Assembly: GCA_011839185.1 (NCBI GenBank) | Contig: GCA_011839185.1_3918.1 | Reading direction: 5' to 3' (one strand) | Length of the DNA: 64,000 bases | From: a phage | Part shown: one piece after another, positions 1 to 64,000 of the stretch | How positions within the stretch are numbered: the first letter of the stretch is position 1 | How the letters are laid out: each line of letters starts with the position of its first letter | Notes under the pieces: generated by a model | Databases searched by the model: none | The model's input: the letters and a program-made list of their open reading frames with translations, nothing else | What the model was told of the DNA's origin: nothing | Program-made: the position numbers and the translations under genes

Positions 1-140
1 AACCAGCTTCATCGCCACATGTAACTATTTTAAAAGATGCTTCATTCTCATACTGTGAAGCCATAAACTTTTTAAGCATCTCTTTAAGGAAGTCTGCATG
101 AGCATCTTGTAAGAAGATATCAATCATAGTTAATCACCTA

Positions 141-500
141 TTATGGGAACAAGCACTTAATGTCGTCGTTTTTGAAAACAAAACTCGTGTAGTTGTGACC
201 ATCAACATCCAACCAAACAGCCTGAACATCTACACCGTCAAGATTATGGTAAAGCTCTTTGATGAAGTGGTCTTTTACAATCTGACTGCTAGTGGTTTCC
301 AGCTTAATGTTCGAGATTGCTGAACCTACAGCCATGTAGCCCATGACACGTTTCTTCTCAGTGTGCTTAATCTTACCATCTTTGTAAGCCATAATGAGAT
401 TGGAAAGAATTTTTACACCGTAGTACTTTTCAAGGTGAGTAGGTGCACCATAAAAGCCTAATGCGAAGTTTTCAGAGTGGATAATGTTTTCACGTTTCAT
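141..500 (-). CDS. hypothetical protein (119 aa)
   Basis: Intact ORF in leftward gene block; no recognisable motif. Confidence 0.4.
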   Translation of the reverse strand: MKRENIIHSENFALGFYGAPTHLEKYYGVKILSNLIMAYKDGKIKHTEKKRVMGYMAVGSAISNIKLETTSSQIVKDHFIKELYHNLDGVDVQAVWLDVDGHNYTSFVFKNDDIKCLFP

Positions 501-501
501 A

Positions 502-801
502 TTAATCTGCCAACCTTAAATTGAAATTAACACCAAATTTTTCACACACTTCCAACATATACTCAAGAGAGACATTCCCAGTGAGGTGGATTATGTTGGA
601 TACACGAGCTTGAGAGATACCACAAATTTTAGCGACTTGTTCTTGAGAAAGACCTCTGGATTTAATCTCTCTCTTAAAACGATGTGCAACGAAGTCTCTC
701 ATTTCGTCTACATCCATTGGGCAAATATAACTCTCCATTTCAGCCTCTCTATCAGCCTCCCAATCATCTTGTGGAGCATAAGGGTCAAAAACCTCATTCA
801 T
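502..801 (-). CDS. putative helix-turn-helix (XRE/Cro-like) DNA-binding protein
   Basis: Segment LSQEQVAKICGISQARVSNI resembles an HTH; start moved to second Met (GGAAG-like RBS upstream). Confidence 0.45.
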   Translation of the reverse strand: MNEVFDPYAPQDDWEADREAEMESYICPMDVDEMRDFVAHRFKREIKSRGLSQEQVAKICGISQARVSNIIHLTGNVSLEYMLEVCEKFGVNFNLRLAD

Positions 802-1006
802 CTTTCTTCTTCCGTTTACGTGAAGTATCAATTAATGAGTCTATGTTTGTAGCTCTGACCTTTTCACGTTCATCATTAAGATAATCATCAAGAGCCTTTT
901 CAATCTGTGAATCATCTTGACAGATGACTGTAAAGACTGTAAAGCCGTCTGTATCATCAATTATCTTACCATAACCGCTTCTGGGATGTAACTTTTTAAG
1001 AGCCAT
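794..1006 (-). CDS. hypothetical protein (70 aa)
   Basis: ORF only; lysine-rich C-terminus. Confidence 0.3.
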   Translation of the reverse strand: MALKKLHPRSGYGKIIDDTDGFTVFTVICQDDSQIEKALDDYLNDEREKVRATNIDSLIDTSRKRKKKDE

Positions 1007-1007
1007 A

Positions 1008-1391
1008 TCAAATACCTGTGCAGCTTCTGTTTTCTAAGAAATACTCAACACCATACATAGCTTTTTGCATCAAATCTTCTTTAAACTGAATACGATGATT
1101 GAGCATAGCCTGTACATCAATATCATCAGGGTGCTTCTCTTTAATGTTTGCAGATTGCAGGAAATACTCTGCAAGAACACGATACTGATAGTCAGTTACC
1201 TTATCAGTCATCTCTGTTAAAGACTCTTCAGAGATTGGTTTAAGTAACTCACCATTAGTCAAAGCAACACCTTTAACAATCTGGCAAGTGTCTTTTGGAA
1301 CACCTGATAAGCCCACATTTGGAAGTTCTGTTGCATTGACTGGTAAGTTCATTACCATAACCATTGCAGCGGCTAATAAAATCTTTTTCAT
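1008..1391 (-). CDS. putative secreted/periplasmic protein
   Basis: N-terminal signal-peptide-like MKKILLAAAMVMVMNLPVNA. Confidence 0.45.
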   Translation of the reverse strand: MKKILLAAAMVMVMNLPVNATELPNVGLSGVPKDTCQIVKGVALTNGELLKPISEESLTEMTDKVTDYQYRVLAEYFLQSANIKEKHPDDIDVQAMLNHRIQFKEDLMQKAMYGVEYFLENRSCTGI

Positions 1392-1394
1392 AAT

Positions 1395-1915
1395 GACCTC
1401 AAAGTTATATTAAATTTTGTATTACATTGAGTATAAAAATAAGCTATAACACCTGACTTGTCAACAGATTTTATAGCTTATTTGGCAGATTTTTTATAAG
1501 GCTACTGCCATCCTTCCATACATCACCTTACCTTACCTCACCTAACCATACCTAACCAAACTACACCATACAATACCTTGTTAAAAGACCCTCTTAAAAG
1601 GCCTTTTAAAAAGGTAAGTCTCATTTTAATGTAGCTGAGACTAACTACCCATACATTACCTTACCATACCAGACCTCACCCTACCTTAACTTACCTTACT
1701 CTATCCTACCAAACACCACTTAAAAACCCTCTTAGAAGACTCTTAAGTGATGTAATCGGATTTTTATGTAGCTCCGATTAACTACCCATACCAAGCCTAA
1801 CCTGACCGCACCAAACCTTACAACACCACACCATACCTGACCATACCAAACCTCATTAAAAGACCCTCTTAAAGACCTTTTAAAAAGGAGCCTCCGAAGA
1901 GGCTACCTAGTCAAC
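1395..1915. repeat. G-depleted (plus strand) C/A/T-rich tandem blocks with a conserved hairpin unit
   Basis: About 70-nt stretches almost free of G (e.g. ccatccttccatacatcaccttaccttacctcacc) alternating with conserved aaaagaccctcttaaagacc...taagtctcattttaatgtagctgagacta units. Confidence 0.6.
1876..1904 (-). terminator. rho-independent terminator (minus strand)
   Basis: Hairpin AGCCTCTTCGGAGGCT followed by T-run on minus strand, just downstream of the 1916-2356 gene. Confidence 0.5.
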
Positions 1916-2356
1916 TTAGAAAGGTTTTCTACGTTGCTTGTTAATGTTAGCTTTCATAGCAGCTAAATGGTTTTGCTGTTCAATCAGTCGTGAGCGTTCT
2001 TGATGGCTAAGTGCCATAGTGTTCACATTCTCAATCGCTTGAGTGGCTTGCTTTAAAGCGCGACCAATCTTACCAGACATTTTACGTTTTGCAATAGTTG
2101 CTTGATGCTTAGGCTCAACCACACGATAACCAACACCCATTGAAGCAACCAGATAAATCTTCTCTTCTTTAAGAAGCTTCTCAATAAACTTCTCAAGTCG
2201 GTTTAGACGTGTAAGCGCATAAGCCTTCATTTCATCTTCGTACTTAACAATGTCACCTTGATAAGTTGGCTTCACAATACCTAAGAAGGTATCCATCTCA
2301 GAGTGTGATACAGTGTCACCGTAACTAAACTTTGCTGCTAATGCTTTCGTATTCAT
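1916..2356 (-). CDS. hypothetical protein (146 aa)
   Basis: ORF with good coding continuity; no motif recognised. Confidence 0.45.
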   Translation of the reverse strand: MNTKALAAKFSYGDTVSHSEMDTFLGIVKPTYQGDIVKYEDEMKAYALTRLNRLEKFIEKLLKEEKIYLVASMGVGYRVVEPKHQATIAKRKMSGKIGRALKQATQAIENVNTMALSHQERSRLIEQQNHLAAMKANINKQRRKPF

Positions 2357-2358
2357 AA

Positions 2359-3330
<972 letters not shown>

Positions 3331-3529
3331 TGGTTTATGATGCTCAGTATACTCACCAAATTTTCTATGTCAACAACTTTTATAAAAAAGTTCTGATAGC
3401 TATATGCGTCACGAAACAAAAGATTGTAAACAAGACACCTATTGCAAAAGATGTGTCCAAAAGCTTACTTGCAACGTATGACAATACAAAGACAACCAGT
3501 ATAAACAAAATGACTGTACTGAACATAGT

Positions 3530-4630
3530 TTACTCATAATCCCTAATAACTAGCCCGACAGGGAACTGTAAAGAACCCTTACGAGTCATCTTCTGGAACT
3601 GTACCGTTAAAGGCTTCCCGATAAACTCTTCAGGATGCTCAGCAAGATACTGTTTCTTCTCGTGTGTAGTTTTCCATGAAACATCTACAAAGACGTTAGG
3701 AAGAGTCTCTACAACGAACTTACCATGACCACGTTTATCAGTCTTTACACCAGTCACTTTAAACTCTTCAGTGTGCATCTTCTTGTGCTTAATCAAGAAG
3801 TATGAACGGTGACCACACTCATAGAATGAGTTTTCAGAGATTGAACGGTACATTGCACCTTCAAACTTAGCTTCAACCCACTTATCATGAGCTTCATCAA
3901 ACTCTTCCCAAGAGTTAACACGGCGAGACTTGACAGGAACAACTTTACAGCCATCTCTAAAGTCATTCAATGGTGAAGTCTCAATAATATCTCTACGCTC
4001 AGGCCACGTCTTAGTACTGTCACAGATATCGTACCAGTAGAACTGGAGTAGATGTCGGTCTGGATTGTCAGCATTCTTAATCATAGACACAATATCTTCT
4101 AAGTCCCAACCGTGAGCATAAATCTCACCATCAAAGTCTTCGACTTGTGGGTGCAATTTAAGCAACAAAAGCAAATCTGGGATTAGTTCTGCTGGGACGT
4201 TGTAAACAGTATTCTCACGAGAGTAAGCCGTGAAACTAACTGAGTCATTATTTCTTGAAATTCTACAACGGACACCATCAAGTTTTGGTTGAGCATCAGC
4301 AGGAAATATCAAATACTTTGCATGACTAACCTTTGCAGCATCATGAGCAAGCTGTACACCTACCTTCTCAGTATTCTGTGCAGACTCTTTCGTGTAAGCA
4401 TAACCTTTACGGTCAACTTGCTTTTTATACTTAGCAGCAACTTCAAAGAGAGCTTGCTGTTCAGCGTTACGCTCATTCTTTTTACCGATGTTTTTAGGTT
4501 CTGCTGTATACTCTTCAAACATCATCTTGCCATTTTCTTTACCATACGTGGTAACAACTTTGTCACCTACAGCAACACATGACCAGACGTTGAAGGAGCC
4601 ATCTTTATTTTGTTTGTACAGAATTGTCAT
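3530..4630 (-). CDS. ATP-dependent DNA ligase
   Basis: Nucleotidyltransferase motif I KLDGVRC (KxDGxR); start set at second Met with GAGGT RBS. Confidence 0.7.
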   Translation of the reverse strand: MTILYKQNKDGSFNVWSCVAVGDKVVTTYGKENGKMMFEEYTAEPKNIGKKNERNAEQQALFEVAAKYKKQVDRKGYAYTKESAQNTEKVGVQLAHDAAKVSHAKYLIFPADAQPKLDGVRCRISRNNDSVSFTAYSRENTVYNVPAELIPDLLLLLKLHPQVEDFDGEIYAHGWDLEDIVSMIKNADNPDRHLLQFYWYDICDSTKTWPERRDIIETSPLNDFRDGCKVVPVKSRRVNSWEEFDEAHDKWVEAKFEGAMYRSISENSFYECGHRSYFLIKHKKMHTEEFKVTGVKTDKRGHGKFVVETLPNVFVDVSWKTTHEKKQYLAEHPEEFIGKPLTVQFQKMTRKGSLQFPVGLVIRDYE

Positions 4631-4835
4631 TTTTAACCTCTGAATGATACCAAGTATAACAAGCATTACATGCGTAAAGCTCTAAGTCATTTTTATCTGG
4701 TTTATGGAAACAGTTTGACCCACAACGACACCGGAATAGCTTACCATCAACACGAAGAATGAATGTTTCAAGCTCACCCTCTTCTGTAAGGACGGCGTTA
4801 TTATATTTGTTATCTTTATCCATTTGTACTCTCAC
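4605..4835 (-). CDS. small zinc-ribbon-like protein
   Basis: CRCGSNC ... CNAC cysteine pairs. Confidence 0.35.
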   Translation of the reverse strand: MRVQMDKDNKYNNAVLTEEGELETFILRVDGKLFRCRCGSNCFHKPDKNDLELYACNACYTWYHSEVKNDNSVQTK

Positions 4836-4979
4836 CTGTGTCAGATTTCATATAAGACCTGTCGCTAAACCTTTTAATGAAATGTACAACGCATTTCGGT
4901 GTATCTTTTACATCTTTGATGTGCAACCTTTCGAAACTGCGCACTGTGAAGGTTGCATCTGTCATTGTTTGCTTAGGTT

Positions 4980-5237
4980 TCATTTTCTCTTACCACCAAT
5001 CTCTACGTCGATAACTTGAACATCACCAGCAACATCAAACTTATGAATGATGCTCTCAACAGTATAAGTCCAACCATCAATGCGAACCAACTCACCTTCT
5101 CGTGGGACGATTGGATTACGTTGAGCTATTGTTGTAGTGGAGTGAACAACATCATAACGATAGGTATAGTTTACTAATACTTCCATCGTGAAAACCTCAC
5201 TCAATAACCGTAGTGTGTGATTGTCCATTTTTGCCAT
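4980..5237 (-). CDS. hypothetical protein (85 aa)
   Basis: ORF only. Confidence 0.35.
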   Translation of the reverse strand: MAKMDNHTLRLLSEVFTMEVLVNYTYRYDVVHSTTTIAQRNPIVPREGELVRIDGWTYTVESIIHKFDVAGDVQVIDVEIGGKRK

Positions 5238-5454
5238 AGTTGTAAGATGTTGTTGTTTGAGAATTTGGACATCTTACAACAACAATATCTCTGCTTATAG
5301 CATCACCATTGAGTTTGTAGATTTTGCAGTCTTGCATCTCTGGAGGGAGGCTGTAAGAAGCATCTTTGTTTTCATAAGATGGGTTGCATCCAGCCAGAAA
5401 AATTACTCCAAGTGCAACCATTGCTTTCACACAACTCTTAACCTTATTGTTCAC
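5197..5454 (-). CDS. putative lipoprotein
   Basis: Signal sequence with lipobox VIFLAGC followed by polar mature region. Confidence 0.45.
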   Translation of the reverse strand: MNNKVKSCVKAMVALGVIFLAGCNPSYENKDASYSLPPEMQDCKIYKLNGDAISRDIVVVRCPNSQTTTSYNYGKNGQSHTTVIE

Positions 5455-5586
5455 GATAGTCTACCTCTCTGTATGTTTTTAAATAGTGAGTGATGAGTTC
5501 TGGTAATTCACTACGTTTAACGTTTGAACGAAGAAGTGTCCAGTCAAAACCTTTACCAACCCTTCCCCAGAGACTGTACAGTTTCT

Positions 5587-5820
5587 TCATATCAACTCCA
5601 GAATATCAATACGTTCACCCTTAAGGACTCCTGTACGGTCTCTTGCAATCTTACCGTCAACGATAAGGATATGCGCGACCTTTAAAGCCTCACGATTAAA
5701 ACCTTTTAAGAACTTGCTAGGCATCACGACAATGGACATCTCCTGAATCAACTCTGGAGTATAGCAATTGTCATGAAGTTGCTGAATAACGTCTGCAAGT
5801 GTCATTTTTGGTGTCTCCAA
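5587..5820 (-). CDS. hypothetical protein (77 aa)
   Basis: ORF only. Confidence 0.35.
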   Translation of the reverse strand: METPKMTLADVIQQLHDNCYTPELIQEMSIVVMPSKFLKGFNREALKVAHILIVDGKIARDRTGVLKGERIDILELI

Positions 5821-6011
5821 TACTCAATGTCAATAAGTTCTTGTGCAATGCTTTTCAGATTACCTTTCAAGAAAACCTTCTCAGAACCTGAAAGAGATGA
5901 ATTGTCAATTAACCTGTTCATTCTCTCAAACAACTTCTGCTTACGGTTCTTGATAGTTTCCTTTGAAGCACCTTTCATCATTGCTGCATGGGTTCTTCCA
6001 CGGTGACTCAT
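5802..6011 (-). CDS. hypothetical basic protein (69 aa)
   Basis: ORF only. Confidence 0.3.
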   Translation of the reverse strand: MSHRGRTHAAMMKGASKETIKNRKQKLFERMNRLIDNSSLSGSEKVFLKGNLKSIAQELIDIEYWRHQK

Positions 6012-6062
6012 AAGCCCTCCTATACAAGATGTAGTATAAGGTACTCTTCCCTGAGCACCTTG

Positions 6063-6614
6063 TCAACTTAGTTTTGCAAACTCTCCGTGGAGTTTAATAG
6101 CAGCTTCACAGTAAGCTTTATGGGCTTCTTCTGGTGTGTCAAACATACCAAGATGATAGTTTTTACCTTGTAAACGTATCATTGCTCGAAACCTTTTACT
6201 TATCTTCTGTACACCTTTTGGCAACCCAGATGGGGACTCTCTTGACCGATTGCAAGAGTTTTGTGAAGCTGTACAAACCCTTAAATTCAAGTACCTATTG
6301 TCCCAACCGTCCCCATTCTTATGGTCAACCTGTAAGGTTTTATCAGGTAGATATCCATCCATATACAAGATAACTAAACGATTTGCTTGGTAACCCCTTC
6401 CATCAATCAGCAACTGAACTGACTTGTGTCCATCAGTATTTGTTCTGTAGTTTCCAGCCCTCTTACCTCCAAATCTAGAGTTAAAGTTTGCATTACCTTC
6501 TCTAAACTTCCAAGTAAAGACCCCTGTTTCGGGGTCGTAGTCCAATAGCTCCTTAAGACGAATTTCTGTAATCATTTCAACACCATCAATGTACTTCCAA
6601 CCAGCTCTTACCAA
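6063..6614 (-). mobile_element. HNH homing endonuclease with AP2-like DNA-binding domain
   Basis: HNH motif LQVDHKNGDGWDNRYLNLRVCTASQNSCN; C-terminal EEAHKAYCEAAIKLHGEFAKL (AP2-like); sits immediately 3' of the DNA polymerase gene. Confidence 0.65.
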
Positions 6615-9285
6615 CCTTACCTGTGCCAGTTACAAGCGTCTCACTCTTCAAACCTAAATTCTTAGATGCCTGACCATACATCCAGTCAGTTATGGCTTTA
6701 ACTTCTTGAGTCATACTTTCTGGGCATTCCCAACTGTTTTCATCGTGGTATGCCAGCAAAAGCCTAGCACCAATTGCTGGTTTTCGTCCATTTAATTTTG
6801 TCAATCCTTCTTCACATGCTCTTCTACAAGCAAGGTTAATTGCCTCATTTTGAATCTGAGCCTCTGAACCCATGAGCAAATAATTCAATAACTTATGTGG
6901 AGATTTACACCACAACCAAGCTCCAGCAACCTTTACAAAACCCCCTTTAGAGATTGCAGCAGTCTTACCAAACACCTCTTCAAGTGCCTTTTTAGTTGCT
7001 TTGTAGTCAGCTTCCAAGTCATCTAGCAGCTTCTTAATTTTAGGCAAACGAATAAAGTAAGTCTGTTTAGTCAGCGCACCTTCCTGAGTAGTTGCAGCTT
7101 TAATCGTCTTAGCAAACTTTTCATCACCTGCACCGAACAGTAGTGCATAGATACCATTCTTAGCTTTCTTACGACCTTTGCTAATCTCATGAAGAAGATT
7201 CTCATCCTGAGTAGCTCGACAAGTCAAGATATCCTGCTCATCATTCAAGCTAAAGTAAATACTGTTCAGTGTATGTGCATCAGTCCCTGAATAGACAACG
7301 TACAGGTCATTCTCAGAGTCATAGCGAAGGTACTTATCAATCTCTGGGTTTAGGTACTCATCAAAATGTTTGCAGTAATAGCGTCCATCTTCTTGACGAA
7401 TAAACTCAATCTCTTCTTTACCTTGCGTTACCGCTTTGGTGAAGTCTTTGTCACCCATAAAGTTACAAAGGAGAACTAGCTGGGCTGAGTTCATGTCTAC
7501 AGAGACAACATTAGTACCTTCTTCACAAATCCACACTGCCCTCATTGGTTCCCCATAGACAGCAGCACCAGACGGTACGTTTACAATACCATATTGTGTC
7601 ATACGTCCAGTTGAAGTACCAAATACCATTGCACCAGCACTAAGGCGACCATCTGGACGAATCTGGTTCAGCCAACCTTTCTCGTCATCCTTTGAGTTCT
7701 CAATAGTTCTGCGTCTGTGCATCAAAGTGTAGTACTTAGCAATCTTCTGTCCAAGCTCACCTTCAATCGTATCATAAGATGATTCAGTAAGTTTTGGTGA
7801 AGTACGGATTAAGCAAGGTTCAAGCAAATCTGTGTATTTCTTCACGGACCAGTTATGCTCAATGTACTGAACACCTTCATGTTCAACATAACTCAAACCA
7901 CACCGCTCAACCATTTCCTGCCACTTAGGATGTTTTGTAATCATCTTTTTATTGTCTTTGAAACGACAAACTTTGACAGGGCGACCATCTGAGTCTTTCT
8001 TGTAGTTCCAGTCATCTGGAATCCAACCAACTGATTTCAAGTAGTCTTTAACAACTGCTACCTGAGTCATGCGAGAAACTTCGAACTCAATTGGTGTATA
8101 TGGTGCATCAATCAAACCTGTGTAGCGACTTGACTCAAGTTCAAAGTGGTTAACAACGTGACTGTTATAGTACTTCACAGTTTTGACTGTTTTCACTGGC
8201 TTCCAGTCTTTGCATTTCTTACCAATCTTTGCATTCAACTCATTGCAAATTGCACGAGCATCCTTCATTGCTACAAAGCCTTCCTTGTACTCTTCACCAG
8301 TTACAGAGTTGGTTGGGGTGTAGCAATTTCTCTTTTCAATGTTAAAAATCTTTGTAGTTGGCTTACCAAATGGCTTGATTTCGTATGTCTGCATCTCACC
8401 GTTACGTACCTGCTGACGGTACTTTGTCTTAGGGTACTTGGTAATTCTCTTCAGTCCATCTGCATGACCGAATGCTTCAACATACTCATTCCAAGCTTTT
8501 GCAAACTCTTCTCCAGTGACTTTACCTTTGGTCTTAATAGTTGGAGGTAGATGTGGTTCAACCTCTGAAGCAAGCTCATTAGTCAACTTGTCAAGCTCCT
8601 TTACATGGAACTCCATAAGCTCCTTATCAGCTTTCCAACCATTGATAGCTTGTTGACTCATCCAGAAAGATGTTTCTTTAGCTCGCATATAGGTTTCATA
8701 AGTATCTATGCCACACTTCTTAAGCTTGAGATACTCATTATCAAGTGCCCGTTTAGTTTTGGCGTTAATACGGATATCTTCTACAACACGAGTGAAGATT
8801 TCTGCATTCCACACACCCCAATGTTCAATCTCTGGTTTACGAACACCAACACGAGCACCCCATGCAGCCAAGCCATGAGCACCTTTATAGCCTTTTGGAG
8901 TTGGCCTATCCATCCACTGAACACGAGACTGAATAAGAGAATCCTGAAAGAAATTACTCCACGGCTTACATTTTGGATTATCAAAGTTCCATAAATCCGG
9001 TGCAATGTGATTGAAAACCCACCAGTCATAACCGAGGCCATTATGGATACAAAGTCGTTTTGCCTTTAACGCAAACTCAACACCTTCACGTAAACCACCC
9101 TTAATGTACTTAGTGTACTTGTGACCGAGGATAGGCTCATCTGTAAAGACCCATACAGGTGGCTCTTCATCGTCAGATTTATAGTCTGCAAAAGCCATTA
9201 CGTGAACTTTAGTGAACTCAAGGAGTAAACCATCAGTTTCTGTATCACCAACTAAATGTAAGTTTTTAAAATCTACGTTTTCCAT
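6586..9285 (-). CDS. DNA polymerase, family A, with 3'-5' exonuclease domain
   Basis: Exo motif VGDTETDG; pol motifs resembling A (VSVDMNSAQL), B (RKKAKNGIYALLFGAG) and C (YHDENS); start set at MENVDF with GGGAG RBS. Confidence 0.9.
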   Translation of the reverse strand: MENVDFKNLHLVGDTETDGLLLEFTKVHVMAFADYKSDDEEPPVWVFTDEPILGHKYTKYIKGGLREGVEFALKAKRLCIHNGLGYDWWVFNHIAPDLWNFDNPKCKPWSNFFQDSLIQSRVQWMDRPTPKGYKGAHGLAAWGARVGVRKPEIEHWGVWNAEIFTRVVEDIRINAKTKRALDNEYLKLKKCGIDTYETYMRAKETSFWMSQQAINGWKADKELMEFHVKELDKLTNELASEVEPHLPPTIKTKGKVTGEEFAKAWNEYVEAFGHADGLKRITKYPKTKYRQQVRNGEMQTYEIKPFGKPTTKIFNIEKRNCYTPTNSVTGEEYKEGFVAMKDARAICNELNAKIGKKCKDWKPVKTVKTVKYYNSHVVNHFELESSRYTGLIDAPYTPIEFEVSRMTQVAVVKDYLKSVGWIPDDWNYKKDSDGRPVKVCRFKDNKKMITKHPKWQEMVERCGLSYVEHEGVQYIEHNWSVKKYTDLLEPCLIRTSPKLTESSYDTIEGELGQKIAKYYTLMHRRRTIENSKDDEKGWLNQIRPDGRLSAGAMVFGTSTGRMTQYGIVNVPSGAAVYGEPMRAVWICEEGTNVVSVDMNSAQLVLLCNFMGDKDFTKAVTQGKEEIEFIRQEDGRYYCKHFDEYLNPEIDKYLRYDSENDLYVVYSGTDAHTLNSIYFSLNDEQDILTCRATQDENLLHEISKGRKKAKNGIYALLFGAGDEKFAKTIKAATTQEGALTKQTYFIRLPKIKKLLDDLEADYKATKKALEEVFGKTAAISKGGFVKVAGAWLWCKSPHKLLNYLLMGSEAQIQNEAINLACRRACEEGLTKLNGRKPAIGARLLLAYHDENSWECPESMTQEVKAITDWMYGQASKNLGLKSETLVTGTGKVGKSWLEVH

Positions 9286-9345
9286 TTTTACTCCCTCTAA
9301 AAGCATTAACCTCATACATTACTGCAAAAAATTATAAAAAGCAAG

Positions 9346-9374
9346 TTGACAATGTACTTGACAAGGTGTTAATC
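9346..9374 (+). promoter_or_regulatory. sigma70-like promoter candidate
   Basis: TTGACA, 17-nt spacer, TTAATC; in divergent intergenic region before rightward block. Confidence 0.35.
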
Positions 9375-9542
9375 TTTGCGAAGTGGGTTTTTACTTAAAA
9401 GGTTACTTAACAGTTTAACTATACAGATACTTTAAAACTCTTAAAAGATTATTTAATAGCTTTTAAAAAGCTTTAAAGTATAACGTATAGAATACGTTAA
9501 GATAAAAGATTAAAACTTAATAGTTACTTAAAAGAGGCTTAC

Positions 9543-9965
9543 ATGCAGAAAATGTTTGTTCACCCAGACATAGCTGACTTTGTTAGAGCTTTGCAGAAGT
9601 TGGAAGAACTTGACATTGCTGCTCAACGGGAATATGCTCACCATCACAGGAGAATGGTCGATATACAACATGAAATAGAGTTGTCTGAAAACTATGAAGA
9701 TGACTTAAAATGCTCTGTGTTTGAGCATATGAAAGATGTTGCTACAGCGAGACGTAAAGCTAAAGACACAGTTGCTTTACTAGATTCTCTTAAAAAGAGG
9801 TTGCAAAGTGGTACAGACCTGTGTAATCTAGCATCACTGATTAACGATGTTGAAACTTCTTGGGATAGGCACTATTATCCACGTTCTGAAAAGACACTTG
9901 ACTTTTCTTCATCTGAAAACTTAAAATGTTCTAGAAAGAAACTTAACCAACTGAGAGAGAAATAA
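9543..9965 (+). CDS. hypothetical protein (140 aa)
   Basis: First ORF of rightward block. Confidence 0.45.
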   Translation: MQKMFVHPDIADFVRALQKLEELDIAAQREYAHHHRRMVDIQHEIELSENYEDDLKCSVFEHMKDVATARRKAKDTVALLDSLKKRLQSGTDLCNLASLINDVETSWDRHYYPRSEKTLDFSSSENLKCSRKKLNQLREK

Positions 9966-9966
9966 T

Positions 9967-10776
9967 ATGAATATCGATGTAGAAAAGATGCTTGAAGAAA
10001 AAGGTATTGACGAAGCATTTTTAATCAATGCCGTAGAAAGCATGGCTATGATTCTTCGTGGTAATAACTACACAGAACAGTTTATGCCTGCAAGCTATAA
10101 CCTACCTAAAGACAAGTCTGATAACGGTGCTTTTGCAGAACAGGTTAATATGATGTTGACAGACACTACACTTGCTCTGGCATCTATTGCAGTTGGTGTT
10201 GATGCGCTTGCTGAGTTCATTTTTTATGAAATGCAAAAGAATGACTATATCAGAATGTCAGATGAAGATAAGGAACTGTTGCTGACTAAGGACACTGATT
10301 TCATTATTGATACGCTTATCTCATCAACGAGTGCTGTTATGGCTGTTCTTGAGAAGCGCATGGAAGAGAAACTTTCACGATATGAAAAACTTGATTGGGG
10401 CGTCGAAGAATTAAACCCACGAATCAAAGAGATTATCCAGCAAACTAAGGATTCTTTGGAAGAAGCTGTTGAAAATGACTCTGTAGCTGATATAGAACCA
10501 CTTCAGGTGAAAGTTGCACTGATGATTCCAGCTATATCTACGATGATGAATATCGTTGCACTAATCCAACTTTCACAGATGATGGGTGTGAGTATTGAGT
10601 TCATTGAAGAGATGACTGGCGGAGTCAGTATGCAAGCAATCAATGATGTTTTGGTGAACATTGGTGCTTCCATCATTGAAGAGAAACTACGCATTAACTT
10701 CGGTGATGCTTTTGTGAAGCAACTTTCAGCTATGGCTGAAAAGAGTCTGCTGAGCAACTACACTAAGTCTTTATAA
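9967..10776 (+). CDS. hypothetical protein (269 aa)
   Basis: ORF; no motif recognised. Confidence 0.45.
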   Translation: MNIDVEKMLEEKGIDEAFLINAVESMAMILRGNNYTEQFMPASYNLPKDKSDNGAFAEQVNMMLTDTTLALASIAVGVDALAEFIFYEMQKNDYIRMSDEDKELLLTKDTDFIIDTLISSTSAVMAVLEKRMEEKLSRYEKLDWGVEELNPRIKEIIQQTKDSLEEAVENDSVADIEPLQVKVALMIPAISTMMNIVALIQLSQMMGVSIEFIEEMTGGVSMQAINDVLVNIGASIIEEKLRINFGDAFVKQLSAMAEKSLLSNYTKSL

Positions 10777-10783
10777 ATCTTAC

Positions 10784-10810
10784 AAGCCTCCTTAGTTGGG
10801 GGCTTTTTAG
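10784..10810 (+). terminator. terminator-like hairpin plus T-run
   Basis: AGCCTCC..GGGGGCT followed by TTTTT. Confidence 0.4.
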
Positions 10811-10827
10811 TAATTAATGGAGATAAA

Positions 10828-11571
10828 ATGAGTAATATTATAGCATTTACTGGAAAGGCACGTTCTGGAAAAGACACCTCATGTTCTATTGTGAAGAACA
10901 TCTTAGAGGATGAGTACGGATACAATGTTGCAGTAATGGCCTTTGCGGACAATCTTAAACTCTCTGCATCAAAGATATTTGACTTGACTTGGAATGACCT
11001 GTACGGTGAAACTAAAGAGACTCCGCAGGTATTTGACTTATCATATCATGAACTGATGTTTAAAGTTACGGAAGCTATGGAGTTCACCTTCAGAGATGAA
11101 CGTTACCATATGGACTTCAAGCTTATGTCAGAGTTAACCGGACGATTAATCATGGAGCTTAAGAAGGTTGCTAAACCGACTCTATTGACACGTCTGGGGT
11201 TTAGCAAAAAGTATAAATTCTCATCAAGACAAATTCAACAGATTTGGGGTACTGAAGTTGTCCGTAAAGTAATGGGCGACAAGTTCTGGTCTAAAGACCT
11301 TGAAAAAAGAATGGTTAGATTCCATGAAATGTGCTCACTTAGAAATCAATATGGTTTTGTCTTAATCAGTGATTTAAGATTTGACTCTGAAGCTGAATGG
11401 TTGAGTAGATTTGCACACCAAACTATTGAAGTAAAAAGAGACAATGTGGACAAAGTTTCATCACATGTTTCAGAAAATGGGATTTCTACAAAATATGAGC
11501 GTGACATTATTCATAATAATGGTACTCTTGCAGACCTTGAGAACAAGCTAAGAGCCATCATTAAAGTTTAA
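10828..11571 (+). CDS. deoxynucleoside monophosphate kinase-like protein
   Basis: N-terminal P-loop IIAFTGKARSGKDT, similar to the T4 gp1 N-terminus as I recall it. Confidence 0.55.
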   Translation: MSNIIAFTGKARSGKDTSCSIVKNILEDEYGYNVAVMAFADNLKLSASKIFDLTWNDLYGETKETPQVFDLSYHELMFKVTEAMEFTFRDERYHMDFKLMSELTGRLIMELKKVAKPTLLTRLGFSKKYKFSSRQIQQIWGTEVVRKVMGDKFWSKDLEKRMVRFHEMCSLRNQYGFVLISDLRFDSEAEWLSRFAHQTIEVKRDNVDKVSSHVSENGISTKYERDIIHNNGTLADLENKLRAIIKV

Positions 11572-11579
11572 AAGAGGTA

Positions 11580-11780
11580 ATGAAGATGAGAGTAAAAGAC
11601 AATTTTAAAGTTATTGACCACCGTTTAGTGGAACTCTCATCTCTTTCCAATGAGGTAATGATTGAACGTCTTAAGAGAGTTGAATCACGAAGGAAAGAGA
11701 TTGCAGATGAAATTCATGAACTGGACAAGATTGAAAATGGATTGAAGGCAGAACTACAACGAAGAGGTGCTAATGTCTAA
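11580..11780 (+). CDS. hypothetical protein (66 aa)
   Basis: ORF only. Confidence 0.35.
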   Translation: MKMRVKDNFKVIDHRLVELSSLSNEVMIERLKRVESRRKEIADEIHELDKIENGLKAELQRRGANV

Positions 11781-13758
11781 AGGTCGTAAATTGAAAGAGG
11801 CTGGTCAGTTTGTTGGTCATTGCGCATGTCCACGTTGTGGTTCATCAGATGCTGGTTCAATCTATCACCATGACGATGATTCTTATTCAATGACTTGCTT
11901 TAGTTGTAACAAAGGTTTCCCAGAGTGGGATTTTGATAAAGGACAAATCGTGAGCACTTATTCTACTGGTTCAGACAATAAAAACCGTACTTTCCGTGGA
12001 ATGGATTTAGACGATGTAAAAGAAAACCTAGAAGCAATGGACTTGAAAGATAGGAAGATTCCTGCAAAAGTCCTTGAACGCTTAGGTATCAAGGTTGACA
12101 TTGATAGTGACGGTGAAATTGATGCGCACTTCTATCCAACTTACAAACGTAATGAAGATGGTAAGCTAGAACATGTTGGCTACCGTGTTCGTCACCGTTA
12201 CCCAGAAGACCATCCAAAAGAGCACCTACGTGGTAAGCTAAAAGACTTTTCTGGTGGTGTTGGAGACATTAAAGGTGAACTAGCAATGTTCGGTTCATGG
12301 ATTGCTCCAGAAGGTGGTAACCGTCTATTCATCTGGGAAGGTGAGATGGAATGTGCGACAGCAATCTATATGACTTCTTTGGCGATTAAAGATAAGTCTC
12401 GTCGTAAGAATTACTGTCACGTATCTGTTCCGTCAGGTGCAAACATTAAGTCTATCAAAGACAACTATCAGTACATCACATCATTTGATGAGATTTACTT
12501 GTGCTTTGATAACGATGAAGCAGGTGCTAAAGCTACCAAAGAGGCTGCTGGTATCCTACCTATTGAGAAGGTTCGTTTATTCCAGTATCCAGAAGGTGTA
12601 AAAGACCTTAACGAATGGTGGACAAAGTTCTATAAAGAGAAAGACACAGTTCTTGAAGGGTTTAAGCAGCGTATCTACAATGCGCCCCGTTACTGCCCTG
12701 CTGGTATCAAGAACTTCGCAGATGGTTTTGAGGCAATGAAGAATCGTGGTCAGATTCCATTGATTCCTTTCCCAGAATCTTTCGGAGATTTGAACAGGCT
12801 GACTTATGGCGGTTATGGTTTAGGTGAGATTACAACTCTGGCAGCACCATCTTCAGTGGGTAAATCAGCATACACTCGTGAAATGATTTATACTGCTTGG
12901 AAGGATACCGATTACAATATTGGTGTAATTCCGGTCGAAGATACCTATGAAGAGTTGATGGAGATGCTTTGTGCAATCCACCTGAGCAAGCAGATTTCTG
13001 AGATTCCTTATGACGAACGTGATTGGGATGAATTGAAGGAAGCACACACAGAACTATCTAAAGGTCGTCGTATCCACATCGTAGACCATCAAGGGGCAAT
13101 TGACCAAGATAACTTGCTGGAGTTTGTTGACTATCTTGTTAACAGTTTAGACTGTAAGATTATTATTCTTGACCCTATTACGTTGGCTCTGTCACGTTCT
13201 GATACGGATGAAGAGGAAGTATTGTCTGAACTATTGCGTCGTTGCAAACGCTACCAGTATGCACAGGTAAACGTCTGTCACGTTCGTAAGAGTGCAGGTG
13301 GTCAGAAAGCTAACTCTGAAGGTGGGGATATCTCTGAAGAGGATATTAAAGGTTCTGGTGCGTATTTCCAGATTTCTATGAACAACATTCTGTTAATGCG
13401 TAACAAGGTTGACCCAGACCCTGTTAAGAAAAACTTGACAAAAATCAAGTTAACTAAATGTCGTCGTCACGGTAAGTCAACGGGTATTGCTGGTCATACT
13501 TGGTACAATCCAGATACAGGACGTCTCATCAAAGCATCTGGTTGTGGGGTTGACATTGATGGTGCAGCAGAAAATATTCGCCAACAGTTTGGTATTGGCG
13601 AAGCTGAAGACCATTACGATGACTCTTTGCCACATTATGAGGATGAAGTGTTTGACCGTGAGACTGGTGAAGTCTATACTGAAGAGCAGCGTCAAAGCTC
13701 AACGATTCCACCTGTATTAAGTGAGGATGCAGATGACTACCCATTCGAAACTGAGTGA
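11767..13758 (+). CDS. bifunctional DNA primase-helicase (T7 gp4-like)
   Basis: N-terminal Zn ribbon CPRCG...CFSCN; TOPRIM-like FDNDEAG; helicase Walker A LAAPSSVGKS. Confidence 0.85.
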   Translation: MLMSKGRKLKEAGQFVGHCACPRCGSSDAGSIYHHDDDSYSMTCFSCNKGFPEWDFDKGQIVSTYSTGSDNKNRTFRGMDLDDVKENLEAMDLKDRKIPAKVLERLGIKVDIDSDGEIDAHFYPTYKRNEDGKLEHVGYRVRHRYPEDHPKEHLRGKLKDFSGGVGDIKGELAMFGSWIAPEGGNRLFIWEGEMECATAIYMTSLAIKDKSRRKNYCHVSVPSGANIKSIKDNYQYITSFDEIYLCFDNDEAGAKATKEAAGILPIEKVRLFQYPEGVKDLNEWWTKFYKEKDTVLEGFKQRIYNAPRYCPAGIKNFADGFEAMKNRGQIPLIPFPESFGDLNRLTYGGYGLGEITTLAAPSSVGKSAYTREMIYTAWKDTDYNIGVIPVEDTYEELMEMLCAIHLSKQISEIPYDERDWDELKEAHTELSKGRRIHIVDHQGAIDQDNLLEFVDYLVNSLDCKIIILDPITLALSRSDTDEEEVLSELLRRCKRYQYAQVNVCHVRKSAGGQKANSEGGDISEEDIKGSGAYFQISMNNILLMRNKVDPDPVKKNLTKIKLTKCRRHGKSTGIAGHTWYNPDTGRLIKASGCGVDIDGAAENIRQQFGIGEAEDHYDDSLPHYEDEVFDRETGEVYTEEQRQSSTIPPVLSEDADDYPFETE

Positions 13759-14167
13759 TAGTTATAAAAGAGAGGGGTTCACACCCTTCTTTGAAGAAAA
13801 AAGTTTAAATAAATTTCAGGAAGAGTGTTTGACAAAGGTTGATAGGTTCTATAGAATGCTCTACATGAAATGTGATGGAGGTGTTGAGGTAGAAGAAAAG
13901 TTCCATCACAGTATTATCACAGTCACTATTACTATACCTCAGCATAATATTGGTTGGCTGTTTATAATGAAAGAAAATGTGTTTGAATATCAAGTATATC
14001 GGAGAATATCATGAAACACTCTAAAGCATTTGAAAAAGTTTTTGGGGATTCCTTAAAAGCCACTGCTGGAAAACCAGCAAGATACTATGAAGAAAAACGT
14101 GTAAGAACTGGAAAAACTGCACGTAAAGCAGCTTCTAAAGATAAGCACAACTTCCAGTAATTAGTGT

Positions 14168-14196
14168 TTGACAATAGAGTATCAACAAACTAGAAT
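14168..14196 (+). promoter_or_regulatory. sigma70-like promoter candidate
   Basis: TTGACA, 17-nt spacer, TAGAAT. Confidence 0.4.
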
Positions 14197-14232
14197 TGGT
14201 GCTCTTCATAAATTGAGATAGAGGTTTAAATA

Positions 14233-15090
14233 ATGTCTAAAGTTGTTAAAATGAAAGCTCCGGTAGAGAAGTACAATGGTACTGAACGCCAAACTCTGCG
14301 TTACCTGCTGAAAGATGTCTGGTTTTATTACCTGAACACTTCACCACGTCCGGGAAAAGGTAAGTCTATTGATAAGAAATTCCCAGGCAAAGACTGTAAC
14401 TACAGTGTATCAATTCTTGCAGAAGACGGTAACAAACTGTTTAAAGAGTTTACTAAGTCTAAGAAAAACCCAGAAGGTTGGGATAAAGTTACTACTGAAG
14501 CAGTTGATGCAGACGACTTCGAAGAGAAGTTTGGTTGCAAACCACCATTTGAAGCAGACACTTACTACATCTTGAAAGTGAGTCGTGCAGCAGCTTATAA
14601 AGATGGTGCTGTATGGACAGCTAAACAGTCATTCCCTGTTATGCTTATTGAAGAAGTAAATGGTAAGCGTGTAGCTGTTAAGCAGCCGATGAAGAAAATC
14701 AAAGCTCAAGCATCTGATAAACATGAAGATGATAAGAACTATGATGTAATTCATCCAGATATTGCAGTTGGTAACGGTTCTTTTGGTAGTGTGATTCTTT
14801 CTACTCACTTCTACACTTTTGAGAACAATGTTCTGACAAAACCTATTCAGGAACAGTTTATCATCGATACCCTTGTACCTTACACTGGTGGTAACGGTGC
14901 TAATGGTGAACCTGAACTGGATGAAGACGAACTGGCTATGCTTGGTCTTGATGGTGTCGAAGATAACGGTGAAATCACTGAAGAAGACGCAACAGACCAT
15001 AAATCTTCGAATGAGTCTGATGATGGTGATGATGAAGATTTGCCAGACCCAGATGACGAAGAAGATGAAGACTTCGATACAGAAGACTAA
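14233..15090 (+). CDS. putative ssDNA-binding protein with acidic C-terminal tail
   Basis: Position after primase-helicase; highly acidic C-terminus ...DDEEDEDFDTED as in T7 gp2.5-type SSBs. Confidence 0.45.
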   Translation: MSKVVKMKAPVEKYNGTERQTLRYLLKDVWFYYLNTSPRPGKGKSIDKKFPGKDCNYSVSILAEDGNKLFKEFTKSKKNPEGWDKVTTEAVDADDFEEKFGCKPPFEADTYYILKVSRAAAYKDGAVWTAKQSFPVMLIEEVNGKRVAVKQPMKKIKAQASDKHEDDKNYDVIHPDIAVGNGSFGSVILSTHFYTFENNVLTKPIQEQFIIDTLVPYTGGNGANGEPELDEDELAMLGLDGVEDNGEITEEDATDHKSSNESDDGDDEDLPDPDDEEDEDFDTED

Positions 15091-15108
15091 TCTCTAAAAG
15101 TTACTTTA

Positions 15109-15136
15109 AAGCCCTGTACTTAGTATGGGGCTTTTT
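15109..15136 (+). terminator. rho-independent terminator
   Basis: AGCCC..GGGCT hairpin followed by TTTTT. Confidence 0.5.
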
Positions 15137-15152
15137 CATATGGAGAGCCATA

Positions 15153-16193
15153 ATGGAGAAGTACACATTAACAAAGCTTCCCGATTCAGTTACACATGTC
15201 TTTATTGACTCTGATAGTATTGCCTATAAAGGTGCTTGTGTAGTTGAGAAAGCAAAGTATAAATACGTTAATAAACTCACAGCAGAAGAATCTGAACCAT
15301 TTGATAATGCGAAAGATGCTGCAAGATGGTTAGCAGACCAGAGAATCCTTGTGGAAGAGCTTGGCCTGACATTTGAGGAAGATGAATGGGAAAGACAAAC
15401 TTGGAAAGAAGCTAAGAGTGAAAAAGAAGCTATCATGGCTACTCAACAGGTGCTTCAGGAATGGCTTAAGATTGTTGGTAAAGAAAGAACTTGGGTAGGT
15501 TATTTAACAGAGAAGGGTGTGCATAAACATAAAGACATTAAAGGTCTTGAGCACCAATATCAAGGTAATCGTAAAGATGCTGTCACACCAACACACTTAG
15601 TCGCTTGTCGTGAATACCTTTTATCCAGACCAGAGTTCAAGCTCTTAAAGGGGGGCTTCGAAGCCGATTCAATCGTAATTGCTAAAGCTGAAAAGATGGG
15701 TAAGAAGGCTGCTCTTATGAGTATTGACAAAGACCTTCGACAAGCTGAAGGAACTTATTGTATTGATATGACTTATGAAAAATCACCACTAATCTTTATT
15801 GCTGATAACAATGTTGGTGATATCTGGGATTGTCCTATCAAATCAAAACCAAAAGCTGCAAAAACAGTTGGTGTAGGTTTTAAATTCTTGTGCTATCAGG
15901 CTGTTGCTGGAGATAATGCAGACAACTACTTCGGGCTTAAAGGTGCTGGTAAAGTGGCTGTGATGAATGCTTTAGATGGTAAAGAGACCTACAAAGAGTG
16001 TCTTGATGCTATCTATGAACTCTATGCTAAAAAAGACTCTTACACCTATGTATCATGGGATGGACAGACAGTTACAAAGACACCGTTAGAGCTAATGGAA
16101 CAGCATTTCTGGATAGCTTATCAAGAAAGAAATCCAAAAGATAATTTCTCTTTTAAGAAATATAATTGGGAGCCGTGTATGAATGAAGATTAA
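15153..16193 (+). CDS. 5'-3' exonuclease / flap endonuclease
   Basis: GFEADSIVIA (FEN GxEADD-like) and H3TH-like FGLKGAGKVAVMNAL. Confidence 0.7.
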   Translation: MEKYTLTKLPDSVTHVFIDSDSIAYKGACVVEKAKYKYVNKLTAEESEPFDNAKDAARWLADQRILVEELGLTFEEDEWERQTWKEAKSEKEAIMATQQVLQEWLKIVGKERTWVGYLTEKGVHKHKDIKGLEHQYQGNRKDAVTPTHLVACREYLLSRPEFKLLKGGFEADSIVIAKAEKMGKKAALMSIDKDLRQAEGTYCIDMTYEKSPLIFIADNNVGDIWDCPIKSKPKAAKTVGVGFKFLCYQAVAGDNADNYFGLKGAGKVAVMNALDGKETYKECLDAIYELYAKKDSYTYVSWDGQTVTKTPLELMEQHFWIAYQERNPKDNFSFKKYNWEPCMNED

Positions 16194-16680
16194 AGGATTT
16201 GGCAATTGCCCCACCTATGGTCATTGGGTGTCTTTATGTGGGGAAGTTGACCCCACTAAACATTTTGGTTTTGTCTATTTAGTACACTGTAAGAAAACCG
16301 GACAATATTATATCGGAAAGAAACAGCTTAATAGTGTGACTAAAAGAAAAGTTGCTGGCAAGACTCGGAAGAAGGTAGTCACTAAGGAGAGTGATTGGAT
16401 GACTTATGAAACTTCTTCTGAGTATATTAAAAAAGATATTGAGAGCTTTGGAAAAGAATTTTTTGACTTTTACATTATTCAGACCTACTACACAAAAGGT
16501 GGCCTAGTCTATGGTGAAGCAAATCTTCAACATAAATTCGATGTAATGACAAAAAGGATTGACTCTAAGCTCAGACTCTTTTACAATGCCAATATTGCAG
16601 CAATTAAGTTTATTACTAAAGAAACTTATGAAGATGCTGAAAAAAGAATCTATAAGGTAATGAAAGCAAACTGTGCTTGA
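16183..16680 (+). CDS. GIY-YIG domain protein (possible homing endonuclease)
   Basis: FVYLVHCKKTGQYYIGKK fits the GIY...YIG spacing. Confidence 0.45.
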   Translation: MKIKGFGNCPTYGHWVSLCGEVDPTKHFGFVYLVHCKKTGQYYIGKKQLNSVTKRKVAGKTRKKVVTKESDWMTYETSSEYIKKDIESFGKEFFDFYIIQTYYTKGGLVYGEANLQHKFDVMTKRIDSKLRLFYNANIAAIKFITKETYEDAEKRIYKVMKANCA

Positions 16681-16686
16681 TAACTA

Positions 16687-16950
16687 TTGAGAGAGAATAA
16701 AATGTTTAATAAAAGCAAAGCTGTGAGTCATGTAGCAAAAGTTGACAGTAAGATTGAAGAACTTGAGCGCATTCTTGCAAATGCTAGAGAGTTGATAATT
16801 AAAGAAGTTGAAGCTGTTGAATCTCAAATGCAGCACCTAATGCTTAAACGCCAAGAGCTACGTGAACATCTGGAATATATTGAAACACGAGAGCTAAAGG
16901 TTAACAGATATTTTAAGGAGTCCGAATGTTTAACTCAAGAGAATCAGTAA
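16687..16950 (+). CDS. hypothetical protein (87 aa)
   Basis: ORF only. Confidence 0.4.
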   Translation: MRENKMFNKSKAVSHVAKVDSKIEELERILANARELIIKEVEAVESQMQHLMLKRQELREHLEYIETRELKVNRYFKESECLTQENQ

Positions 16951-17681
16951 AAAACTGGAATCTTCGTTGCGGAAAAACTCAAAAACAACCATACAGTAAT
17001 GAGTATTGGGAGTCTTTGAAATCTCAATCTCTGTGTATGCTTGAAGAAGCAAAAGAGCTTGTAAAAGCAATTGAAGAGAAAGACCCCATTGAGACACTGG
17101 ATGCTCAGGCAGATTTGCAATATGTTCTTGACGGTTTGATTTACCTGTCACAACATGACCATAACGGTGCTATGAAAGCTGTTTGCCATAATAATGACCT
17201 GAAATACACAGACGATTATGAAGAAGCTTTAAAACGTCTTGCAGATATTGAGAAGCGTACTGGTCAAGATTGTATTGTCAGAATGTCAGTAGTTGATGGT
17301 AAAGAGTGGTACGCAATTGTTCGTGTAGCCGATGGGAAGATTATGAAGCAATCGAATCTCCCAAAAGTACAGCTTGGTGAATACATTGTAGAACTTGAAA
17401 GCCAAGAACTTTTTGTGGTAGTATCTGAGACATGCGTTATCTGCAAAGGTATTGTAGGTAGCTTAAAGGATTTGGGTGTAGATGGTTTTGTAGAAGTTAA
17501 TCCAATTACCTCTAAAGCAGATAAAGACTTCTGTAAAGAGAACGGACTATGGATTGCAGATATTGTCTACTATGATGGTGAGCAGTTCCATGTAACCTCA
17601 TACCCGAAACTGAATTATGATGCTAATAACCTGAAGTGCTGGTTAAAAGGGGTTGGTTATAATGGATTCACAGAACATTAA
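16926..17681 (+). CDS. hypothetical protein (251 aa)
   Basis: ORF only. Confidence 0.45.
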   Translation: MFNSRESVKNWNLRCGKTQKQPYSNEYWESLKSQSLCMLEEAKELVKAIEEKDPIETLDAQADLQYVLDGLIYLSQHDHNGAMKAVCHNNDLKYTDDYEEALKRLADIEKRTGQDCIVRMSVVDGKEWYAIVRVADGKIMKQSNLPKVQLGEYIVELESQELFVVVSETCVICKGIVGSLKDLGVDGFVEVNPITSKADKDFCKENGLWIADIVYYDGEQFHVTSYPKLNYDANNLKCWLKGVGYNGFTEH

Positions 17682-17985
17682 TAAAGAAGGTGTGGCTCAG
17701 AAGAGCCACTTCTCAAACTACAATATTTCTATGACGGTGTTTATGAATGACCCGTTACTAGAAAAATATGGTGAGACTCCAGATACACTTCTGGACAATG
17801 AACAAGTTTTAAAAGCAGTCCTGTACAAATATGGGATTGATATTGAGAAAGAATATTCTTTTGAAATCTGCCAACACAGGAATACTTTTGGTAAAGTTGT
17901 AATGGCTCCACTATTCATGGGTGTAGAAAGAACTGACTATGGTTGGTTATATCTAAAAAGAAACTTGGAGAAATACCGTGTCTAA
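17653..17985 (+). CDS. hypothetical protein (110 aa)
   Basis: ORF only; start uncertain. Confidence 0.4.
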   Translation: MVIMDSQNINKEGVAQKSHFSNYNISMTVFMNDPLLEKYGETPDTLLDNEQVLKAVLYKYGIDIEKEYSFEICQHRNTFGKVVMAPLFMGVERTDYGWLYLKRNLEKYRV

Positions 17986-18313
17986 AGCAAAAAAGCTATC
18001 TTATGATGACATTATCTCAGGTGCTAAATTAGGTGTTGACAGTATCGGACAAGATGTTAAGCACGGAGACACAGTTATGTACTGTGATGACCGAAGAGGC
18101 AGAAGTGCAATCTTGTTTGGAAGAATTGTTTGCAAGATGCGAGGTAACTACGTTGTTGCAGACATGGATGAGAACACTACACAAGAGCTTGAAGCAATTA
18201 TGAATGGCAACACATCATCGTGGTTCCTGAATTGTATGCACACTTCATCAGTCACAAAGGTAAGCGATAAGTTTTACGATATGTGGCAGAATGAGCAAAT
18301 TTTCAAGATTTAA
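17978..18313 (+). CDS. hypothetical protein (111 aa)
   Basis: ORF only. Confidence 0.4.
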   Translation: MSKAKKLSYDDIISGAKLGVDSIGQDVKHGDTVMYCDDRRGRSAILFGRIVCKMRGNYVVADMDENTTQELEAIMNGNTSSWFLNCMHTSSVTKVSDKFYDMWQNEQIFKI

Positions 18314-18317
18314 ACTA

Positions 18318-18342
18318 GGGAGCCTCTTCGGAGGCTCTTTTC
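18318..18342 (+). terminator. hairpin plus T-run (terminator or attenuator before nrdA)
   Basis: GGAGCCTC TTCG GAGGCTC followed by TTTTC. Confidence 0.5.
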
Positions 18343-18359
18343 ATCTGTAGGATTTAAAA

Positions 18360-20594
18360 ATGATTAAGACAATTAAAAAATCAAACGGTACAGTAGTAAG
18401 CTTTGACCCAGAAAGACTGAATAAATGGGCATCATGGGCAGATAAGCGTGGAATTATCTGGTCAGAAGTCACTATGGAAGCTATGAAACGTGTCTATGAA
18501 GGTTGCACCACAAAAGAGATGCACCAAGCCATGATTGATGTTTGTGTTGATAAACAAACTCAAGAGTACTCAGATATGGCTGGACGGCTACTTCTGGGTA
18601 TTATCTACAAAGAAGCCTTTGGAGGCTTTACTAAGGTTCCTACGCTGGTTACCTTCGTTAAAAATATGGAGAGAGCAGGACTTTGGGAGAAGATGGATTA
18701 TTCACAGGAAGAACTTGAATACCTGCAAGGCTACATCGTACACTCAAAAGATATCTCTTACGGCTATGCAGTGTTGAAACAGTTCAGAGATAAATATGGT
18801 ATCCGTGATATTAAAACGGGAAGACTTTTTGAGTCACCACAATTTATGTTTATGGGTATGGCTATGAAAGCCTTTGAGAAGCAACCAAAGCACCGTAGAC
18901 TGCAAGATGTTATTAAGCTGTACACTTACCTATCTGACCTGAAGATTAATGCTCCTACACCTTATCTGAATGGTTTACGTGCTACTAAATCAGGTTATGC
19001 GTCATGCTGTTTGATTAAGGCGAATGATACTGCTGAATCTCTCGGTATTGCTGCAAAGGTTGCTTATGACATGACTACAAAGCAAGCTGGCATTGGGATG
19101 CTGATGGAGACTCGTACTATTGGTGATGGTATCCGTCAAAATACTATTGAGCACATGGGTAAACTACCTTATTACAAGCTTGTACGCTCATCTGTAGAGG
19201 CAAACAAACAGAAGAGTCGTGGTGGTTCAGCTAATAACTTCTACACTGCTCTAGACCCGCAGATTGAAGATTTACTGCGTTTGAAGCACCCTACAACGGT
19301 TCCTTCTAAACGTATTAATGAGATGGACTACTCATTCGGCACAAACGATTATTTCTGGCAGTGTGTTCAGTATGATACAGATTGGTTGCTATTCTCTTAC
19401 AAAGATGCACCAAAACTCTATGACATGTTCTACACAGCATCTGCTGATGAGTTTGCTATGGCAGTTGGTCATGCAGTACATTCAGGTGTTAAGCATAGAC
19501 GAGTCAAGGCTCGTGAAATTGCTAAGCTGTTTATTCAACAGCGTTATGCTACAGGTCGTGTGTATCCATTCTTCACTAACAATGCAAACACACATACACC
19601 ATTTAAAGAACCATTGAAGATGTCAAATCTTTGTATGGAAATTGTATTGCCAGTGTATGGTTTTGAGAAAGAGACAGACCTTTACAGAGACGATGCTGTG
19701 AAAGAGGATGGTGAGGTGGCTCTTTGCTTCCTAGCTAGTTTGGTTGCAGGGAGAATTTCAGAAGATGAATACGCTGACGTTGCTTATTATGCTCTTGCAA
19801 TGGTTGACTCCGTTATTGACCTTATGGATTATCCGTATCCGTCGATGCGTAACCATGTTCAGAAGCGTCGTTCTGTTGGGATTGGCCTTACAAATGTGGC
19901 TCATTACCTTGCGAAGAACTACGTGAACTATTCTTCAAGAGCGGGTAAGACGAAGCTTCATGAGCTTGCTGAAATGCACTCTTACTACTTACACGAAGCT
20001 TCTTTGAGACTTTCTAAAGAACGTGGTGTACCTGAATACATGAAGTTCACTAAGTACCCTGAAGGATGGGTTCCTCCGAAGACAGCTAACAGGAAGATTG
20101 ATGAGAAGCATGATGCAAAACTTCGTTATGATTGGGATGACTTAGCACAACGTATTAAAGAAAATGGTGGAATCCGTAACTCTGTATTAGAAGCTTACAT
20201 GCCTAATGAGAGTTCTTCACTGGCAACTAATACGACAAATGGCTTGTATCCAATTCGTGACTTTATTTTAACTAAAAAGTCTGCAACTGGTAACGTACTG
20301 TTTATTGTTCCAGATTATGAAGAGTTGAAGTATGTCTATGAAATTGCTTGGGATATTGACACCTTTGACCTAATTGATTGTTATGCAATTGTTCAAAAGT
20401 TCACTGGTCAAGCTATCTCTTCAGATTTCTATGTTGACTACGCAAAAGCGAAGAAGGTATCATTGGCTCAAGCTTTGAAGTATATGATTTATGCCAACTC
20501 AGTAGGTATGAAAACCATGTACTACCTTAACAGCCGCATTGGTGTAGGTAAATCTGCACTGCAAGATGCTTATTGCGAGGGTTGTGGTGTTTAG
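18360..20594 (+). CDS. nrdA: ribonucleoside-diphosphate reductase large subunit (class I alpha)
   Basis: 744 aa; active-site-like SNLCMEI; followed by small subunit and glutaredoxin-like genes. Confidence 0.85.
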   Translation: MIKTIKKSNGTVVSFDPERLNKWASWADKRGIIWSEVTMEAMKRVYEGCTTKEMHQAMIDVCVDKQTQEYSDMAGRLLLGIIYKEAFGGFTKVPTLVTFVKNMERAGLWEKMDYSQEELEYLQGYIVHSKDISYGYAVLKQFRDKYGIRDIKTGRLFESPQFMFMGMAMKAFEKQPKHRRLQDVIKLYTYLSDLKINAPTPYLNGLRATKSGYASCCLIKANDTAESLGIAAKVAYDMTTKQAGIGMLMETRTIGDGIRQNTIEHMGKLPYYKLVRSSVEANKQKSRGGSANNFYTALDPQIEDLLRLKHPTTVPSKRINEMDYSFGTNDYFWQCVQYDTDWLLFSYKDAPKLYDMFYTASADEFAMAVGHAVHSGVKHRRVKAREIAKLFIQQRYATGRVYPFFTNNANTHTPFKEPLKMSNLCMEIVLPVYGFEKETDLYRDDAVKEDGEVALCFLASLVAGRISEDEYADVAYYALAMVDSVIDLMDYPYPSMRNHVQKRRSVGIGLTNVAHYLAKNYVNYSSRAGKTKLHELAEMHSYYLHEASLRLSKERGVPEYMKFTKYPEGWVPPKTANRKIDEKHDAKLRYDWDDLAQRIKENGGIRNSVLEAYMPNESSSLATNTTNGLYPIRDFILTKKSATGNVLFIVPDYEELKYVYEIAWDIDTFDLIDCYAIVQKFTGQAISSDFYVDYAKAKKVSLAQALKYMIYANSVGMKTMYYLNSRIGVGKSALQDAYCEGCGV

Positions 20595-20649
20595 TTTTAA
20601 CAACTATGAGGGTCGTAAAAGACCCTCTAAAAATAACTTTGGAGAGACC

Positions 20650-20907
20650 ATGAAAGATTTAATAGAAAAACATGAGCGACCAATATACTTGCTCTACAAA
20701 CCCCGCAAAACATTGTACTATGTGAGCAGCACAGGTATCATGATAAAGCAGAATGATGACTTATGGGTCACTGGAGCCTCTTACATCTCTACAGCAGATG
20801 GTAAAATCTACGCAAGACCTTATGAGATGTTTAATAAAGAAAATTGGGAAGTTTTAGATAGAAAACAAGCCTTAGAGATGATAAAGAAAGGAGAAATCAC
20901 ATTATGA
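20650..20907 (+). CDS. hypothetical protein (85 aa)
   Basis: ORF between nrdA and nrdB; start set at ATG preceded by GGAGAG. Confidence 0.4.
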   Translation: MKDLIEKHERPIYLLYKPRKTLYYVSSTGIMIKQNDDLWVTGASYISTADGKIYARPYEMFNKENWEVLDRKQALEMIKKGEITL

Positions 20908-21977
20908 TTAACCAACACCCAATCTTTTTAGGTGGTGAGAGAAAGACATTTGACTCACTTAACAAGCACTACCCAAAAATCTTTGAGCTATATAAACAAC
21001 AAAAAGCGCAAGACTGGTCAGAAGATGAGTTCCCTTTTGAACAATCACGTCTTGATTTTGAGAGTGTGCCAGCATCAATGTCAGGTGTAATGCTTGAGAT
21101 TCTTAAGTGGCAGTGGGAAGCAGATACCCAAGTTGCTAAGAGTTTAGCGTTTGCTTTTGCACCATTCATCTCTGATGACATTTATGCAACTGCAATTATG
21201 AAGCAGTCTGAGATTGAAAACTTACATGCTCTGACTTACTCAGAGATTGTAAGGCAATGTATTAAAAACCCTGAAACAATCTTAGATGAGATTAACCAGA
21301 ACATTGCTGTACAAGACCGATTAAAAACTGTGAATCGTGTTCTTGAAGAATTGCTGGATGAAGGTATAAACTATCGACTGAGTTATGTCCGTGACTCACT
21401 TCTGGACAAAGACCCTTTACACTTCCATAAAGTGATTCTGAAAGGTCTATTTGCAGTGACTGCACTGGAAGGTATATCTTTTATGGCATCCTTTGCATGT
21501 ACTTTTGCACTTGATGCTCAAGATAAATTTCAGGGTATTGCTCAAGCTGTTCAGAAAATTATGCTTGATGAAATCCTTCACACTAAAATTGATATTGAAG
21601 TTTTAAAAGAAACTTTAAGAGACGATGAGTGGCAAAAAGCTTTCCAACAAATTCTTCCAGAGATTAAAGTAATCTTAGATGAAGTAGTTGAAAGCGAAGA
21701 AAAATGGTCGTATTATATCTTCTCCGAAGGACGTGCTGTAGTTGGTTTAAATACAAAGCTTCTCCATGAGTGGGTTTACTATAATGCTGCCCCACTGTAT
21801 GATATGTTTGGCATTCCCAGAGATTTTGTAGCTCCTAAAGAACCACCTCTGAAGTATATGATTAAGAAGATGGAAATTGATAAAGAGCAGAATGCTAATC
21901 AGGAGCAACAGAACGGCGCGTATTTATTGAATACTGTTGTAGATGATTTGAATAGTGGATTTTTAGAGGTTCCTTAA
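20904..21977 (+). CDS. nrdB: ribonucleoside-diphosphate reductase small subunit (class I beta)
   Basis: 357 aa ORF directly after nrdA; size and context. Confidence 0.75.
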   Translation: MINQHPIFLGGERKTFDSLNKHYPKIFELYKQQKAQDWSEDEFPFEQSRLDFESVPASMSGVMLEILKWQWEADTQVAKSLAFAFAPFISDDIYATAIMKQSEIENLHALTYSEIVRQCIKNPETILDEINQNIAVQDRLKTVNRVLEELLDEGINYRLSYVRDSLLDKDPLHFHKVILKGLFAVTALEGISFMASFACTFALDAQDKFQGIAQAVQKIMLDEILHTKIDIEVLKETLRDDEWQKAFQQILPEIKVILDEVVESEEKWSYYIFSEGRAVVGLNTKLLHEWVYYNAAPLYDMFGIPRDFVAPKEPPLKYMIKKMEIDKEQNANQEQQNGAYLLNTVVDDLNSGFLEVP

Positions 21978-22219
21978 TGACTTATGTAATTTACTCCAAA
22001 ACTGGATGCCCTCAGTGTGAGACTGCAAAGAATTTTGCAAAAGCTCGTGGTATTGACCATGTTGTGAGAATGTTAGGGCAGGACTATGAACTGTCAGACC
22101 TGATGGATATTGCACAGATGCCAGTTCGTCAGATGCCATTCATCATGAAAACTGATGGTCAAAATCTAAAACCTGTTGGGACGCTACAGAATTTTATGGT
22201 AGAGGTGAATAATGCTTAA
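21977..22219 (+). CDS. nrdH: glutaredoxin-like protein (NrdH-type redoxin)
   Basis: 80 aa with CPQC redox motif near N-terminus; start overlaps nrdB stop. Confidence 0.7.
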   Translation: MTYVIYSKTGCPQCETAKNFAKARGIDHVVRMLGQDYELSDLMDIAQMPVRQMPFIMKTDGQNLKPVGTLQNFMVEVNNA

Positions 22220-22418
22220 ACGCCTTTGGGAAGGTTTGGTTGTTGATGCACCAGCCATTGTGATTGGTATGCTTGTTGTTAACCTATTTACTGATTTTGA
22301 ACAAGGTTCATTGTTTGGAGCCATGCTATTATGGGTTATCTTTGAAATATTAGAGATACAGCTAGGCATCACTGAAAAACTAAGAAAACTCGTTTCAAAG
22401 TTTTCTAAAAAGATTTAA
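22212..22418 (+). CDS. small hydrophobic protein (68 aa)
   Basis: Hydrophobic segment PAIVIGMLVVNLF. Confidence 0.3.
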   Translation: MLKRLWEGLVVDAPAIVIGMLVVNLFTDFEQGSLFGAMLLWVIFEILEIQLGITEKLRKLVSKFSKKI

Positions 22419-22423
22419 AATGA

Positions 22424-22447
22424 AAGGGTCTCTTCGGAGACCTTTTT
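22424..22447 (+). terminator. rho-independent terminator
   Basis: GGGTCTC TTCG GAGACC followed by TTTTT. Confidence 0.5.
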
Positions 22448-22466
22448 AGCATGTAAAGGGGCAATA

Positions 22467-24611
22467 ATGAACAAAGTACAGATTATTAAAAAGAATGGCT
22501 CACTTGAAGAACCTGATATCAAAAAAGTTTTAGCAGCAGTAACTAAGTCAGCTAACAGGGTTGGGTATAAAGAACTTCCACCAGATGTTACCCAAGCTCT
22601 TGAGTCAGCATTCATGAGGATTCTGGTGAAGTCCACTAAGCAGAATAATTTGCTCATCTCGGTAAATGACATTCACAGTATTGTTGAGGGTGCTTTGGCA
22701 GAAGTCAATCACGAGATTTACGAGTCTTACTCAACATATAGAAATTACCGTAAAGAGGTTGCTCAAAATTGGGATGAGCTTTACCAAAAGACTAGAGACA
22801 CACTCTTCTTAGGTGACCGTGAAAATGCCAACTTTGACAGCAGTTTAATTTCTACAAAAGGTTCAATTATTCGTGGTTATCTGACTAAAGAAATCTTTAA
22901 ACAATACCATTTAACACCAGAGGAACTTGAAGCCATTGAAAAAGGGTTTATCTACATCCATGACTTAAGAGACTTAATTTTTGGTGGTATTAACTGCTGC
23001 TTGTTTGACATTGGTAAAGTACTGAAAGGTGGCTTTGAAATGTCTGGCATCGAATATTGTGAACCGAAGTCTGTGCTGTCGGCCTTACAAGTTATTGGTG
23101 ACGTAGTTCTTTCAGCAACTGCACAGCAATTTGGTGGCTTTACTTTAGCAGAGATTGACAAGGTACTTGTACCGTATGCTAAGAAGTCTCTACGCTATCA
23201 TGCTGAGAAAGCAACATCTTATGGTATTCCTAAAGAACATTACCATAATTATGTCATGGAGCAGTTACAGATTGAATTAACTCAAGGTTTCCAATCACTT
23301 GAAATGAAGCTAAACACTGTACCTTGCAGCCGTGGTGATTTCGCATTCACAACTTTAACATTTGGTTTACTTGACTCAGATATGTCTAATGAAGACAACC
23401 GATTACAATACATGATTGCAAGTACTCTCCTAGATGTTCGTATGAATGGACAAGGGAAGAGCAAGAAGCCTGTTGTATTTCCTAAACTGGTTTATATTTA
23501 TGACCAGAAGAGGCATGATGAAAATATCTGTCAAGGTCAACTGTACAGTAAAGCCATTGAGTGTTGCTCTAAAGCAATGTATCCAGATTTCTTAAGTGTA
23601 TCTGGTCATGGTGCTGTAGCAGAGGCTTTTGAGCGTTCTGGCAAGGTAATTTCACCGATGGGTTGCAGAGCCTTCTTATCTCCATATCTTAATGAGGATG
23701 GAGAAGAGTTCTATGTTGGTCGTGCTAATATTGGTGCTGTATCTTTGAACTTACCAATGATTTATCAGTACGCCAAAGAGAATGGTTTAGATTTCTGGAA
23801 AGAGCTTGATAAGTACCTAGAGATGATTCGCAGCTTCCACAAGAAACGCTACGAAATGATTGCTAATATGCCAGCAAGTTCTAACCCTCTTGCATTCACA
23901 CAAGGTGGTCTGTACAAAGGAACTAAGAAACCTACTGACAAGGTTGGTTGGGATATTGTGAAGTCCTTCACAGCTTCTTTTGGGGTTACTGCGCTTGATG
24001 AGTTATCTGTTCTTGCTGAGGGTAAACGACTTCATGAAGTTGGAAGCTATAGTTTTGCATACGATGTTCTGGCATACATCAACATGAAAACTGAAGAGTT
24101 TAAAAACGAAGATGGCTTCTTATATGCCGTCTATGGTACTCCAGCAGAATCACTTTGTGGAACTCAACTAAAACAGTTCAGAGATATGCTTGGCGTTATT
24201 AAAGGTGTTTCTGACAAGGAATACTTCACAAACAGTTTTCATATGAATGTTGCAGCAGACATCTCACCATTTGAGAAGCAGGACTTAGAAGAGCCATTCT
24301 TCCATATCTGTAGAGGTGGCAGAATCCAGTATGTAAGGGTGGCTAACCCAGAAAACTTATCAGCACTTAAAAGCTGTATTACAAGAGGCATGTTGAAAGG
24401 TTTTTATCAGGGACTTAACTTTGACTTAGCAATCTGTGAGCATTGTGGTAACAGGCCAAAGGCTGATGTTGAAGAATGTGAAGTTTGTCACTCACATGAT
24501 ATCTCTGTGATTAACAGGGTGTGTGGGTATCTTGGATGGACTAAGATTAAAGGTGAATCCCGAATGAACGATGCAAAAATCGCTGAGATTCGTGATAGAG
24601 TCTCTATGTAA
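22467..24611 (+). CDS. nrdD: anaerobic ribonucleoside-triphosphate reductase (class III)
   Basis: 714 aa; C-terminal CEHCG...CEVCH Zn site and glycyl-radical motif RVCGYLG. Confidence 0.9.
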   Translation: MNKVQIIKKNGSLEEPDIKKVLAAVTKSANRVGYKELPPDVTQALESAFMRILVKSTKQNNLLISVNDIHSIVEGALAEVNHEIYESYSTYRNYRKEVAQNWDELYQKTRDTLFLGDRENANFDSSLISTKGSIIRGYLTKEIFKQYHLTPEELEAIEKGFIYIHDLRDLIFGGINCCLFDIGKVLKGGFEMSGIEYCEPKSVLSALQVIGDVVLSATAQQFGGFTLAEIDKVLVPYAKKSLRYHAEKATSYGIPKEHYHNYVMEQLQIELTQGFQSLEMKLNTVPCSRGDFAFTTLTFGLLDSDMSNEDNRLQYMIASTLLDVRMNGQGKSKKPVVFPKLVYIYDQKRHDENICQGQLYSKAIECCSKAMYPDFLSVSGHGAVAEAFERSGKVISPMGCRAFLSPYLNEDGEEFYVGRANIGAVSLNLPMIYQYAKENGLDFWKELDKYLEMIRSFHKKRYEMIANMPASSNPLAFTQGGLYKGTKKPTDKVGWDIVKSFTASFGVTALDELSVLAEGKRLHEVGSYSFAYDVLAYINMKTEEFKNEDGFLYAVYGTPAESLCGTQLKQFRDMLGVIKGVSDKEYFTNSFHMNVAADISPFEKQDLEEPFFHICRGGRIQYVRVANPENLSALKSCITRGMLKGFYQGLNFDLAICEHCGNRPKADVEECEVCHSHDISVINRVCGYLGWTKIKGESRMNDAKIAEIRDRVSM

Positions 24612-24614
24612 AAC

Positions 24615-24643
24615 TTGACAAGGTGATGTGGGTCTTGATAGGC
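24615..24643 (+). promoter_or_regulatory. promoter candidate sharing the ACTTGACAAGGTG box
   Basis: TTGACAAGGTG box also present at 9357 and 54254; -10 weak. Confidence 0.3.
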
Positions 24644-24765
24644 TTACATCACCTTTTTTATTGGATGTTAGATATGACAGATAGTATTATTGGGTTGTTC
24701 ATAGGTTCTGTCTTACTAGGGTTCTTTTTAGGACTCTCTTATTGTGAATTGAGAGATAAGTTAAA

Positions 24766-24966
24766 ATGTTTAAGATATCAAAAGCGTTGATATACATACT
24801 CCACATTCTAATCTTCTTCTTTGGTGTTAGCGTTATGGTATGGGGTTTTTCAGACCCACAATGGAGTTTCTCATATCATGGTCAGATGGATTTATGGCCA
24901 TGCTTCAAACCATTTTTAGGATTAGCTATAGCATTCAGTACATTACCAACTAAGGTGAAATTATGA
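24766..24966 (+). CDS. small membrane protein (66 aa)
   Basis: Hydrophobic helix ILHILIFFFGVSVMVWGF. Confidence 0.3.
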   Translation: MFKISKALIYILHILIFFFGVSVMVWGFSDPQWSFSYHGQMDLWPCFKPFLGLAIAFSTLPTKVKL

Positions 24967-25358
24967 TTAAGTTAAGCCAAAAACAGTTAGAGTGGATTAA
25001 AGATTATGCCTCAGAGTGTGGCTCTTGTGAAAAGAATCACGTAAGATACTCAACATTCCACACGGTCTTCACATTGTATATTGGCGACAATGTTCTAAGT
25101 GATTCTGTAGAAGATGGTGTAGCATTGCCTAATGAATTGCTTGACAAATTAGCTGTAGTCACTGGAACTTGGTCTGAAGAAGACGGTCATGAACTATCTA
25201 ACGATGTTGTCTTCTACAGTCTTGAAAACATCATGAATCCAGAGTACATTATGCTAATGACTTGCGCACAAGATTGTGTACCATTACAAAACTTCATTAA
25301 AGAGCACTGTGAAGAATTTATTACTAAACAGGTTCCTTGTCAGGTGGTGTTTGAATGA
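24963..25358 (+). CDS. hypothetical protein (131 aa)
   Basis: ORF only. Confidence 0.4.
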   Translation: MIKLSQKQLEWIKDYASECGSCEKNHVRYSTFHTVFTLYIGDNVLSDSVEDGVALPNELLDKLAVVTGTWSEEDGHELSNDVVFYSLENIMNPEYIMLMTCAQDCVPLQNFIKEHCEEFITKQVPCQVVFE

Positions 25359-25417
25359 GTAAAACAATTCGAAGAAAAGGTTTAAAGAACGTTTATATTT
25401 ATTGGTGAGGTAACTAG

Positions 25418-25903
25418 ATGAATTACATGGAGATTAGACCATTTGACACAGCTAATGGTGAAGGGGTTCGTGTAAGCCTCTTCGTAGCTGGTTGTAAGCA
25501 TCACTGCGAAGGCTGCTTTAACAGGGAGTCTTGGAAGTTTAATGCTGGTAAAGAGTTTACTTATGCAAACCTCTACGGTATCATTAAGTTAATGGATGAT
25601 GAGGCCATCAGTGGGTTGTCAATACTCGGTGGAGAGCCTCTGGATGATAGAAATATTCAAGAGGTTACCAACATATGCAAGCGTATTAAAACTGTTTATC
25701 CAGAAAAGTCTATATGGCTTTGGACAGGTTTTCAACTGCACGAAAAAATTCACCTAGATGTGATGAAATATGTTGACGTGGTGATTGATGGTAAGTATGA
25801 TTCATCTAAACCAACAGTTAAACCATATCGTGGTTCTGATAACCAAAACCTCTGGAGAAAAGAGTATGGGTGGCAAGGCGATTGTCAGTGGAGAGCCGAG
25901 TAA
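25418..25903 (+). CDS. nrdG: anaerobic ribonucleotide reductase activating protein (radical SAM)
   Basis: CKHHCEGC (Cx3Cx2C) cluster motif; lies downstream of nrdD. Confidence 0.8.
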   Translation: MNYMEIRPFDTANGEGVRVSLFVAGCKHHCEGCFNRESWKFNAGKEFTYANLYGIIKLMDDEAISGLSILGGEPLDDRNIQEVTNICKRIKTVYPEKSIWLWTGFQLHEKIHLDVMKYVDVVIDGKYDSSKPTVKPYRGSDNQNLWRKEYGWQGDCQWRAE

Positions 25904-26027
25904 GTCTCGTTGTAAAGTAGGTTATCGGTAAAGGCCACTTTACAATGTTCTACAGAACAAACTTAACCGTTGGTGTCACTGAAGAAGAACTTAAAACATT
26001 TTGTGAAAAGATTGAGAGAGATATGAA

Positions 26028-26285
26028 ATGGGACTCTGGAATAGTTTTAAATCAAAAGTAAAAGCCGCACTAGCTTCATTAGGTATGCTCACTGGGGTTG
26101 ATGTGACTCATCTTATGCAGAACTTTAAGATGGATGAGAAGCTGGCTAATGAGATTATGGAAAGTATCTATGTAGGCCGTGGCAAAGGTGGTAAGAAACA
26201 AGCCCACCGTCCGTCTGGTGCAGCAGCTATTAAACGAGCAGCTAAGAAAGCTCGTAACCGTAAACGTAATAAGAAGGCTAAATAA
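26028..26285 (+). CDS. hypothetical basic protein (85 aa)
   Basis: Lysine/arginine-rich C-terminus. Confidence 0.35.
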   Translation: MGLWNSFKSKVKAALASLGMLTGVDVTHLMQNFKMDEKLANEIMESIYVGRGKGGKKQAHRPSGAAAIKRAAKKARNRKRNKKAK

Positions 26286-26287
26286 TC

Positions 26288-26608
26288 ATGAGCAAAGTTT
26301 ATAACACTCGCAAATTACAGATTTTCGTACTGTGCCAGTTTATGGCTAAAGAATACAACTTCTACTATTGTGGTACAGGTTTTATTAGTGATGATGATGG
26401 CTCATACCTTCCATTCAAAGAAGCTGTGAAGCTCTTTAATGAAGAGGAAAGCTCTAAGAAAGATATTGAAAAGGTGAAACTGACCTACAGCAAGAAAGAT
26501 AAGAAGATTATCTGCCTAGATAACTTTGTAAAAGTTACTGGAAAAGCAAAAGAGCTTATGGATGAGAGTGAGATTCCATTCACAAGCCTCTTGAAAGTAG
26601 CTCAGTAA
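26288..26608 (+). CDS. hypothetical protein (106 aa)
   Basis: ORF only. Confidence 0.4.
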   Translation: MSKVYNTRKLQIFVLCQFMAKEYNFYYCGTGFISDDDGSYLPFKEAVKLFNEEESSKKDIEKVKLTYSKKDKKIICLDNFVKVTGKAKELMDESEIPFTSLLKVAQ

Positions 26609-26621
26609 GCAGATACTATAA

Positions 26622-26650
26622 GGGAACTGTAAAGGTTCCCTTTTTATTTT
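26622..26650 (+). terminator. rho-independent terminator
   Basis: GGGAAC..GTTCCC hairpin then TTTTTATTTT. Confidence 0.55.
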
Positions 26651-26659
26651 GGAGATAGT

Positions 26660-27175
26660 ATGTACCTGTCAAATCTGAAACGTTCTGCTGCAATGTCAGT
26701 GTTAAGACTCAGTTTTGAGGAACGTCAAGAGTTCATTGACTCCCACCAATACGACCCTTCCAACTCCAATCACATGATTCTCTGGAATCGTGAGAGTACT
26801 CGTGAAAGAGCATTATTTCGATATTACCCACACTACACCATAGATAATCTGTATGAATGTTTTGTTGTGAAGAACACCATTACAGTACTCAATAAACTTT
26901 GCAGATACACAGGCAGTCAATCCTTCACATTAGGTCATCACAAACCTGTTACAAAAGGTGGTGAACATCACTGTGCAAACTGGTTTATCCAAACTAAAGC
27001 TGATAACCAGAAGCAAGGAGATAGCCTCCTAAGTATCCCTAAGATGACCTATGAAGAGCAAGAGAAATATATCAAAAATAATATGCCAGATGTGCTTGAC
27101 AACAACTATACAGATTTGGCAATATCTCTCCTGTTGAAGTTCGAGACAGTTTATAGGGCAACTTATAATGGCTAA
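26660..27175 (+). mobile_element. HNH endonuclease (free-standing)
   Basis: HHKPVTKGGEHHCANWFIQTKADNQKQGD resembles an HNH motif. Confidence 0.55.
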
Positions 27176-27446
27176 AGAAAAGTGGGAGATTTTACCATTA
27201 GTCAGTGAAGGAGGTAATGGTTGTGAAATGTACATGATACGTGGTCATGTTCCAGAGCCAATTGCACTTGAGATGGTAAACAACTTTACAGATGGTTCTT
27301 ACAAAGACTTAGGCGAACCAACTGTCAAGCAACAATGGGTTAAACCTGTACCAGACAGCACAGGTAACTGTAGTGTACTTTATCACGTTGTAGACCCTGC
27401 AAAATGCAAATCTGCAATGGCAGTAACAAACGTAACTTTTGATTGA
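27168..27446 (+). CDS. hypothetical protein (92 aa)
   Basis: ORF only. Confidence 0.4.
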   Translation: MAKEKWEILPLVSEGGNGCEMYMIRGHVPEPIALEMVNNFTDGSYKDLGEPTVKQQWVKPVPDSTGNCSVLYHVVDPAKCKSAMAVTNVTFD

Positions 27447-27461
27447 GAGAGAGAGAAAACT

Positions 27462-28343
27462 ATGAAAACAACTATCCGAGTTCTGCTTAATGCTAATACT
27501 AAAGGTAGCATTCAAGAAGTCTTTAACATTATCCAATTCCCGTCTGGTGAGATTGGTGGCAACTTCTCCGAAGACTTTGTTGGATTTGCTGAAAAATTTG
27601 CTGGACAGATTGATAATGCTTTCTTCGCAGTGCAAGGCTATGACAAAGATACGCTATTTGCATTAGCTCTGGCTAAAGAGGCAGTTGATAAATTGGTTCC
27701 TCAAGGTTCAGCTACGAAGACAGTTGTTTTTGGATTCTTACCAAACGCACGTTATGACCGTCACATGTTTAAAGGTGATGCAGCAGCCCTTAAGGTATTT
27801 GCTAATTTGGTAAATGCAATGGAGTTTGATGCAGTATGTGCTTTGGACACTCACAGTAACGTTGCAGAAAACCTTTTCAAGTGCTTCCACAACTTACCTC
27901 AGAAAGAGTTTGCAGCACACTTTGCAAGTGACCCTCGCATTGATTACTTGGTAGCTCCAGATGCAGGTGCAGCTAAGAAGACTGAAGAGACTGCTAAAGA
28001 GGTTGACAAGCCTTACATTACAATGGCAAAAGTTCGCAACCTGAAAACTGGTGAAATCACTGGTATGCGACTTCTCGATGATGTAGACTTAACTGGTAAA
28101 ACCGTCATGATTCTTGATGATATTTGTGATGGTGGTCGAACATTCGTAGAGGCTGCAAAGTGTCTTCGTGAAGCTGGAGCAGAACGTGTGGAACTGTATG
28201 TGACACATGGTATTTTCTCTAAAGGTGTCCAGAACCTTCTTTACAATGGTATTGACCATGTTTATACTACAAACTCTTTAGGAAATGCTGAAGACCGTGG
28301 GTTATCACATTTCAACAAAGTAACTGTAGCAAACCTTGATTAA
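27462..28343 (+). CDS. ribose-phosphate pyrophosphokinase (PRPP synthetase) family protein; candidate ADPR-PP synthetase of a NARP1-type pathway
   Basis: PRTase-type PRPP-binding motif VMILDDICDGGRT; size and layout of Prs family; adjacent to Nampt-family gene. Confidence 0.75.
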   Translation: MKTTIRVLLNANTKGSIQEVFNIIQFPSGEIGGNFSEDFVGFAEKFAGQIDNAFFAVQGYDKDTLFALALAKEAVDKLVPQGSATKTVVFGFLPNARYDRHMFKGDAAALKVFANLVNAMEFDAVCALDTHSNVAENLFKCFHNLPQKEFAAHFASDPRIDYLVAPDAGAAKKTEETAKEVDKPYITMAKVRNLKTGEITGMRLLDDVDLTGKTVMILDDICDGGRTFVEAAKCLREAGAERVELYVTHGIFSKGVQNLLYNGIDHVYTTNSLGNAEDRGLSHFNKVTVANLD

Positions 28344-28352
28344 AACTTTATA

Positions 28353-28374
28353 GGGGCTTTTAAGCCCCATTTTG
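28353..28374 (+). terminator. short hairpin between the two NAD-salvage genes
   Basis: GGGGCTTTTAAGCCCC then ATTTT. Confidence 0.35.
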
Positions 28375-28388
28375 AGAGAGATTAAAAG

Positions 28389-30170
28389 ATGACTAAATCA
28401 CTTTATGCAGTACCAGCAGGTTTAAACGCAGATGCTTACAAATCTGGTCACATTTACCAGTATCCTAGTGCAACAGAATACTTGATGTTCAACCTAACAC
28501 CACGTAGTGACAAATGGTTTAACAGCCCTTTAGCAATTGACGGTGTAGTGGCTTTTGGTATTCAACGTTTTGTTAAAGATTACCTGATAGACCACTGGAA
28601 CGCCACCTTCTTTGAACGTGACAAAAAAGAAGCAATTGATGAAATCTTAGAAGTCATGAACGGTGTTCTGGGTAAAGATGCTATTGGTCGAGAGCATTGG
28701 GAAGCACTCCATGACTTAGGTTATCTACCAGTTGAAGTATACGCTGTAGAAGAAGGCACAGTTGTCCCTATGCGTGTACCAATTATTGTCTTCCAGAACA
28801 CTGTTTCAGGTTTCCATTGGGTAGCGGGGTATCTTGAAGATGCTTTCTCTGCTGAGATTTGGAAGGCTTGTACCATTGCAACTATTGCATTGCACTACAA
28901 ACGTATCTGTAAGAAGTGGGCTGACCTTACTTGTGACAACGACTTGCATTTACCTTATCAGTGCCATGACTTTGCTATGCGTGGTATGTCCGGCTTTACT
29001 GATGACGCATTTAACGCTGTAGGACACTTAACCAGCTTTAAAGGAACTGATAGTTTCCCTGCTGTGTATACAGCTAAACGCATCTATGGGCAGTCCTACC
29101 CAATCTCTGATATTGGTAGTTCTGTACCAGCCACTGAACACTCTGTAATGTGTGCAAACATTGCTTGGGAAGGTGGTAATGAATTGATTGAAGAAGAAAG
29201 ACGCTTCAAAGGTGAGTTGCAAACCTTCCGTCGCTTCTTAACAGAGACTTACCCGACTGGTATTGCAAGTATTGTTTCAGACACTTATAACTTCTGGAGA
29301 ACTGTGTCAGAAATCTTGCCAGCACTTCGCAAAGAGATTATGGAACGTGACGGTAAACTGGTAATTCGTCCTGACTCTGGAGACCCTGTACATATTGTCA
29401 CAGGTTATAAAGCAATCCACTTAGAGTGTGCTAAAAAGGCTTATTATGAACACCTAAGCAAGCTGGAAGCCAGTGACACAATGCTGAATGCTGTTCTGAA
29501 CATGAAGCTTGAGAATATCAACTATGGTATTGCTGGATGGCTACTGTCAGAAGGCTATGAAATGGTTGTTGACAGAGAAGACTTTGAAGTTGCTGATACA
29601 GTGATGTTGAAAAATGCTTATATGGTTGGTTCTGCAAACGTTGTAACACGTCCTGTAGCAGAGATTGATGGGGCCATTAAGACCCTGTATAACATCTTTG
29701 GAGGAACTATCAACTCTAAAGGGTTTAAGGTACTGGATGAGCACATTGGACTTATCTATGGTGACTCTATCACGTTGGAACGTGCAAACGAAATCCTGAA
29801 GCGTTTGTATGAAATGGGTTTTGCAAGTTCTAACGTAGTGTTTGGTGTAGGTTCTTACACTTACCAGTACATGACTCGTGACACCTTTGCATTTGCTGTC
29901 AAAGCAACTCTTGCGAGCATTGGTGGTAAAGAGATTATGCTTGCAAAAGACCCTAAAACAGATAGTGGTATTAAGAAGTCTGCTTTTGGTGGTGTAGCCC
30001 CTATGTGGGATGGTGAGAACCTGAAAGCTGTAGATGGCTATGGATTCCAGAGTTTTGCAGATGCACTTGAACACCCAGCTTGTGCTTTACGTCTAGTCTT
30101 TAGCGACTCTGAGCAGTTCGGCTACACAACTCTTGGCGATATTCGAAATAATATTGACAAGCAGCTTTAA
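28389..30170 (+). CDS. nicotinamide phosphoribosyltransferase family protein (Nampt/NadV-like; candidate Namat)
   Basis: Matches to Nampt motifs as recalled: NADAYKSGH, HDFAMRGMSGF...FKGTDS, VPATEHSVM, IRPDSGDP. Confidence 0.85.
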   Translation: MTKSLYAVPAGLNADAYKSGHIYQYPSATEYLMFNLTPRSDKWFNSPLAIDGVVAFGIQRFVKDYLIDHWNATFFERDKKEAIDEILEVMNGVLGKDAIGREHWEALHDLGYLPVEVYAVEEGTVVPMRVPIIVFQNTVSGFHWVAGYLEDAFSAEIWKACTIATIALHYKRICKKWADLTCDNDLHLPYQCHDFAMRGMSGFTDDAFNAVGHLTSFKGTDSFPAVYTAKRIYGQSYPISDIGSSVPATEHSVMCANIAWEGGNELIEEERRFKGELQTFRRFLTETYPTGIASIVSDTYNFWRTVSEILPALRKEIMERDGKLVIRPDSGDPVHIVTGYKAIHLECAKKAYYEHLSKLEASDTMLNAVLNMKLENINYGIAGWLLSEGYEMVVDREDFEVADTVMLKNAYMVGSANVVTRPVAEIDGAIKTLYNIFGGTINSKGFKVLDEHIGLIYGDSITLERANEILKRLYEMGFASSNVVFGVGSYTYQYMTRDTFAFAVKATLASIGGKEIMLAKDPKTDSGIKKSAFGGVAPMWDGENLKAVDGYGFQSFADALEHPACALRLVFSDSEQFGYTTLGDIRNNIDKQL

Positions 30171-30182
30171 AAGTATATGATA

Positions 30183-30208
30183 AGAGGCTCCTACGGGAGC
30201 CTTTTTAA
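30183..30208 (+). terminator. rho-independent terminator
   Basis: AGGCTCC TACG GGAGCCT followed by TTTTT. Confidence 0.55.
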
Positions 30209-30223
30209 TTTCTGGAGAAGATT

Positions 30224-30559
30224 ATGAAAATCAAAGAAATGAACATCAATATTGTCTTAGAAGAACGCTGGGAGAACATCAAGAAGCCTGAAAATGGTCA
30301 TAAGTTCCTCAACAAAATCTTAGTAGCAGCTAAAGAAGAACTGACTGGCAAGATTGCAGCAGCAGTCACAATAAAAGTTTGTGTAAAAGGTCTTCCAGAC
30401 AACCACCAATTTGCGCTTGACGAGTTTAAAAAAAGCTTCTACAATCCAAACAAACAGATGCTTGAAAGTAACTTTGCAGTATCTACAAGTATCGTCCATG
30501 ACAGAAGCTTTATCCTTTACAAAAATATGAGAGGTGAGTCATGCAAGCATATTGGATAG
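30224..30559 (+). CDS. hypothetical protein (111 aa)
   Basis: ORF only. Confidence 0.4.
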   Translation: MKIKEMNINIVLEERWENIKKPENGHKFLNKILVAAKEELTGKIAAAVTIKVCVKGLPDNHQFALDEFKKSFYNPNKQMLESNFAVSTSIVHDRSFILYKNMRGESCKHIG

Positions 30560-30745
30560 AAATTTTACTGTCACTTGGTAGCGTAGCAGTATTTGTTTAC
30601 CTTCTTTGCAAGTACTATGCAGAGTACAAGAAGTGTGATTACTGCAATGGGGAAGGGTATACAAGAGCAGGTTGTTGCCCTATGTGTGGTGGTTCTGGTA
30701 AAATGTTTAATAAGTAATTTAACAGTAAACTAAGAGGAAAGTATT

Positions 30746-33112
30746 ATGCGCATGGTAAATGACCACGCAGAAGTGATTAAGAGTTCAACTTCTTTAGAGA
30801 CGTCTCAAGCACAGATTACAATGACACCTGAGATGTTCAGCCTTTTGAGTTCTGGTGTATATACCTTTAAAGAAAGGGCAGTGATTCGTGAACTGTCATG
30901 TAACGCAGTAGATGCTCAGAAAGAAGCTGGAAAAGAGAACATTCCGTTCCATGTGCATTTACCTACTCGTTTTGAGCCTTACTTTGAAGTTCGTGATTTT
31001 GGAACTGGATTGACTCATGATAAAGTTATGAGTTTGTACCTAAACTACGGGGCTTCTACGAAGAATGACTCTAATGACTACATTGGTGCAATGGGTATCG
31101 GCTCAAAATCCCCATTTGCAATTGCTCAGTCATTCACAGTATCTAGCTATGTTGATGGTGTTGTTAATAAGTACTCTGTTTATCTTGAGAATGGTATCCC
31201 TCAAGTAACTAAGCTGACCACTAACCCAACAAAAGAACCCAATGGTTTAGCTGTACGTGTGGCAGTTGCTGACCACCGTATCTCAAAGTTCTTTGAAGAA
31301 GCTGGAAATGTGTACTCATACTTCACTGTAAAACCAGAAAGTAATATTGAGTACGACGATGTATTAGCAGATATGAACGTCATTGCCCGTGAAGAAGGTG
31401 TTTATGATGCCATGATTCATAAGCAAAGCTGGCGTTCTAGTGGTAACAGGACAGAGTTTAATGTGGTGATGGGTAATATTGCCTATCCAGTGAACATGGA
31501 AGCATTACTTGGTGATGATTTCTTCAAAGTCTTGCCAGAGTTTTTCCGTAGGAGCGTAGACCTTGTAAACATCTACATGCCTATTGGTTCAGTTGCTATA
31601 GCAGCTTCTCGTGAAGCATTGCAGATGAATGATACGACAAAAAATGTTATCATCGAGGCTACCAAAAAGATAACTGAAGCAATTACAAAGGATGTTATCA
31701 AGAAAGTTAATAGCCAACCTACACTCATGGATGCTGCACAGGCTTATGCAGAGTTACGTTTGAACTCACGAGAGATGTTTAATGCTGTGTGTCCAAAGCT
31801 AGAGTGGGGAGGCGTTAAGCTTGATTCTCTGGAAGAAGAATTGTTAAACATTCGTCGTGGAATTATCTACGCAGAAGACGGCTCAGTCATTTATGAACGT
31901 GACGGTAAAGGCAATATTAAGGTTGATAGGAACGGGAACAATATCCCTAAAGTAGATTATCTTTATAACCCAGTTGCTTATGTCAAGTTCAACTCTTTAG
32001 AGAGTAAGATTCGTGCAACAGCACTTTCCTACACTCAAGAGGCAAGTATGTTCAATATCTTTGGCGCAATGCGTAAAAGCCAAATTGAACAGTTTTTGTT
32101 CGTGATTAATGACCGTCGCAATAAAAATGGTACTGAGAAGACTGTAGGCCGCAATCAGATTCTGCGTGGTGCATGTCGAGACTACGCCAGTGAGTCAAGT
32201 CTGTTTCACAGATATAATGGTATTGTGTTTGTATTCTCGACTGAAAAAGAGTTAGACGACCTAATCAACCTACACAAACTTGATAAAAGCTTGTTAAAGA
32301 TTGTGAAGATGTCTGATAAGGAACATCACTATCAGCGTAAAGAAGCTGTAAGAGGTGTTGTAAAACTCTGGAAAGCTGTTCCAGCAGAAGGTGTAGCTTC
32401 CTATAAAGAGGTTTCAGAGGACTTAGATACGATTGAAGAGCCTCAGCTTTATATTAAGGCAGTAGGCGACACAGTTGATGGCGAATGTTTTTGCTCATCT
32501 CCAGAAGATGTAGCTAAGTCAGTTGCCAATGTCATTGGAAAGAAAGTATATGTTTTCCGAAAAGCAAATTGGAAAAAGATACCAGAAGACTGGATTGAAG
32601 TAGATGAGAAGCTCTTGAATGACAGCTTAACTGATGTTCACTGGATTAACCATAACAGGTATATGACACGTATCTATATGAATGGTGTCCTTGACCTTAC
32701 AAGCAGTTGGATTATTGCCAGAAACTTTACGTTCAATAACAGGAAGATTTCTCGTGGCTATTGTTATTCGCGGGATACAAACAAAACTATCTTCTTAGAA
32801 GGTAATGAAGATGCTGTAGAGGCAATGTTTGGTAAAATCCAATACGTTGCTGCACCATTTGCATACACTTACATTATTAGTGTGTTGCAAGATTTGAAAA
32901 GGTGTCTTGATAATGATACAAAGCTTTACAAGAAAATTAAGAAAGCTGGTGACCGCATGGTCATTAAGGTGACAAACTACCTTTCAAAAAGAAAACAAGA
33001 AAACTTCTTGCTTTCTCATTTAGATTGGAATAAAGTGTCACCCATCGAAGTGAGTAAGTTCTTAGGCTTTGATGTGAAGTGTGTTCCAGAAGGGACTACA
33101 ATTTACGATTAA
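30746..33112 (+). CDS. rIIA: rIIA-like protein
   Basis: 788 aa; N-terminal region resembles the GHKL/HATPase-like part of rIIA proteins; followed by putative rIIB. Confidence 0.65.
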   Translation: MRMVNDHAEVIKSSTSLETSQAQITMTPEMFSLLSSGVYTFKERAVIRELSCNAVDAQKEAGKENIPFHVHLPTRFEPYFEVRDFGTGLTHDKVMSLYLNYGASTKNDSNDYIGAMGIGSKSPFAIAQSFTVSSYVDGVVNKYSVYLENGIPQVTKLTTNPTKEPNGLAVRVAVADHRISKFFEEAGNVYSYFTVKPESNIEYDDVLADMNVIAREEGVYDAMIHKQSWRSSGNRTEFNVVMGNIAYPVNMEALLGDDFFKVLPEFFRRSVDLVNIYMPIGSVAIAASREALQMNDTTKNVIIEATKKITEAITKDVIKKVNSQPTLMDAAQAYAELRLNSREMFNAVCPKLEWGGVKLDSLEEELLNIRRGIIYAEDGSVIYERDGKGNIKVDRNGNNIPKVDYLYNPVAYVKFNSLESKIRATALSYTQEASMFNIFGAMRKSQIEQFLFVINDRRNKNGTEKTVGRNQILRGACRDYASESSLFHRYNGIVFVFSTEKELDDLINLHKLDKSLLKIVKMSDKEHHYQRKEAVRGVVKLWKAVPAEGVASYKEVSEDLDTIEEPQLYIKAVGDTVDGECFCSSPEDVAKSVANVIGKKVYVFRKANWKKIPEDWIEVDEKLLNDSLTDVHWINHNRYMTRIYMNGVLDLTSSWIIARNFTFNNRKISRGYCYSRDTNKTIFLEGNEDAVEAMFGKIQYVAAPFAYTYIISVLQDLKRCLDNDTKLYKKIKKAGDRMVIKVTNYLSKRKQENFLLSHLDWNKVSPIEVSKFLGFDVKCVPEGTTIYD

Positions 33113-33117
33113 AGTGT

Positions 33118-33147
33118 TTGACAAGGGGCTTCAAAGCCCCTTAGAAT
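33118..33147 (+). promoter_or_regulatory. sigma70-like promoter candidate overlapping a hairpin
   Basis: TTGACA, 17-18-nt spacer containing GGGGCTTCAAAGCCCC, TAGAAT. Confidence 0.35.
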
Positions 33148-33191
33148 AGCCTTACAAAATGATTTATTAACTAACAAGAGAGAGTAATAAG

Positions 33192-34301
33192 ATGACTACT
33201 AAAACTAAAGCACAGATTGACGCAGAAATTTACAAACTGGTTAAAGAAGGTAAGCTGACTAAAACAGCTATTGCACAGAAATTTAATACTTCAACCCGTT
33301 CAGTTGGTCGTGCTGTAGAGCGTCATGAAGCAACCTTAAAAGGGAATAAGAAGGCGACTTCTACACCAGCTACGAAAACTTTGAAGCAAGTTGCTAAGAC
33401 CTTTAAGAAGAAAGCTGGCAAACCAGTTGAAAAGGCTGTTAAAGAGTCTGTACAGAAAGCTCCGGTGAATAAACTGCATGAAGCTATGCAGAAAGATGAC
33501 AAGATTGAGTACATGATTACTGGTGACTCTGTAATTATGACTTACGGTTCAGAATCTGAAATTGTTGAGTCTACTCATCCGAACTATCAAGATATTGTAG
33601 TTCATGTTGTGAAAGGTGAGTTTAAGAAAGCCTTTGAACTGATGAACATTCGTAAGTCTATCGAAAACTTCACTCAGGGTGCTATCACAATCAAAGGTGA
33701 CAAGCTATTCTACGGTGCTGTTGAGATGCGTTCTACTCTGGTTGACCGTATTCTTCACATGATGAAGACTGGGGATAAAGGTTTTGAACGCCTTGTGATG
33801 TTCTTCGAAAAACTGATGGAAAACCCATCTAAAGATTCTGTAGAACAACTTTGGGGCTTCGTATCTCACCTTGATGTTGAAATTGATGAAGAAGGTTACA
33901 TCATTGGTTGGAAGAAAGTATCTACTCGTGAAGGCAAGTTGGTTGATTCTCACACCTACAGAGTGCCTAATGATTTGGGTAACATTGTAGAAATGCCACG
34001 TTGGATGGTTGATAATAACCGTAACGTGACTTGCTCTCAAGGTCTTCATGTTGGTGCTTGGGATTATGTTCGTTGTTTCTCAGGTGATACAATTCTGAAG
34101 GTTCGTGTCCATCCACGAGATGTTGTATCTGTTCCAACTGATTACAACGATATGAAGATGCGCTCATCTCGTTATGAAGTTGCAGCAATCGTTGATAATC
34201 AACGTAAAGTGTTGAAAGCATGGGATGGCAAGACTGAAGCTTTACATGTCATCGTTGGTACTGCTGGTGAACTCATCTCTCAGCGTAAACGTGAAATCTA
34301 A
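33192..34301 (+). CDS. rIIB: rIIB-like protein (by position and size)
   Basis: 369 aa ORF immediately after rIIA-like gene; no motif verified. Confidence 0.4.
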   Translation: MTTKTKAQIDAEIYKLVKEGKLTKTAIAQKFNTSTRSVGRAVERHEATLKGNKKATSTPATKTLKQVAKTFKKKAGKPVEKAVKESVQKAPVNKLHEAMQKDDKIEYMITGDSVIMTYGSESEIVESTHPNYQDIVVHVVKGEFKKAFELMNIRKSIENFTQGAITIKGDKLFYGAVEMRSTLVDRILHMMKTGDKGFERLVMFFEKLMENPSKDSVEQLWGFVSHLDVEIDEEGYIIGWKKVSTREGKLVDSHTYRVPNDLGNIVEMPRWMVDNNRNVTCSQGLHVGAWDYVRCFSGDTILKVRVHPRDVVSVPTDYNDMKMRSSRYEVAAIVDNQRKVLKAWDGKTEALHVIVGTAGELISQRKREI

Positions 34302-34316
34302 TAAGTAATTTCTTAA

Positions 34317-34343
34317 AAGGCTGCTTCGGCGGCCTTTTTTATT
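34317..34343 (+). terminator. rho-independent terminator
   Basis: GGCTGC TTCG GCGGCC followed by TTTTTTATTT. Confidence 0.55.
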
Positions 34344-34401
34344 TGTATTTTGTGCAGAGTGCTGTATAATTGTTGTCACGATAAACTAAACAGGAGAACC
34401 A

Positions 34402-34950
34402 ATGAAGAAATTGATTCTAGGTTTGTGCTTAATGTTTACAGCACACTTATCTTATGCAGTTGACTGCCCAGAGCTATCAATTAGCCAAAAAGTGAACATG
34501 TTAAAAGCTTACCAGTATGGTGAGAATAACATGGGTAAAGGTTGGGGTATCACTCTAGCAGCTATAGCCTTACAAGAGTCAGAGTTAGGTCTGAAGGTAG
34601 AAAATAAAAAGACCCATGACTATGGTATCTTCCAGAATCACTTGAAGACTGTTGTAAAGCGTAACAAAATTAGTCCTAATGTTGCTAAAAAGAAACTCTT
34701 AAAAGATTTTGACTATGCCGCAAAAGAAACACATAAAGAGCTTGAGTTTTGGACGAAGGTACATGGTCAGCCAAAGTCAAAGAAGACTTTACAAAAAGTT
34801 TTAGCATCATATAATGCTGGGTATTCGTACAAAACCCCTAAAGCTAAGAAATACTCTCAAGATGTCTATAACAATATGAAAGTTATCGCTCAATGTGAAT
34901 TTGCAACAAACATTTCTAAGGTAAATCATGAAAAAATTAAGAAAGTCTGA
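34402..34950 (+). CDS. secreted lytic-transglycosylase-like protein
   Basis: Signal peptide MKKLILGLCLMFTAHLSYA; ALQESELG...DYGIFQ resembles the SLT catalytic motif. Confidence 0.45.
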   Translation: MKKLILGLCLMFTAHLSYAVDCPELSISQKVNMLKAYQYGENNMGKGWGITLAAIALQESELGLKVENKKTHDYGIFQNHLKTVVKRNKISPNVAKKKLLKDFDYAAKETHKELEFWTKVHGQPKSKKTLQKVLASYNAGYSYKTPKAKKYSQDVYNNMKVIAQCEFATNISKVNHEKIKKV

Positions 34951-35623
34951 TGAAGTCCTGTGCCACGCTTATGACTTGCATCCTCATGAGTTAGGTCTTG
35001 ATTCCTGTGTATGGACTCCAGAACAGTGCAGGGATTTTGAAGACACTGCAAGAGAAGTTGTATGTTCACTGGAAGAGTTCCACACATCAGAACCAATTGT
35101 GAACGTTGTGGACAAAGAGACTGGACAAACTATAGGTGTAAGGCGTGATAGTTTAGTCATAGTCAATAAAGACCTTGTAGAAAAAGGTAACCTCATCTTA
35201 GCAGATATTGATGGTGTTCTTACAAATTTTAATCACGAAGATTGCTCAACGGAATTGACTGATGGGTCATTCTCACAGTACACTAATCTTCTTGACTCTG
35301 TAAGAGCAAAACCAACGTATGTTTTTAGTATTATTGATGCAATTGCTAATCATGCTGCCATTGGACTCTTGACAGCGAGAGGTGAATCTCAGAGAATACC
35401 TACTGAGATGTTTTTAAGGCATAACATAGAGCATGATTACATGCTTTTTATGCGTGGTTTTGGAACTAACTCTATAAGTGCAGAAAGTTTAAAAGTGAGG
35501 ATGATTCAGTCTTGCATTCTTCCTTATTTTAATATAGTATGCTTTATAGAAGATACAGAGAAGAATGTTCAGAAGGTAAACAGAATCCTTCCACACATTA
35601 AAACCATGTTAGTTAAACATTGA
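34928..35623 (+). CDS. HAD-superfamily phosphatase (possible 5'-deoxynucleotidase)
   Basis: HAD motif I LADIDGVLT. Confidence 0.45.
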   Translation: MKKLRKSDEVLCHAYDLHPHELGLDSCVWTPEQCRDFEDTAREVVCSLEEFHTSEPIVNVVDKETGQTIGVRRDSLVIVNKDLVEKGNLILADIDGVLTNFNHEDCSTELTDGSFSQYTNLLDSVRAKPTYVFSIIDAIANHAAIGLLTARGESQRIPTEMFLRHNIEHDYMLFMRGFGTNSISAESLKVRMIQSCILPYFNIVCFIEDTEKNVQKVNRILPHIKTMLVKH

Positions 35624-36099
35624 GAGAAAAACTTATGAACAATATCATTACGGTAGCACTGGACGATACGGCAAACAAATCTGAAGTAGTTCGTAAAATG
35701 ATTCAAGGTAACTTTGAAGGTAAAATTTTCCGTGCTGTTAATGTAAAAGCTGATGGCAGTATTCGTGAATACCGTGCATTGTTGAATGTTAAAAAGCACG
35801 TAAAAGGTGCTGGTTCAACGACTGCACACAAAGAAAACCTGATGACTATCTATGATATGGGTAAGGCTTCAGAGTTAGGTGCTGAAGGTATCGTTAAAGA
35901 AGGTGCTCCGTATCGCTCTTTCAATCTGGAAACTACTCTTATGCTTTCCTTTACGAGTGGTTCTAAAACAATCACTTATCTCTTTACTGATGCTGCAACG
36001 GTATCTGCTATTAAGGATAGCACTGTCAAAGCTGGCGTAGTTGCTGCTGCAAAAGCTTCTTCGATGGCTGCAAATATCCTTGCTAAAGTCCTCGGTTAA
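35620..36099 (+). CDS. hypothetical protein (159 aa)
   Basis: ORF only. Confidence 0.4.
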   Translation: MREKLMNNIITVALDDTANKSEVVRKMIQGNFEGKIFRAVNVKADGSIREYRALLNVKKHVKGAGSTTAHKENLMTIYDMGKASELGAEGIVKEGAPYRSFNLETTLMLSFTSGSKTITYLFTDAATVSAIKDSTVKAGVVAAAKASSMAANILAKVLG

Positions 36100-36109
36100 G
36101 GTTAAGATA

Positions 36110-36133
36110 CAGGCTCCTTCGGGAGCCTTTTTC
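36110..36133 (+). terminator. rho-independent terminator
   Basis: AGGCTCC TTCG GGAGCCT followed by TTTTTC. Confidence 0.55.
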
Positions 36134-36151
36134 ATTTCAGGAGATTGTTAA

Positions 36152-36499
36152 ATGACATTTAAAGAGTTCTGTCAAGCTACTTTCATAATTGTTTTCTTAG
36201 TTGGGGCAGGTGTCTGGGGAGGATACTCTTACAGAGACTACCAAGTTGCTGAAACTGAGCTAAACAATGAGAAGCTGATAAGTGTTGCTAAAGATGCTTA
36301 TCAGGAAGGATTAGCTACACTGAGCACCAATTACAAAAATGATTTGAAAGATGTGCTTGCTAAGAATAAGCACACAAAAGAGGTACTAACGTATGAAAAA
36401 ACTAAGCCAGAGTTTTATAATGTTTGTGTTACTGATAATTATGTCAGGGTGTTCAACGAACAAAGTGAACAGTACATTCAAAAACTCCCAAGTAAGTGA
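36152..36499 (+). CDS. putative i-spanin (inner-membrane spanin subunit)
   Basis: Single N-terminal TM FIIVFLVGAGVWGGY then charged periplasmic domain; overlapped by a lipoprotein ORF. Confidence 0.45.
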   Translation: MTFKEFCQATFIIVFLVGAGVWGGYSYRDYQVAETELNNEKLISVAKDAYQEGLATLSTNYKNDLKDVLAKNKHTKEVLTYEKTKPEFYNVCVTDNYVRVFNEQSEQYIQKLPSK

Positions 36500-36662
36500 G
36501 AGTGATAAGTACACTCAAGAAGATTCAAGATTCACTATCAAAGGTAATACTGGTAGTGATGTGGCAGCAGCCCTTGAGTTCTATCGTGATGGATTTTACC
36601 AGTGCACAATCAAAGCTAATAACCTTATTGATATGATTTTATTAGGAAATAAACAGCAATGA
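36393..36662 (+). CDS. putative o-spanin (outer-membrane lipoprotein subunit)
   Basis: Lipoprotein signal with lipobox IIMSGC; starts inside the preceding ORF in another frame. Confidence 0.45.
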   Translation: MKKLSQSFIMFVLLIIMSGCSTNKVNSTFKNSQVSESDKYTQEDSRFTIKGNTGSDVAAALEFYRDGFYQCTIKANNLIDMILLGNKQQ

Positions 36663-36928
36663 CAGAGAATGAAGATACTTTTTACGTAGAAGGATACTTA
36701 CTGTTACCGCGACCAAAAGAAACTTATATGCGAATTGACTTTATACCAACCATTATGGATAATGTGATGTGTCATATCTTTATGCAGGGTGTCACAGCAC
36801 AGCTTAAGCATGTTGGTAAAGAGTGCAAAATAAAGGTTGACACTCATCCAGAAATCAAAGAGAATCACTACACATGGTTCTTACCAGACTCTAAAGAAAT
36901 CTTAGCAGTTCTTAAAACGAGGAAGTAA
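36659..36928 (+). CDS. hypothetical protein (89 aa)
   Basis: ORF only. Confidence 0.4.
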   Translation: MTENEDTFYVEGYLLLPRPKETYMRIDFIPTIMDNVMCHIFMQGVTAQLKHVGKECKIKVDTHPEIKENHYTWFLPDSKEILAVLKTRK

Positions 36929-36930
36929 CT

Positions 36931-37257
36931 ATGCAGATTAATGGAAGAGACTTTGTAGCCGTTTACTACGAGAAAGATAAAGAGGTTGGTGTAGCACAAG
37001 TAACTTACGGCAATGGTAAGTGGCTATATGGAACAATCGCAGTAGTTGGAACAAGAAGTGACACAAAAACTTTTAAAGATTGTGTTGACCTTCTTGAAGA
37101 ATCCATTCAGAATCATTGGTGTCTGATATGGATGACTGACAACGAAGTGATAGAACGCTTCAAAAAGATTGATATCAACATTGATAGTATTGAGCATGTT
37201 GATTTATACGAGCTAACTGAGAAGGTAAACTATGAAAGTAATACTAGCCAGAGATAA
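36931..37257 (+). CDS. hypothetical protein (108 aa)
   Basis: ORF only. Confidence 0.4.
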   Translation: MQINGRDFVAVYYEKDKEVGVAQVTYGNGKWLYGTIAVVGTRSDTKTFKDCVDLLEESIQNHWCLIWMTDNEVIERFKKIDINIDSIEHVDLYELTEKVNYESNTSQR

Positions 37258-37459
37258 AAAGACACGAAAGCTTATCAGGTCAGCAGTGTTCATTGGACGA
37301 AATGAGGTCATCCCATTTACAGCAAATGATGTGATAGCTTACAGGAAGAACTTAGTATTCACTGACTGCTTACGTGGCTTCATCTCTGAACCATTGGAAG
37401 ACTTTAAAAGTCGTTGTGGTAAAGGTATCATCATTCAAGAGGCAATTATTCATGGCTGA
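37232..37459 (+). CDS. hypothetical protein (75 aa)
   Basis: ORF only. Confidence 0.3.
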   Translation: MKVILARDKKTRKLIRSAVFIGRNEVIPFTANDVIAYRKNLVFTDCLRGFISEPLEDFKSRCGKGIIIQEAIIHG

Positions 37460-37652
37460 CTTCTGTAAAGATTGTTCTATCGAAATGTTCGGACGTGATA
37501 CAGGTGACTTAAAAGGTCTTATCACTGAAGATGACTTTAAAGCTGGTTATGCAATGCCAGTAATCTGTGAAGGTTGTGGGTGCATCTGGGTAGACCACGA
37601 AGGGCAGCGTGTAAAACCTTCAGAAGATAAAGAATCTTGGGAGAGATGTTAA
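37452..37652 (+). CDS. small zinc-ribbon-like protein
   Basis: MADFCKDCS...CEGCGC cysteine pairs; start set at internal ATG. Confidence 0.35.
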   Translation: MADFCKDCSIEMFGRDTGDLKGLITEDDFKAGYAMPVICEGCGCIWVDHEGQRVKPSEDKESWERC

Positions 37653-38438
37653 ATGGGTATTGTAAAAATCATCAATGGCGATATCTTTGCCGCATTTGAT
37701 AAAGGTAAGTTTGACATTATTGGTCACGGTTGCAACTGTATGAATTTAATGGGTGCAGGTATCGCTGACAAGATTTCTAAACTTTACCCAAAAGCATATG
37801 AGACAGATACAGAAGTCTATCTATATGCAGGTGGCATAGGTCACAAACCCTGTGAAAATTTACTGGGTAATTTCTCTGTAGCACGTTTAAAACAAGGTCG
37901 TATAGCTAACCTTTACACTCAGCTTAAGACTGGTAAAGATGCCCGATACAGTGCTTTAGAGTCATCTTTGAAACAGCTTAACAGATACTGTGAAGTTAAT
38001 CAGTTGAAGAAAGTTGGTTTACCTATGATTGGTGCAGGTATAGGTGGGCTGGACCCTCAAGCTGTCACAGTTATCATCAATCAGGTGATGAAGAGTGTAG
38101 ATGTTTATCTGTATGTCTATGAAGGAGAGATGTACCACAAGTTACGCTCAGGTTGGAAGAACTACTGTGAACCAGAATACTTTGCAGGTGTAGCAGTGTT
38201 CACGGATAACGCAGTTACCCTCTTCAGACGAAGAAAAGGTAAGATACATCAAAGTAACCCTCCGGTTGAAAGGATGTCTCTAAGTAACGCTCTAGTTACC
38301 CACCTGTCGAAGAGCAATCACAGAATAGCTGTGACATTTGGTAGTGATGCAGATGCTTACATCTATGCAAGAACTGATGAGGATATCGAGGCAATTTTCT
38401 CATCACCGGAAGTTACCTTCTTAGACGCAAAGAACTAA
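37653..38438 (+). CDS. macro-domain (ADP-ribose binding/processing) protein
   Basis: INGDIF...DIIGHGCNCMNLMGAGIA and LPMIGAGIGG resemble macro-domain signature regions as recalled from YmdB/MacroD. Confidence 0.65.
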   Translation: MGIVKIINGDIFAAFDKGKFDIIGHGCNCMNLMGAGIADKISKLYPKAYETDTEVYLYAGGIGHKPCENLLGNFSVARLKQGRIANLYTQLKTGKDARYSALESSLKQLNRYCEVNQLKKVGLPMIGAGIGGLDPQAVTVIINQVMKSVDVYLYVYEGEMYHKLRSGWKNYCEPEYFAGVAVFTDNAVTLFRRRKGKIHQSNPPVERMSLSNALVTHLSKSNHRIAVTFGSDADAYIYARTDEDIEAIFSSPEVTFLDAKN

Positions 38439-38439
38439 G

Positions 38440-38760
38440 AAACTCTGTAGAATATTCACAATAGACTAAGCCTTTCTTATCTGGTAAATTTTTCAGGTAA
38501 GGGGGGCTTTTTCATTTCAGGATTGTGCAGGTAGAGTTCTGTATAGAAATCTGTAGAGAAAATTTTGAACTCCAAAGGGAAAATTCATTTTCAAGCTGTG
38601 CAGGTAATCTCCAAAGAGCTTTTTCATTTTCAAAACGTGCAGACCCCGCTCAGGTCGGGCAAGAAAAATCATTTTAGAATCGTGCAGGTAGGTTTTTATA
38701 GAGAGTCAGACCAACCCCTCTCCCCCTCTTACTCCCCCTCTCCCCAAAAGTCAAGAGAAA
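38440..38760. repeat. direct repeats of a CATTTTCA...GTGCAGGTA box plus a C/T-only tract
   Basis: At least four copies (near 38505, 38585, 38625, 38672) and cccctctccccctcttactccccctctcccc at 38716-38748. Confidence 0.55.
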
Positions 38761-38865
38761 AATTTGTAGTGGATTGAAAAATAATTCTTGATTTGTGTTT
38801 TGTTTTGTGGTAGTCGTGCGCGCCCGTTCATTTCCCAACCTTACAAAAATATTTAATAAAAACCG

Positions 38866-38894
38866 TTGACACGCCAAACAAGTTTACGTACTAT
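38866..38894 (+). promoter_or_regulatory. sigma70-like promoter in front of the small-gene array
   Basis: TTGACA, 17-nt spacer, TACTAT. Confidence 0.45.
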
Positions 38895-38943
38895 TTGCAT
38901 CAGACGGGCAAGCTAGCCACTTCCTAAACTGGAGAATCTAAAA

Positions 38944-39135
38944 ATGGCATCAAGAAAAATCAAAGTCGGTGATGAGGTTAACGTTAAGTATGAGCACTCT
39001 CATAAAATGTTAACTATTCGCTCTTACAAGGTTTATCAGGTGGAAGCTATCCACGAAGACGGTACATTTTCCCTAAAAGGACATAGCGAACGTTTCCCTG
39101 CTGAATTGTTCGAAAAATGGAGTACTAAAAAATGA
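38944..39135 (+). CDS. small hypothetical protein (63 aa)
   Basis: Preceded by conserved CTAAACTGGAGAATCTAAAA-ATG context. Confidence 0.45.
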   Translation: MASRKIKVGDEVNVKYEHSHKMLTIRSYKVYQVEAIHEDGTFSLKGHSERFPAELFEKWSTKK

Positions 39136-39338
39136 TTTACAGCCGTGAATTGATGGTTACAACTAACGTTAACACAAAGGTAAAACGTTTTTACATGCAA
39201 ATCTGTGGCGTATGGTCCAGAATATCAGAAGCCGACTATTGCAACTATGTAGAAACGGCAATCAACTCGAATTGCTACCTTACAAGAAACACTAAGAATT
39301 TTACAAGGCAGACAGCGATTTACTACTACGATAAATAA
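39132..39338 (+). CDS. small hypothetical protein (68 aa)
   Basis: ORF overlapping previous stop. Confidence 0.4.
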   Translation: MIYSRELMVTTNVNTKVKRFYMQICGVWSRISEADYCNYVETAINSNCYLTRNTKNFTRQTAIYYYDK

Positions 39339-39424
39339 AGTACTTTACAAGGGGCTTATAGTTCGATAGAGTAAGCCCCAGATAAAGAGCTTTACTAACT
39401 AACCTTAAACTAGGAGATTCTAAA
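39338..39424. repeat. intergenic cassette family A (stem-loop plus conserved box plus RBS)
   Basis: AAGTACTTTACA-GGGGCTTA..TAAGCCCC-AGATAAAGAGCTTTAC...CTAAACTAGGAGATTCTAAA; copies also near 39806, 40186, 41258, 42050, 43320. Confidence 0.7.
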
Positions 39425-39805
39425 ATGGCTTATCGTGCACCGAAATTCATCAACAAAGACAACTTTCGCAACGTACTGGAGAAGGCACTTGATGAAAAAT
39501 TTAAAGGTAACATTATTATTGTTCACTCATTCAATTTTAAGTATGACATCAACGGGAATAAAATCAACCATTACACGGCAACAATGATAGACGGTACGTT
39601 ATCAAGTGAAAAAGCCGTACTGAATGCACTTGCTGGACGTGGTAAAAACCTGATAAGCTGCAATAAGAGACGTTATCAAGGTGGCGCATATGGTTATGAT
39701 GATGCTGTTTACCATCTTGAAAATATGGGCTATTCAGTGGAGAAAGCTGGAGCGTCTCAAATAATTGGTAGTGATGGTTATGTGACAATATTCAAAATTA
39801 ACTGA
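39425..39805 (+). CDS. small hypothetical protein (126 aa)
   Basis: ORF with conserved upstream cassette. Confidence 0.45.
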   Translation: MAYRAPKFINKDNFRNVLEKALDEKFKGNIIIVHSFNFKYDINGNKINHYTATMIDGTLSSEKAVLNALAGRGKNLISCNKRRYQGGAYGYDDAVYHLENMGYSVEKAGASQIIGSDGYVTIFKIN

Positions 39806-39893
39806 TAAAGTACTTTACAAGGGGCTTATAGTTCGATAAAGTAAGCCCCAGATAAAGAGCTTTACCACTCAATCCTAAATTGGAGATTCTAAA

Positions 39894-40184
39894 ATGGCTA
39901 TTATCAAAAACGTTGTAATTCCTGCAAAAACTCGTGATGACGCTCGCATCATGGCGAAAAAGTTAGGCGGGAAAGTGGTTGACAATGGAAAACAATCTGC
40001 TGTAAGATGGGGCGTAAAGGCTGATAAACAGTTGAAGCTAAAAAATTCACCGATAAACCTTTTTACATGTGTAAGCACTATCGGGAAGACAAATGTATAC
40101 ACGAAAAAGGCATATATTAGACGCATAACCTTAACATCCCCCATTCGTACAATGAGAAGTTATGCAAAGCTGAAAATTAACTGA
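39894..40184 (+). CDS. small hypothetical protein (96 aa)
   Basis: ORF with conserved upstream cassette. Confidence 0.45.
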   Translation: MAIIKNVVIPAKTRDDARIMAKKLGGKVVDNGKQSAVRWGVKADKQLKLKNSPINLFTCVSTIGKTNVYTKKAYIRRITLTSPIRTMRSYAKLKIN

Positions 40185-40272
40185 TAAAGTACTTTACAGG
40201 GGGCTTAAAAGTTGATATCTTAAGCCCCAGATAAAGAGCTTTACCACTAAATCCTAAACTGGAGATTCAAAA

Positions 40273-50293: not shown

Positions 50294-50579
50294 CGTTAAA
50301 CTCTCTGACGAAGAAATAGTTGACTTTATTATTACCTACCATAAGGTCAAAGCAGGTATTCTCAAAAGGTTTGTTGTAGGCATCGTATGAAGTGTACGTA
50401 TCAGCTACTTGTTTAGTATTGAGCTTTTTACTTGATGGGTTTAAGAGGCCACCATACAGTTTCTTGATAGCCTCTTCTACAACAGACCAGATGATTTCGT
50501 CAGTAATTTCTTCGTACAGGTCAAGTTCACGCTCTAGTGAGAAGTCACAAATAGGGAAGATAACCTGTACTTTGCTCAT
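50286..50579 (-). CDS. hypothetical protein (97 aa)
   Basis: ORF only. Confidence 0.45.
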   Translation of the reverse strand: MSKVQVIFPICDFSLERELDLYEEITDEIIWSVVEEAIKKLYGGLLNPSSKKLNTKQVADTYTSYDAYNKPFENTCFDLMVGNNKVNYFFVREFNDE

Positions 50580-50974
50580 TAACGAATAACCTGTGAAACT
50601 TGAATTGCTTCAGTTACAGACAAATCACCAACTTTCTCTTCTTTGATGAAAGTAAAGGTGAGTTCAACAGGTTCTTGCTCTTCTTGCTCAACTGGAATAC
50701 CGTTAAGCTCATCAAAGATTGATTGGGTAGTCCAGTCTTCTCCACCATCTGGATAGTGGATGGCATAAAGAGGAAACTCTAAATTATACCAAGCAAAAAC
50801 AGGACAACCGTCTGCATCATCTCGGCATCTGTGGAGGTACGTATTTGTACCTTCAAAATGCAAATGAAGATTGCCATTCTTCTCAAAGAGAAGAGCATCT
50901 CGCAGGTCTAGTTCCTCATTTTCGCTGTAACGACTGACATCAACTTTAACGTGGATATGACTGTTATTATTCAT
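50579..50974 (-). CDS. hypothetical protein (131 aa)
   Basis: ORF only. Confidence 0.45.
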   Translation of the reverse strand: MNNNSHIHVKVDVSRYSENEELDLRDALLFEKNGNLHLHFEGTNTYLHRCRDDADGCPVFAWYNLEFPLYAIHYPDGGEDWTTQSIFDELNGIPVEQEEQEPVELTFTFIKEEKVGDLSVTEAIQVSQVIR

Positions 50975-51365
50975 AAAAACCTCTCTCTGCTTGTTCGATT
51001 TTTGCTCTTAAAGTTTCGCAATGCTGTAAATGGTAGTTAGCTTCTTGTTCATGTGTTGCTAACTGCCTTTCAAGAACAGTTTTATAGTAACCTGCAAGTT
51101 GCTCTTTTGTCAATGGGTGCTCTGAAATAATATCAAGTCCACTTTCACCAAGAGGATTGAATTGTCCATGCTCATTGACATTGTAAGTCTCAAACTTGAA
51201 CATACCATTGTTCACAGACTCAATAGGTGACAGTTCAACAAGCTCTACAGTAAACCGTGTATACACCTTGTCGCCTCTTGAAACTACATTGTTTCCAATG
51301 ATGCGTACAAGCGAACCATTACGAGTGTATTTAAAAGTCCCAAAATCACTAGCCCAAAGCTTCAT
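50967..51365 (-). CDS. hypothetical protein (132 aa)
   Basis: ORF only. Confidence 0.45.
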   Translation of the reverse strand: MKLWASDFGTFKYTRNGSLVRIIGNNVVSRGDKVYTRFTVELVELSPIESVNNGMFKFETYNVNEHGQFNPLGESGLDIISEHPLTKEQLAGYYKTVLERQLATHEQEANYHLQHCETLRAKIEQAERGFYE

Positions 51366-51379
51366 AGTTTTCTCCTTAG

Positions 51380-51408
51380 AAAATAAAAAAGGCTCCCGAA
51401 GGAGCCTA
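51380..51408 (-). terminator. rho-independent terminator (minus strand) after lysozyme gene
   Basis: GGCTCC TTCG GGAGCC hairpin followed by T-run on minus strand. Confidence 0.5.
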
Positions 51409-51416
51409 TGAAGATA

Positions 51417-51881
51417 TTACTTTGGATATACACTGTCAAGATAAATGTCAGCTTCCATTCTACGTCTGTTTTTCAGACCGTTTGAAGTGACCTTCTTACC
51501 TTTGACTGTAACCTTGTTCCACCACTGCATAGCTTCTGCACAACCTACCTTATTACCAGCATTGTGGCGCTTGATAAATGTGGAATCCTGCATAGCTGTG
51601 ATACCGATGTTGTATGTTTCACTTACAAGTGCATCGAACTCATTCTGAGTAGTTGGAACCTTGATAGCTTTGTTCACTGCTGCAACAAACTTCTCAACAT
51701 CCGCGAGAAGATACTGTTCAGCTTGTTCAGCGGTGATTTTCATTCCCATCTTAACAGGTTTTCCGTCAATACGGATTGTACCATACCCGATTGTTGGGAT
51801 TCCGGCAGAGTCTTCGTAAGCCTCTAACTCCAGACCTTCGAAGAACTTAATAGCTTCTAAACCTTTTCTTGAGAGTTGCAT
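51417..51881 (-). CDS. lysozyme (glycoside hydrolase family 24-like endolysin)
   Basis: N-terminal EGLELEAYEDSAGIPTIGYG matches the T4/lambda-type lysozyme catalytic region. Confidence 0.8.
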   Translation of the reverse strand: MQLSRKGLEAIKFFEGLELEAYEDSAGIPTIGYGTIRIDGKPVKMGMKITAEQAEQYLLADVEKFVAAVNKAIKVPTTQNEFDALVSETYNIGITAMQDSTFIKRHNAGNKVGCAEAMQWWNKVTVKGKKVTSNGLKNRRRMEADIYLDSVYPK

Positions 51882-52765
51882 TATGCCTCCCCTGCTGGGT
51901 TAACAGTAACTGTTGCAGCATTAGACGTTACAGAACCACCTGCACCAGTAACTACACAGGTGTAGCTTCCTGCATCAGCAGCGGTTGCACCTTCTTTGGT
52001 GTAAGTTGCAGTAGTTGCATCGAGGATGTCTTCCTCACCTTTCTTCCATTGGTAACCTGTCGCACCTGTTGCCACAACATTCAGCGTTAAGGTCTCACCT
52101 TCAGTGATTTCTTGATTTGCTGGCTGTTGAGTGATTACTGGAAGTGCATTCACAGTAACTGTTGCTGCATCTGAGGTAACACTTGTTCCACCCTCTCCAG
52201 ATACAACACAAGTGTATGAACCAGCGTCAGAAGGTGCTACTGACTGTTTTGTGTAAGTTGCAGAATTGGCACTAGGGATGTCCTCACCATCCTTTTTCCA
52301 TTGATATCCAGTGGCATTAGTTGCAATAACGCTTAGGGTAAGTGTACCCCCTTCATTTACTGTTTGATTGGTTGGTTGCTGAGTGATTGATGGTGGTGTG
52401 ATGACATCTTTCAACTTAGCATTCAACATTGAGAACGGCTTAACTCTTGCCAACCATTCACAGTAAATTGTGTCAACATCTTTACCATTGATGATTGCAT
52501 ACTGCAAATCCATGAAGAAATCAGCAGTTCTCATCTGTGCACCAACACTGTAAAGCAATTCATCACTAAATGGAACTTTGTAGTCTGGTTTGTAGTCAAA
52601 CTTCTCAACTTCTGCAATATCAGCTTCAGGCCAATATGAACTATAGGTAAGTGGTAAAATAGCCTCTTGATATGTTCTAAAATCATATCTCTTACCAGCC
52701 TTTACGTTTGCAATGAAGCCCTTCACAAACTCTTTAAAGTCTGGGTAAGTCTTTGCTTTAATCAT
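51881..52765 (-). CDS. protein with two tandem Ig-like repeats at C-terminus
   Basis: Two about 85-aa repeats (ITQQP(A/T)NQ..EG(E/G)TLTL.V.ATGATGYQWKK...GSYTCVV); N-terminal domain paralogous to next ORF. Confidence 0.5.
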   Translation of the reverse strand: MIKAKTYPDFKEFVKGFIANVKAGKRYDFRTYQEAILPLTYSSYWPEADIAEVEKFDYKPDYKVPFSDELLYSVGAQMRTADFFMDLQYAIINGKDVDTIYCEWLARVKPFSMLNAKLKDVITPPSITQQPTNQTVNEGGTLTLSVIATNATGYQWKKDGEDIPSANSATYTKQSVAPSDAGSYTCVVSGEGGTSVTSDAATVTVNALPVITQQPANQEITEGETLTLNVVATGATGYQWKKGEEDILDATTATYTKEGATAADAGSYTCVVTGAGGSVTSNAATVTVNPAGEA

Positions 52766-53133
52766 TTCTTTTTAGCCTCTAAATGTGCGTTTAGTCTAAA
52801 ATAACCTTTGTGGTGTGGAGATACATCACCAACAACAATGCCTTTAACCTTATAACCTTTACCAATTACATACTGAATATCCATAAGGAATCTCCCAAGA
52901 CCAACAATATGGAACATTGGATATAATAGGTTCTCAGAGTCTGGAATATTGATTTCAGGTTTGTAGGTGTGTTGTTTGCTTGTTGGTGTAATATCTTCTT
53001 CAGGCCATTTACTGAGTCTCCATGTCAAAGGTGTTGGGATAACATCATTAAGGTTGTACCTTTCACCATTTTGCACGGAATTGATATAGGATTGTAGGAA
53101 GCAATAAAAGTCTTTTGCACTCTTAGCTTTCAT
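52762..53133 (-). CDS. hypothetical protein, paralog of N-terminal domain of preceding gene
   Basis: Shared MD(I/L)QY(A/V)I and W(P/L)E(E/A)DI segments. Confidence 0.45.
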   Translation of the reverse strand: MKAKSAKDFYCFLQSYINSVQNGERYNLNDVIPTPLTWRLSKWPEEDITPTSKQHTYKPEINIPDSENLLYPMFHIVGLGRFLMDIQYVIGKGYKVKGIVVGDVSPHHKGYFRLNAHLEAKKK

Positions 53134-53180
53134 TAAATATCCTTATAAATAGTTAAAGGGGCTGATGCCCCTATTCACAC

Positions 53181-53771
53181 TTAAGCTTTGGTCTTAAGTA
53201 GGTTTTTAAGTTTTTTAAGATTCATACTCTCATCAAACTTAAAACCAAATCCATTGACATAATCAATGAACTCGGATTTCTTACTGAGTGACAATGCGTA
53301 ACTCATATCGAAGTTCTTACTTGTTTCTGCGTCTGGACTAGAGTTCACATCAAATGAAATTTCTGTAGGTTCTTGCTTACTTTTTCTCATATTATCAACC
53401 AACAAACATGTATAGTTTGCTGGATAGAAGTTTACACTACCATCAACGTAGCTGTACTTATTATTATGGATAAGGTTTGAAAATACCTTAAGAAATGTTT
53501 CTGAGTCGTGGCAAACAAGTTTGAATTGGCTGCTCTCTCCAAGCGCAACTAATGAGTACGGACTTTCACTATCAAAGTCATAATTTGGATTCGATGGCGT
53601 CACTGTTACACGCATCAAGTTATTAGCGATAGTCTTCTGTTTAAAAGAATTTTGAACATAGTGAAGACCTCTATCACACTGATTGACTAGCTCTTTAAGT
53701 AGGTCATTTGCATATGGTGAATTAATTGATACAGAGCCATCACTATTGTAATTAAAACTTACTGTTAACAT
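53181..53771 (-). CDS. hypothetical protein (196 aa)
   Basis: ORF only. Confidence 0.45.
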   Translation of the reverse strand: MLTVSFNYNSDGSVSINSPYANDLLKELVNQCDRGLHYVQNSFKQKTIANNLMRVTVTPSNPNYDFDSESPYSLVALGESSQFKLVCHDSETFLKVFSNLIHNNKYSYVDGSVNFYPANYTCLLVDNMRKSKQEPTEISFDVNSSPDAETSKNFDMSYALSLSKKSEFIDYVNGFGFKFDESMNLKKLKNLLKTKA

Positions 53772-53998
53772 TTTTCAGTTCTCCTGCGATTTATAATTTT
53801 GCTGCAATAGAGAAACGAAGTAAACTCACTGGAAGAAACCATTAAGTGTTGTTCACTAGATTGAGCCATTGCCCTGAAATACATTCCAGTCAAAGCATCA
53901 TAGTGACTATTCTTTCCAATTGAGGTTATATAGCCATGACTCTTTGCAGTTTGATATAAATCTATAATATCTGCGATTTCTAATTGGGAACTACACAT
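53765..53998 (-). CDS. hypothetical protein (77 aa)
   Basis: ORF only. Confidence 0.35.
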   Translation of the reverse strand: MCSSQLEIADIIDLYQTAKSHGYITSIGKNSHYDALTGMYFRAMAQSSEQHLMVSSSEFTSFLYCSKIINRRRTEKC

Positions 53999-54390
53999 AG
54001 ATAATCCTCTTGTCTTCTGTAATTTTGAAAGAACAGGTACAGACCAATTTCAGAGGATGAATAGTAGATTAACTCTACCCTTTTTGATTCCTTACAGTGA
54101 TTGGTATTCTTACCTTTCTTCGGTTTATTTGATTTTCTCATTAAGTCTCCTTTGTAGAACAAGGCAGACCTACAGCTTTAACTAAGATGGTACAGTAATC
54201 CATACAACAAGTCAAGAACTATTGCAAGTTAAAAAAGTTGTTGACAAAGTACTTGACAAGGTGTAGGCTTATAAATACTTAGAAGATAACTTAAAAGGTT
54301 CCTCTAAAAAGGCTATTTAAACAGATATCTTTCTGGATATCTATCTTTTATCTTAAAAGCCTTTTAAGAGGTCTTATAAGAGGCATACCA

Positions 54391-54762
54391 ATGAAAAACA
54401 GAACAAACAAAGGCCAGTTTAAAAAAGGCCAGTCTGGAAACCCATCTGGAAGACCAAAAGGCTCTCGTAACAAAAGCTCACTTGTAAAAGCTCAACTGAC
54501 CATTGATAATTCTGCTGAGTTTGCTGCAAAGTTGTTTGAAGCAATTGTTACAAGGGATGCTGCTAAGCTTGCAGAGTTCGGGTTAAACACAGACGACGTA
54601 ACCATCAAGAGCATGATTGAGGTCGGTAAAACTATCATGACTCACTCAGCAGGTGAGATGAAAGCCATTGCAGCAGACACTAAGAAGACTCCTGATAATG
54701 GTGGTCAGTCTCAGACAGATAACAAACCAACGTTCTCTGCTGTAGCGACTCTTAAAAAATAA
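54391..54762 (+). CDS. conserved phage-like protein with basic N-terminal GNPSGRPKG motif
   Basis: KGQSGNPSGRPKGSRNK motif. Confidence 0.45.
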   Translation: MKNRTNKGQFKKGQSGNPSGRPKGSRNKSSLVKAQLTIDNSAEFAAKLFEAIVTRDAAKLAEFGLNTDDVTIKSMIEVGKTIMTHSAGEMKAIAADTKKTPDNGGQSQTDNKPTFSAVATLKK

Positions 54763-54843
54763 TTTTAAAAGATGTTGACAGACTCTACAAAGTTGCTCTA
54801 AAGTCTGTCACATCAAACAACAAATGAGAGAAGAGAGTAAAAT

Positions 54844-56259
54844 ATGAGCGAATTATTTAAACATGCGCACCTTCATGCAGGTCGAACTGAAAATGGTGCT
54901 GTAAACCATACTTCATCAATGTCTGCTCTTGTAGACTTTTACAAAGCTGCTGGTTCAAGCCGTAGTAACGTAGAAATCTTACCAGACCTGTTCTACAAAG
55001 CTTTGCGTGAGGATGTTGATGTTGCAGTTCGTATTTTGCTTCATATGCGAGATGTACGAGAAGGTATGGGTGAGCGTAAAGCCTTCAGAACTGTTTTGCT
55101 TCAAGCAATTGAAGATAAAGTTTTAGAGTCTACGCAGGTTCTTCGCATTATGGATAAGATTGCAGAACTTGGTCGTTTTGATGACTTCAAAATCTTCGTA
55201 GGTACTCGTTTCGAGACAGATGCCTTCAAACATTTAGAAGAAGCATTACTAGACCCTGCAACAGCAGGTTTGGCGGCTAAGTGGTTACCACGAGTCAAAC
55301 CACGTCATAAGCAGTTTGTAAAACGTTTCTGCAAGTTTGCCAACTTGAGTGAGAAAGAGTACCGCACACTGTTGTCTGCACTATCTGATACAGTTGAGCA
55401 AAAAATCTCTGCTAATGAGTTTGGTAAGATTGACTACAGTAAGATTCCTTCACTTGCTGCTGCACGTTACCAAAAACTGTTTAACCGTAAAGATGGAGAG
55501 CGTTACAAAGCTTACATCGAGTCCTTATCAAAAGGTGAGGCTAAGATTAATGCTGGTGCTGTTTACCCATACGATGTGATTAAATCTGTCAAGCATGGTA
55601 ATGCAGATGTTGCTAATGAGCAGTGGAAAGCACTACCAAACTGGATGGCAGAAGGTGAAAACATCTTGTGTATGTCTGATGTATCAAGTTCAATGTCTTG
55701 GGTGAATTTTGGCTCCATTACTGCTCTGGATATTGGTGTATCACTTGCCTTGTATGTAGCAGAACGCAATACAGGTTGCTTTAAGAATGAGTTGATGGTT
55801 TATTCAACAAACCCTCACTTCATCGAACTGAGTGGTGATTTACGAAACCGTCATCGTCAGGTGATGCGACACGTTGAATATGGCTCAACTAACTTACAAG
55901 CAGCTTTTGACCGCATTCTTGAGACAGGCAAAAGAAACAACTTGACTCAGAAAGATATGCCAAGTAAGCTTATCATCTTCTCCGATATGGAGTTTAATCA
56001 GGTTGATGGGGCTAACGGTCGTACAAACTTTGAAGCAATTCAGAGTAAGTACAAAAAAGCTGGATATGAGATGCCACAACTGGTATTCTGGTACTTAGCA
56101 AACCGTAATGGTACTTGCGAAGTATCTGTTAAGGATAACGGTGTAGCAATGGTATCAGGGTTCTCTCCAGCCACTTTAAAAGCTCTGCTTGGTGGTGAGA
56201 AGTTTGACCCAATCAGTGTAATGCTCAAAGCAGTAATGATTGACCGTTATATCTGGTAA
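54844..56259 (+). CDS. von Willebrand factor A (vWA/MIDAS) domain protein, possibly TROVE/Ro60-related
   Basis: MIDAS-like DVSSSM ... GSTN ... FSDME in C-terminal half; 471 aa; immediately upstream of tRNA cluster. Confidence 0.55.
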   Translation: MSELFKHAHLHAGRTENGAVNHTSSMSALVDFYKAAGSSRSNVEILPDLFYKALREDVDVAVRILLHMRDVREGMGERKAFRTVLLQAIEDKVLESTQVLRIMDKIAELGRFDDFKIFVGTRFETDAFKHLEEALLDPATAGLAAKWLPRVKPRHKQFVKRFCKFANLSEKEYRTLLSALSDTVEQKISANEFGKIDYSKIPSLAAARYQKLFNRKDGERYKAYIESLSKGEAKINAGAVYPYDVIKSVKHGNADVANEQWKALPNWMAEGENILCMSDVSSSMSWVNFGSITALDIGVSLALYVAERNTGCFKNELMVYSTNPHFIELSGDLRNRHRQVMRHVEYGSTNLQAAFDRILETGKRNNLTQKDMPSKLIIFSDMEFNQVDGANGRTNFEAIQSKYKKAGYEMPQLVFWYLANRNGTCEVSVKDNGVAMVSGFSPATLKALLGGEKFDPISVMLKAVMIDRYIW

Positions 56260-56277
56260 AAAGTTTTAAAAAGGGTA

Positions 56278-56306
56278 TTGACAATGTGTTTAATACCCTT
56301 TAATAT
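56278..56306 (+). promoter_or_regulatory. sigma70-like promoter upstream of tRNA cluster
   Basis: TTGACA, 17-nt spacer, TAATAT. Confidence 0.45.
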
Positions 56307-56423
56307 GTTCTACATAGAAACGAAATGAGAGCTTTTCTAAGATACTGAAAAATATTTTAAAAAGTTCTTGACAACCACTAAAAAATAATGTTAAAGTGGT
56401 TACATAGAGTTTGAAAAGTTTAT

Positions 56424-56497
56424 CTCTGTTTAGCTCAGCTTGGTAGAGCGTTCCGTTTGGGGCGGTAAGGCCGGAGGTTCAAGTCCTCCAACAGAGA
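56424..56497 (+). tRNA. tRNA-Pro (anticodon TGG)
   Basis: Cloverleaf by eye: acceptor ctctgtt/aacagag, anticodon loop tttgggg, T-loop ttcaagt, CCA encoded. Confidence 0.75.
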
Positions 56498-56507
56498 CCA
56501 AATTAAT

Positions 56508-56582
56508 GTTCCAGTGGACAAAATGGTAAAGTCACCACTCTTTCAAAGTGGATATTTGAGGGTTCAAATCCCTTCTGGAACG
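56508..56582 (+). tRNA. tRNA-Glu (anticodon TTC)
   Basis: Acceptor gttccag/ctggaac, anticodon loop ctttcaa, T-arm gaggg-ttcaaat-ccctt, CCA encoded. Confidence 0.75.
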
Positions 56583-56676
56583 CCAGTTTTGACAGAAGAC
56601 CAATTACAGCAAACTTAATCTTATTCATCTGAAGGTAAATCGGACAAAGAAGAGATTTGGTCTGGTCATTAAGAAT

Positions 56677-56750
56677 TGCGGGTATAGAGAAAGGGCGTCT
56701 CACATGTCTCATTAGCATGGTATCGGCAGGTTCGACTCCTGCACCCGCCT
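56677..56750 (+). tRNA. tRNA with CAT anticodon (Met or Ile-lysidine type)
   Basis: Anticodon loop ctcatta; 1-72 mismatch; T-arm gcagg-ttcgact-cctgc; CCA encoded. Confidence 0.6.
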
Positions 56751-56836
56751 CCAAATTTACAGAAGACCGTTTACAGCAATATTTATTAAATTTTTAGCGG
56801 AAAAATTGAAAGATACGGTCTGGTAATACTAAACAT

Positions 56837-56910
56837 GGTTAGGAAGCACATAAGGTATGTGCGGTCGCCTGTTAAGCGAATGGCACAGGGTTCGAATCCC
56901 TGACTAACCG
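56837..56910 (+). tRNA. tRNA-Asn (anticodon GTT)
   Basis: Anticodon loop ctgttaa; T-arm caggg-ttcgaat-ccctg; CCA encoded. Confidence 0.7.
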
Positions 56911-56982
56911 CCAAATTTAGGAGAGAAGCGATTGCTCACCGATTTGTAAGGTGCAAGTCCTTAGCCTGAATAGAAATCAAAT

Positions 56983-57067
56983 GTGTCGTTATCCCGTAGA
57001 TGGTAGCGGTGGGGACTGTAAATCCCTTGTCATTGAGACTCGGTAGGTTCGACTCCTACACGGCACA
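56983..57067 (+). tRNA. tRNA-Tyr (anticodon GTA), long variable arm
   Basis: 85 nt; anticodon loop ctgtaaa; acceptor gtgtcgt/acggcac; CCA encoded. Confidence 0.7.
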
Positions 57068-57075
57068 CCAATAAA

Positions 57076-57150
57076 GGTTATGTAGTTTAATTTGGTTAAA
57101 ATACTCCCCTGTCACGGGAGATGATGAGGGTTCAAATCCCTTCGTAACCG
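57076..57150 (+). tRNA. tRNA-Asp (anticodon GTC)
   Basis: Anticodon arm ctccc-ctgtcac-gggag; T-loop ttcaaat; CCA encoded. Confidence 0.7.
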
Positions 57151-57298
57151 CCAATTTTGAGAGGGCTATTTAGCCCCTCCCTTAAAGGGTTCTTACGAGT
57201 ATCCTTTAAAGGAGCAGAAGACCAAATACAGCAAGTTACTTAAAATTTCAAGCCAATTTAATTTTGAAAAATTTAAAACTTGGTCTGGCTCAACAAAT

Positions 57299-57432
57299 TT
57301 ACAGAAGACCGTTTACAGCAAAACTTAAACAATCTATTTCTCGGTAAAGAAAAGGCGAAGGTTCGATTCCTTCACTCGGCAGATGTCGAGTTGGTGTAAT
57401 GGTAGCACTTAAGATGATAAACAACGGTCTGG
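57299..57432 (+). ncRNA. candidate structured spacer RNA with tRNA-like T-arm (unit 4 of a repeated family)
   Basis: Conserved 5' box CAGAAGACCGTTTACAGCAA pairs with 3' ACGGTCTGG; contains canonical T-arm gaagg-ttcgatt-ccttc (57357-57373) without matching 5' acceptor, and a D-arm-like agttggtgtaatggtagcac. Confidence 0.4.
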
Positions 57433-57581
57433 TAATTATCTTTGTAGATAAGTTATTAAGCTTACCTGTGAGTATGCGACCACAAAGGGTGAAAGGGTAA
57501 ATTCTAGATTTAAACCTAAAAAGGCACATCGCTACAGACCTTAAGCAAGTCTGGGTAGCTTATCTACAAAGATAATTTAAT

Positions 57582-57654
57582 GGAAGTGTAGCAGAATGGT
57601 GATGCGGCAGACTTTTAATCTGACAGGCGATGGGTTCGAATCCCTCCACTTCTA
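57582..57654 (+). tRNA. tRNA-Lys (anticodon TTT)
   Basis: Anticodon loop cttttaa; acceptor ggaagtg/cacttct; weak T-stem; CCA encoded. Confidence 0.65.
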
Positions 57655-57735
57655 CCAAATTCACCCTTAACTGAGAAACACCTGCGCGGCTGGAAACACC
57701 CACTCAACAGTTTCTCTAACTAGGGTACTTATTCT

Positions 57736-57809
57736 GGTTCAGTCGCAGATAAGGTAATGCAAGGGTCTCATAAGCCCTATGAATGTGGGTTCGATTCCCA
57801 TCTGAACCT
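57736..57809 (+). tRNA. tRNA with CAT anticodon (Met or Ile-lysidine type)
   Basis: Anticodon arm agggt-ctcataa-gccct; acceptor ggttcag/ctgaacc; CCA encoded. Confidence 0.7.
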
Positions 57810-57828
57810 CCAATTCGTTGGTGATATT

Positions 57829-58314
57829 ATGTTTTGTGCTAATAAAGATTGTGACAACAAAGCCGTTAAAGGTGGAAAGTATTGTTCACGCTCTTGTGCT
57901 GCAAGGGTAAACAACAAGAGTCATCCAAAAAGAAGACAAGAAGGCTCTTGTCATTCATGTGGAAAGCAGACACCAAAATCAAGAAAGTATTGTGATGAAT
58001 GTATTTCAAATGGTATTCTGAAACAATACAAAAACCCCGATGAAGAAAAGAAAGCGAAGTCACAACACGTTAAAAAGTCTCGTGACAAACTTAAGAGGGT
58101 TTTAGTTGATTACAAAGGTGGTTGTTGCTCAATTTGTGGATACAATAAGTGCATAAAGGCTTTAGAGTTTCACCACTTAGACCCTAATACAAAGGACTTC
58201 ACAGTAGGACAAAAACACTTCTCTATAGAGGTAATGAAGTCTGAAGTTGATAAGTGTGTATTACTGTGTGCAAATTGCCACAGAGAGGTACACGAAGGGG
58301 TAACAAAGCTGTGA
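57829..58314 (+). mobile_element. HNH endonuclease nested between tRNA genes
   Basis: C-terminal CANCHREVHEG HNH/Zn motif and multiple CxxC pairs; start reset to ATG at 57829 (track start 57757 lies inside the tRNA). Confidence 0.6.
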
Positions 58315-58380
58315 AAGCACATATGGATGTGCATTCGGCTGATAACCGAAAGGCAGAAGGTTCGAATCCTTCTCACAGTA
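58308..58380 (+). tRNA. tRNA-Ile (anticodon GAT)
   Basis: Anticodon arm ttcgg-ctgataa-ccgaa; T-arm gaagg-ttcgaat-ccttc; 5' end overlaps the HNH stop codon. Confidence 0.7.
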
Positions 58381-58398
58381 CCAATTTCAATAAAGTTG

Positions 58399-58427
58399 TT
58401 GACATTGAGATGTGACTACTTTATAGT
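58399..58427 (+). promoter_or_regulatory. sigma70-like promoter inside tRNA cluster
   Basis: TTGACA, 17-nt spacer, TATAGT. Confidence 0.45.
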
Positions 58428-58630
58428 AACCTTAGTTTTCGTTGCGTAGCGTCTATTTTGCAAATTTAAAATAAATGCAAACGACAATGTTTTTCTGGCA
58501 GTAGCTTGATAGGCTAAACACCAGTGAGGTCTTCCAATCCCTCATCAAAGAATTTGGCGTACTCGCCCACGGTATGATTAATAAGGTGGGCATCTTTAAG
58601 GGCTTTCTAAGAGAGTCTTTAAAGATTAAT

Positions 58631-58704
58631 GCACCCTTAGTTCAACTGGACAGAGCAAATGACTTCTAATCATTGAGTTACAGGTTCGAATCCTGTAGGG
58701 TGTG
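58631..58704 (+). tRNA. tRNA-Arg (anticodon TCT)
   Basis: Anticodon arm aatga-cttctaa-tcatt; acceptor gcaccct/agggtgt; CCA encoded. Confidence 0.75.

Positions 58705-64000: not shown

What the first reader, a model, noticed from the sequence alone, without database searches (positions are those of the whole stretch)
27462..30170. Adjacent PRPP-synthetase-like and Nampt-like genes: candidate NAD+ reconstitution (NARP1-type) counter-defence module
A 293-aa Prs-family protein carrying the PRTase PRPP-binding motif VMILDDICDGGRT sits directly upstream of a 593-aa protein with Nampt hallmarks (HDFAMRGMSGF...FKGTDS, IRPDSGDP). No NMN adenylyltransferase (HxGH-type) partner is visible nearby. From what I recall of the literature, this two-gene architecture matches a phage pathway reported recently as NARP1, in which the Prs homolog pyrophosphorylates ADP-ribose and the Nampt homolog joins it to nicotinamide to rebuild NAD+ after host NADase-based defences (Thoeris, DSR, SIR2 and similar). 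The classical reading (PRPP synthesis feeding Nampt to make NMN) is the alternative. Either way it is an auxiliary NAD-maintenance module in a replication-gene neighbourhood.
Basis: partly seen in the sequence, partly recalled or inferred. Interest (0 to 1): 0.85.

Follow-up and report, generated by a model that had tools for sequence, protein, structure and literature searches.

The report
Known phage NAD-rebuilding operon (NARP1)
These two adjacent genes are the Felix-O1-type phage copy of the published NARP1 pathway, which rebuilds NAD+ from the fragments left by bacterial NAD-destroying defences.

Summary
Both ORFs exist exactly as described: 27462-28343 (293 aa, Prs-like) and 28389-30170 (593 aa, Nampt-like), on the + strand and 45 nt apart. 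The window is a Felixounavirus genome. NARP1 was discovered in a Felixounavirus, Bas63/JohannRWettstein, genes 79-80. Those genes have the same lengths and spacer, and their products are 81% (Adps) and 98% (Namat) identical to the window proteins.

The Namat carries the published ADPR-PP selectivity motif (GSYTYQYMTRD) and the residues at all 20 NAD+-contact positions of the solved SPbetaL1 Namat, identical or conservatively substituted. The Adps keeps the catalytic Lys/Arg loop but fails every NCBIfam equivalog cut-off for true Prs. No NMNAT, Nudix or RyR gene is found in the window, so this is NARP1, not NARP2.

Two side observations may be new.
- adps behaves as a gene-sized allelic cassette (dS 1.2 against Bas63), while namat is nearly invariant across about 200 phages.
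- A Macro-domain protein 7.5 kb downstream (37653-38438) falls in the same PHROG as the validated NARP1-associated ADPR-1''-P phosphatase Adpp. About 60% of phage records with an Adps homologue also carry such a homologue, against about 4% of the others. This hints at a dispersed NARP1-AP.

The parts
27462..28343 (+). adps: ADP-ribose diphosphokinase (ADPR-PP synthetase), a Prs-family protein of 293 aa
   Evidence: ORF. Pfam Pribosyltran and Pribosyl_synth. 81% aa identity to Bas63 gp79 and 100% to phage H12. K190/R192 align with the catalytic K162 loop of SPbetaL1 Adps. It fails all NCBIfam Prs equivalog cut-offs, e.g. 106 bits against 296.
28353..28368 (+). Conserved hairpin (GGGGCT-TTTA-AGCCCC, followed by AUUUU) in the 45-nt adps-namat spacer, ahead of a purine-rich ribosome-binding site. 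Possible partial terminator or RNA-stability element.
   Evidence: Sequence. The stem is conserved in Bas63 while the loop differs. Fold -13.3 kcal/mol, z=-2.2. Function is inferred only.
28389..30170 (+). namat: nicotinamide ADP-ribose transferase, a Nampt-family protein of 593 aa
   Evidence: ORF. 98% identity to Bas63 gp80. Best solved structures are 9w5w/9w5x; their sequence is 100% identical to SPbetaL1 Namat over the 483 aligned residues (E=3e-127). SCH motif G488-S-Y-T-Y-Q-Y-M-T-R-D498. Contact positions D15, Y17, K42/W43, F195, R198, D221, H251, R327, D329, G458, D459.
30154..30205 (+). Promoter-like site (TTGACA-16-TATGAT, 11 of 12 matches) overlapping the namat stop codon, followed by a terminator-like hairpin (30182-30205, 10-bp stem plus T-run). 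This marks the 3' boundary of the unit.
   Evidence: The sequence is identical in Bas63 and H12.
26591..26642 (+). Upstream promoter-like site plus hairpin module of the same design. Likely 5' boundary of a four-ORF unit: 26660-27175, 27168-27446, adps, namat.
   Evidence: Whether the two small upstream ORFs (phrog_3500 and phrog_4726, function unknown) belong functionally is unknown.
37653..38438 (+). Macro-domain protein of 261 aa (annotated 'putative phosphatase'). Candidate distal accessory, Adpp-like; not shown to act with the pair.
   Evidence: Pfam Macro E=1e-7. Same PHROG (phrog_335) as the validated Adpp of Vibrio phage Gary. 27-36% identity to NARP1-adjacent Adpp proteins. Co-occurrence estimate.

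Best explanation
The two genes are the NARP1 (NAD+ reconstitution pathway 1) operon of a Felixounavirus. When a host NADase defence (SIR2-HerA, DSR1/2, type I Thoeris, SEFIR and similar) cleaves NAD+ to ADP-ribose and nicotinamide, Adps (27462-28343) transfers a pyrophosphate from ATP to the 1'' position of ADPR, giving ADPR-PP. Namat (28389-30170) then displaces that pyrophosphate with nicotinamide and regenerates NAD+ directly, with no NMN intermediate and no NMNAT. What is shown here: orthology to the type operon, conserved catalytic and selectivity residues, gene order, and absence of an NMNAT. What is inferred by orthology: the two enzyme activities and the anti-defence phenotype. The activities were demonstrated biochemically for the SPbetaL1 homologues, and the phenotype genetically and metabolomically for Bas63.
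For: 1. The window is a Felixounavirus: 258 phage records match the pair, the best being vB_EcoM_H12 at 97.7% nt, and the window is collinear with Bas63 and H12 over about 45 kb.
2. Bas63 genes 79/80 have identical lengths (293 and 593 aa) and the same 45-nt spacer. Protein identity to the window is 81% and 98%.
3. [quoted passage not shown]
4. Published evidence for SPbetaL1: Adps acts on ADPR and yielded no product in the Prs control reaction (R5P + ATP per the figure legend), and Namat prefers ADPR-PP over PRPP.
5. The Namat selectivity-clamp helix motif GSX-phi-X-phi-X-phi-TRD is present as GSYTYQYMTRD. The clamp loop has K42-W43, as described for Bas63. The residues at all 20 listed SPbetaL1 NAD+-contact positions are identical or conservatively substituted.
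6. The Adps catalytic loop K190/R192 aligns with SPbetaL1 K162, and the ATP-site residues R97, D99, R100 and H131 are invariant. The protein scores 52-106 bits against the Prs equivalog and narrow-subfamily models, whose cut-offs are 296-536.
7. Both genes are under purifying selection: dN/dS is 0.11 for adps and 0.03 for namat.
8. No NMNAT or Nudix domain is found in the window, and none is annotated in the rest of the Bas63 genome.
Against: No biochemistry exists for this exact Adps allele. It is 81% identical to Bas63 gp79 and only 29% identical to the biochemically characterised SPbetaL1 Adps, barely more than its 25% to E. coli Prs, so assignment to the Adps clade rests on orthology to Bas63 rather than on a diagnostic motif. 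Bas63 Adps itself could not be purified. Namat homologues retain PRPP-to-NMN activity in vitro, so a minor classical contribution cannot be excluded.
Confidence: 0.93

Rival explanations
1. Classical salvage: the Prs-like enzyme makes PRPP from ribose-5-phosphate, the Nampt-like enzyme makes NMN, and host NadR or PncC completes NAD+ synthesis.
For: Pfam and NCBIfam name the proteins Prs and NAPRTase/Nampt family, and GenBank records annotate them that way. Namat homologues can make NMN from PRPP in vitro.
Against: [quoted passage not shown] SPbetaL1 Adps gave no product in the Prs control reaction. The window Adps fails all true-Prs equivalog cut-offs. The Namat carries the adenine-clamp motif that Nampt lacks.
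Confidence: 0.04
2. NARP2-like pathway: the Nampt homologue acts with a phage NMN adenylyltransferase encoded elsewhere in the genome.
For: About 20% of phage Namat/Nampt homologues occur without Adps and work this way, e.g. in KVP40.
Against: No CTP_transf_like or Nudix domain is found in any scanned ORF of the 64-kb window. None is annotated in the part of the Bas63 genome outside the window. An Adps gene is adjacent. Osterman et al. found no phage with both pathways.
Confidence: 0.01
3. Extended, dispersed NARP1-AP: the pair works as NARP1 and is additionally fed by the Macro-domain protein at 37653-38438. That protein would convert ADPR-1''-phosphate (the product of aRES-type NAD+ phosphorylases) or another ADPR derivative into ADPR. 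This extends the best explanation rather than competing with it.
For: The Macro domain is in the same PHROG as the validated Adpp of Vibrio phage Gary. It is 27-36% identical to published NARP1-adjacent Adpp proteins, which are 24-60% identical to each other. A fusion-query tblastn shows at least about 830 of about 1,400 Adps-bearing phage records also carry this Macro homologue, against about 4% of the other records. These come from several unrelated lineages: Felixounavirus, phi92-like phages, ~157-161-kb Salmonella/Enterobacter phages, and Bacillus and Rhodococcus phages.
Against: The gene is 7.5 kb and about 17 genes from the operon. Homologues are common in T4-like phages, which gave only the Macro match in the same search. 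The KGD...KLG motif shared by most adjacent Adpp proteins is absent here. The co-occurrence figure is not corrected for phylogeny or genome size. Macro domains have many other activities, such as de-ADP-ribosylation and O-acetyl-ADPR deacetylation.
Confidence: 0.3

Closest known systems
NARP1 of Escherichia phage JohannRWettstein (Bas63), genes bas63_0079/0080 (Osterman et al. 2024)
   Same: Same genus, same genomic position between nrdG and rIIA, same gene lengths (293 and 593 aa) and the same 45-nt spacer with its hairpin. Namat is 98% identical and Adps 81% identical.
   Different: The adps allele is a different cassette: 77% nt identity, dS 1.2. The window also lacks the small ORF bas63_0081 just downstream of namat.
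NARP1 of Bacillus phage SPbetaL1 (biochemically characterised; Namat structures 9w5w/9w5x)
   Same: Gene order adps then namat. Catalytic Lys of Adps (K162 = K190). All Namat NAM/NMN/AMP contact positions and the SCH motif.
   Different: Only 29% (Adps) and 47% (Namat) identity. The window Namat has an insertion of about 77 aa (residues ~350-427) that SPbetaL1 lacks. The clamp loop is 4 residues longer and uses K42-W43 instead of R40.
NARP1-AP of Vibrio phage Gary (Adps-Adpp-Namat; Osterman et al. 2026 preprint)
   Same: Adps and Namat homologues (34% and 41% identity). A Macro protein of the same PHROG exists in the window genome.
   Different: In the window the Macro gene is not in the operon but 7.5 kb downstream, and it carries an extra C-terminal region of about 100 aa. 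No Felix-like phage appears in that paper's Table S1.
NARP2 (Nampt + bifunctional Nmnat, Vibrio phage KVP40)
   Same: Uses a Nampt-family enzyme to restore NAD+ against NADase defences.
   Different: NARP2 needs an NMNAT and uses PRPP. The window has an Adps and no NMNAT.
Housekeeping Prs and Nampt (e.g. E. coli Prs, human or Xanthomonas Nampt)
   Same: Same folds and the same core catalytic residues.
   Different: The Adps scores far below the Prs equivalog cut-offs, and the Thr of the ribose-5-phosphate loop DTGGT is replaced (DGGRT). The Namat has the aromatic adenine-clamp motif GSYTYQYMTRD. Human Nampt, from my own recollection, has GSGGGLLQKLTRD there.

Membership tests
NARP1 | Adjacent, co-oriented adps then namat gene pair | tested here: met
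   27462-28343 and 28389-30170, both on the + strand, 45 nt apart.
NARP1 | First gene belongs to the Adps subfamily of Prs (orthology to a validated Adps), not to housekeeping Prs | tested here: met
   81% identity to Bas63 gp79 at the same genomic position. Scores 52-106 bits against the Prs equivalog and narrow-subfamily models, whose cut-offs are 296-536. No independent phylogeny was built here.
NARP1 | Adps catalytic loop lysine (SPbetaL1 K162) and ATP-site residues retained | tested here: met
   K190 and R192 align with K162 and R164. R97, D99, R100 and H131 are invariant across 5 Adps proteins and E. coli Prs.
NARP1 | Namat catalytic core (F189, R192, D215, phospho-His, R306, D308 in SPbetaL1 numbering) | tested here: met
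   F195, R198, D221, H251, R327 and D329 are conserved.
NARP1 | [quoted passage not shown] | tested here: met
   G488-S-Y-T-Y-Q-Y-M-T-R-D498, with Y490 and Y494 aromatic (motif definition; mapping).
NARP1 | Selectivity-clamp loop supplying a stacking residue (Arg at position 3, or Lys/Tyr followed by the stacking residue) | tested here: met
   The loop S40-D-K42-W43 is identical to Bas63 Namat, whose AlphaFold3 model uses the fourth residue for stacking.
NARP1 | Adps converts ADPR + ATP to ADPR-PP and does not make PRPP; Namat converts ADPR-PP + nicotinamide to NAD+ | not testable with these tools
   Shown in vitro for the SPbetaL1 homologues, and in vivo (ADPR-PP detection) for Bas63.
NARP1 | The operon lets the phage overcome NAD+-depleting defences | not testable with these tools
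   Shown for the Bas63 delta-79-80 mutant on SIR2-HerA hosts.
NARP2 | NMN adenylyltransferase (Nmnat/NatV; CTP_transf_like, with or without Nudix) encoded by the phage | tested here: not met
   No such Pfam domain in 96 window ORFs scanned. None is annotated in the rest of the Bas63 genome.
NARP1-AP | Macro-domain Adpp gene within the NARP1 operon (within two genes either side) | tested here: not met
   The four flanking ORFs on each side have no Macro domain.
NARP1-AP | Phage encodes an Adpp-family Macro protein | tested here: inconclusive
   37653-38438 has a Pfam Macro domain, is in phrog_335 together with Gary Adpp, and is 27-36% identical to listed Adpp proteins. It is distal, lacks the KGD...KLG motif, and its activity is unknown.
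NARP1 with RyDEP | RyR-domain (PF02026) gene inserted in the operon | tested here: not met
   No RyR hit in any window ORF. Compare DyoEdafos gp78.
Housekeeping Prs (ribose-phosphate diphosphokinase) | Passes an NCBIfam equivalog model; intact DTGGT ribose-5-phosphate loop | tested here: not met
   Only the broad subfamily model TIGR01251 is passed (130.8 bits against 113). All equivalog models fail. The loop reads DGGRT.

The most novel reading that the evidence does not exclude
Felixounaviruses, and roughly half of the other NARP1 phages, may run a dispersed version of NARP1-AP. In this reading the Macro-domain 'phosphatase' at 37653-38438, encoded 7.5 kb from the operon and therefore missed by the published search (two genes either side), converts ADPR-1''-phosphate or another ADPR derivative to ADPR and so feeds Adps. 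That would extend NARP1 protection to aRES-type NAD+ phosphorylases. Separately, the cassette-like hypervariability of adps next to a nearly invariant namat could reflect a host factor that targets or senses Adps.
Probability: 0.3. Interest if true: 0.4.

Novelty: already known. Interest (0 to 1): 0.15.

Why it matters
As given, the finding re-identifies a published counter-defence system in the phage genus where it was discovered. Its practical value is annotation: GenBank still labels these genes 'ribose-phosphate pyrophosphokinase' and 'nicotinamide phosphoribosyltransferase', which hides an anti-defence module relevant to choosing therapeutic phages. The two side observations would matter modestly if confirmed. 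A distal Adpp-like Macro gene would mean that the reach of NARP1 against aRES-type defences is underestimated by operon-only searches. Allelic cassette exchange confined to adps would point to selection acting on the first enzyme of the pathway.

Tried and rejected
- I guessed the Bas63 accession. MZ501111 turned out to be Bas51. The BASEL accessions run alphabetically by phage name, so I bracketed the target with MZ501083 and MZ501087 and reached MZ501086.
- The first Python call failed because loci are stored several to a file.
- The 'NAD synthetase' annotated upstream in phage H12 looked like an extra NAD gene. The window homologue (16183-16680) is a GIY-YIG SegE-like endonuclease, so I rejected it as part of the system.
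- The MazG-like ORF (16926-17681) only hits PRA-PH. There is no evidence linking it to NAD metabolism.
- The batch Pfam scan of 28 ORFs (alignment A2) returned zero families, which looked suspicious. Re-scanning 10 of them singly confirmed there are essentially no hits.
- In batch A1, 26 families matched but only 25 were shown, so one weak family (E>7e-4) was not seen.
- I looked for a sequence signature separating Adps from Prs. The R[ND]xxTGxI catalytic-loop pattern also occurs in archaeal class III Prs (PDB 4twb), so it is not diagnostic.
- The Adpp residues mutated in the aRES preprint appear only in a figure, so I could not check them.
- I did not run structure prediction. No Adps structure is solved, and orthology already settles the identification.
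Full report
**Observation.** All quoted peptide strings are present. Pfam assigns the first ORF to Pribosyltran and Pribosyl_synth. The second matches NAPRTase, with a just-sub-threshold NAMPT_N match (24.8 bits against 25). NCBIfam gives E=5e-38 and E=2.5e-140 respectively.

**Where the window comes from.** A megablast of the pair finds 258 phage records, almost all of them Felixounavirus or Felix-O1-like phages of Escherichia, Salmonella, Shigella and Citrobacter. The best is Escherichia phage vB_EcoM_H12 at 97.7% nt. The window is collinear with H12 and with phage JohannRWettstein (Bas63) over about 45 kb. The pair lies downstream of nrdA/B and nrdD/G and upstream of rIIA/rIIB. The window also holds 26 tRNA genes at 56.4-62.2 kb.

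**Identity with the type system.**
- NARP1 was discovered in Bas63, a Felixounavirus, as 'operon 79-80' (Osterman et al., bioRxiv 10.1101/2024.02.11.579819).
- I located Bas63 as MZ501086. Genes bas63_0079 (293 aa) and bas63_0080 (593 aa) have the same lengths, the same 45-nt spacer and the same neighbours as the window genes.
- Protein identity to the window is 81% for Adps and 98% for Namat, with no gaps.
- The paper shows that deleting 79-80 makes Bas63 sensitive to SIR2-HerA. [quoted passage not shown]
- It also shows that ADPR-pyrophosphate appears only when both the operon and the defence system are present.
- Biochemistry used the SPbetaL1 homologues because the Bas63 protein purified poorly. 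Adps converts ADPR + ATP to ADPR-PP and gave no product in the Prs control reaction. Namat converts ADPR-PP + nicotinamide to NAD+ and prefers ADPR-PP over PRPP.

**Residue-level checks on Namat.**
- The best solved structures for the window Namat are 9w5w and 9w5x (E=3e-127). Their sequence is 100% identical over the 483 aligned residues to the SPbetaL1 gene product.
- I fetched SPbetaL1, Vibrio phage Gary and Mycobacterium phage DyoEdafos, all of which have experimentally validated NARP1 operons, and aligned them with the window proteins.
- Every SPbetaL1 residue number quoted in the structural paper (PMC12774641) matches the GenBank sequence.
- These residues map to D15, Y17, K42, F195, A196, R198, D221, A248, R327, D329, G458, D459, S460, G488, S489, Y490, Y494, T496, R497 and D498 in the window protein. 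H251 is the catalytic histidine equivalent.
- The published Namat-specific motif GSX-phi-X-phi-X-phi-TRD is present as GSYTYQYMTRD.
- The variable clamp loop reads SDKWF, identical to Bas63. For Bas63 the paper reports that Lys at position 3 is followed by the stacking residue.

**Residue-level checks on Adps.**
- K190 and R192 align with the catalytic K162 loop, and the ATP-site residues are invariant.
- The protein fails every NCBIfam equivalog and narrow-subfamily model for true Prs: 52-106 bits against cut-offs of 296-536. It passes only the broad subfamily model.
- The Thr of the ribose-5-phosphate loop (DTGGT in E. coli Prs) is replaced in all five Adps proteins aligned. That this makes room for the ADP moiety is my inference.

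**Excluding NARP2 and the known operon extensions.**
- Pfam scans of 96 window ORFs found no NMNAT (CTP_transf_like), Nudix, NadR, PnuC or RyR domain.
- The part of the Bas63 genome not covered by the window is structural genes plus thymidylate synthase, DHFR and ligase.
- Osterman et al. report that no phage has both NARP1 and NARP2.
- The four ORFs flanking the pair on each side carry no Macro or RyR domain. By the published criteria the operon is therefore the plain two-gene form, not NARP1-AP or the RyDEP-containing form.

**Anatomy of the unit.**
- A promoter-like site plus a GC-rich hairpin with a T-run sits at 26591-26642.
- An almost identical module sits at 30154-30205, overlapping the namat stop codon.
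- Between them lie four tightly packed ORFs: 171 aa (phrog_3500), 92 aa (phrog_4726), adps and namat.
- The adps-namat spacer holds a hairpin, GGGGCT-TTTA-AGCCCC followed by AUUUU (28353-28368). Its stem is conserved in Bas63 while its loop differs.
- Whether these elements act as terminators, attenuators or RNA-stability elements is inference.

**Verdict on the finding.** However, this is the archetypal published NARP1, present in hundreds of sequenced relatives and covered by several later papers. It is already known, and interest is low.

**Side observation 1: adps is an allelic cassette.**
- Against Bas63, nucleotide identity is 93-96% on both flanks but 64-85% across exactly the adps ORF. 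dS is 1.2 for adps against 0.26 for namat, and both genes are under purifying selection (dN/dS 0.11 and 0.03).
- Against H12, a 100%-identical block runs from the adps start to about 560 nt into namat, with flanks at about 95%.
- Across the phage collection, Namat is at least 95% identical in 208 records. Adps is at least 90% identical in only one record (H12), 80-90% in 84 and 60-80% in 168.
- For example, phage LMP34 has a 99.5% identical Namat but a 75% identical Adps.
- This points to exchange of old adps alleles by recombination. Why the first enzyme alone varies is unexplained.

**Side observation 2: a distal Adpp-like Macro protein.**
- ORF 37653-38438 (261 aa, annotated 'putative phosphatase') has a Macro domain (Pfam E=1e-7).
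- A 2026 preprint (10.64898/2026.01.28.702374) shows that aRES defence cleaves NAD+ to ADPR-1''-P, which NARP1 cannot use. It also shows that about 15% of NARP1 operons include a Macro-domain phosphatase, Adpp, that restores ADPR. That search covered only two genes on either side of the operon, and its Table S1 lists no Felix-like phage.
- The window protein falls in the same PHROG (phrog_335) as the validated Adpp of Vibrio phage Gary. It is 27-36% identical to eight listed Adpp proteins, which are 24-60% identical to each other.
- A tblastn with a fused Adps+Macro query gave 3,269 records and 4,100 places. The single queries gave 1,397 records for Adps and 2,850 for Macro, with almost no duplicates.
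- It follows that at least about 830 records, roughly 60% of Adps-bearing records, carry both genes, against about 4% of the remaining records.
- Records with both genes include phi92-like phages, ~157-161-kb Salmonella/Enterobacter phages, and Bacillus and Rhodococcus phages.
- Several caveats apply. The count is not corrected for phylogeny or genome size, and it includes the published near-adjacent cases. T4-like phages carry the Macro homologue but gave no Adps match in that search. The window protein lacks the KGD...KLG motif of most adjacent Adpp proteins and has an extra C-terminal region of about 100 aa.
- I put the probability that it functionally feeds NARP1 at about 0.3.

**Not testable here.** Enzyme activities, defence phenotypes and transcript boundaries cannot be tested with these tools. 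The experiments that would decide them are listed under next steps.

Noticed in passing
window 37653-38438 (+): A 261-aa Macro-domain protein (annotated 'putative phosphatase') lies 7.5 kb downstream of the NARP1 pair. It is in the same PHROG (phrog_335) as the validated ADPR-1''-P phosphatase Adpp of Vibrio phage Gary. About 60% of phage records with an Adps homologue also carry such a homologue, against about 4% of the others. The published search looked only two genes either side of the operon.
   Followed up: partly
window 27450-28350, compared with L005 (Bas63) and L002 (H12): adps is a gene-sized mosaic cassette. Identity to Bas63 is 64-85% nt within flanks of 93-96% (dS 1.2 for adps against 0.26 for namat), and identity to H12 is 100%. 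Across about 250 Felixounaviruses, Namat is at least 95% identical in 208 records but Adps is at least 90% identical in only one.
   Followed up: partly
window 28353-28368: A conserved 6-bp GC hairpin followed by AUUUU sits in the 45-nt adps-namat spacer, just before the namat ribosome-binding site. It could be an intra-operon attenuator or an RNA-stability element.
   Followed up: partly
window 30223-30226 junction; L005 25509-25853; L002 22763-23107: The window lacks a 114-aa ORF (bas63_0081 in Bas63, CDS0113 in H12) that lies immediately downstream of namat in both relatives. The indel removes exactly one gene, and the shared promoter/hairpin module is kept.
   Followed up: partly
window 28389-30170, protein residues ~350-427: The Felixounavirus Namat carries an insertion of about 77 aa relative to the SPbetaL1 and DyoEdafos Namat. 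Vibrio phage Gary has a shorter insert at the same site. Its function is unknown.
   Followed up: no
window 26591-27446: Two conserved ORFs of unknown function (171 aa, phrog_3500; 92 aa, phrog_4726) sit between the upstream promoter/hairpin module and adps, so they may be co-transcribed with NARP1. By eye the 171-aa protein has an HNH-like motif (GHHKPVTKGGEHHCANW...N..K), but no Pfam HNH hit.
   Followed up: partly
window 16183-16680 (+): The homologue of the ORF annotated 'NAD synthetase' in phage H12 is actually a GIY-YIG SegE-like endonuclease (Pfam PF19835, E=9e-28). The public annotation is misleading and could be mistaken for another NAD-pathway gene.
   Followed up: yes
window 22467-24611 compared with L005 16631-19517: nrdD is uninterrupted in the window. 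In Bas63 it is split (a joined CDS) by an insertion of about 740 bp that carries a homing endonuclease gene.
   Followed up: no
window ~39300-44900: A family of 90-110-nt repeats recurs between the small + strand ORFs. It is visible as many short cross-matches to Bas63 and H12, and is probably a set of repeated promoter/terminator modules of an early-gene array.
   Followed up: no
window 56424-62203 (+): A cluster of 26 tRNA genes covers most amino acids, including two tRNA-Met.
   Followed up: no

Follow-up and report, generated by a model that had tools for sequence, protein, structure and literature searches.

Bas63 (MZ501086) is the phage in which NARP1, a pathway that reconstitutes NAD, was discovered, in experiments in which bas63_0079 was deleted. 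The pathway uses two enzymes, Adps and then Namat. According to the follow-up study, plain NARP1 cannot overcome aRES, a RES-type NAD+ phosphorylase defence, and recruitment of a macro phosphatase is limited to about 15% of the NARP1 operons (bioRxiv 10.64898/2026.01.28.702374). This phosphatase, Adpp, is a Poa1p-like macro protein that dephosphorylates ADPR-1''-phosphate so that Adps and Namat can rebuild NAD+, and the extended pathway is called NARP1-AP. The Adpp of Vibrio phage Gary (KNV71_gp137) converts ADPR-1P to ADPR in vitro, its H24A mutant is inactive and has lost the anti-defence effect, and overcoming aRES needs Gary Adpp together with Adps and Namat (bioRxiv 10.64898/2026.01.28.702374). 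aRES was cloned from E. coli, a host of the phage group considered here, and the paper's list of homologs includes Escherichia and Salmonella (bioRxiv 10.64898/2026.01.28.702374). In the available part of the material of the aRES paper, the phage list contains no Felix O1-like phage and the names 'Bas63' and 'Felix' are absent from the supplementary files. The survey of Osterman et al. (2026) counted macro genes only within two genes of NARP1; consequently, the gene described below, 7.5 kb away, was missed.

The window analysed here, a stretch of 64,000 nucleotides, comes from a Felixounavirus (Felix O1-like) phage. Its Prs-like/Nampt-like pair is, by sequence identity, orthologous to the Bas63 Adps/Namat pair (81% to bas63_0079 and 98% to bas63_0080, respectively). 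A first-pass annotation had placed a macro-domain gene a few kb downstream of this NAD module, and the start of that gene does lie 7,483 bp past the Nampt-like stop codon, with 14 genes in between on the orthologous Bas63 map. The features of the locus are collected in Table 1. Orthologues of the macro gene, bas63_0095 (97.3% identity at the protein level) and ekra_14, are both annotated as 'putative phosphatase', and our literature search found no paper addressing the Felix O1-type gene. As to a wider NAD module, the 'NAD synthetase' in the annotation of relatives corresponds in the window to a SegE-like GIY-YIG endonuclease and was therefore rejected as an NAD enzyme.

Table 1. Features of the NARP1 and macro-gene regions (positions in the window; sites from the consensus scan are pattern matches only).
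Feature	Position	Strand	Basis and remarks
Adps (ADP-ribose diphosphokinase, Prs-like), first NARP1 enzyme	27462..28343	+	Pfam Pribosyltran/Pribosyl_synth, NCBIfam ribP_PPkin
Namat (nicotinamide ADP-ribose transferase, Nampt-like), second NARP1 enzyme	28389..30170	+	Pfam NAPRTase/NAMPT_N
Terminator-like hairpin between NARP1/rII region and macro unit	36111..36128		Consensus scan
66-aa Cys-rich ORF (CxxC...CxxC, zinc-ribbon-like)	37452..37652	+	Sequence, junction
Two-domain macro protein gene, complete	37653..38438	+	ORF; ATG start, 261 aa plus stop
Macro domain, Poa1p/Adpp-like, residues 1-156	37653..38120	+	BLASTP, hhalign, fold match
H25 codon CAC	37725..37727	+	Macro domain key residue
N28 codon AAC	37734..37736	+	Macro domain key residue
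Q90 codon CAG	37920..37922	+	Macro domain key residue
Phosphate-binding loop P124-G132 (LPMIGAGIGG)		+	Macro domain key element
C-terminal orphan domain, residues 157-261	38121..38435	+	One helix, then six beta strands and short helices
Terminator-like hairpin then T-run	38468..38509	+	Consensus scan; 30 bp past macro stop codon
Promoter-like site ahead of next gene	38866..38894		Consensus scan

The macro-domain call had been made from short motifs, all of which are found in the ORF: GDIF at residues 9-12, DIIGHGCNCMNLMGAGIA at 21-38 and LPMIGAGIGG at 123-132. Four lines of evidence bear it out far above chance. The protein matches Pfam PF01661 (Macro) with 32.3 bits against a gathering cutoff of 22 bits (E 1e-7, residues 25-141, profile positions 2-117 of 118), and it matches phrog_335 across its full length (E 7e-113). 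In a profile search of the PDB, macro domains of the Poa1p/TARG1/DarG class scored E 1e-16 to 1e-23. Modelled by AlphaFold2 (mean pLDDT 85.6, pTM 0.85), the protein has the three-layer alpha/beta/alpha arrangement with a central mixed sheet; the model matches 223 PDB chains at E <= 0.001, the best 50 listed all being macro-fold, with target-normalised TM-scores of 0.74-0.83 to TARG1, DarG and Poa1p. This confirms that the ORF encodes a genuine macro-domain protein. The predicted ADPR-binding elements can also be recognised: the N-terminal G9-D10 for adenine contact is at least 90% conserved, and the alignments show conserved or invariant residues in both the glycine-rich loop after strand 2 (M33-G34-A35-G36-I37-A38) and the second phosphate-binding loop (P124-x-I-G127-A-G129-I-G-G132). 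The dN/dS of the macro domain is 0.00-0.02, a sequence measure that shows a strongly constrained, presumptive enzyme.

Among functionally validated proteins, the closest relative of the macro domain by sequence is Adpp. BLASTP aligned residues 3-154 of the window protein to residues 1-156 of Gary Adpp (27% identity, E 2e-13), and hhalign of the window family against the NARP1-linked macro set that includes Adpp gave 99.94% (E 1.1e-36). The domain is therefore homologous to enzymes with demonstrated ADPR-1''P phosphatase activity, Gary Adpp and Poa1p. Five residues (H25, N28, Q90, P124 and G127) are invariant in the family alignments. The catalytic pair is in place, with H25 corresponding to Adpp H24 and Poa1p H23, and N28 to Poa1p N26; these two are invariant not only in the window family but also in ten NARP1-linked macro proteins, Adpp among them, and in further phage homologs (alignments A1, A2 and A4). 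At the positions of Poa1p Ser30/Gly33, the window protein has L32/A35. Because the validated Gary Adpp also lacks this pair (R31, R34), Ser30/Gly33 does not define the phage enzymes.

The macro gene lies outside the NARP1 operon, and the terminator-like hairpins at 36111 and 38468 set the units apart. As judged from these patterns, the macro gene probably closes a transcription unit. Directly upstream, the TAA stop of the Cys-rich ORF abuts the macro ATG, indicating that the two genes are probably translationally coupled. This small ORF matched no Pfam family; it is 98.5% identical to bas63_0094 and 100% identical in the related locus L004, where the macro gene is 42% identical. No homology was detectable between the zinc-ribbon-like upstream ORFs of the window and of L002, another divergent carrier.

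We consider the chances about even that the window gene is a dispersed form of NARP1-AP, that is, a Poa1p/Adpp-type phosphatase feeding the phage's own NARP1. We infer the substrate of the protein, its coupling to NARP1 and the defence it would counter as follows. The product would be a two-domain early protein whose N-terminal macro domain acts as a Poa1p/Adpp-type hydrolase on some soluble derivative of ADP-ribose, at its 1'' position. ADPR-1''-phosphate arises when NAD+ is cleaved by RES-domain NAD+ phosphorylases, among them aRES of E. coli, Klebsiella and Enterobacter, and the most likely reaction of the macro domain would be to strip the phosphate from this compound, leaving free ADPR. 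The NARP1 enzymes encoded 7.5 kb upstream could then take up this ADPR: Adps, the proposed consumer, would make ADPR-pyrophosphate, which Namat would join to nicotinamide to rebuild NAD+. The three-enzyme pathway would thus be present in dispersed form, with the phosphatase outside the operon. The first-pass annotation had linked the macro gene to the Prs-like/Nampt-like pair, suggesting that the phage handles ADPR-containing products of host defences or recycles ADPR into NAD. This link held in part. Homology to the NARP1-linked set, the conserved His, co-occurrence and the NARP1-AP precedent speak for it; the position outside the operon, the lack of NARP1 in most relatives and the rarity of aRES speak against it.

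Co-occurrence with the Nampt-like gene across related phages, which the same annotation had proposed to examine, was found throughout the lineage. The full-length macro protein is present in 258 phage records at >=80% coverage, and the NARP1 region and the macro region likewise match 258 records each, with near-identical organism breakdowns for all three. Furthermore, the divergent carriers L002, L003 and L004 (33-42% identity) and the Kolesnikvirus phiEa104 keep the order NARP1, rIIA/B, polynucleotide kinase (PNK), macro gene, and NARP1 is present in every two-domain carrier with enough flanking sequence. Within Ounavirinae, this co-occurrence is a single phylogenetic event, one inherited arrangement, and not independent evidence. 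Macro-only relatives had Namat and/or Adps within 10 kb at 17 of 80 unrelated viral loci (21%). For comparison, 859 NARP1 pathways have been counted among 20,185 phage genomes (bioRxiv 10.64898/2026.01.28.702374). NARP1 is at least 5-fold enriched near members of the macro family, and the NARP1-linked members are scattered across the family tree. At the remaining 63 sampled loci (~79%), some of them on contigs of roughly 170 kb, NARP1 genes are lacking within 10 kb, indicating that the family has some NARP1-independent role. In the sister genus Kolesnikvirus, whose orthologs are conserved in 35 records, Gln replaces the essential His and the gene is still kept next to NARP1. Consequently, the His-dependent phosphatase chemistry is not required for retention in every lineage.

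These loci without NARP1 bear on a rather unlikely alternative, in which the macro protein performs the same or similar chemistry (as an ADPR-1''-phosphatase and/or O-acetyl-ADPR deacetylase) independently of NARP1. It would detoxify ADPR-1''P, Appr>p or O-acetyl-ADPR arising from RES toxins, a host KptA-type RNA 2'-phosphotransferase or sirtuins, and the proximity to NARP1 would be incidental synteny of the early region. Several observations are consistent with such a clean-up role: related macro genes adjoin vs in T4-like phages, a polynucleotide kinase gene lies ~2 kb upstream of the macro gene throughout Ounavirinae, and some GenBank records label the gene an O-acetyl-ADP-ribose deacetylase. 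In addition, the tested UC5-type aRES allele is rare in E. coli (12 of 5,426 complete genomes), yet the macro gene is universal in its lineage and strongly constrained. The native role of Poa1p is the removal of a tRNA-splicing by-product (bioRxiv 10.64898/2026.01.28.702374). However, the annotation of SeKF_63, a close relative, contains no KptA/Tpt1, 2H phosphoesterase or RNA ligase, and the NARP1 enrichment and its presence in the two-domain carriers described above also speak against this alternative. The deacetylase label itself, which implies a MacroD/YmdB-type enzyme, was rejected on the ranking of similarities. No YmdB or MacroD1/2 chain was among the profile matches at E <= 0.01, and the MacroD-like viral nsP3 domains reached E of about 1e-3 by single sequence, compared with 1e-16 to 1e-23 by profile for the Poa1p/TARG1/DarG class. 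Because ADPR released by such a clean-up would feed NARP1 anyway, this alternative overlaps biochemically with the dispersed NARP1-AP pathway.

By sequence, the macro domain belongs to the Poa1p/TARG1/DarG class, whose TARG1 and DarG members suggest another, unlikely, role: removal of ADP-ribose that host defence transferases (e.g. DarT, CmdT) put on phage DNA, RNA or proteins. The window protein would then be an orphan mimic of a DarG/TARG1-like antitoxin, its C-terminal domain binding a target or toxin as in DarG. TARG1 and DarG are the best structural matches (TM 0.77-0.83), the macro-plus-C-terminal layout recalls DarG, and for ICP1 and chimalliviruses there are published cases of phage DarG-like macro proteins acting against DarTG. 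The sole NCBIfam match is also antitoxin_DarG (E 1e-12, residues 7-163); nevertheless, this match scores 48 bits against an equivalog cutoff of 250 and covers only the macro part of the model (positions 4-153 of 338). We rejected DarG membership on these grounds and on the missing catalytic lysine: the position of TARG1 K84 and DarG K80 is the invariant Q90 in this family, and TARG1 D125 aligns with G131. The Gln in place of the catalytic Lys argues against a DarG-like glycohydrolase. One of the closest solved relatives, SCO6735 (5e3b), likewise carries Gln where the window protein has Q90, and it reportedly de-MARylates proteins. Against de-ADP-ribosylation stand, furthermore, the C-terminal domain, which lacks similarity to anything, DarG included, and the nearest functionally tested phage homolog, which is a small-molecule phosphatase. 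A 2022 comparative survey also argues that phage macro domains target mainly soluble ADPR derivatives. The general de-ADP-ribosylation that had been offered as an alternative in the first-pass annotation is therefore weakened by the absent lysine. Reversal of ADP-ribosylation made by the phage itself was considered separately and rejected. No ADP-ribosyltransferase is annotated in SeKF_63, leaving no obvious phage-made modification to reverse; this negative is weak because many genes of that genome are hypothetical.

The extra C-terminal region of about 100 aa noted at first pass is real. Residues 157-261 (about 105 aa) are conserved in relatives down to 33% identity, are predicted by AlphaFold2 to be compact and mostly beta (block pLDDT about 79-92), and are under purifying selection. 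No relative in sequence or fold was found in the databases searched. In Kolesnikvirus, an unrelated module takes the place of this domain. We conclude that these residues form a genuine module, constrained and specific to the lineage, which may modulate access of the substrate or serve to bind a partner.

One conceivable, quite improbable, extension is a bifunctional anti-defence factor, in which the macro domain would regenerate ADPR for NARP1 while the C-terminal module would dock onto a host NAD+-degrading defence protein or, for channelling, onto Adps/Namat. If so, the C-terminal domain would represent a new fold family whose role is to inhibit defence. DarG offers a parallel, being a macro enzyme joined to a toxin-binding domain. 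Signs of an arms race, when the locus is read in this way, would be the Kolesnikvirus swap of the C-terminal module together with loss of the catalytic His, the 42% allele of L004 in a Felixounavirus backbone whose flanking genes are 98-100% identical, and the coupled zinc-ribbon-like ORF.

It is very improbable that the protein is a non-catalytic binder, working stoichiometrically through a macro domain that sequesters a signal or product based on ADPR and a C-terminal domain that binds and blocks a host defence protein: the conserved Kolesnikvirus orthologs without the essential His, the module swapped between genera at a locus that is mosaic within Felixounavirus (typical of arms-race binding interfaces) and the occurrence in phages of direct aRES binders (aRad1) and ADPR-signal sponges would fit, but H25, N28 and the phosphate loops are invariant in the window lineage at a dN/dS of ~0.01, as for an active enzyme, no partner is known, and there is no similarity to known sponges or aRad1.

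If the gene is a working Adpp, the prototype NARP1 lineage would already have its phosphatase, encoded at a distance; in the phage collection used, this lineage has at least 258 records of Felixounavirus type and 35 of Kolesnikvirus type. Protection against RES-type NAD+ phosphorolysis would in that case extend to a considerably larger fraction of NARP1 phages than has been reported, and counting by operon adjacency would be seen to miss part of the anti-defence pathways. With the orphan C-terminal domain, which is replaced in a genus-specific manner, an unexplained structural element is added to a well-known enzyme family. Since Felix O1-like phages serve in the typing and biocontrol of Salmonella and E. 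coli, their anti-defence repertoire is of practical relevance.

The solved and described relatives place the window protein as follows. The highest-scoring solved relatives by profile are the bacterial BT1257 (2AFC/2FG1) and Streptomyces SCO6735 (5E3B), at E 2e-23 to 4e-23. Both have the H-x-C-N motif and a Gln aligned with Q90, whereas they are cellular proteins of ~160-180 aa without the C-terminal domain. The best structural matches, TARG1/OARD1 (4J5R) and the DarG macro domain (5M31, 5M3I), are of the same ALC1-like/Poa1p-like class and differ in the catalytic residues given above; both cleave ADP-ribose from proteins or DNA. Yeast Poa1p (PDB 6LFQ/6LFR), an ADP-ribose 1''-phosphate phosphatase, resembles the window protein over the whole macro domain (profile E 8e-18, fold TM 0.74), including the His/Asn pair. 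It differs not only at Ser30/Gly33 but also in having Ser at the position of the phage-family Q90, and it is a eukaryotic enzyme for a tRNA-splicing by-product, again lacking the C-terminal domain.

Single-domain phage macro proteins of ~150-165 aa from loci without a nearby NARP1 gene, such as the products of the T4-like genes beside vs (annotated Tk.4 in Acinetobacter phages Acj9 and Acj61), are 33-37% identical over residues 3-160. They have the same invariant residues and are encoded among early genes, often near rIIA/rIIB. They differ from the window protein in having one domain and in lacking NARP1 genes up to 10 kb away. Our literature search, which included the T4 tk.4 macro gene, found no paper establishing a function.

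NARP1-AP itself provides the closest comparison. The window protein is absent from Table S1 of Osterman et al. (2026), where phages of Escherichia and Salmonella do not figure. With its single domain of ~158 aa, Adpp is encoded inside the NARP1 operon (within two genes), whereas the 261-aa window protein is encoded in another probable transcription unit, 14 genes and 7,483 bp away. NARP1-AP phosphatases are single-domain proteins of ~150-170 aa, with entries of 149-168 aa in the available part of Table S1, and none of the validated or NARP1-adjacent Adpp proteins has the extra C-terminal domain. Nevertheless, Adpp and the window protein belong to the same phage macro family, with the HxCNC...MGxGIA and PxIGxG loops common to both and the essential His kept. 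Furthermore, Adpp, like the window gene, is encoded in a genome that also carries Adps and Namat, an arrangement found in the window and likewise in L002-L004, in phiEa104 and in the 258 records.

The ORF proposed as a macro-domain gene by the first-pass annotation was borne out exactly (261 aa, ATG start), and the signature motifs quoted for it are present in the translation. An SD-like GGGAGAG lies ~8-14 nt 5' of the ATG. The domain call also stood: Pfam PF01661 matched with 32.3 bits (cutoff 22), and the macro family profile matched solved macro domains with E-values of 1e-16 to 1e-23. PHROG 335 ('phosphatase') matches the protein over its full length (E 7e-113), and an AlphaFold2 model (pLDDT 85.6, pTM 0.85) gave target-normalised TM values of 0.74-0.83 against TARG1, DarG, and Poa1p. 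Judged by sequence profiles and predicted fold, the macro assignment is statistically solid. Public records already label the gene 'putative phosphatase' or 'macro domain protein'; the domain and its likely chemistry are of an already known kind.

The window comes from a Felixounavirus. At the protein level it is 100% identical to Felixounavirus AN17P8, and at the nucleotide level ~93% identical to many Felix O1-like phages of Escherichia and Salmonella. NARP1, a two-enzyme pathway (Adps and Namat) in which ADPR and nicotinamide are rebuilt into NAD+, came to light through deletion of genes 79-80 in BASEL phage Bas63 (bioRxiv 10.1101/2024.02.11.579819), also a Felixounavirus. Given how closely Adps, Namat, and the macro protein of the window match their Bas63 counterparts, the 'NAD module' of the first-pass annotation is the prototype NARP1. 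The macro gene of Bas63 sits 14 genes downstream of the NARP1 operon; in the window the order is Adps-like, Namat-like, rIIA, rIIB, SLT-like lysin, polynucleotide kinase, spanins, several small ORFs, and macro.

Positions of the features discussed (window coordinates)
Feature	Position	Strand	Remarks
SegE-like GIY-YIG endonuclease	16183..16680	+	PF19835, 97 bits
Adps-like gene	27462..28343		81% identical to bas63_0079
Namat-like gene	28389..30170		98% identical to bas63_0080
Terminator-like hairpin	36111..36128		between rII/PNK block and macro unit; pattern match
66-aa Cys-rich ORF	37452..37652	+	MADFCKDC...CEGCGC, CxxC...CxxC
Macro gene	37653..38438	+	97.3% identical to bas63_0095
Long terminator-like hairpin	38468..38509		3' of macro gene; pattern match
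Promoter-like TTGACA-17-TACTAT	38866..38894		5' of next gene; pattern match

The NARP1 operon is itself mosaic, since the window's Adps shares only 81-82% identity with that of phage ekra or Bas63, against 98% for the neighbouring Namat, and ekra (L001 2991..6170) carries an HNH homing endonuclease between the two genes that is absent from window 27462..30170. Related records (SeKF_63 CDS0102, phiEa104 gp099) call one gene 'NAD synthetase', a propagated error; its window counterpart is the SegE-like endonuclease, which is outside NAD metabolism. No ADP-ribosyltransferase was found among the annotated genes of a close relative.

The aRES defence of E. coli, Klebsiella, and Enterobacter converts NAD+ by phosphorolysis to nicotinamide and ADPR-1''-phosphate, which NARP1 cannot use; some phages have Adpp, a Poa1p-like macro protein, inserted in the NARP1 operon (NARP1-AP). 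Purified Adpp of Vibrio phage Gary turns ADPR-1P into ADPR, and the Gary three-gene operon overcomes aRES, but its H24A mutant does not (Osterman et al., bioRxiv 10.64898/2026.01.28.702374). Gary Adpp gives an end-to-end alignment with the window protein (E 2e-13) in which H25 corresponds to Adpp H24, and hhalign of the window family against eleven NARP1-linked macro proteins from Table S1 of that study gave 99.94% (E 1.1e-36). The reading with the best support, to which we give even chances, is that the macro protein is an Adpp-like ADPR-1''-phosphatase in a dispersed NARP1-AP; the enzyme would convert ADPR-1''-phosphate to ADPR, which would then feed the phage's own NARP1.

The association with NARP1 proved complete within the lineage: searches with NARP1 DNA, with DNA of the macro region, and with the complete macro protein each gave 258 phage records, distributed over organisms in nearly the same way. 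In the metagenomic loci L002, L003, and L004, whose macro proteins are 33-42% identical, NARP1 lies ~9-10 kb upstream with gene order kept, and in Erwinia phage phiEa104 (Kolesnikvirus) Adps and Namat are directly upstream of rIIA (permuted record). This lineage-wide pairing is one inherited arrangement, not independent events. As an independent sample we used 80 IMG/VR loci with macro-only relatives (30-43% identity). Namat and/or Adps lay within 10 kb in 17 (21%); for comparison, 859 NARP1 pathways were reported in 20,185 phage genomes (bioRxiv 10.64898/2026.01.28.702374). Together with the scatter of NARP1-linked members over a rough NJ tree, this suggests that a single phage macro family was recruited to NARP1 repeatedly. 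The sample also shows that most family members work without NARP1 nearby, and this lack of linkage is a caveat to a dispersed NARP1-AP. That the protein instead cleans up ADPR derivatives independently of NARP1 is unlikely, and such an activity overlaps biochemically with the Adpp-like explanation.

In ~10 of these 80 otherwise unrelated viral contigs (L007-L009, L012, L026, L028, L036, L038, L042, and L069) rIIA/rIIB homologs occur a few kb or less from the macro gene, as in the window; a conserved block of early 'host-interaction' genes may lie behind this proximity.

By sequence profile, the nearest solved proteins were BT1257, SCO6735, Mtb DarG, Poa1p, and TARG1, all of the Poa1p/TARG1/DarG (ALC1-like) class. 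MacroD/YmdB-type proteins gave no significant match in this search, a result that speaks against labelling the gene 'ymdB / O-acetyl-ADP-ribose deacetylase', as some GenBank records do. A DarG/TARG1-like macromolecular de-ADP-ribosylase is quite unlikely: the catalytic lysine (DarG K80, TARG1 K84) is missing and aligns with a Q90 invariant across the phage family, TARG1 D125 aligns with G131, and the NCBIfam DarG model scored 48 bits, below its cutoff of 250. Among the Poa1p residues of Chiu et al. 2021, as cited in PMC12846349, His23 and Asn26 correspond to H25 and N28, both invariant, while Ser30/Gly33 are L32/A35 in the window and R31/R34 in the validated Adpp, conserved in neither. A non-catalytic binder or inhibitor seems very improbable.

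Residues 157-261 are predicted by AlphaFold2 to form a compact domain of a helix, six strands, and short helices, in which P174, G179, and Y236 are kept in relatives down to 33% identity. No relatives of this domain were detected: Pfam gave no match, BFVD only its own ortholog, and 1.84 billion representative proteins ten matches, the credible ones being the same two-domain family or fragments. Across four close relatives dN/dS was 0.06-0.33, against 0.00-0.02 for the macro domain (small substitution counts); it follows that the domain is translated and under constraint, though of a looser kind than that on the macro domain. The architecture is unusual, since phage macro proteins typically stand alone (Iyer et al., 2022 survey, PMC9503650). 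Kolesnikvirus orthologs are also ~260 aa and syntenic (L086 8483..9265, phiEa104 gp016; L095, Erwinia phage Hena2), with a C-terminal half unrelated to the window's (hhalign 0.07%). In both lineages checked Gln replaces the essential His (IAQGCNC / IGQGCNC), a further caveat to a dispersed NARP1-AP. Their conservation extends over 35 phage records, and phiEa104 also has NARP1.

The locus also varies by exchange. L004, a Logan SRR18206799 contig, has a Felixounavirus backbone (Namat 98%, rIIA/rIIB/PNK 97-99% identical to the window); in its 9560..10780, compared with window 37232..38438, identity falls to 42% for the macro protein and to 32% for the ORF two positions upstream. A macro gene this divergent in a near-identical backbone looks like the product of an allele-replacement hot spot, of a kind often seen for host-interaction genes. 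The 66-aa ORF, whose TAA stop directly abuts the macro ATG, resembles a zinc ribbon and has no Pfam family match; its identity is 98.5% with the Bas63 ORF and 100% with that of L004, despite the divergent macro gene there. The distant relative L002 has a non-homologous 63-aa CxxC...CxxC ORF overlapping its macro start. The terminator- and promoter-like pattern matches suggest that the macro gene is transcribed separately from NARP1. Window 38439..38943 (~500 bp), downstream of the macro gene, lacks a conserved long ORF but holds the long terminator-like hairpin and the promoter-like site; in the corresponding region of related records a few very small ORFs are annotated.

The rarity of the defence is another caveat to the Adpp-like explanation, the UC5-type aRES allele (one allele, DNA level) occurring in 12 of 5,426 complete E. 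coli genomes. Every copy lies on the chromosome (e.g., NZ_CP038791.1 2133262..2133660), under the annotation 'RES family NAD+ phosphorylase' or 'RES domain-containing protein'. The published survey took in a macro gene only if it lay no more than two genes from Adps/Namat, and its Table S1 holds no Escherichia or Salmonella phage (bioRxiv 10.64898/2026.01.28.702374); it thus could not reach Felix O1-like phages. That none of them was found in the part of the study's phage list covered here, or in its supplementary files, is a further caveat to the Adpp-like explanation. What is new is a mosaic macro locus and a candidate Adpp that is fused to an orphan C-terminal domain, swapped for an unrelated one in the sister genus Kolesnikvirus, and that is carried at a distance by the prototype NARP1 lineage, invisible to the published adjacency criterion.

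Follow-up and report, generated by a model that had tools for sequence, protein, structure and literature searches.

The iteron-type replication origins include the ori of phage lambda, with its four iterons and an A+T-rich, strand-biased segment, the iterons of plasmids, and the repeat-rich noncoding origins of lactococcal phages; a replicative helicase of the T7 gp4 type loads on DNA that has been opened beforehand. Multi-site operators, such as the p4 sites of phi29, the C1 operators of P1, and OL/OR of lambda, overlap or abut their promoter; as a rule they have dyad symmetry or are present at more than one locus. At the RNA level, type III antitoxins (ToxI-like) consist of repeats of 34–45 nt. 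The injection-stop signal of phage T5 is a further case, and there the host protein that is bound has been proposed, reportedly, to be DnaA. First-step transfer of T5 amounts to 7.9%, and its injection-stop region is conserved, repeat-rich and noncoding (bioRxiv 10.1101/866236). Finally, aba is a short noncoding DNA element with essential direct repeats that acts, as DNA, against the abortive-infection protein BstA (PMC8585504).

The locus considered here belongs to a Felixounavirus, a Felix-O1-type phage, of which one stretch of 64,000 nt (the window) was analyzed. Its gene-free gap of about 500 bases (38439–38943; Table 1) carries an array of four boxes, R1 to R4; the corresponding gap of one fully annotated relative measures 506 bp and is the second largest after the 1.6-kb terminal region, and the reference record of Felix O1 no longer carries an annotated gene there. 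By synteny, the macro-domain gene is the constant left neighbor of the array in every lineage compared. An intrinsic terminator, annotated as such in MZ726791, KT184316 and KT184315, follows this gene and closes a plus-strand operon of 28 kb; on the other side a sigma-70-type promoter, annotated as a promoter in MZ726791, serves the first gene of the terminal small-gene array. The sequence-only reading of this DNA had placed the repeats between the macro-domain gene and this promoter, and these positions were confirmed.

Table 1. Features in and around the gene-free gap (positions within the window; nt)
Feature	Position	Strand	Remarks
Macro-domain protein gene, 261 aa	37653–38438	+	Pfam Macro, E=1e-7
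Intrinsic terminator, hairpin and T-run	38468–38509	+	Terminator scan; closes long plus-strand operon
Box R1, TTTTCATTTCAGGATTGTGCAGGTA	38509–38533 (core 38512–38530)	+	32.6 bits; found in most related loci scanned
Small repeat TCTGTAGAGAAA, 2 copies, between R1 and R2	38538–38561	+	Tandem Repeats Finder; repeat families D5, D11
ORF, 70 aa, TTG start	38565–38777	+	Not a gene; by-product of stop-free repeats
Inter-box block CTCCAAAG, upstream part of R2 unit	38570–38577	+	Invariant columns, 21-sequence alignment
Box R2, AATTCATTTTCAAGCTGTGCAGGTA	38582–38606 (core 38585–38603)	+	31.3 bits
Inter-box block CTCCAAAG, upstream part of R3 unit	38609–38616	+	Conserved
Box R3, TTTTCATTTTCAAAACGTGCAGACC	38621–38645 (core 38624–38642)	+	31.2 bits
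Box R4, AAATCATTTTAGAATCGTGCAGGTA	38666–38690 (core 38669–38687)	+	32.0 bits
Pyrimidine-rich tract CCCCTCTCCCCCTC-TTA-CTCCCCCTCTCCCC	38715–38745		31 nt: 22 C, 8 T, 1 A
A+T-rich block AAAAGTCAAGAGAAAAATTTGTAGTGGATTGAAAAATAATTCTTGA	38746–38793		96.5% mean column identity, 21 sequences
Degenerate box-like half-site TTCATTTCCCAACCTTACA	38827–38845	+	Repeat family D2, 74% identity
Sigma-70-type promoter TTGACA-17-TACTAT	38866–38894	+	10/12 consensus matches

The boxes are direct repeats of the pattern TCATTTY-N6-GTGCAG on one strand, with start-to-start distances of 73, 39 and 45 nt, and all four lie within 176 nt. That they are real and nonrandom, as the sequence-only reading had it, is borne out by motif enrichment: the pattern has four exact matches in the window where 0.01 are expected, and none of 100 dinucleotide shuffles reached four. 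The longer string it had assigned to all repeats, CATTTTCA..GTGCAGGTA, is true of one box only; R1 has CATTTCA, R4 has CATTTTAG, and R3 ends with GTGCAGACC. With a weight matrix of the core, the boxes score 31–33 bits and the next best site in the 64 kb, which is in coding sequence, 15 bits; a 41-nt matrix found no further site of at least 12 bits, either in the window or among the 25 kb that the close relative KP869100 has in addition. This lack of box relatives in the window and in the remainder of the sister genome argues against a general class of promoter or terminator. As sigma-70 promoters the boxes were rejected, no more than 8 of 12 positions matching by eye and the promoter scan making no call; sites for CRP, Fis, IHF, sigma-54, sigma-E, sigma-32, OmpR, TorR and PurR, boxA and Ter, compared by eye, all matched poorly. 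The exact 9-mer GTGCAGGTA occurs five times in the window (0.46 expected), and its copies at 37753 and 38032 were rejected as parts of the system, being Gly-Ala-Gly-Ile codons of the macro-domain gene that vary synonymously in relatives.

Within each box the half-sites TCATTTY and GTGCA(GGT) are about one helical turn apart, center to center; the spacing of the boxes themselves is irregular and not helically phased. The units are 39, 45 and 73 nt long and 62–78% identical to one another, and Tandem Repeats Finder makes no call on the array. As asymmetric direct repeats in a single orientation, the boxes match the iteron pattern. R1 and R3 share GCTTTTTCATTT with the tail of the terminator, which suggests that they originated by duplication. 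The block CTCCAAAG ahead of R2 and R3 is also found ahead of R4 in Moogle-like phages, which points to an ancestral unit CTCCAAAGRG-N4-TTCATTTTCAA-N3-GTGCAGGT; R4 is orthologous to box 3 of Erwinia phages (GGTCGGGCAAGAAAAATCATTTT here, GGTCTGGCAAGAAAAATCATTTT in L041). Strings related to the small repeat TCTGTAGAGAAA, CTGTAGA, are present at 38444 and 38764.

The layout of terminator, three to six boxes, C-rich tract and sigma-70 promoter behind the macro-domain gene is found in Felixounavirus, in Moogle/Susp-like phages and in Kolesnikvirus, and also in a distant 88-kb lineage, with no more than 37% identity in the macro protein. The half-sites are 98.8% identical in a comparison of 21 distinct sequences, as against 89% for the inter-box DNA and 85.7% for the N6 spacer; in the divergent group the noncoding stretch (70–89% identity) is conserved as well as or better than the macro-domain gene (67–74%). 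One half-site depends on the genus, being GTGCAGGT in some and GTGCATAG or GTGGATAG in others (Kolesnikvirus, L071), which, as expected for co-evolution, points to a phage-encoded binding partner and not to a conserved host factor. The spacing differs as well: in Moogle-like phages the boxes follow one another at 75–77, 39–41 and 45 nt, and in Kolesnikvirus at 37, 37 and 39 nt. The −35 hexamer comes 176 nt after the last box in the window, some 200 nt after it in Kolesnikvirus, and some 215 nt after it in L071, where the promoter (TTGCGC-N17-TATACT) was read by eye without confirmation by the scan. BLAST found no similarity to the array in any plasmid or E. coli genome, and a search for the double-box pattern across 185,579 species genomes matched solely unrelated repeats of metagenome-assembled genomes. 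A box-like 50-nt tandem repeat in the unrelated 10-kb contig L063 looks coincidental; it lies upstream of a large ORF that appears terminase-like from a reading of its translation. A literature search returned no description of the array and no transcript, origin, footprint or other experimental data on the gap.

The terminator is interlocked with the array, its 3′ arm and T-run doubling as the 5′ part of R1. The base pairs of the hairpin are kept through one-sided changes, the Moogle-like phages rebuilding the 5′ arm (AGCCCTCC...GGAGGGCT), and the 3′ arm is 98.5% conserved versus 86.6% for the 5′ arm. On the other side of the boxes, the pyrimidine-rich tract, previously described as 33 nt of C and T only, measures 31 nt and contains one A. 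No other purine- or pyrimidine-only run in the window, with one interruption allowed, is as long (shuffled sequences: mean 21, maximum 29 nt); the tract is also, by regular expression (match at 38715), the sole canonical G-quadruplex (G4) motif of the 64 kb, any such motif being contained in 14 of 200 shuffles. Its four C-runs define, at the level of sequence, an i-motif on the plus strand and a canonical G4 on the minus strand, and it is a perfect 14-nt mirror repeat of the predicted H-DNA type; the tract thus fits the sequence definitions of both H-DNA mirror repeats and G4 motifs. In relatives, however, the C-runs alone are retained: all four are present in every lineage with the C allele, including the Moogle/Susp-like phages. 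The mirror symmetry, with arms of 5–14 nt, is not kept, and the tract of Kolesnikvirus has only three C-runs. Among the Felixounavirus records of GenBank, 64 have the C allele and 140 an unrelated allele of the same length that is rich in G-runs on the plus strand. With about two-thirds of the records having replaced it, the tract is dispensable or exchangeable and cannot be an obligatory part of any switch. The breaks of assemblies are concentrated at the C tract and the allele boundary, a pattern that speaks for difficulties in sequencing or assembly and for strain mixtures.

Adjoining the tract is the A+T-rich block, whose 21 aligned sequences include phages with a macro-domain gene only 67–74% identical at the DNA level; the promoter scan made no call within it. 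Its distance from R4 is equal in both alleles of the tract, suggesting a spacing constraint that ties the boxes to the block. In a scan of duplex stability over 60 bp, the block reached z=+1.4 and the gap a maximum of z=+1.75, and the 15 least stable windows were all outside of the gap, the stability minima being found beside the terminal repeat (at 46228 and 46590) and within the divergent gap 9407–9530; a marked DNA-unwinding element is, by this measure, not evident in the gap. The degenerate half-site is positioned just upstream of the A+T-rich stretch of the promoter, about 20 nt ahead of the −35 hexamer, and the Felix and Moogle groups both preserve GTTTCATT there; with a box-matrix score below 9 bits, its status is doubtful.

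Taken as a whole, the gap is probably a cis-acting array of protein-binding sites that functions at the level of DNA. With the terminator upstream and a promoter firing outward downstream, the tandem bipartite boxes are situated in a transcription-quiet island that, barring read-through, should not be transcribed. Of the roles such an array may have, iteron-type initiation of replication is placed first, tentatively; a role as an origin, or in another DNA transaction, suits the anatomy at least as well as that of an operator. A sequence-specific DNA-binding protein, most probably encoded by the phage, would occupy the three to six boxes and form a nucleoprotein complex that also takes in the conserved A+T-rich block; binding, together with negative supercoiling from the outward promoter, could open this block or the structure-prone C/G-run tract, and the single strand so exposed might then serve for loading of the primase-helicase (11767–13758), which is T7-gp4-like (Toprim and DnaB_C domains) and part of a T7-like replisome. 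As in iteron origins, several direct repeats of the same orientation (four here, three to six in relatives) are found at a single noncoding locus and adjoin an A+T-rich block and a purine/pyrimidine-biased tract, and the sequence of the sites diverges along with the phage lineage. The array differs from such origins in its unphased spacing of 37–77 nt, irregular and variable between lineages, in the apparent lack of a strong unwinding element, and in the lack of a recognizable initiator gene next to it. A Pfam scan covering ten proteins found no DNA-binding or initiator domain in the flanking small ones, and the first gene downstream differs among close relatives; a scan of this scope leaves room for an initiator encoded away from the array. 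The tract, an aid to opening in this scheme, is the very part that is exchanged in Felixounavirus and short of one C-run in Kolesnikvirus. Furthermore, there are equal or better candidates for an origin elsewhere in the window, namely an A+T-rich palindrome with 27-nt arms at 9427–9481, beside the polymerase gene, and the repeat-dense terminal region 45380–46700. Cumulative GC skew has no inflection at 38.5 kb, but it follows transcription and is therefore uninformative on replication.

It is unlikely that the gap works through a product instead. The sequence-only reading had considered the ORF of 38565–38777 an artefact, and the comparison with relatives agrees: its frame is closed by a stop codon in L005, loses 2 nt in L017 (phage wV8), and is shifted between boxes in L025–L029 by a spacing of 41 nt; substitutions are spread over the codon positions without bias (20/18/21), several other frames on both strands are as open, and the TTG start has no clear ribosome-binding site. 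A small protein of three repeats encoded there would find support in the distances R2–R3 and R3–R4, which are divisible by three, and in the frame being open in both alleles of the tract; just as hardly credible is the notion of repeats without function, left over from tandem duplication of the terminator tail; it could draw on the GCTTTTTCATTT shared by R1, R3 and that tail, but a neutral leftover would not hold its half-sites at 99% identity across genera. A better, though still rather small, chance may be given to an element acting as RNA, made by read-through or from an unrecognized promoter, which as a decoy or sponge could mimic a type III antitoxin, titrate an RNA-binding protein, or pair with the ribosome-binding module TGGAGATTC of the early genes. 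Like ToxI arrays and the “pseudo-ToxI” decoys of phages, the array has tandem noncoding units, with 37–45 nt in the range of antitoxin repeats, and it is carried by a phage whose hosts often bear ToxIN plasmids; the ToxI repeat, verified on plasmids, was found on 75 of them (49 from E. coli, 12 from Salmonella). The boxes are oriented like the flanking genes, the best duplex of the gap with the consensus ribosome-binding module (−16.9 kcal/mol) is among the best 2% of plus-strand windows, and AATCTCCA at 38606–38613 is complementary to TGGAGATT. On the other hand, the units diverge from one another and vary in length, unlike those of antitoxin arrays, and they are promoterless by the scan, with a terminator directly upstream of R1. 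The local alignment score with ToxI, 17, is at chance level (shuffles 14.2 ± 2.3; 76 of 500 equal it); an Rfam scan of 37000–40000 (E≤10) gave chance-level matches only, none in the gap and none to ToxI, and the BLAST searches mentioned above speak against a plasmid or host counterpart. No conserved RNA fold was found on either strand, with compensatory changes affecting 1/52 and 2/37 of the predicted pairs and the consensus, more than 300 columns long, folding weakly at −27 and −10 kcal/mol. Neither does the match to the ribosome-binding module co-vary in Moogle-like phages, and, with as many ideas as were tried, a place in the best 2% is weak evidence.

With regard to roles exerted as DNA, the next most likely after an iteron-type origin, and a possible one, is an operator or boundary element of the terminal early-gene module (“host-takeover”-like in this reading), with an early or middle phage protein bound to the boxes. 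By looping to the degenerate half-site such a protein might repress or activate the promoter at 38866; alternatively the boxes could form a roadblock that, aided by the terminator and by the G4/C-rich (rut-like) tract, halts read-through from the 28-kb operon. Rho-loading sites are C-rich and G-poor segments of the transcript, and the transcript of the tract resembles them. The array lies, as several sites of about 20 bp do in phage multi-site operators, between a terminator and an early promoter, here exactly between that of the long operon and the first of the small-gene array; the distance of its last box to the −35 hexamer is alike in distant lineages, a box-like site is present close to this hexamer, and R1 overlaps terminator parts that bear extra constraint. 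That the repeats form an operator array had also been proposed from the sequence-only reading, and the strong purifying selection on them as noncoding elements does fit protein-binding sites; what finds no support is control of the promoter, which the sites neither overlap nor abut, the last box ending at 38690 and the −35 hexamer starting at 38866. Counted over the whole array, the boxes are 176–355 nt upstream of the −35 hexamer, and, being direct repeats without symmetry, they are unlike the dyads to which repressors typically bind; they also occur at one locus only, whereas more than one target locus would be expected for a phage regulator. Moreover, 13 or more further genes of the small-gene array have a near-identical ribosome-binding module but no box copy nearby. 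The low score of the proximal half-site and the absence of the C tract from most Felixounavirus records also count against the operator or boundary reading. Very unlikely, by our reckoning, is an entry checkpoint or anchor comparable to the T5 injection-stop signal, by which a contractile-tailed phage would deliver or express its terminal “host-takeover” module first; boxes about 7 kb inside the right end would bind a host (membrane-associated) or early phage protein, and delivery would pause or the DNA be anchored at the inner border of this module of roughly 7 kb. The boxes are indeed 7.1–7.7 kb from the right end, or about 8% of the genome, and border a module with many small genes and promoters, and like the T5 region they are conserved noncoding repeats, more conserved than neighboring genes, with DnaA-box-like strings in some lineages: the half-sites GTGCATAG or GTGGATAG are the reverse complement of CTATGCACA or CTATCCACG, which match the DnaA box TTATNCACA at 7–8 of 9 positions, the variable base falling on N. 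The half-site of the window, ACCTGCACA, matches at only 6 of 9, however, and a cluster of DnaA boxes was rejected here, DnaA-like sites not being enriched in the window (184 versus 203 expected) and only one with a single mismatch occurring in the gap; with DnaA as ligand, the host consensus should be kept in phages of E. coli and Salmonella. The distance from the boxes to the terminal region varies between lineages (5.1, 6.2, 7.1, 7.2 and >8 kb). The region of T5, moreover, is 1.2–1.6 kb long, is located inside a 10-kb terminal repeat, and has large inverted repeats, palindromes and paired consensus DnaA boxes, whereas here about 180 nt of direct repeats alone, lacking such palindromes and large inverted repeats and with poor similarity to DnaA boxes, are 7 kb away from a terminal repeat of about 0.6 kb; a literature search found no two-step injection for these contractile-tailed phages. 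A DNA decoy against a host defense or another host DNA-binding protein, similar to the way aba neutralizes BstA, is likewise a long shot. Being noncoding, repeated, and placed beside the macro-domain gene at the edge of an accessory, probably counter-defense, module, the array would be suited for it, but no similar host or plasmid sequence was found, and the deep conservation throughout the subfamily, at a fixed position, resembles a core cis function and not an accessory trait. The chance that the array is a genome terminus or a packaging (pac/terminase) site is practically nil. Repeated boxes are typical of binding sites for the small terminase subunit, and several assemblies (L006, L008, L026, MT446388, MK482690, KC139526) end in or near the gap; yet the ends of MT446388 overlap by about 77 nt, an artefact of circular assembly, and at the end of L008 there is a Nextera adapter. 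In the relative Pr103Blw the annotated terminal repeat has 581 bp; it aligns to 45599–46178, 7 kb off, which refutes a physical genome end at the array. For UAB_Phi87, experiments established terminal repeats of 608 bp (PMC4837284).

Salmonella typing has its classic phages in Felix O1 and its relatives, which are now common in cocktails for therapy and biocontrol and as engineering platforms such as Bas63. Where replication of the Felix-O1-type phages starts, how their transcription is timed, and what logic underlies the terminal early-gene module are standing questions; already the genome paper of Felix O1 stated that temporal regulation and the passage of the many terminators were not understood (PMC3185647). 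For annotation, the gap is a place where gene callers repeatedly put spurious “hypothetical proteins” and where the C/G-run tract repeatedly breaks assemblies, and when such genomes are minimized or rewired it should not be counted as disposable spacer. Being sharply defined and only about 180 nt in length, the array can be deleted, transplanted, and used as bait, and it would thereby offer a handle on the protein that would bind it and on one of these standing questions.

A motif enrichment test for TCATTTY-N6-GTGCAG gave four exact matches against 0.01 expected, so the repeats are real and non-random; all four boxes lie on the plus strand, share an identical internal geometry and are confined to a gap of 505 nt without genes (see table). 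In phage Felix O1 the equivalent gap spans 7916-8422 and its boxes start at 7989, 8062, 8101 and 8146; the reference annotation places no gene there, and the ORF numbers skip from 13 to 15. With a weight matrix of the core the boxes score 31–33 bits, and no other site in the window exceeds 15 bits; a longer matrix, run on the window and on the 25 kb of a close relative's genome (KP869100) that are missing from it, found no further site of 12 bits or more. While the sequence-only reading had recognized the array, its unit extends beyond what was seen then: in Moogle-like phages the sequence CTCCAAAGRG-N4-TTCATTTTCAA-N3-GTGCAGGT recurs in three consecutive units, and the CTCCAAAG blocks are invariant both there and in the window's array. 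The exact string GTGCAGGTA occurs five times in the window; two occurrences are Gly-Ala-Gly-Ile codons within the macro gene and were rejected as members of the array for this reason.

Features of the array and its surroundings
Feature	Position	Remarks
Macro-domain gene	37653-38438	left of gap; Pfam Macro
Gap without genes	38439-38943	holds the array
Intrinsic terminator	38468-38509	3′ of macro gene; annotated as terminator in three related records
Boxes 1–4 (starts)	38512, 38585, 38624, 38669	plus strand
Pyrimidine tract	38715-38745	
A+T-rich block	38746-38793	3′ of tract
Sigma-70 promoter	38866-38894	TTGACA-17-TACTAT, good match; serves gene 38944-39135
First of many small genes	38944-39135	right of gap

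The stretch 37600-39400 matches 293 phage records with up to 92% identity, nearly all from Felixounavirus or other Ounavirinae. The 29 IMG/VR loci retrieved via the macro protein have the complete or almost complete set of boxes, even those of a group with just 64–71% identity in that protein; towards this divergent group the non-coding stretch is 70–89% identical versus 67–74% (DNA level) for the adjacent macro gene. In an alignment of 21 sequences the half-sites are 98.8% conserved, versus 85.7% for the N6 spacer and 89% for the DNA between boxes; the A+T-rich block reaches 96.5%, and the terminator arms 98.5% (3′) and 86.6% (5′). In Kolesnikvirus (Erwinia phages) macro gene, terminator, four boxes, C-rich stretch and promoter follow each other as in the window; there, the boxes read TTTTTCATTTT-N6-GTGCATAG (spaced 37, 37 and 39 nt), the C-rich stretch CGCCCACCCTCCCCTCTACC, and the promoter, TTGACT-17-TATATT, lies ~200 nt further on. 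A more distant 88-kb contig (L071 lineage), with a macro protein 37% identical and devoid of the C-terminal extension, carries its five or six boxes, a GTGGATAG variant among them, 3′ of the macro gene; the Si3-like lineage (L061, L084) has three. Scanning viral contigs for the box pattern returned almost only contigs of 84–94 kb, the size of Ounavirinae; the scan of 185,579 species genomes returned unrelated repeats only, and no relatives of the array were found in plasmids and E. coli genomes. An unrelated 10-kb viral contig (L063, IMGVR_UViG_3300018080_002802) contains, at 6250-6350, two 50-nt tandem units with TCATTTT-N6-GTGCAG ahead of two ORFs of 151 and 543 aa, the longer of which looks like a large terminase from its translation; these repeats may be a pac region and their likeness to the box is probably coincidental. 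Another locus (L011, IMGVR_UViG_3300045988_004180) is chimeric: just after box 3, past CAGGTCGGG, it becomes the 5′ end of E. coli mukB (minus-frame translation MIERGKFRSLTLINWNGFF...GAGKSTTMAAFVTALIPD), probably through mis-assembly.

The tract of 33 C and T residues reported behind the boxes is indeed a pyrimidine tract, of 31 nt and with a central A. It forms a perfect 14-nt homopyrimidine mirror repeat and is the sole canonical G-quadruplex motif in the 64 kb. The interval between box 4 and the A+T-rich block exists as two alleles of equal length, a C-rich one (64 GenBank phage records) and an unrelated one (GGTGGGTGCAGGTGGGGATGTCGCC..., 140 records). Four C-runs are retained in every lineage with the C allele, the divergent Moogle/Susp-like group among them, but mirror symmetry decays in these lineages (arms of 5–14 nt); Kolesnikvirus has three C-runs, and the other allele carries five G-runs of at least 2 on the opposite strand plus an additional GTGCAGGT half-site. 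The tract is therefore exchangeable, and selection, if anything, would act on its length and richness in G/C-runs, not on an H-DNA mirror. Four or more independent assemblies are interrupted within the C/G-run tract (MT446388 ends, MK482690 end, and the IMG/VR loci L006 and L008), which suggests either difficulty in sequencing or assembling it, or a splitting of assembly graphs by mixed alleles.

Directly 5′ of the macro gene, 37452-37652 encodes a small four-cysteine protein (MADFCKDCS...CEGCGC...), its stop codon overlapping the macro start; a Pfam search gave no match, by our reading it appears zinc-ribbon-like, and it could bind nucleic acid. A terminator at 36110-36142, after a 159-aa gene, is followed by TTTTTCATTTCAGGA, a 16-nt exact match to box 1; since this copy has no GTGCAG half-site, the 5′ half of the box resembles a terminator tail. 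Further along the window, 26 tRNA genes cluster at 56424-62203 (plus strand), typical of Felixounavirus.

Given the terminal repeat homologue at 45599-46178, the array lies 7.1–7.7 kb inside the right end and delimits on the left a module (38900-45120) of 13 or more small genes, each preceded by a near-identical ribosome-binding module, TCCTAAAYTGGAGATTCWAAAATG; the first also has a 5′ hairpin besides its promoter. The module is cassette-like: closely related phages differ in the first gene past the gap, and an insertion of ~480 bp is present in some relatives. Boxes, several kb of small genes and a TTAACA/TGTTAA-rich terminal region likewise follow each other in Kolesnikvirus and the L071 lineage, the distance from boxes to terminal region ranging from 5.1 to >8 kb across lineages. 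In L071 (reverse complement, 5600-5760) eight TTAACA copies immediately follow the boxes, and a second TTAACA/TGTTAA cluster 7.5 kb further on (joined L071+L088, 13000-13950) resembles the Felix terminal-repeat region; these clusters may connect the boxes with the repeats of the terminal region. In the window, TTAACA and (C/T)TGTTA(A)G repeats crowd the stretch 45380-46700 (1.3 kb without genes, holding the terminal repeat homologue). Just inside this stretch are the two 60-bp segments with the lowest duplex stability anywhere in the window (46228, 46590), and the stretch is likely a packaging and/or origin region.

Several identities were rejected. A structured RNA has neither an Rfam match nor, terminator apart, more than weak consensus folds on both strands without compensatory changes; a general promoter class fails as there is no other box copy; a DnaA-box cluster does not apply in this phage; and the similarity of the array to the ToxI repeat is at chance level. 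That 36-nt Pectobacterium antitoxin repeat is present, identical or nearly so, on 75 plasmids of the plasmid collection, mostly mobilizable (49 of the 75 from E. coli, 12 from Salmonella); hosts of these phages therefore commonly carry type III abortive-infection systems. There is practically no chance that the gap is a genome terminus, because the 581-bp direct terminal repeat annotated in Pr103Blw, determined with PhageTerm (PMC8303462), aligns to 45599-46178; repeats of 608 bp were demonstrated experimentally in another Felix-like phage (PMC4837284). Assembly accounts for the contig and record ends clustering in the gap: the ends of TH10 overlap circularly by 77 nt, L008 continues into a Nextera adapter, and breaks coincide with the C tract and the allele boundary. 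A coding sequence or remnant can hardly be credited either; the 70-aa ORF 38565-38777, suspected to be an artefact, is not a gene, its frame being broken among the IMG/VR loci by a stop codon (L005), a 2-nt deletion (L017, phage wV8) and shifts between boxes (L025-L029), with substitutions spread over codon positions without bias (20/18/21) and several other frames on both strands equally open.

The best fit, which we consider probable, is an array to which a sequence-specific DNA-binding protein encoded by the phage would bind, on account of half-sites with a freer spacer, single orientation, uniqueness, a genus-specific half-site and a transcription-quiet setting; the two short half-sites are ~12 bp apart, centre to centre. 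As to its role, iteron-type replication initiation is tentatively ranked first, because the iteron-like array adjoins a conserved A+T block and a structure-prone tract, an outward-firing promoter lies next door and the phage encodes a T7-gp4-type primase-helicase. Such enzymes need pre-opened DNA, and the promoter would supply negative supercoiling. The irregular box spacing counts against an origin; duplex stability revealed no strong unwinding element, a Pfam scan of flanking proteins no initiator gene, and GC skew no origin signal at the array. Rival origin loci are the terminal region and one at 9.4 kb, where a divergent gap without genes (9316-9966) adjoins the DNA polymerase gene (6586-9315, minus strand) and, with an A+T-rich palindrome (9427-9481, 27-nt arms), CTTAAAAG repeats and very low duplex stability, is a candidate alternative origin.

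Ranked second, and rather doubtful, is an operator, as proposed by the sequence-only reading, or a boundary element. This would account for where the array lies, with the terminator on one side and the promoter on the other, for the overlap between box 1 and the terminator, for a distance to the promoter that stays roughly constant at 176–215 nt, and for what may be a proximal half-site, but leaves unexplained why there is a single box locus and why the boxes are so far upstream. An RNA-level decoy or sponge is unlikely. Very unlikely are a T5-like entry checkpoint, where the geometry (inside the right end, bordering the small-gene module) recalls the T5 injection-stop region but no resemblance goes further for enterobacterial phages, and, to the same degree, a DNA decoy of the aba type, for which there is precedent (PMC8585504). 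A minor share of expectation is left for roles other than these.

A literature search found no description of the array; the Felix O1 genome paper lists direct repeats only from 24 bp upwards, all elsewhere in the genome, and states temporal regulation as unknown (PMC3185647). We regard the region as a conserved cis-acting repeat array of phage non-coding DNA, iteron- or operator-like; it is real, well delimited, conserved throughout the subfamily and experimentally tractable.

What the first reader, a model, noticed from the sequence alone, without database searches (positions are those of the whole stretch)
54844..56259. vWA/MIDAS protein immediately upstream of the tRNA cluster, possibly Ro60/TROVE-like
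The C-terminal half carries MIDAS-type residues (DVSSSM, later T and D positions) as in von Willebrand A domains. Ro60 orthologs end in a comparable vWA/MIDAS domain and act with tRNA-like Y RNAs encoded next to them. I could not confirm a TROVE N-terminal domain by eye, so this is a hypothesis prompted by gene context. If true, the phage would encode its own RNP for RNA quality control or tRNA-fragment handling.
Basis: inference. Interest (0 to 1): 0.55.

Follow-up and report, generated by a model that had tools for sequence, protein, structure and literature searches.

The report
Phage Ro60-like protein with partner RNAs
This Felix O1-type phage gene encodes a ring-shaped Ro60-like RNA-binding protein, and just downstream, hidden among the tRNA genes, lie four small structured RNAs of an undescribed family that accompanies this protein family across very different phages and closely resembles an orphan RNA class of social amoebae.

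Summary

The predicted partner RNAs also exist. Four same-strand elements sit 340-1180 nt downstream, between tRNA genes. Each has a 7-bp terminal stem starting A-U, G-C, then one nucleotide, then single-stranded UACAGCAA, a variable interior, and the 3' stem half followed by G. E4 carries a YrlA-like tRNA mimic in V-T-acceptor-D order.

A covariance model of this handle found 69 of 69 hits on the gene's strand in 75 distant viral loci, and 38 of 38 in 80 independent genome loci. It also found elements beside homologues in Mycobacterium, Listeria, Staphylococcus, Campylobacter and Vibrio phages. Stem covariation is strong. Rfam holds no such family.

A model built only from Dictyostelium Class I RNAs finds the same phage elements (37 of 37 on the gene strand). 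Protein-RNA binding and function remain inferred.

The parts
54775..54804 (+). sigma-70-like promoter (TTGACA-N18-TAAAGT) upstream of the gene
   Evidence: Consensus scan, 10 of 12 matches. This is a pattern match only.
54844..56259 (+). CDS, 471 aa: Ro60-like protein of the DUF2828/DUF7788 family
54844..55653 (+). N-terminal all-helical domain (about aa 1-270), TROVE/HEAT-ring-like by fold
55663..56208 (+). C-terminal vWA domain (aa 274-455) with MIDAS motif: DxSxS at 55678-55692, T349 at 55888-55890, D381 at 55984-55986
   Evidence: Pfam DUF7788. The MIDAS residues are invariant. A profile of the family aligns this motif to Ro60 'DVSASM' (E 0.42).
56278..56397 (+). two sigma-70-like promoters (56278-56306 and 56368-56397) ahead of the tRNA/small-RNA cluster
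   Evidence: Consensus scan, 10 of 12 matches each. The second has the same hexamers and spacing as the gene's own promoter.
56593..56667 (+). handle RNA E1 (stem AGACCAA/UUGGUCU, UACAGCAA motif), between tRNA-Glu and tRNA-Met
   Evidence: Exact motif. CM R1 42.3 bits, E 8.9e-8. Fold.
56760..56825 (+). handle RNA E2 (stem AGACCGU/ACGGUCU), between tRNA-Met and tRNA-Asn
   Evidence: CM R1 46.2 bits, E 1e-8. Also hit by the Dictyostelium-only model R2 (17.7 bits) and by Rfam RF01414 (20.1 bits).
57215..57290 (+). handle RNA E3 (stem AGACCAA/UUGGUCU)
   Evidence: CM R1 42.0 bits, E 1.1e-7.
57305..57434 (+). handle RNA E4, with a tRNA-like interior: V hairpin about 57333-57355, T-arm 57357-57373 (GAAGG-UUCGAUU-CCUUC), 7-bp acceptor-like hairpin 57374-57391, D-arm-like hairpin 57393-57409
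   Evidence: It was not in the CM seed, yet scores 27.6 bits, E 3.4e-4. MFE structures. It aligns with 10 similar elements from other loci whose T and acceptor stems covary. Rfam tRNA partial hit at 57353-57373.
56424..62203 (+). cluster of 26 tRNA genes in which E1-E4 are embedded (context, probably co-transcribed)
   Evidence: ARAGORN and Rfam.

Best explanation
The gene encodes a Ro60-like protein: an N-terminal helical-repeat ring domain plus a C-terminal vWA/MIDAS domain. It belongs to the DUF2828/DUF7788 family, a sister of the TROVE family at the fold level. I propose that it assembles into ribonucleoproteins with the small RNAs E1-E4 encoded just downstream in the tRNA cluster. These RNAs share a 'handle'. 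The 5' and 3' ends pair in a 7-bp stem whose two outer pairs are always A-U and G-C. One nucleotide later comes single-stranded U(A/U)CAGCAA, and a G follows the 3' half of the stem. I take the handle to be the protein-binding site, playing the role of the Ro60-binding stem of Y RNAs. The interior of each RNA is a variable module. In E4, and in many relatives, it is a tRNA mimic of the YrlA type. By analogy with Rsr/YrlA/PNPase and with Thermus phage phiRo60/Yrl/PNPase, the RNA module would tether the ring to host RNA-processing or tRNA-recognising enzymes, or block them. The aim would be to handle misfolded or damaged RNA, or to damp host RNA decay or tRNA-directed defence during infection. 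The RNAs are probably released from the tRNA polycistron by the tRNA-processing nucleases. Shown here: the fold, MIDAS conservation, RNA structure with covariation, and gene-RNA co-localisation with complete strand bias across phages of at least four bacterial phyla. Inferred: physical binding, the processing route and the physiological role.

For: RNA in the window. Four exact AGAAGACCnnnTACAGCAA copies, with 0 of 100 shuffles reaching the total of 6 matches found at up to 3 mismatches. They are the only significant CM R1 hits in 64 kb when every position is scored; the next best hit has E 0.43.

Covariation. 98.1% of cells are paired against 65.4% in shuffles (0 of 500 shuffles reach the observed value). 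There are 75 double-change cells against 20.5. Slid controls give 32-44% paired. The inner five pairs use all four Watson-Crick types.

Association. 69 of 69 R1 hits lie on the gene strand in 46 of 75 viral loci with 38-47% protein identity. In an independent set of 80 genome loci, none of which contributed to the seed, 38 of 38 hits lie on the gene strand. Elements also lie next to homologues in Mycobacterium phage Loadrie and in Listeria, Staphylococcus, Campylobacter and Vibrio phages. No protein-coding neighbour is conserved across loci. At least 16 loci have elements but no tRNA within 6 kb. Mini-elements sit in the gene's own 5' leader in about a dozen loci, which suggests autoregulation.

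tRNA mimicry. Rfam YrlA hits the interior of the L024 element (39.2 bits, E 2.3e-7). Thirteen of 50 long elements have a canonical T-arm where about 1 is expected. RNAalifold finds compensatory changes in 17 of 19 pairs across the outer, T and acceptor stems.

Precedent. Ro60 with YrlA encoded within 4 kb on the same strand (PMC4201824). Phage phiRo60 binds Yrl RNAs and PNPase (PMC12135203). In Listeria phage LMTA-148 the gene lies 1.3 kb upstream of RtcB and a tRNA ligase, echoing the bacterial rsr-yrlA-rtcBA operons (operon arrangement recalled from memory).
Against: No binding, expression or end-mapping data exist for either the protein or the RNAs. There is no Pfam TROVE hit at E<=1, and sequence-profile similarity to Ro60 is only marginal (E 0.42). 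The handle is unlike the canonical Ro60-binding helix (GNCGAA motif). Rfam YrlA covers only the tRNA-like core in L024, and E4 is not detected by Rfam YrlA at E<=10. Co-localisation is not absolute. About 29 of 75 viral loci and 54 of 80 genome loci gave no R1 hit. In a reverse search, 13 well-formed elements lay in tRNA clusters with no homologue in the fetched stretch, and one phage group has none within 8.8 kb upstream or 4.9 kb downstream. The MFE z-scores of the short elements on their own are unremarkable (-0.9 to -1.6). The function is argued purely by analogy.
Confidence: 0.7

Rival explanations
1. The handle elements are processing, stability or punctuation signals of phage tRNA operons. 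Examples would be leader-trailer helices recognised by RNases. They lie near the DUF2828 gene only because both are housed in tRNA regions, and the protein does not bind them.
For: In the window the elements sit between tRNA genes. Twenty-six of 60 distant loci have same-strand tRNA or tmRNA genes nearby. Thirteen well-formed elements were found inside tRNA clusters with no homologue in the fetched stretch. One element (L045 5730-5837) encloses a bona fide tRNA-like sequence (Rfam tRNA 52.9 bits).
Against: Many loci have elements immediately next to the gene but no tRNA within 6 kb. These include L008, L011, L013, L018-L022, L025, L038, L043, L054, L059, L061, L064 and L066, and also Loadrie. 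Mini-elements lie in the gene's own leader. Most tRNA genes in these clusters have no such element. An invariant single-stranded 8-mer points to a sequence-specific protein partner, and DUF2828 is the only conserved neighbour.
Confidence: 0.12
2. The elements are purely cis-regulatory sites on mRNAs. The protein, or another factor, would bind them to autoregulate translation or stability. They would not be stable trans-acting Y-like RNAs.
For: In about a dozen loci a short version (interior 8-18 nt) lies 10-50 nt upstream of the start codon. Examples are L009, L012, L014, L015, L029, L031, L040, L054, L059 and L076, and Vibrio phi-ST2.
Against: In the window the four copies are downstream of the gene, behind two further promoters, and are interspersed with tRNAs. 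Many elements carry 60-230-nt interiors with conserved tRNA-like modules, which is pointless for a simple operator. This rival is compatible with the main explanation, since binding of the same handle in the leader would be autoregulation.
Confidence: 0.1
3. The protein is a generic vWA/MIDAS protein unrelated to Ro60 in function. It could be a MoxR/metal-chelatase-type co-chaperone or an adhesion or assembly factor.
Against: The full-length fold matches Ro60 with a clear gap to vWA-only hits. No AAA+ partner gene is nearby. The conserved neighbour is a structured RNA.
Confidence: 0.03
4. The Ro60-like ring acts mainly on the phage's own pre-tRNAs or on damaged tRNAs, as a chaperone or quality-control factor. 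The handle RNAs would be decoys or regulators of that activity rather than tethers to host nucleases.
For: Ro60 binds misfolded pre-5S rRNA and other RNAs through its central hole (PDB titles 2i91 and 9nep). The gene is embedded in tRNA clusters in many lineages. tRNA-like modules recur. RtcB and a tRNA ligase are neighbours in the Listeria phage.
Against: There is no direct evidence. Many phages that carry the gene and its RNAs have no tRNA cluster nearby.
Confidence: 0.2

Closest known systems
Bacterial Ro60 (Rsr) with YrlA/Yrn Y RNAs (the RYPER complex with PNPase)
   Different: Different Pfam families: DUF2828/DUF7788 rather than TROVE, with 11-15% identity. The protein-binding handle is a 7-bp stem plus single-stranded UACAGCAA, not the GNCGAA helix. 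Most copies are short RNAs with no tRNA-like module. There is no evidence yet for a PNPase partnership.
Thermus phage phiLo phiRo60 with Yrl1/Yrl2 (PMC12135203; PDB 9kop, 9l5y)
   Different: phiRo60 is a canonical TROVE-domain protein. Its RNAs and its attenuation of PNPase were shown experimentally, whereas nothing has been tested for the DUF2828 family.
'Ro-like RNA binding protein' of cluster E-type mycobacteriophages (e.g. Loadrie gp54)
   Same: True homologue: 33-34% identity, the same DUF2828+DUF7788 architecture, and the same kind of handle RNAs plus a YrlA-like module in the downstream gap.
   Different: High-GC host. The outer stem pairs are U-A/G-C (UGG...CCAG) and the motif variant is AACAGCAA. 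The annotation is a name only, and I found no paper describing its RNAs.
Dictyostelid Class I RNAs (Rfam RF01414; PMC7919456)
   Same: Same design: AAG start, a terminal stem of 6-7 bp that covaries, UACAGCAA within the 11-nt motif CCUUACAGCAA directly after the 5' stem half, a variable interior, a CUG(U) end, and a length of about 50-70 nt. A CM built only from 25 Class I RNAs hits the phage elements 37 of 37 times on the gene strand, with a best E of 1.5e-5. Some Class I RNAs also carry GGUUCGAUCC T-arm-like hairpins.
   Different: These are eukaryotic nuclear genes with a DUSE promoter. The spacer between stem and UACAGCAA is 2 nt rather than 1. The phage elements score below Rfam's gathering threshold (15.7-26.9 bits against 41.5). 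The only named direct binder is the RRM protein Rnp1A/CIBP. No link to a DUF2828 protein has been reported or could be tested here.

Membership tests
DUF2828/DUF7788 (Pfam PF11443 + PF25043; PHROG 850) | Scores above the Pfam gathering thresholds for both domains | tested here: met
   DUF7788 148.9 bits (cut-off 27.1). DUF2828 104.2 bits (cut-off 29). PHROG 850 E 2e-184 over the full length.
Ro60 / TROVE family (Pfam PF05731) | Sequence match to the TROVE domain profile | tested here: not met
   No TROVE hit at E<=1 in Pfam. Family profile against the PDB sequence of Ro60: only E 0.42, confined to the MIDAS region.
Ro60 / TROVE family | Helical-repeat ring domain followed by a vWA domain (the Ro60 fold) | tested here: met
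Ro60 / TROVE family | MIDAS motif (DxSxS...T...D) in the vWA domain | tested here: met
   D279, S281, S283, T349 and D381 are invariant in 40 sequences. The motif aligns to Ro60 DVSASM.
Ro60 / TROVE family | Binds Y RNA on the outer ring surface and misfolded RNA in the central hole | not testable with these tools
   Needs biochemistry or a structure. The only indirect evidence is conserved basic residues and co-located RNAs.
YrlA Y RNA (Rfam RF02553) | tRNA-like core with T, acceptor-like and D stem-loops in that order | tested here: met
   E4 folds as V-T-AS-D. In the alignment of 11 elements, the T, AS and outer stems covary. The related element in L024 hits RF02553 positions 24-84 (39.2 bits, E 2.3e-7).
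YrlA Y RNA (Rfam RF02553) | Reaches Rfam's gathering score (69 bits), including the Ro60-binding stem with the GNCGAA motif | tested here: not met
   No RF02553 hit on the window at E<=10. L024 reaches 39.2 bits and Loadrie 21.4 bits, for the core only. The closing stem carries UACAGCAA instead.
Dictyostelid Class I RNA (Rfam RF01414) | Short terminal stem with covariation; conserved motif next to the 5' stem half; conserved AAG start and CUG(U) end | tested here: met
   Seven-bp stem, 98.1% paired, with five covarying pairs. UACAGCAA equals 8 of the 11 motif nucleotides. aAAG and CUG flanks are seen. The Dictyostelium-only CM R2 hits 37 of 37 on the gene strand. RNA ends were not mapped.
Dictyostelid Class I RNA (Rfam RF01414) | Reaches Rfam's gathering score (41.5 bits); DUSE promoter about 60 nt upstream | tested here: not met
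   Phage elements score 15.7-26.9 bits. The promoters here are bacterial sigma-70-like.

The most novel reading that the evidence does not exclude
DUF2828-type Ro60-like proteins and 'UACAGCAA-handle' RNAs form an ancient, previously unrecognised RNP class, parallel to Ro60-Y RNA. It would span phages of many bacterial phyla, giant viruses and eukaryotes. On this reading, the Class I RNAs of dictyostelid social amoebae are its eukaryotic members. Those RNAs are abundant, developmentally regulated, of unknown mechanism, and reported to be unique to Dictyostelia. Their missing core partner would then be a DUF2828 protein. A candidate is DDB_G0281243, the protein of unknown function pulled down with DdR-21. 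I could not determine what DDB_G0281243 is, nor whether dictyostelids encode a DUF2828 protein at all.
Probability: 0.35. Interest if true: 0.92.

Novelty: new variant of a known kind. Interest (0 to 1): 0.82.

Why it matters
Ro60-Y RNA particles are a classic RNA-surveillance system, but their bacterial and phage biology is known from only a handful of TROVE-family cases.

This work shows three things. A second, sequence-unrelated-looking protein family has the same fold. DUF2828/DUF7788 occurs in 710 of about 50,700 phage records and also in giant viruses. That family travels with its own family of structured RNAs, which was absent from Rfam 15 in my scans and from the papers I could search. 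These RNAs repeat the Y-RNA design of a binding handle plus an effector module, which is often a tRNA mimic.

This gives a concrete, testable function to a large 'domain of unknown function'. It explains unannotated gaps in the tRNA clusters of well-used phages such as Felix O1 and wV8, Listeria P100/A511-like phages, Campylobacter CP81-like phages and KVP40-like Vibrio phages. It also flags small 'hypothetical protein' ORFs that overlap the RNA elements and are probably mis-annotated.

The specific similarity to Dictyostelium Class I RNAs offers a direct experimental route into the mechanism of an orphan eukaryotic RNA class: test DUF2828 proteins as their partners.

Tried and rejected
1. Sequence-level assignment to TROVE failed. 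Pfam (E<=1), NCBIfam and phmmer against PDB gave nothing useful. The family profile against PDB reached only E 0.42 for Ro60. Homology therefore rests on fold comparison.

2. Rfam scans of the window found no Y_RNA or YrlA family. E4's tRNA-like core is not detected by RF02553.

3. I looked for a conserved protein partner, such as an AAA+ ATPase, an RNA ligase or the upstream DUF5681 gene, by clustering neighbouring ORFs in 76 loci. None is conserved outside individual lineages. The two largest 'neighbour' clusters were antisense ORFs inside the gene itself.

4. The AFDB Foldseek library was not available, so eukaryotic DUF2828 proteins, Dictyostelium's included, could not be listed.

5. I tried to identify DDB_G0281243 and any dictyostelid DUF2828 protein through papers and supplements. 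The only vWA protein found in the stored 6% of the D. firmibasis proteome is unrelated. Avesson et al. 2011 is not held.

6. Reverse search for the handle pattern in viral contigs. Most matches (99 of 122) were chance hits without a stem. Of the 23 with a stem, only 6 had the gene in the fetched stretch. Follow-up showed one phage group with no homologue within 8.8 kb upstream or 4.9 kb downstream.

7. Literature searches for DUF2828, DUF7788 and UACAGCAA returned nothing relevant. Burroughs & Aravind 2016 is not held.

8. The hairpin overlapping the gene's promoter (54777-54812) was considered as a leader copy of the handle and rejected. Only 4 of 8 motif bases match, and there is no CM hit.
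Full report
THE OBSERVATION

The ORF at 54844-56259 (+) is real and encodes 471 aa. The window is a Felixounavirus. The region is 98.6% identical to Escherichia phage wV8 and O157 typing phage 1, and 253 phage records match it. In wV8 the gene is gp047, named 'RNA-binding protein' in RefSeq and 'vWFA protein' or 'hypothetical protein' elsewhere.

Immediately downstream lie 26 tRNA genes (56424-62203), all on the + strand.

They are D279-V-S281-S-S283-M, T349 and D381, and all five are invariant in a 40-sequence alignment reaching 40% identity.

WHAT THE PROTEIN IS

By sequence it is a DUF2828 (E 9.5e-30) plus DUF7788 (E 1.7e-43) protein. It has no TROVE hit at E<=1. It belongs to PHROG 850, 'RNA-binding protein' (E 2e-184). 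Sequence searches against the PDB gave nothing for the single protein. The family profile gave only E 0.42-0.63 to Ro60, at the MIDAS strand.

An AlphaFold2 model built on the 40-sequence alignment is confident: pLDDT 88.7, pTM 0.88, helical through about aa 263 and then an alpha/beta vWA domain.

- Foldseek against the PDB puts Ro60 structures in all of the first 11 places, aligned over the full length (E 7e-8 to 5e-6, TM up to 0.67). Ku80, midasin and integrin-type vWA domains start at E 3e-3.
- Among predicted viral structures, the best matches are DUF2828/DUF7788 proteins of phages and of giant viruses (Pithovirus, CroV, Marseillevirus, ChoanoV1). Canonical TROVE or 'Ro-like' phage proteins follow at E 1e-9 to 1e-8.

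So the protein has the Ro60 architecture but belongs to a distinct sequence family.

tblastn finds homologues in 710 phage records. Among them are 95 Mycobacterium phage records; the five sampled include four labelled 'Ro-like RNA binding protein' and one 'RNA-binding protein'. I checked one, Loadrie gp54. It is DUF2828+DUF7788, not TROVE. From memory, the resemblance of cluster E mycobacteriophage proteins to human Ro was noted as early as Pedulla et al. 2003. The protein-level idea is therefore not new.

THE PARTNER RNAs IN THE WINDOW

Reading the tRNA cluster, I noticed four + strand copies of AGAAGACCnnnTACAGCAA at 56594, 56761, 57216 and 57303. Allowing up to 3 mismatches, the search found 6 matches in the window, and 0 of 100 shuffles reached that number. 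Each copy is followed 35-101 nt later by a sequence that pairs back to it. The pairing is AGACCAA/UUGGUCU in E1 and E3, and AGACCGU/ACGGUCU in E2 and E4, which is a compensatory difference.

E4's interior folds into four hairpins inside the closing stem:
- a variable hairpin;
- a T-arm, GAAGG-UUCGAUU-CCUUC;
- a 7-bp acceptor-like hairpin;
- a D-arm-like hairpin.

That V-T-AS-D order is exactly how Chen et al. describe bacterial YrlA Y RNAs (PMC4201824).

Rfam found no Y RNA family in the window. It found only sub-threshold hits of E1 and E2 to Dictyostelium Class I RNA.

IS THE RNA REAL, AND IS IT LINKED TO THE GENE?

I fetched 80 viral loci encoding homologues. Seventy-five of them have only 38-47% protein identity to the window protein.

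The 8-mer TACAGCAA occurs 101 times on the gene's strand and 22 times on the other strand. It clusters within a few hundred nt of the gene. The context is always the same:
- (a)AAG, then five variable nucleotides;
- one spacer nucleotide;
- U(A/U)CAGCAA;
- a variable interior of 23-236 nt;
- the complement of the five variable nucleotides;
- CUG.

Under one fixed descriptor there are 66 elements in the 146 kb flanking the genes on the gene strand, against 9 in 863 kb of the opposite strand.

MAFFT aligned 30 short elements in register without any structural input. On that alignment the 7-bp stem behaves as follows:
- 98.1% of cells are paired, against 65.4% in shuffles (0 of 500 shuffles reach the observed value);
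- 75 cells have changes on both sides, against 20.5 in shuffles;
- slid controls give 32-44% paired;
- the two outer pairs (A-U, G-C) never vary;
- the inner five pairs use all four Watson-Crick types.

I built a covariance model from this alignment (R1) and scored every position of the window with it. It finds only the four elements, at 46.2, 42.3, 42.0 and 27.6 bits. E4 was not in the seed. The next best hit has E 0.43.

Results of R1 on other sequence sets:

| Set searched | Hits at E<=0.1 | On the gene strand | Loci with a hit |
|---|---|---|---|
| 75 distant viral loci | 69 | 69 | 46 of 75 |
| 80 loci from bacterial and archaeal genome assemblies, none in the seed | 38 | 38 | 26 of 80 |

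In the independent genome set, nearly all hits lie within about 500 nt of the gene ends.

R1 on annotated phages:

| Phage | Elements found | Position |
|---|---|---|
| Mycobacterium phage Loadrie | 2, plus a YrlA-like core | in the 368-nt gap after the gene |
| Listeria phage LMTA-148 | 3 | upstream of the gene |
| Staphylococcus phage S-CoN_Ph1 | 3 | downstream of the gene |
| Campylobacter phage CP81 | 2 | between a tRNA cluster and the gene |
| Vibrio phage phi-ST2 | 1 | in the 5' leader |

No protein-coding neighbour is conserved across loci. tRNA or tmRNA genes lie within 6 kb in 26 of 60 loci and are always on the same strand. However, at least 16 loci have elements next to the gene with no tRNA nearby. 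The link is therefore to the gene, not merely to tRNA regions.

tRNA-LIKE MODULES

Thirteen of 50 long elements contain a canonical T-arm, where about one would be expected by chance.

An RNAalifold consensus of 11 such elements shows compensatory changes in 17 of 19 pairs across the outer stem, the T-arm and the 7-bp acceptor-like stem. It also shows a conserved D-arm sequence, UAGCUCAGU-UGGUAGAGCA.

The element beside the gene in L024 hits Rfam YrlA over model positions 24-84 (39.2 bits; E 4e-5 in a 63-kb scan and 2.3e-7 locally). Its closing stem carries the handle variant ACCGCAA instead of the Ro60-binding helix.

One element (L045) instead encloses a D-anticodon-T ordered, tRNA-like sequence (Rfam tRNA 52.9 bits). 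Chen et al. describe both orientations among Y RNAs.

HOW IT PROBABLY WORKS

The conserved handle is the obvious candidate for the protein's binding site, and the interior is an exchangeable effector module. That is the Y-RNA logic.

In the window, the gene and the tRNA/RNA cluster have separate sigma-70-like promoters. One cluster promoter (56368) has the same hexamers and spacing as the gene's promoter at 54775; the other is at 56278. The RNAs sit between tRNAs, so RNase P and the tRNA 3' processing enzymes would release them. That step is an inference.

Short handle copies lie in the gene's 5' leader in about a dozen loci, which suggests autoregulation by the same interaction.

By analogy with Rsr/YrlA/PNPase and with phiRo60/Yrl/PNPase (PMC12135203), I propose that the RNP tethers or blocks host RNA-processing or tRNA-recognising enzymes, or handles damaged RNA. 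The RtcB and tRNA-ligase genes 1.3 kb downstream in the Listeria phage fit an RNA-repair context, like the bacterial rsr-yrlA-rtcBA operons (operon arrangement recalled from memory).

None of this has been tested. I put 0.7 on 'Ro60-like protein that forms RNPs with these RNAs', and considerably less on any specific physiological role.

CAVEATS

Co-localisation is not absolute.
- Many loci gave no hit, especially the Firmicutes MAG lineages at 30-34% identity. The motif may have diverged there, or the RNAs may lie elsewhere.
- In a reverse search for the handle pattern, 23 of 122 matches had a full stem. Only 6 of those had the gene in the fetched stretch, all on the same strand, at a median distance of 218 nt. 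Thirteen more lay inside tRNA clusters with no homologue in reach.
- One group of roughly 100-kb contigs has no homologue within 8.8 kb upstream or 4.9 kb downstream of its element.
- E-values from the home-made models are rough.

THE DICTYOSTELIUM CONNECTION

Rfam's only hint, RF01414, led me to the Class I RNA literature. These RNAs have the following properties (PMC7919456):
- length 42-65 nt, abundant, and developmentally regulated;
- an AAG start;
- a short terminal stem whose structure, not sequence, is conserved;
- an 11-nt motif (CCUUACAGCAA) directly after the 5' stem half;
- a variable interior and a CUGU end;
- 'no evidence ... in any other organism'.

That is the phage handle with a 2-nt spacer instead of a 1-nt spacer.

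I took 25 Class I sequences from five dictyostelid species from the paper's supplement. I aligned them and built a model from them alone (R2). I then searched 960 kb of phage sequence on both strands. All 37 hits with E<=1 are on the DUF2828 gene's strand and fall on the handle elements. The best E-values are 1.5e-5, 2.7e-5, 5.6e-5 and 9.2e-5. Elements of the Listeria and Staphylococcus phages and E2 of the window are among the hits.

Some Class I RNAs (asu_can_20, ppa_can_99) even contain GGUUCGAUCC T-arm-like hairpins.

[quoted passage not shown] They are GuaB, NdkC, CIBP/Rnp1A and DDB_G0281243, 'function unknown' (10.1101/2020.04.05.026054).

I could not find out what DDB_G0281243 is. I also could not find out whether dictyostelids encode a DUF2828 protein. 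The family does occur in plants (papers) and in giant viruses of protists.

The RNA-level similarity is therefore shown. The protein link in amoebae is a hypothesis, to which I give about 0.35.

VERDICT

The protein assignment is in line with existing annotation of homologues. The associated RNA family and its reach appear to be undescribed: it was absent from Rfam 15 in my scans, and the paper library returned nothing relevant. I rate the finding a new variant of a known kind, a Ro60-Y RNA-type RNP, with high interest.

Noticed in passing
window 57299-57529 (-): A 76-aa ORF lies antisense to RNA element E4 and its flank. wV8 annotates an ORF (gp048, 'hypothetical protein') at the corresponding place, though I did not align the two. 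It is probably not a gene.
   Followed up: partly
window 57757-58314 (+): A 185-aa ORF with CxxC pairs and an HNH-like C-terminus (wV8 annotates an 'HNH endonuclease' in this cluster). It sits inside the tRNA cluster and overlaps the end of tRNA-Met (57736-57812) and the start of tRNA-Ile (58308-58383). It looks like a homing-endonuclease insertion.
   Followed up: no
window 56270-56301 (+): A 12-bp hairpin lies immediately after the gene's stop codon and overlaps the -35 box of the next promoter (56278). It could be a terminator or a regulatory hairpin.
   Followed up: no
window 58441-58630 (+), and other tRNA-free gaps at 58707-58946, 59035-59291, 60027-60851 and 61277-62031: A weak tmRNA-like Rfam hit (15.9 bits, E 0.0055) lies in a 250-nt gap of the tRNA cluster. 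Several other gaps of 240-820 nt were not examined for further non-coding RNAs. The handle model R1 finds nothing in any of them.
   Followed up: partly
window 51881-52765 (-): A 294-aa protein whose C-terminal half is two tandem Ig-like repeats (QQPxNQxxxEGxTLTLxVxATxATGYQWKK...GSYTCVV). wV8 annotates a 'tail protein' at about this position.
   Followed up: no
L045 5730-5837 (+): A handle element whose interior is a complete tRNA-like sequence in normal D-anticodon-T order (ARAGORN tRNA-Thr 5753-5824; Rfam tRNA 52.9 bits). The handle here would be a leader-trailer helix around a tRNA.
   Followed up: partly
L283 (Listeria phage LMTA-148) 5310-6455: RtcB and a 'tRNA-splicing ligase' gene lie 1.3 kb downstream of the DUF2828 gene on the same strand. 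This echoes the bacterial rsr-yrlA-rtcBA operons (operon arrangement recalled from memory).
   Followed up: no
L286 3971-4060 (Staphylococcus phage S-CoN_Ph1 CDS0133); L284 2403-2540 (Campylobacter phage CP81 ORF140): Small annotated 'hypothetical protein' CDSs coincide with strong handle-RNA hits (39.2 and 36.2 bits). They are probably mis-annotated non-coding RNA genes.
   Followed up: partly
Supplement of PMC7919456 (files 48 and 56): The dictyostelid Class I RNAs asu_can_20 and ppa_can_99 contain GGUUCGAUCC T-arm-like hairpins. The authors' outgroup table lists an Arabidopsis candidate (ath_can_1, CM score 40) with stem GUUUUC/GAAAAC, UACAGCAA and a CUG end. Plants have DUF2828 proteins.
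   Followed up: no
L198 (and L179, L195, L290, L291; contigs of about 94-128 kb): A well-formed handle element (AGAGCAC-a-UACAGCAA...GUGCUCUG) lies between two tRNA-Leu genes in a large tRNA cluster. No DUF2828 homologue lies within 8.8 kb upstream or 4.9 kb downstream. Neighbours include a 792-aa ORF with an RdRP-like domain, a metallophosphoesterase and DUF6273. Whether the gene is elsewhere on these contigs is unknown.
   Followed up: partly
window 54391-54762 (+): The upstream 123-aa gene (named DUF5681 in RefSeq) is co-oriented with the Ro60-like gene. It is conserved as a neighbour only within the Felix O1 group, not in the distant loci.
   Followed up: partly

What the first reader, a model, noticed from the sequence alone, without database searches (positions are those of the whole stretch)
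56590..57432. Family of structured spacer elements in the tRNA cluster with compensatory base changes
Four spacers begin with a conserved box (G/A)CAGAAGACC(A/G)..TTACAGCAA and end 60-120 nt later with the complementary (T/A)(T/C)GGTCTGG. The closing helix alternates between AGACCAA/TTGGTCT (units at 56593 and 57219) and AGACCGT/ACGGTCT (units at 56764 and 57306), i.e. covariation that preserves pairing. This argues for selected RNA structure rather than drifting spacer. They could be small stable RNAs processed together with tRNAs, or processing/recognition elements. A related but inverted arrangement occurs at 59700-59777 (CAGAGGTC...GACCTCT around a GAAGACCG box).
Basis: seen in the sequence. 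Interest (0 to 1): 0.75.

Follow-up and report, generated by a model that had tools for sequence, protein, structure and literature searches.

The report
Y-RNA-like genes beside phage Ro60
The four repeated "spacers" in this Felix O1-type phage's tRNA cluster look like small structured RNAs that partner the phage's Ro60-like RNA-binding protein encoded just upstream, and the same short RNA signature sits beside that protein's gene in phages of very different bacteria.

Summary
Four units (56590-56668, 56757-56826, 57212-57291, 57299-57435) share an exact 5' box, found nowhere else in the window, and a covarying closing helix.

The shared module is a 7-bp helix of free, covarying sequence, then 2 nt, then ACAGCAA. 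It recurs on the gene strand next to DUF2828 genes in Mycobacterium, Listeria, Staphylococcus, Enterococcus, Campylobacter, Aeromonas, Yersinia, Cronobacter and Fusobacterium phages. It also occurs in 29 of 67 independently fetched environmental loci, never on the opposite strand. A related phage with the same tRNA cluster but no such gene has no units.

No Rfam family matches. A 2024 preprint showed that the orthologous protein (Bas63 gp130) is Ro60-like and counters the Ppl defence, and guessed that Y RNAs hide among the tRNAs.

Verdict: a new variant of the Ro60/Y RNA system. Protein binding is inferred, not shown.

The parts
54775..54804 (+). sigma-70-like promoter (TTGACA-18-TAAAGT) ahead of the Ro60-like gene
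   Evidence: Consensus scan, 10/12 match. It has the same hexamers as the promoter at 56368. This is a consensus match only.
54844..56259 (+). Ro60-like protein gene (471 aa; helical-repeat ring plus vWA/MIDAS domain); ortholog of Bas63 gp130
56278..56397 (+). two promoter-like sites (56278-56306, 56368-56397) heading the tRNA/unit transcription unit
   Evidence: Consensus scan, 10/12 each. No + strand terminator-like site lies between them and 57700.
56590..56668 (+). unit 1, short hairpin RNA (YrlB-like): outer helix 56590-93/56665-68, loop AGA/G, inner helix 56597-56603/56657-63, UU, ACAGCAA 56606-12
   Evidence: It starts 5 nt after tRNA-Glu and ends 8 nt before tRNA-Met.
56757..56826 (+). 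unit 2, short hairpin RNA: outer helix 56757-60/56823-26, inner helix 56764-70/56815-21, ACAGCAA 56773-79
   Evidence: The outer helix shows a compensatory UUAC/GUAA -> UUGC/GCAA change in L012.
57212..57291 (+). unit 3, short hairpin RNA: outer helix 57212-15/57288-91, inner helix 57219-25/57280-86, ACAGCAA 57228-34
   Evidence: (best CM hit, 23.7 bits).
57299..57435 (+). unit 4, YrlA-like RNA: outer helix 57299-302/57432-35, inner helix 57306-12/57424-30, ACAGCAA 57315-21, enclosing a tRNA-like domain
   Evidence: It is unannotated in nearly all of 253 phage records holding it.
57324..57413 (+). circularly permuted tRNA-like domain of unit 4: anticodon-stem-like helix 57324-27/57410-13; V hairpin 57333-55; T arm 57357-73 (GAAGGTTCGATTCCTTC); capped acceptor stem 57374-91 (ACTCGGC-AGAT-GTCGAGT); D arm 57394-57408 (GTGTAATGGTAGCAC)
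   Evidence: MFE fold. My pattern scan finds it only here in the window. The acceptor stem is replaced by different complementary sequences in relatives (ACACG/CGTGT; ACCCTTC-GCCAAACA-GAAGGGT), and 3 of its 7 pairs show changes on both sides. ARAGORN calls the rotated sequence a tRNA with an 'intron'.

Best explanation
The four units are genes for small noncoding RNAs that act as Y-RNA-like partners of the phage's own Ro60-like protein (54844-56259).

Inferred steps:
- The units are transcribed with the tRNAs from the promoters at 56278 and 56368.
- They are released when RNase P and the 3' trimming enzymes mature the neighbouring tRNAs.
- Their closing helices, and probably the bound protein, protect them from decay.
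- The protein recognises the shared module. That module is a 7-bp helix whose sequence is free but whose outer pairs are purine-rich on the 5' strand, followed after 2 nt by single-stranded ACAGCAA, with G(U) after the 3' strand. In the Ounavirinae it also has an AGA/G internal loop and an outer helix.
- The variable interior is the effector part. Units 1-3 carry simple hairpins (YrlB-like).
- Unit 4 carries a tRNA mimic with a capped 7-bp acceptor stem (YrlA-like). It could recruit tRNA-recognising enzymes or tether the ring protein to a nuclease, as in the Ro60/Y RNA/PNPase machine. It may itself be cut by RNase P.
- The RNP probably serves RNA surveillance or counter-defence during infection.

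Shown here: the sequences, their covariation, the fold of the protein, and the co-occurrence of module and gene across phyla.

Shown by others: the orthologous protein counters the Ppl defence system.

Still inferred: expression, processing, binding and function of the RNAs.
For: (1) The exact boxes occur only here, with covariation in two helices and G.U-tolerant single changes.

(2) The upstream protein has the Ro60 fold over its full length and MIDAS residues.

(3) The order of elements in unit 4 (5' motif, V, T, AS, D, 3' strand) equals the published YrlA architecture, and the short units parallel YrlB (PMC4201824).

(4) The same helix+ACAGCAA module lies on the gene strand within about 1 kb of DUF2828 genes in most of these loci, and within a few hundred nt in the closest cases:
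- Yersinia P778
- Mycobacterium phage Faith1 (3 tandem units, the middle one with a permuted tRNA-like core)
- Aeromonas LAh_6 (7 or more units)
- Campylobacter, Listeria A511, Staphylococcus
- Enterococcus EFDG1 (2 tRNA-like units plus 1 short)
- Bacillus FADO, Cronobacter S13 (ACCA in the acceptor loop), Fusobacterium Fnu1
.

(5) Across 26 such units all 7 helix pairs covary. ACAGCAA is helix-closed in 26 of 41 gene-strand occurrences against 0 of 6 on the other strand. The background closure rate is about 5%, and scrambled motifs give 0-10%.

(6) In an independent set of 67 environmental loci fetched by protein only, 29 have a closed unit on the gene strand and 0 on the opposite strand. By occurrence this is 34 of 90 against 0 of 24. 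All 9 CM hits are on the gene strand.

(7) Negative control: the Kolesnikvirus SeKF_13 complete genome has a homologous tRNA cluster, no Ro-like gene and no module.

(8) The CM finds exactly the 4 units in the window and nothing else.

(9) Bas63 gp130, the ortholog, is experimentally an anti-Ppl factor. Its authors noted its Ro60 similarity and suspected nearby Y RNAs (PMC11482910).
Against: - There are no expression, end-mapping or binding data for these RNAs.
- The canonical Ro60-binding motifs (GGUCCGA, GNCGAAN0-1G/CGAA) are absent, and no Rfam family, Y_RNA included, scores at E<=1-10.
- The protein is not detectable as TROVE by sequence, so homology rests on a predicted fold.
- gp130 alone, moved into T7 or supplied on a plasmid without these RNAs, restores plaquing on Ppl. 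The RNAs are therefore not needed for that activity.
- Natural isolates lack part or most of unit 4. L009, an 87,510-bp contig, carries a T-arm-to-T-arm deletion. The GenBank record of Salmonella phage SP116 has the same length, and only the first 84 nt of the 156-nt unit-4 query matched it. In phage FG1m only about 34 nt matched.
- Two gene loci (Pectobacterium CBB, Acinetobacter ME3) and 38 of 67 environmental loci showed no unit under my strict criteria.
- In composite alignment A4 the 3' strands were chosen by complementarity, so its 99.5% pairing is partly by construction. The controls address this.
Confidence: 0.7

Rival explanations
1. The units are operators or decoys for the Ro60-like protein rather than trans-acting Y RNAs. 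The protein binds the helix+ACAGCAA sites on its own transcript to control translation or stability, and the copies in the tRNA cluster merely titrate it.
For: In several phages the units lie in the 5' UTR directly before the gene. In Vibrio R11Z the single unit encloses the Shine-Dalgarno sequence, and its 3' strand overlaps the start codon. In Aeromonas LAh_6 the last unit ends 5 nt before AGGAG-ATG. In Fusobacterium Fnu1 the unit lies about 40 nt upstream of the gene.
Against: In this window the units are downstream of the gene, behind two promoters and interleaved with tRNAs. In Faith1 and the Staphylococcus phage they are 3' of the gene. An elaborate, covarying tRNA-like domain has no role in an operator. 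Bacterial Y RNAs are also encoded in the Ro60 operon and cut from the same precursor (PMC4201824), so a 5' UTR position does not discriminate between the two readings.
Confidence: 0.12
2. The units are cis-acting punctuation for processing of the polycistronic tRNA precursor, giving nucleases such as RNase III, E or P defined entry sites.
For: They occupy inter-tRNA gaps and begin 5-7 nt after a tRNA 3' end. Other spacers in the cluster also form strong helices, for example the 24-bp stem at 57433-57581.
Against: The module tracks the Ro60-like gene, not tRNAs. It is present with no adjacent tRNA in Faith1, and in the Staphylococcus phage the nearest tRNA is about 1.4 kb beyond the units. It is absent from the homologous tRNA cluster of Kolesnikvirus, which lacks the gene. 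Most tRNA junctions in this cluster have no unit. A 7-bp helix is too short for RNase III (established knowledge).
Confidence: 0.07
3. The units are decaying remnants: tandem-tRNA fragments plus a small inverted-repeat (MITE-like or recombination-generated) DNA element with no RNA function.
For: Unit 4 could be read as the 3' half of one tRNA followed by the 5' half of the next. Chen et al. warn that tRNA dimers can mimic YrlA. Phage tRNA clusters contain pseudogenes and show deletions between T arms (L009).
Against: The acceptor strands of the two 'halves' are complementary to each other and are replaced together by different complementary sequences in relatives. The same holds in unrelated phages. 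G.U-preserving single changes are strand-specific. The units occur only on the gene strand and only near the gene, with no copy elsewhere in 64 kb. ACAGCAA is conserved between phages of Actinobacteria, Firmicutes and Proteobacteria whose proteins are about 30% identical.
Confidence: 0.03
4. Unit 4 is a true circularly permuted or split tRNA gene. After RNase P cleavage and 3' end formation, with or without ligation of the outer ends, it yields a chargeable tRNA or two-piece tRNA.
For: It has a 7-bp acceptor stem. Relatives carry G-CCA or ACCA exactly at the 3' side of the acceptor loop: Moogle/L011/L016 GCCAAACA, Cronobacter S13 ACCA, L072 CCA. M. smegmatis YrlA is cut by RNase P and gains CCA in vivo. 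Aeromonas LAh_6 and Cronobacter S13 also carry normal-order tRNA-like genes with the motif inserted at the anticodon position.
Against: No anticodon loop exists where the RNA ends meet. The window's own copy has AGAT, not CCA, in the loop. Bacteria have no known BHB-type splicing endonuclease (established knowledge). Units 1-3 share the module with no tRNA part.
Confidence: 0.05

Closest known systems
Bacterial Y RNAs YrlA and YrlB with Rsr/Ro60 (Salmonella Typhimurium, Mycobacterium smegmatis; Chen et al. 2014, PMC4201824)
   Same: The RNAs are encoded on the same strand within 4 kb of a Ro60-fold protein, with several per locus. One class has a stem formed by the 5' and 3' ends plus a tRNA-like domain in the order V, T, capped acceptor stem, D. 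The other class is a plain hairpin. A short conserved single-stranded motif lies near the 5' end beside the terminal stem.
   Different: The protein belongs to Pfam DUF2828/DUF7788, not TROVE. The motif is ACAGCAA instead of GNCGAAN0-1G. The RNAs are embedded in a phage tRNA operon. The 2014 survey searched only TROVE-annotated genomes and discarded hits overlapping tandem tRNAs, so it would have missed these.
Thermus phage phiLo phiRo60 with Yrl1/Yrl2 (PMC12135203)
   Same: A phage-encoded Ro60-fold protein has two adjacent Y-RNA-like genes. The structure 9l5y is among the best fold matches to this protein. The proposed role is modulation of host RNA decay or defence.
   Different: phiRo60 is a recognisable TROVE protein, and its RNAs carry the CGAA motif in a bulge. 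No tRNA-like domain is reported and there is no tRNA-cluster context.
Bas63 (Escherichia phage JohannRWettstein) gp130, anti-Ppl factor (PhageMaP preprint, PMC11482910)
   Same: It is the orthologous gene (bas63_0130, 471 aa, directly upstream of the same tRNA cluster). The authors note its Ro60-like structure and suggest that Y RNAs are nearby.
   Different: They proposed that some annotated tRNAs might be the Y RNAs and identified none. The candidates found here are unannotated spacers. In Bas63 two of them are overlaid by spurious minus-strand CDSs, bas63_0137 and bas63_0138.
Circularly permuted tRNA genes (Cyanidioschyzon merolae, some archaea) and two-piece tmRNA from permuted genes (own knowledge; PMC4090602 is listed but was not read)
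   Same: The gene order is 3' half then 5' half, with the acceptor strands joined by a short loop. In some relatives that loop contains CCA.
   Different: Those are matured into functional tRNA or tmRNA by BHB endonuclease plus ligase, or by loop excision. Here there is no anticodon, and the outer ends carry a protein-binding module instead.
Phage T4 stable RNAs species 1 and 2 (rnaC/rnaD) and the small stable RNAs of the T5 tRNA region (own knowledge, not checked here)
   Same: They are small non-tRNA RNAs encoded within phage tRNA clusters and released by tRNA-processing enzymes.
   Different: I know of no associated Ro60-like protein or ACAGCAA module for them, and no sequence comparison was made.

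Membership tests
Ro60 / TROVE protein family (for the upstream protein) | Ring of alpha-helical (HEAT-like) repeats closed by a C-terminal vWA domain | tested here: met
Ro60 / TROVE protein family (for the upstream protein) | Sequence match to the Pfam TROVE domain or to solved Ro60 chains | tested here: not met
   Pfam gives only DUF2828 + DUF7788, even at E<=10. phmmer and profile hmmsearch against PDB sequences find no Ro60.
Ro60 / TROVE protein family (for the upstream protein) | MIDAS motif (DxSxS...T...D) in the vWA domain | tested here: met
   D279, S281, S283, T349 and D381 are invariant in 35 homologs. The pattern itself is from established knowledge of vWA domains.
Y RNA (general) | Encoded next to, and on the same strand as, the Ro60 gene | tested here: met
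   The units lie 331-1176 nt downstream on the same strand. The same holds in 11 other phage lineages and in 29 of 67 independent loci, never on the opposite strand.
Y RNA (general) | 5' and 3' ends pair into a stem that carries the conserved Ro60-binding sequence (GGUCCGA in animals; GNCGAAN0-1G/CGAA in bacteria and phiLo) | tested here: not met
   A terminal stem is present and covaries, but the canonical sequence is absent. A different invariant motif, ACAGCAA (core CAGCAA), takes its place.
Y RNA (general) | Physically bound and stabilised by the Ro60 protein | not testable with these tools
   This needs RIP/CLIP, EMSA, or Northern blots in a gene-130 deletion.
Y RNA (general) | Match to Rfam covariance models | tested here: not met
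   No non-tRNA family hits the units at E<=1 over 56200-62400, at E<=10 on unit 4 alone, or at E<=0.1 on seven other loci.
YrlA subclass (tRNA-mimicking Y RNA) | Internal domain in the order V stem-loop, T arm, acceptor-like stem-loop, D arm, with tRNA-like T loop and D loop | tested here: met
   Unit 4 has T loop TTCGATT, D loop AATGGTA with GG, and a 7-bp capped acceptor stem. The acceptor stem covaries. ARAGORN accepts all six rotated sequences from five phage lineages as cloverleaves.
YrlA subclass (tRNA-mimicking Y RNA) | Substrate of tRNA enzymes (TruB, DusA, RNase P, CCA addition) | not testable with these tools
   This is suggestive only: the acceptor stem is 7 bp, and relatives have GCCA or ACCA in its loop.
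Permuted tRNA gene | After processing, yields a tRNA with an anticodon loop | tested here: not met
   The position of the anticodon loop is occupied by the open ends and the helix+ACAGCAA module. The 'anticodons' ARAGORN assigns differ arbitrarily between relatives.

The most novel reading that the evidence does not exclude
The helix+ACAGCAA module marks an undescribed, very widespread class of phage ribonucleoproteins. DUF2828 proteins occur in 710 of 50,697 phage records. The RNA partners are tRNA-shaped in both circular permutations. In one, the ends lie at the module and the acceptor is capped. In the other, a real CCA acceptor end is present and the module sits where the anticodon should be, as in Aeromonas LAh_6 and Cronobacter S13. 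On this reading the Ro-like ring holds anticodon-less tRNA bodies. These would act as decoys, sensors or repair scaffolds against host tRNA- or RNA-targeting defences. Some would be processed by RNase P into two-piece, CCA-ended molecules.
Probability: 0.15. Interest if true: 0.85.

Novelty: new variant of a known kind. Interest (0 to 1): 0.7.

Why it matters
Ro60/Y RNA particles are known from animals, some bacteria and a few phages, but their RNA partners are hard to find by homology. This result gives concrete candidate RNAs, with coordinates, for a phage protein that has already been shown genetically to defeat a bacterial defence system (Ppl).

It also defines a simple signature (a sequence-free 7-bp helix, 2 nt, ACAGCAA) that flags partner RNAs next to DUF2828 genes in phages of at least five bacterial phyla. 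That makes three questions directly testable:
- How does a Ro-like ring recognise a different RNA motif?
- What is the tRNA mimic for?
- Do the RNAs modulate counter-defence?

Finally, it corrects annotation. These loci are unannotated or carry spurious ORFs in hundreds of Felix O1-like genomes, some of which are used in phage therapy and Salmonella typing.

Tried and rejected
- Rfam (4227 families) on the cluster, on unit 4 alone and on seven foreign loci gave only tRNAs plus weak chance hits.
- I first read unit 4 as a possible true permuted tRNA gene. I rejected this as the main reading because there is no anticodon loop and units 1-3 share the module without any tRNA part.
- I considered a MITE or inverted-repeat DNA element. 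I rejected it because of the strict strand and location bias and the G.U-type single changes.
- I considered ribozyme or intron-like ends. No Rfam support was found, and I did not pursue it.
- Sequence searches of the protein against PDB chains, singly and as a profile, found nothing. NCBIfam gave only noise.
- Literature searches for 'DUF2828', 'permuted tRNA + bacteriophage', 'Felix O1 + Ro60' and 'Ro-like + phage + tRNA' found no description of these RNAs.
- The Chen 2014 supplement and the Sim 2020 review could not be read.
- The small covariance model R1 loses long-interior units. It mis-pairs unit 4 and misses most environmental units under default filters. I therefore relied on an explicit pattern scan with measured background.
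- No unit was found near the gene in Pectobacterium CBB or Acinetobacter ME3 within +-2.5 kb.
Full report
**Context.** The window is from a Felix O1-like myovirus (Felixounavirus). The stretch 56400-57700 matches 299 phage records, including Felix O1 itself at 98.5%. ARAGORN finds 26 tRNA genes on the + strand between 56424 and 62203. The finding lies among the first eight of them.

**Observation.**
- The 5' box CAGAAGACCNNNTACAGCAA occurs four times, exactly, only at 56593, 56760, 57215 and 57302. Shuffles give 0.15 expected.
- Each box is followed by GGTCTGG 64-132 nt later.
- The helix alternates between AGACCAA/TTGGTCT and AGACCGT/ACGGTCT, as reported.
- The outer helix differs between units while staying complementary: UGAC/GUCA, UUAC/GUAA, GAGC/GCUC.
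- Orthologs in IMG/VR contigs add UUGC/GCAA, GAGC/GUUC and GGGC/GCUC.
- On 20 distinct variants, 99.1% of cells pair and 7 of 11 pairs change on both sides. Slid registers pair at 20-44%.
- The outer helix was not used to pick the sequences, so it is an unbiased check.
- Single-sided substitutions in the inner helix are nearly all to G.U. That keeps pairing only in a + strand transcript and argues for RNA-level rather than DNA-level selection.
- Thermodynamic z-scores of the single sequences are weak (-0.7 to -2.35).

**Unit 4 has a tRNA-like core.**
- Its interior reads, in order: a hairpin (57333-55), a perfect T arm (GAAGGTTCGATTCCTTC, 57357-73), a hairpin ACTCGGC-AGAT-GTCGAGT (57374-91), two nucleotides, and a D arm (GTGTAATGGTAGCAC, 57394-408).
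- This is a cloverleaf in which the acceptor stem is capped and the anticodon arm is opened, a circular permutation of tRNA.
- In relatives the T and D arms are constant, but the capped stem is replaced wholesale by other complementary pairs: ACACG/CGTGT, and ACCCTTC-GCCAAACA-GAAGGGT, the latter carrying G-CCA. Three of its seven pairs show changes on both sides.
- After rotation, ARAGORN accepts this unit and five analogous units from other phages as tRNAs with an 'intron'. The assigned anticodons are arbitrary.

**The neighbouring gene.**
- The ORF immediately upstream (54844-56259, 471 aa) matches Pfam DUF2828 and DUF7788 and PHROG 850 'RNA-binding protein'. It does not match TROVE, even at E<=10.
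- It has no sequence-level hit to solved structures.
- An AlphaFold2 model from 35 homologs (pLDDT 83, pTM 0.85) matches Ro60 over its full length.
- The twelve best Foldseek hits in the PDB are all Ro60.
- Invariant D279/S281/S283/T349/D381 fit a MIDAS site.

**Comparison with published Y RNAs.**
- Chen et al. (RNA 2014, PMC4201824) describe bacterial YrlA RNAs as a 5' Ro-binding motif followed by V, T, acceptor-like and D stem-loops, with the ends paired. They describe YrlB as a simple hairpin.
- They report several such RNAs per Ro60 locus, cut from one precursor.
- M. smegmatis YrlA, the only one with a 7-bp acceptor-like stem, is cleaved by RNase P and acquires CCA.
- Unit 4 has exactly this order and a 7-bp stem. 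Units 1-3 correspond to YrlB.
- That survey was restricted to TROVE-annotated genomes and discarded candidates overlapping tandem tRNAs, so it would not have seen this locus.

**Generality.**
- tblastn finds the protein family in 710 phage records, including mycobacteriophages where it is annotated 'Ro-like RNA binding protein'.
- I fetched 13 loci from distinct lineages.
- Next to the gene, on its strand, I found the same module: a 7-bp helix of unconstrained sequence, 2 nt (usually UU or UA), ACAGCAA, a variable interior, the complementary strand, then G(U).
- Loci with the module:
  - Mycobacterium phage Faith1: three tandem units just downstream, the middle one with T arm, capped stem TAGCGGC/GTCGCTA and D arm.
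  - Enterococcus EFDG1: two tRNA-like units and one short unit upstream.
  - Cronobacter S13: a tRNA-like unit with ACCA in the capped loop.
  - Listeria A511, a Staphylococcus phage and Aeromonas LAh_6: three, three and at least seven short units.
  - Campylobacter, Bacillus FADO, Fusobacterium Fnu1 and Yersinia P778.
- In a composite alignment of 26 units all seven helix pairs covary, and only CAGCAA is invariant.
- Because I chose the 3' strands by complementarity, I measured the background. A 7-bp closure at that fixed register occurs at about 5% of random positions. It occurs at 26 of 41 gene-strand ACAGCAA sites, 0 of 6 opposite-strand sites, and 0-10% of scrambled motifs.

**Independent test.** A protein-only search of IMG/VR returned 67 environmental loci at 39-47% identity. 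Under the strict rule, 29 carry at least one closed unit on the gene strand outside the CDS, and none carries one on the other strand. By occurrence this is 34 of 90 against 0 of 24. Most units lie within a few hundred nt of the gene.

**Covariance model.** A model built from the module finds exactly the four units in the 64-kb window and nothing else. It finds extra, non-training units in LAh_6 and the Vibrio phage. In the environmental set it gives only gene-strand hits.

**Negative control.** Kolesnikvirus SeKF_13 belongs to the same subfamily and has a homologous tRNA cluster. Its complete genome has neither the gene (best tblastn E 0.76) nor the module.

**Layout and likely biogenesis (inferred).**
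- Similar sigma-70-like promoters precede the Ro-like gene (54775) and the tRNA cluster (56278, 56368).
- No + strand terminator-like site separates the tRNAs and units up to 57700.
- Unit 1 begins 5 nt after tRNA-Glu and ends 8 nt before the next tRNA. Unit 2 is similarly wedged between tRNA-Met and tRNA-Asn.
- Maturation of the neighbouring tRNAs would therefore release the units. Their terminal helices and bound protein would protect them.

**Prior art and function.**
- The PhageMaP preprint (PMC11482910) studied Bas63 (Escherichia phage JohannRWettstein), a Felixounavirus whose tRNA-cluster stretch is 98.6% identical to this window.
- Its gene bas63_0130 is the ortholog.
- Deleting gene 130 sensitises the phage to the Ppl defence. 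The protein alone rescues T7 on Ppl.
[quoted passage not shown] They identify none.
- The candidates here are not annotated tRNAs. In Bas63 they lie under the spurious minus-strand CDSs 0137 and 0138.
- The T7 result shows that the RNAs are not required for the anti-Ppl activity.
- Two natural isolates lack part or most of unit 4.
- The RNAs' contribution is therefore open.

**Rivals.**
- An autoregulatory-operator reading is favoured by 5' UTR positions in the Vibrio, Aeromonas and Fusobacterium phages. It does not explain the tRNA mimic or the downstream positions.
- A tRNA-processing role is contradicted by the module's presence without adjacent tRNAs and by its absence from a cluster lacking the gene.
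- A pseudogene or DNA-repeat reading is contradicted by the covariation, the strand bias and the cross-phylum conservation.
- A true permuted tRNA is contradicted by the lack of any anticodon loop. RNase P cutting of the capped stem nonetheless remains plausible.

**The element at 59697-59792.** It shares only GAAGACCGT with the box, lacks ACAGCAA, and is not hit by the model. It is stable (z -3.8) and at least 95% conserved even in the most divergent relatives. It is a separate, unexplained structured spacer.

**Verdict.** The best explanation is that these are Y-RNA-like partners of a divergent Ro60-like protein, recognised through a new motif. Confidence is about 0.7, with binding and function inferred. 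Relative to known systems this is a new variant of the Ro60/Y RNA kind, partly anticipated by a 2024 preprint.

Noticed in passing
window 57433-57581: A 149-nt spacer directly after unit 4 folds into a multibranch structure closed by a perfect 24-bp stem of about -47 kcal/mol (z -6.3). Citrobacter phage Moogle has a differently sequenced spacer at the same place (L039:4970-5118) with the same architecture (z -5.7), including a conserved inner hairpin. This is probably another structured RNA, and possibly an RNase III substrate. It is absent by blastn from the more divergent relatives.
   Followed up: partly
window 59697-59792: A 96-nt spacer between tRNA-Thr and tRNA-Val folds stably (z -3.8). 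It is 95-100% identical in all relatives, even where the Ro-like protein is only 85% identical. It is not an ACAGCAA unit, and its function is unknown.
   Followed up: partly
window 56677-56753: ARAGORN calls the 'tRNA-Met(CAT)' between units 1 and 2, but the Rfam tRNA model does not list it at E<=1. It has an odd D region and an extra base before CCA. It may be an atypical tRNA or a pseudo-tRNA.
   Followed up: no
window 57154-57214 and 56914-56982: Two further inter-tRNA spacers have above-chance folds (z -2.7 and -2.2). The first consists of two G+C-rich hairpins, is conserved at 90-100% in relatives, and lies immediately 5' of unit 3.
   Followed up: no
window 57829-58315 (+): A Cys-rich 161-aa ORF lies inside the tRNA cluster and by eye carries an HNH-like signature (EFHHLDP...CANCH). 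Pfam gives no hit at E<=0.01. It is absent at this position in Bas63, where tRNA-Met and tRNA-Ile are adjacent, so it is probably a mobile homing-endonuclease insertion.
   Followed up: partly
L042:494-610 (Aeromonas phage LAh_6); L049:4396-4516 and 4526-4638 (Cronobacter phage S13): These are normal-order tRNA-like genes of 113-121 nt with real ACCA/CCA ends. Their anticodon loop is replaced by a 45-53-nt insert holding a hairpin followed by UU-ACAGCAA (LAh_6) or UA-UUCAGCA (S13). They are the un-permuted counterpart of unit 4.
   Followed up: partly
L045:1465-2016 (Listeria phage A511): A ROOL-like RNA (87.5 bits, below the gathering score of 99.1; E 2.8e-16) lies about 1 kb upstream of the DUF2828 gene and its three ACAGCAA units, among tRNAs.
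   Followed up: no
L050 (Pectobacterium phage CBB); L042 and L052: In the jumbo phage CBB the DUF2828 gene sits two genes downstream of an RNA ligase, separated by an HNH endonuclease gene. In Aeromonas LAh_6 and Acinetobacter ME3 an AAA ATPase gene lies just upstream. These are hints of an RNA-repair or conflict context.
   Followed up: no
L009:5544 (IMG/VR contig of 87,510 bp, the same length as the Salmonella phage SP116 record): A natural deletion joins the T arm of unit 4 to the T arm of tRNA-Lys(UUU). It removes the rest of unit 4, the long hairpin and most of tRNA-Lys. This is recombination between T arms inside the cluster.
   Followed up: partly
L043:2961-3010 (Vibrio phage R11Z): The single ACAGCAA unit encloses the Shine-Dalgarno sequence, and its 3' strand overlaps the start codon of the DUF2828 gene. 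This suggests autogenous translational control in that lineage.
   Followed up: no
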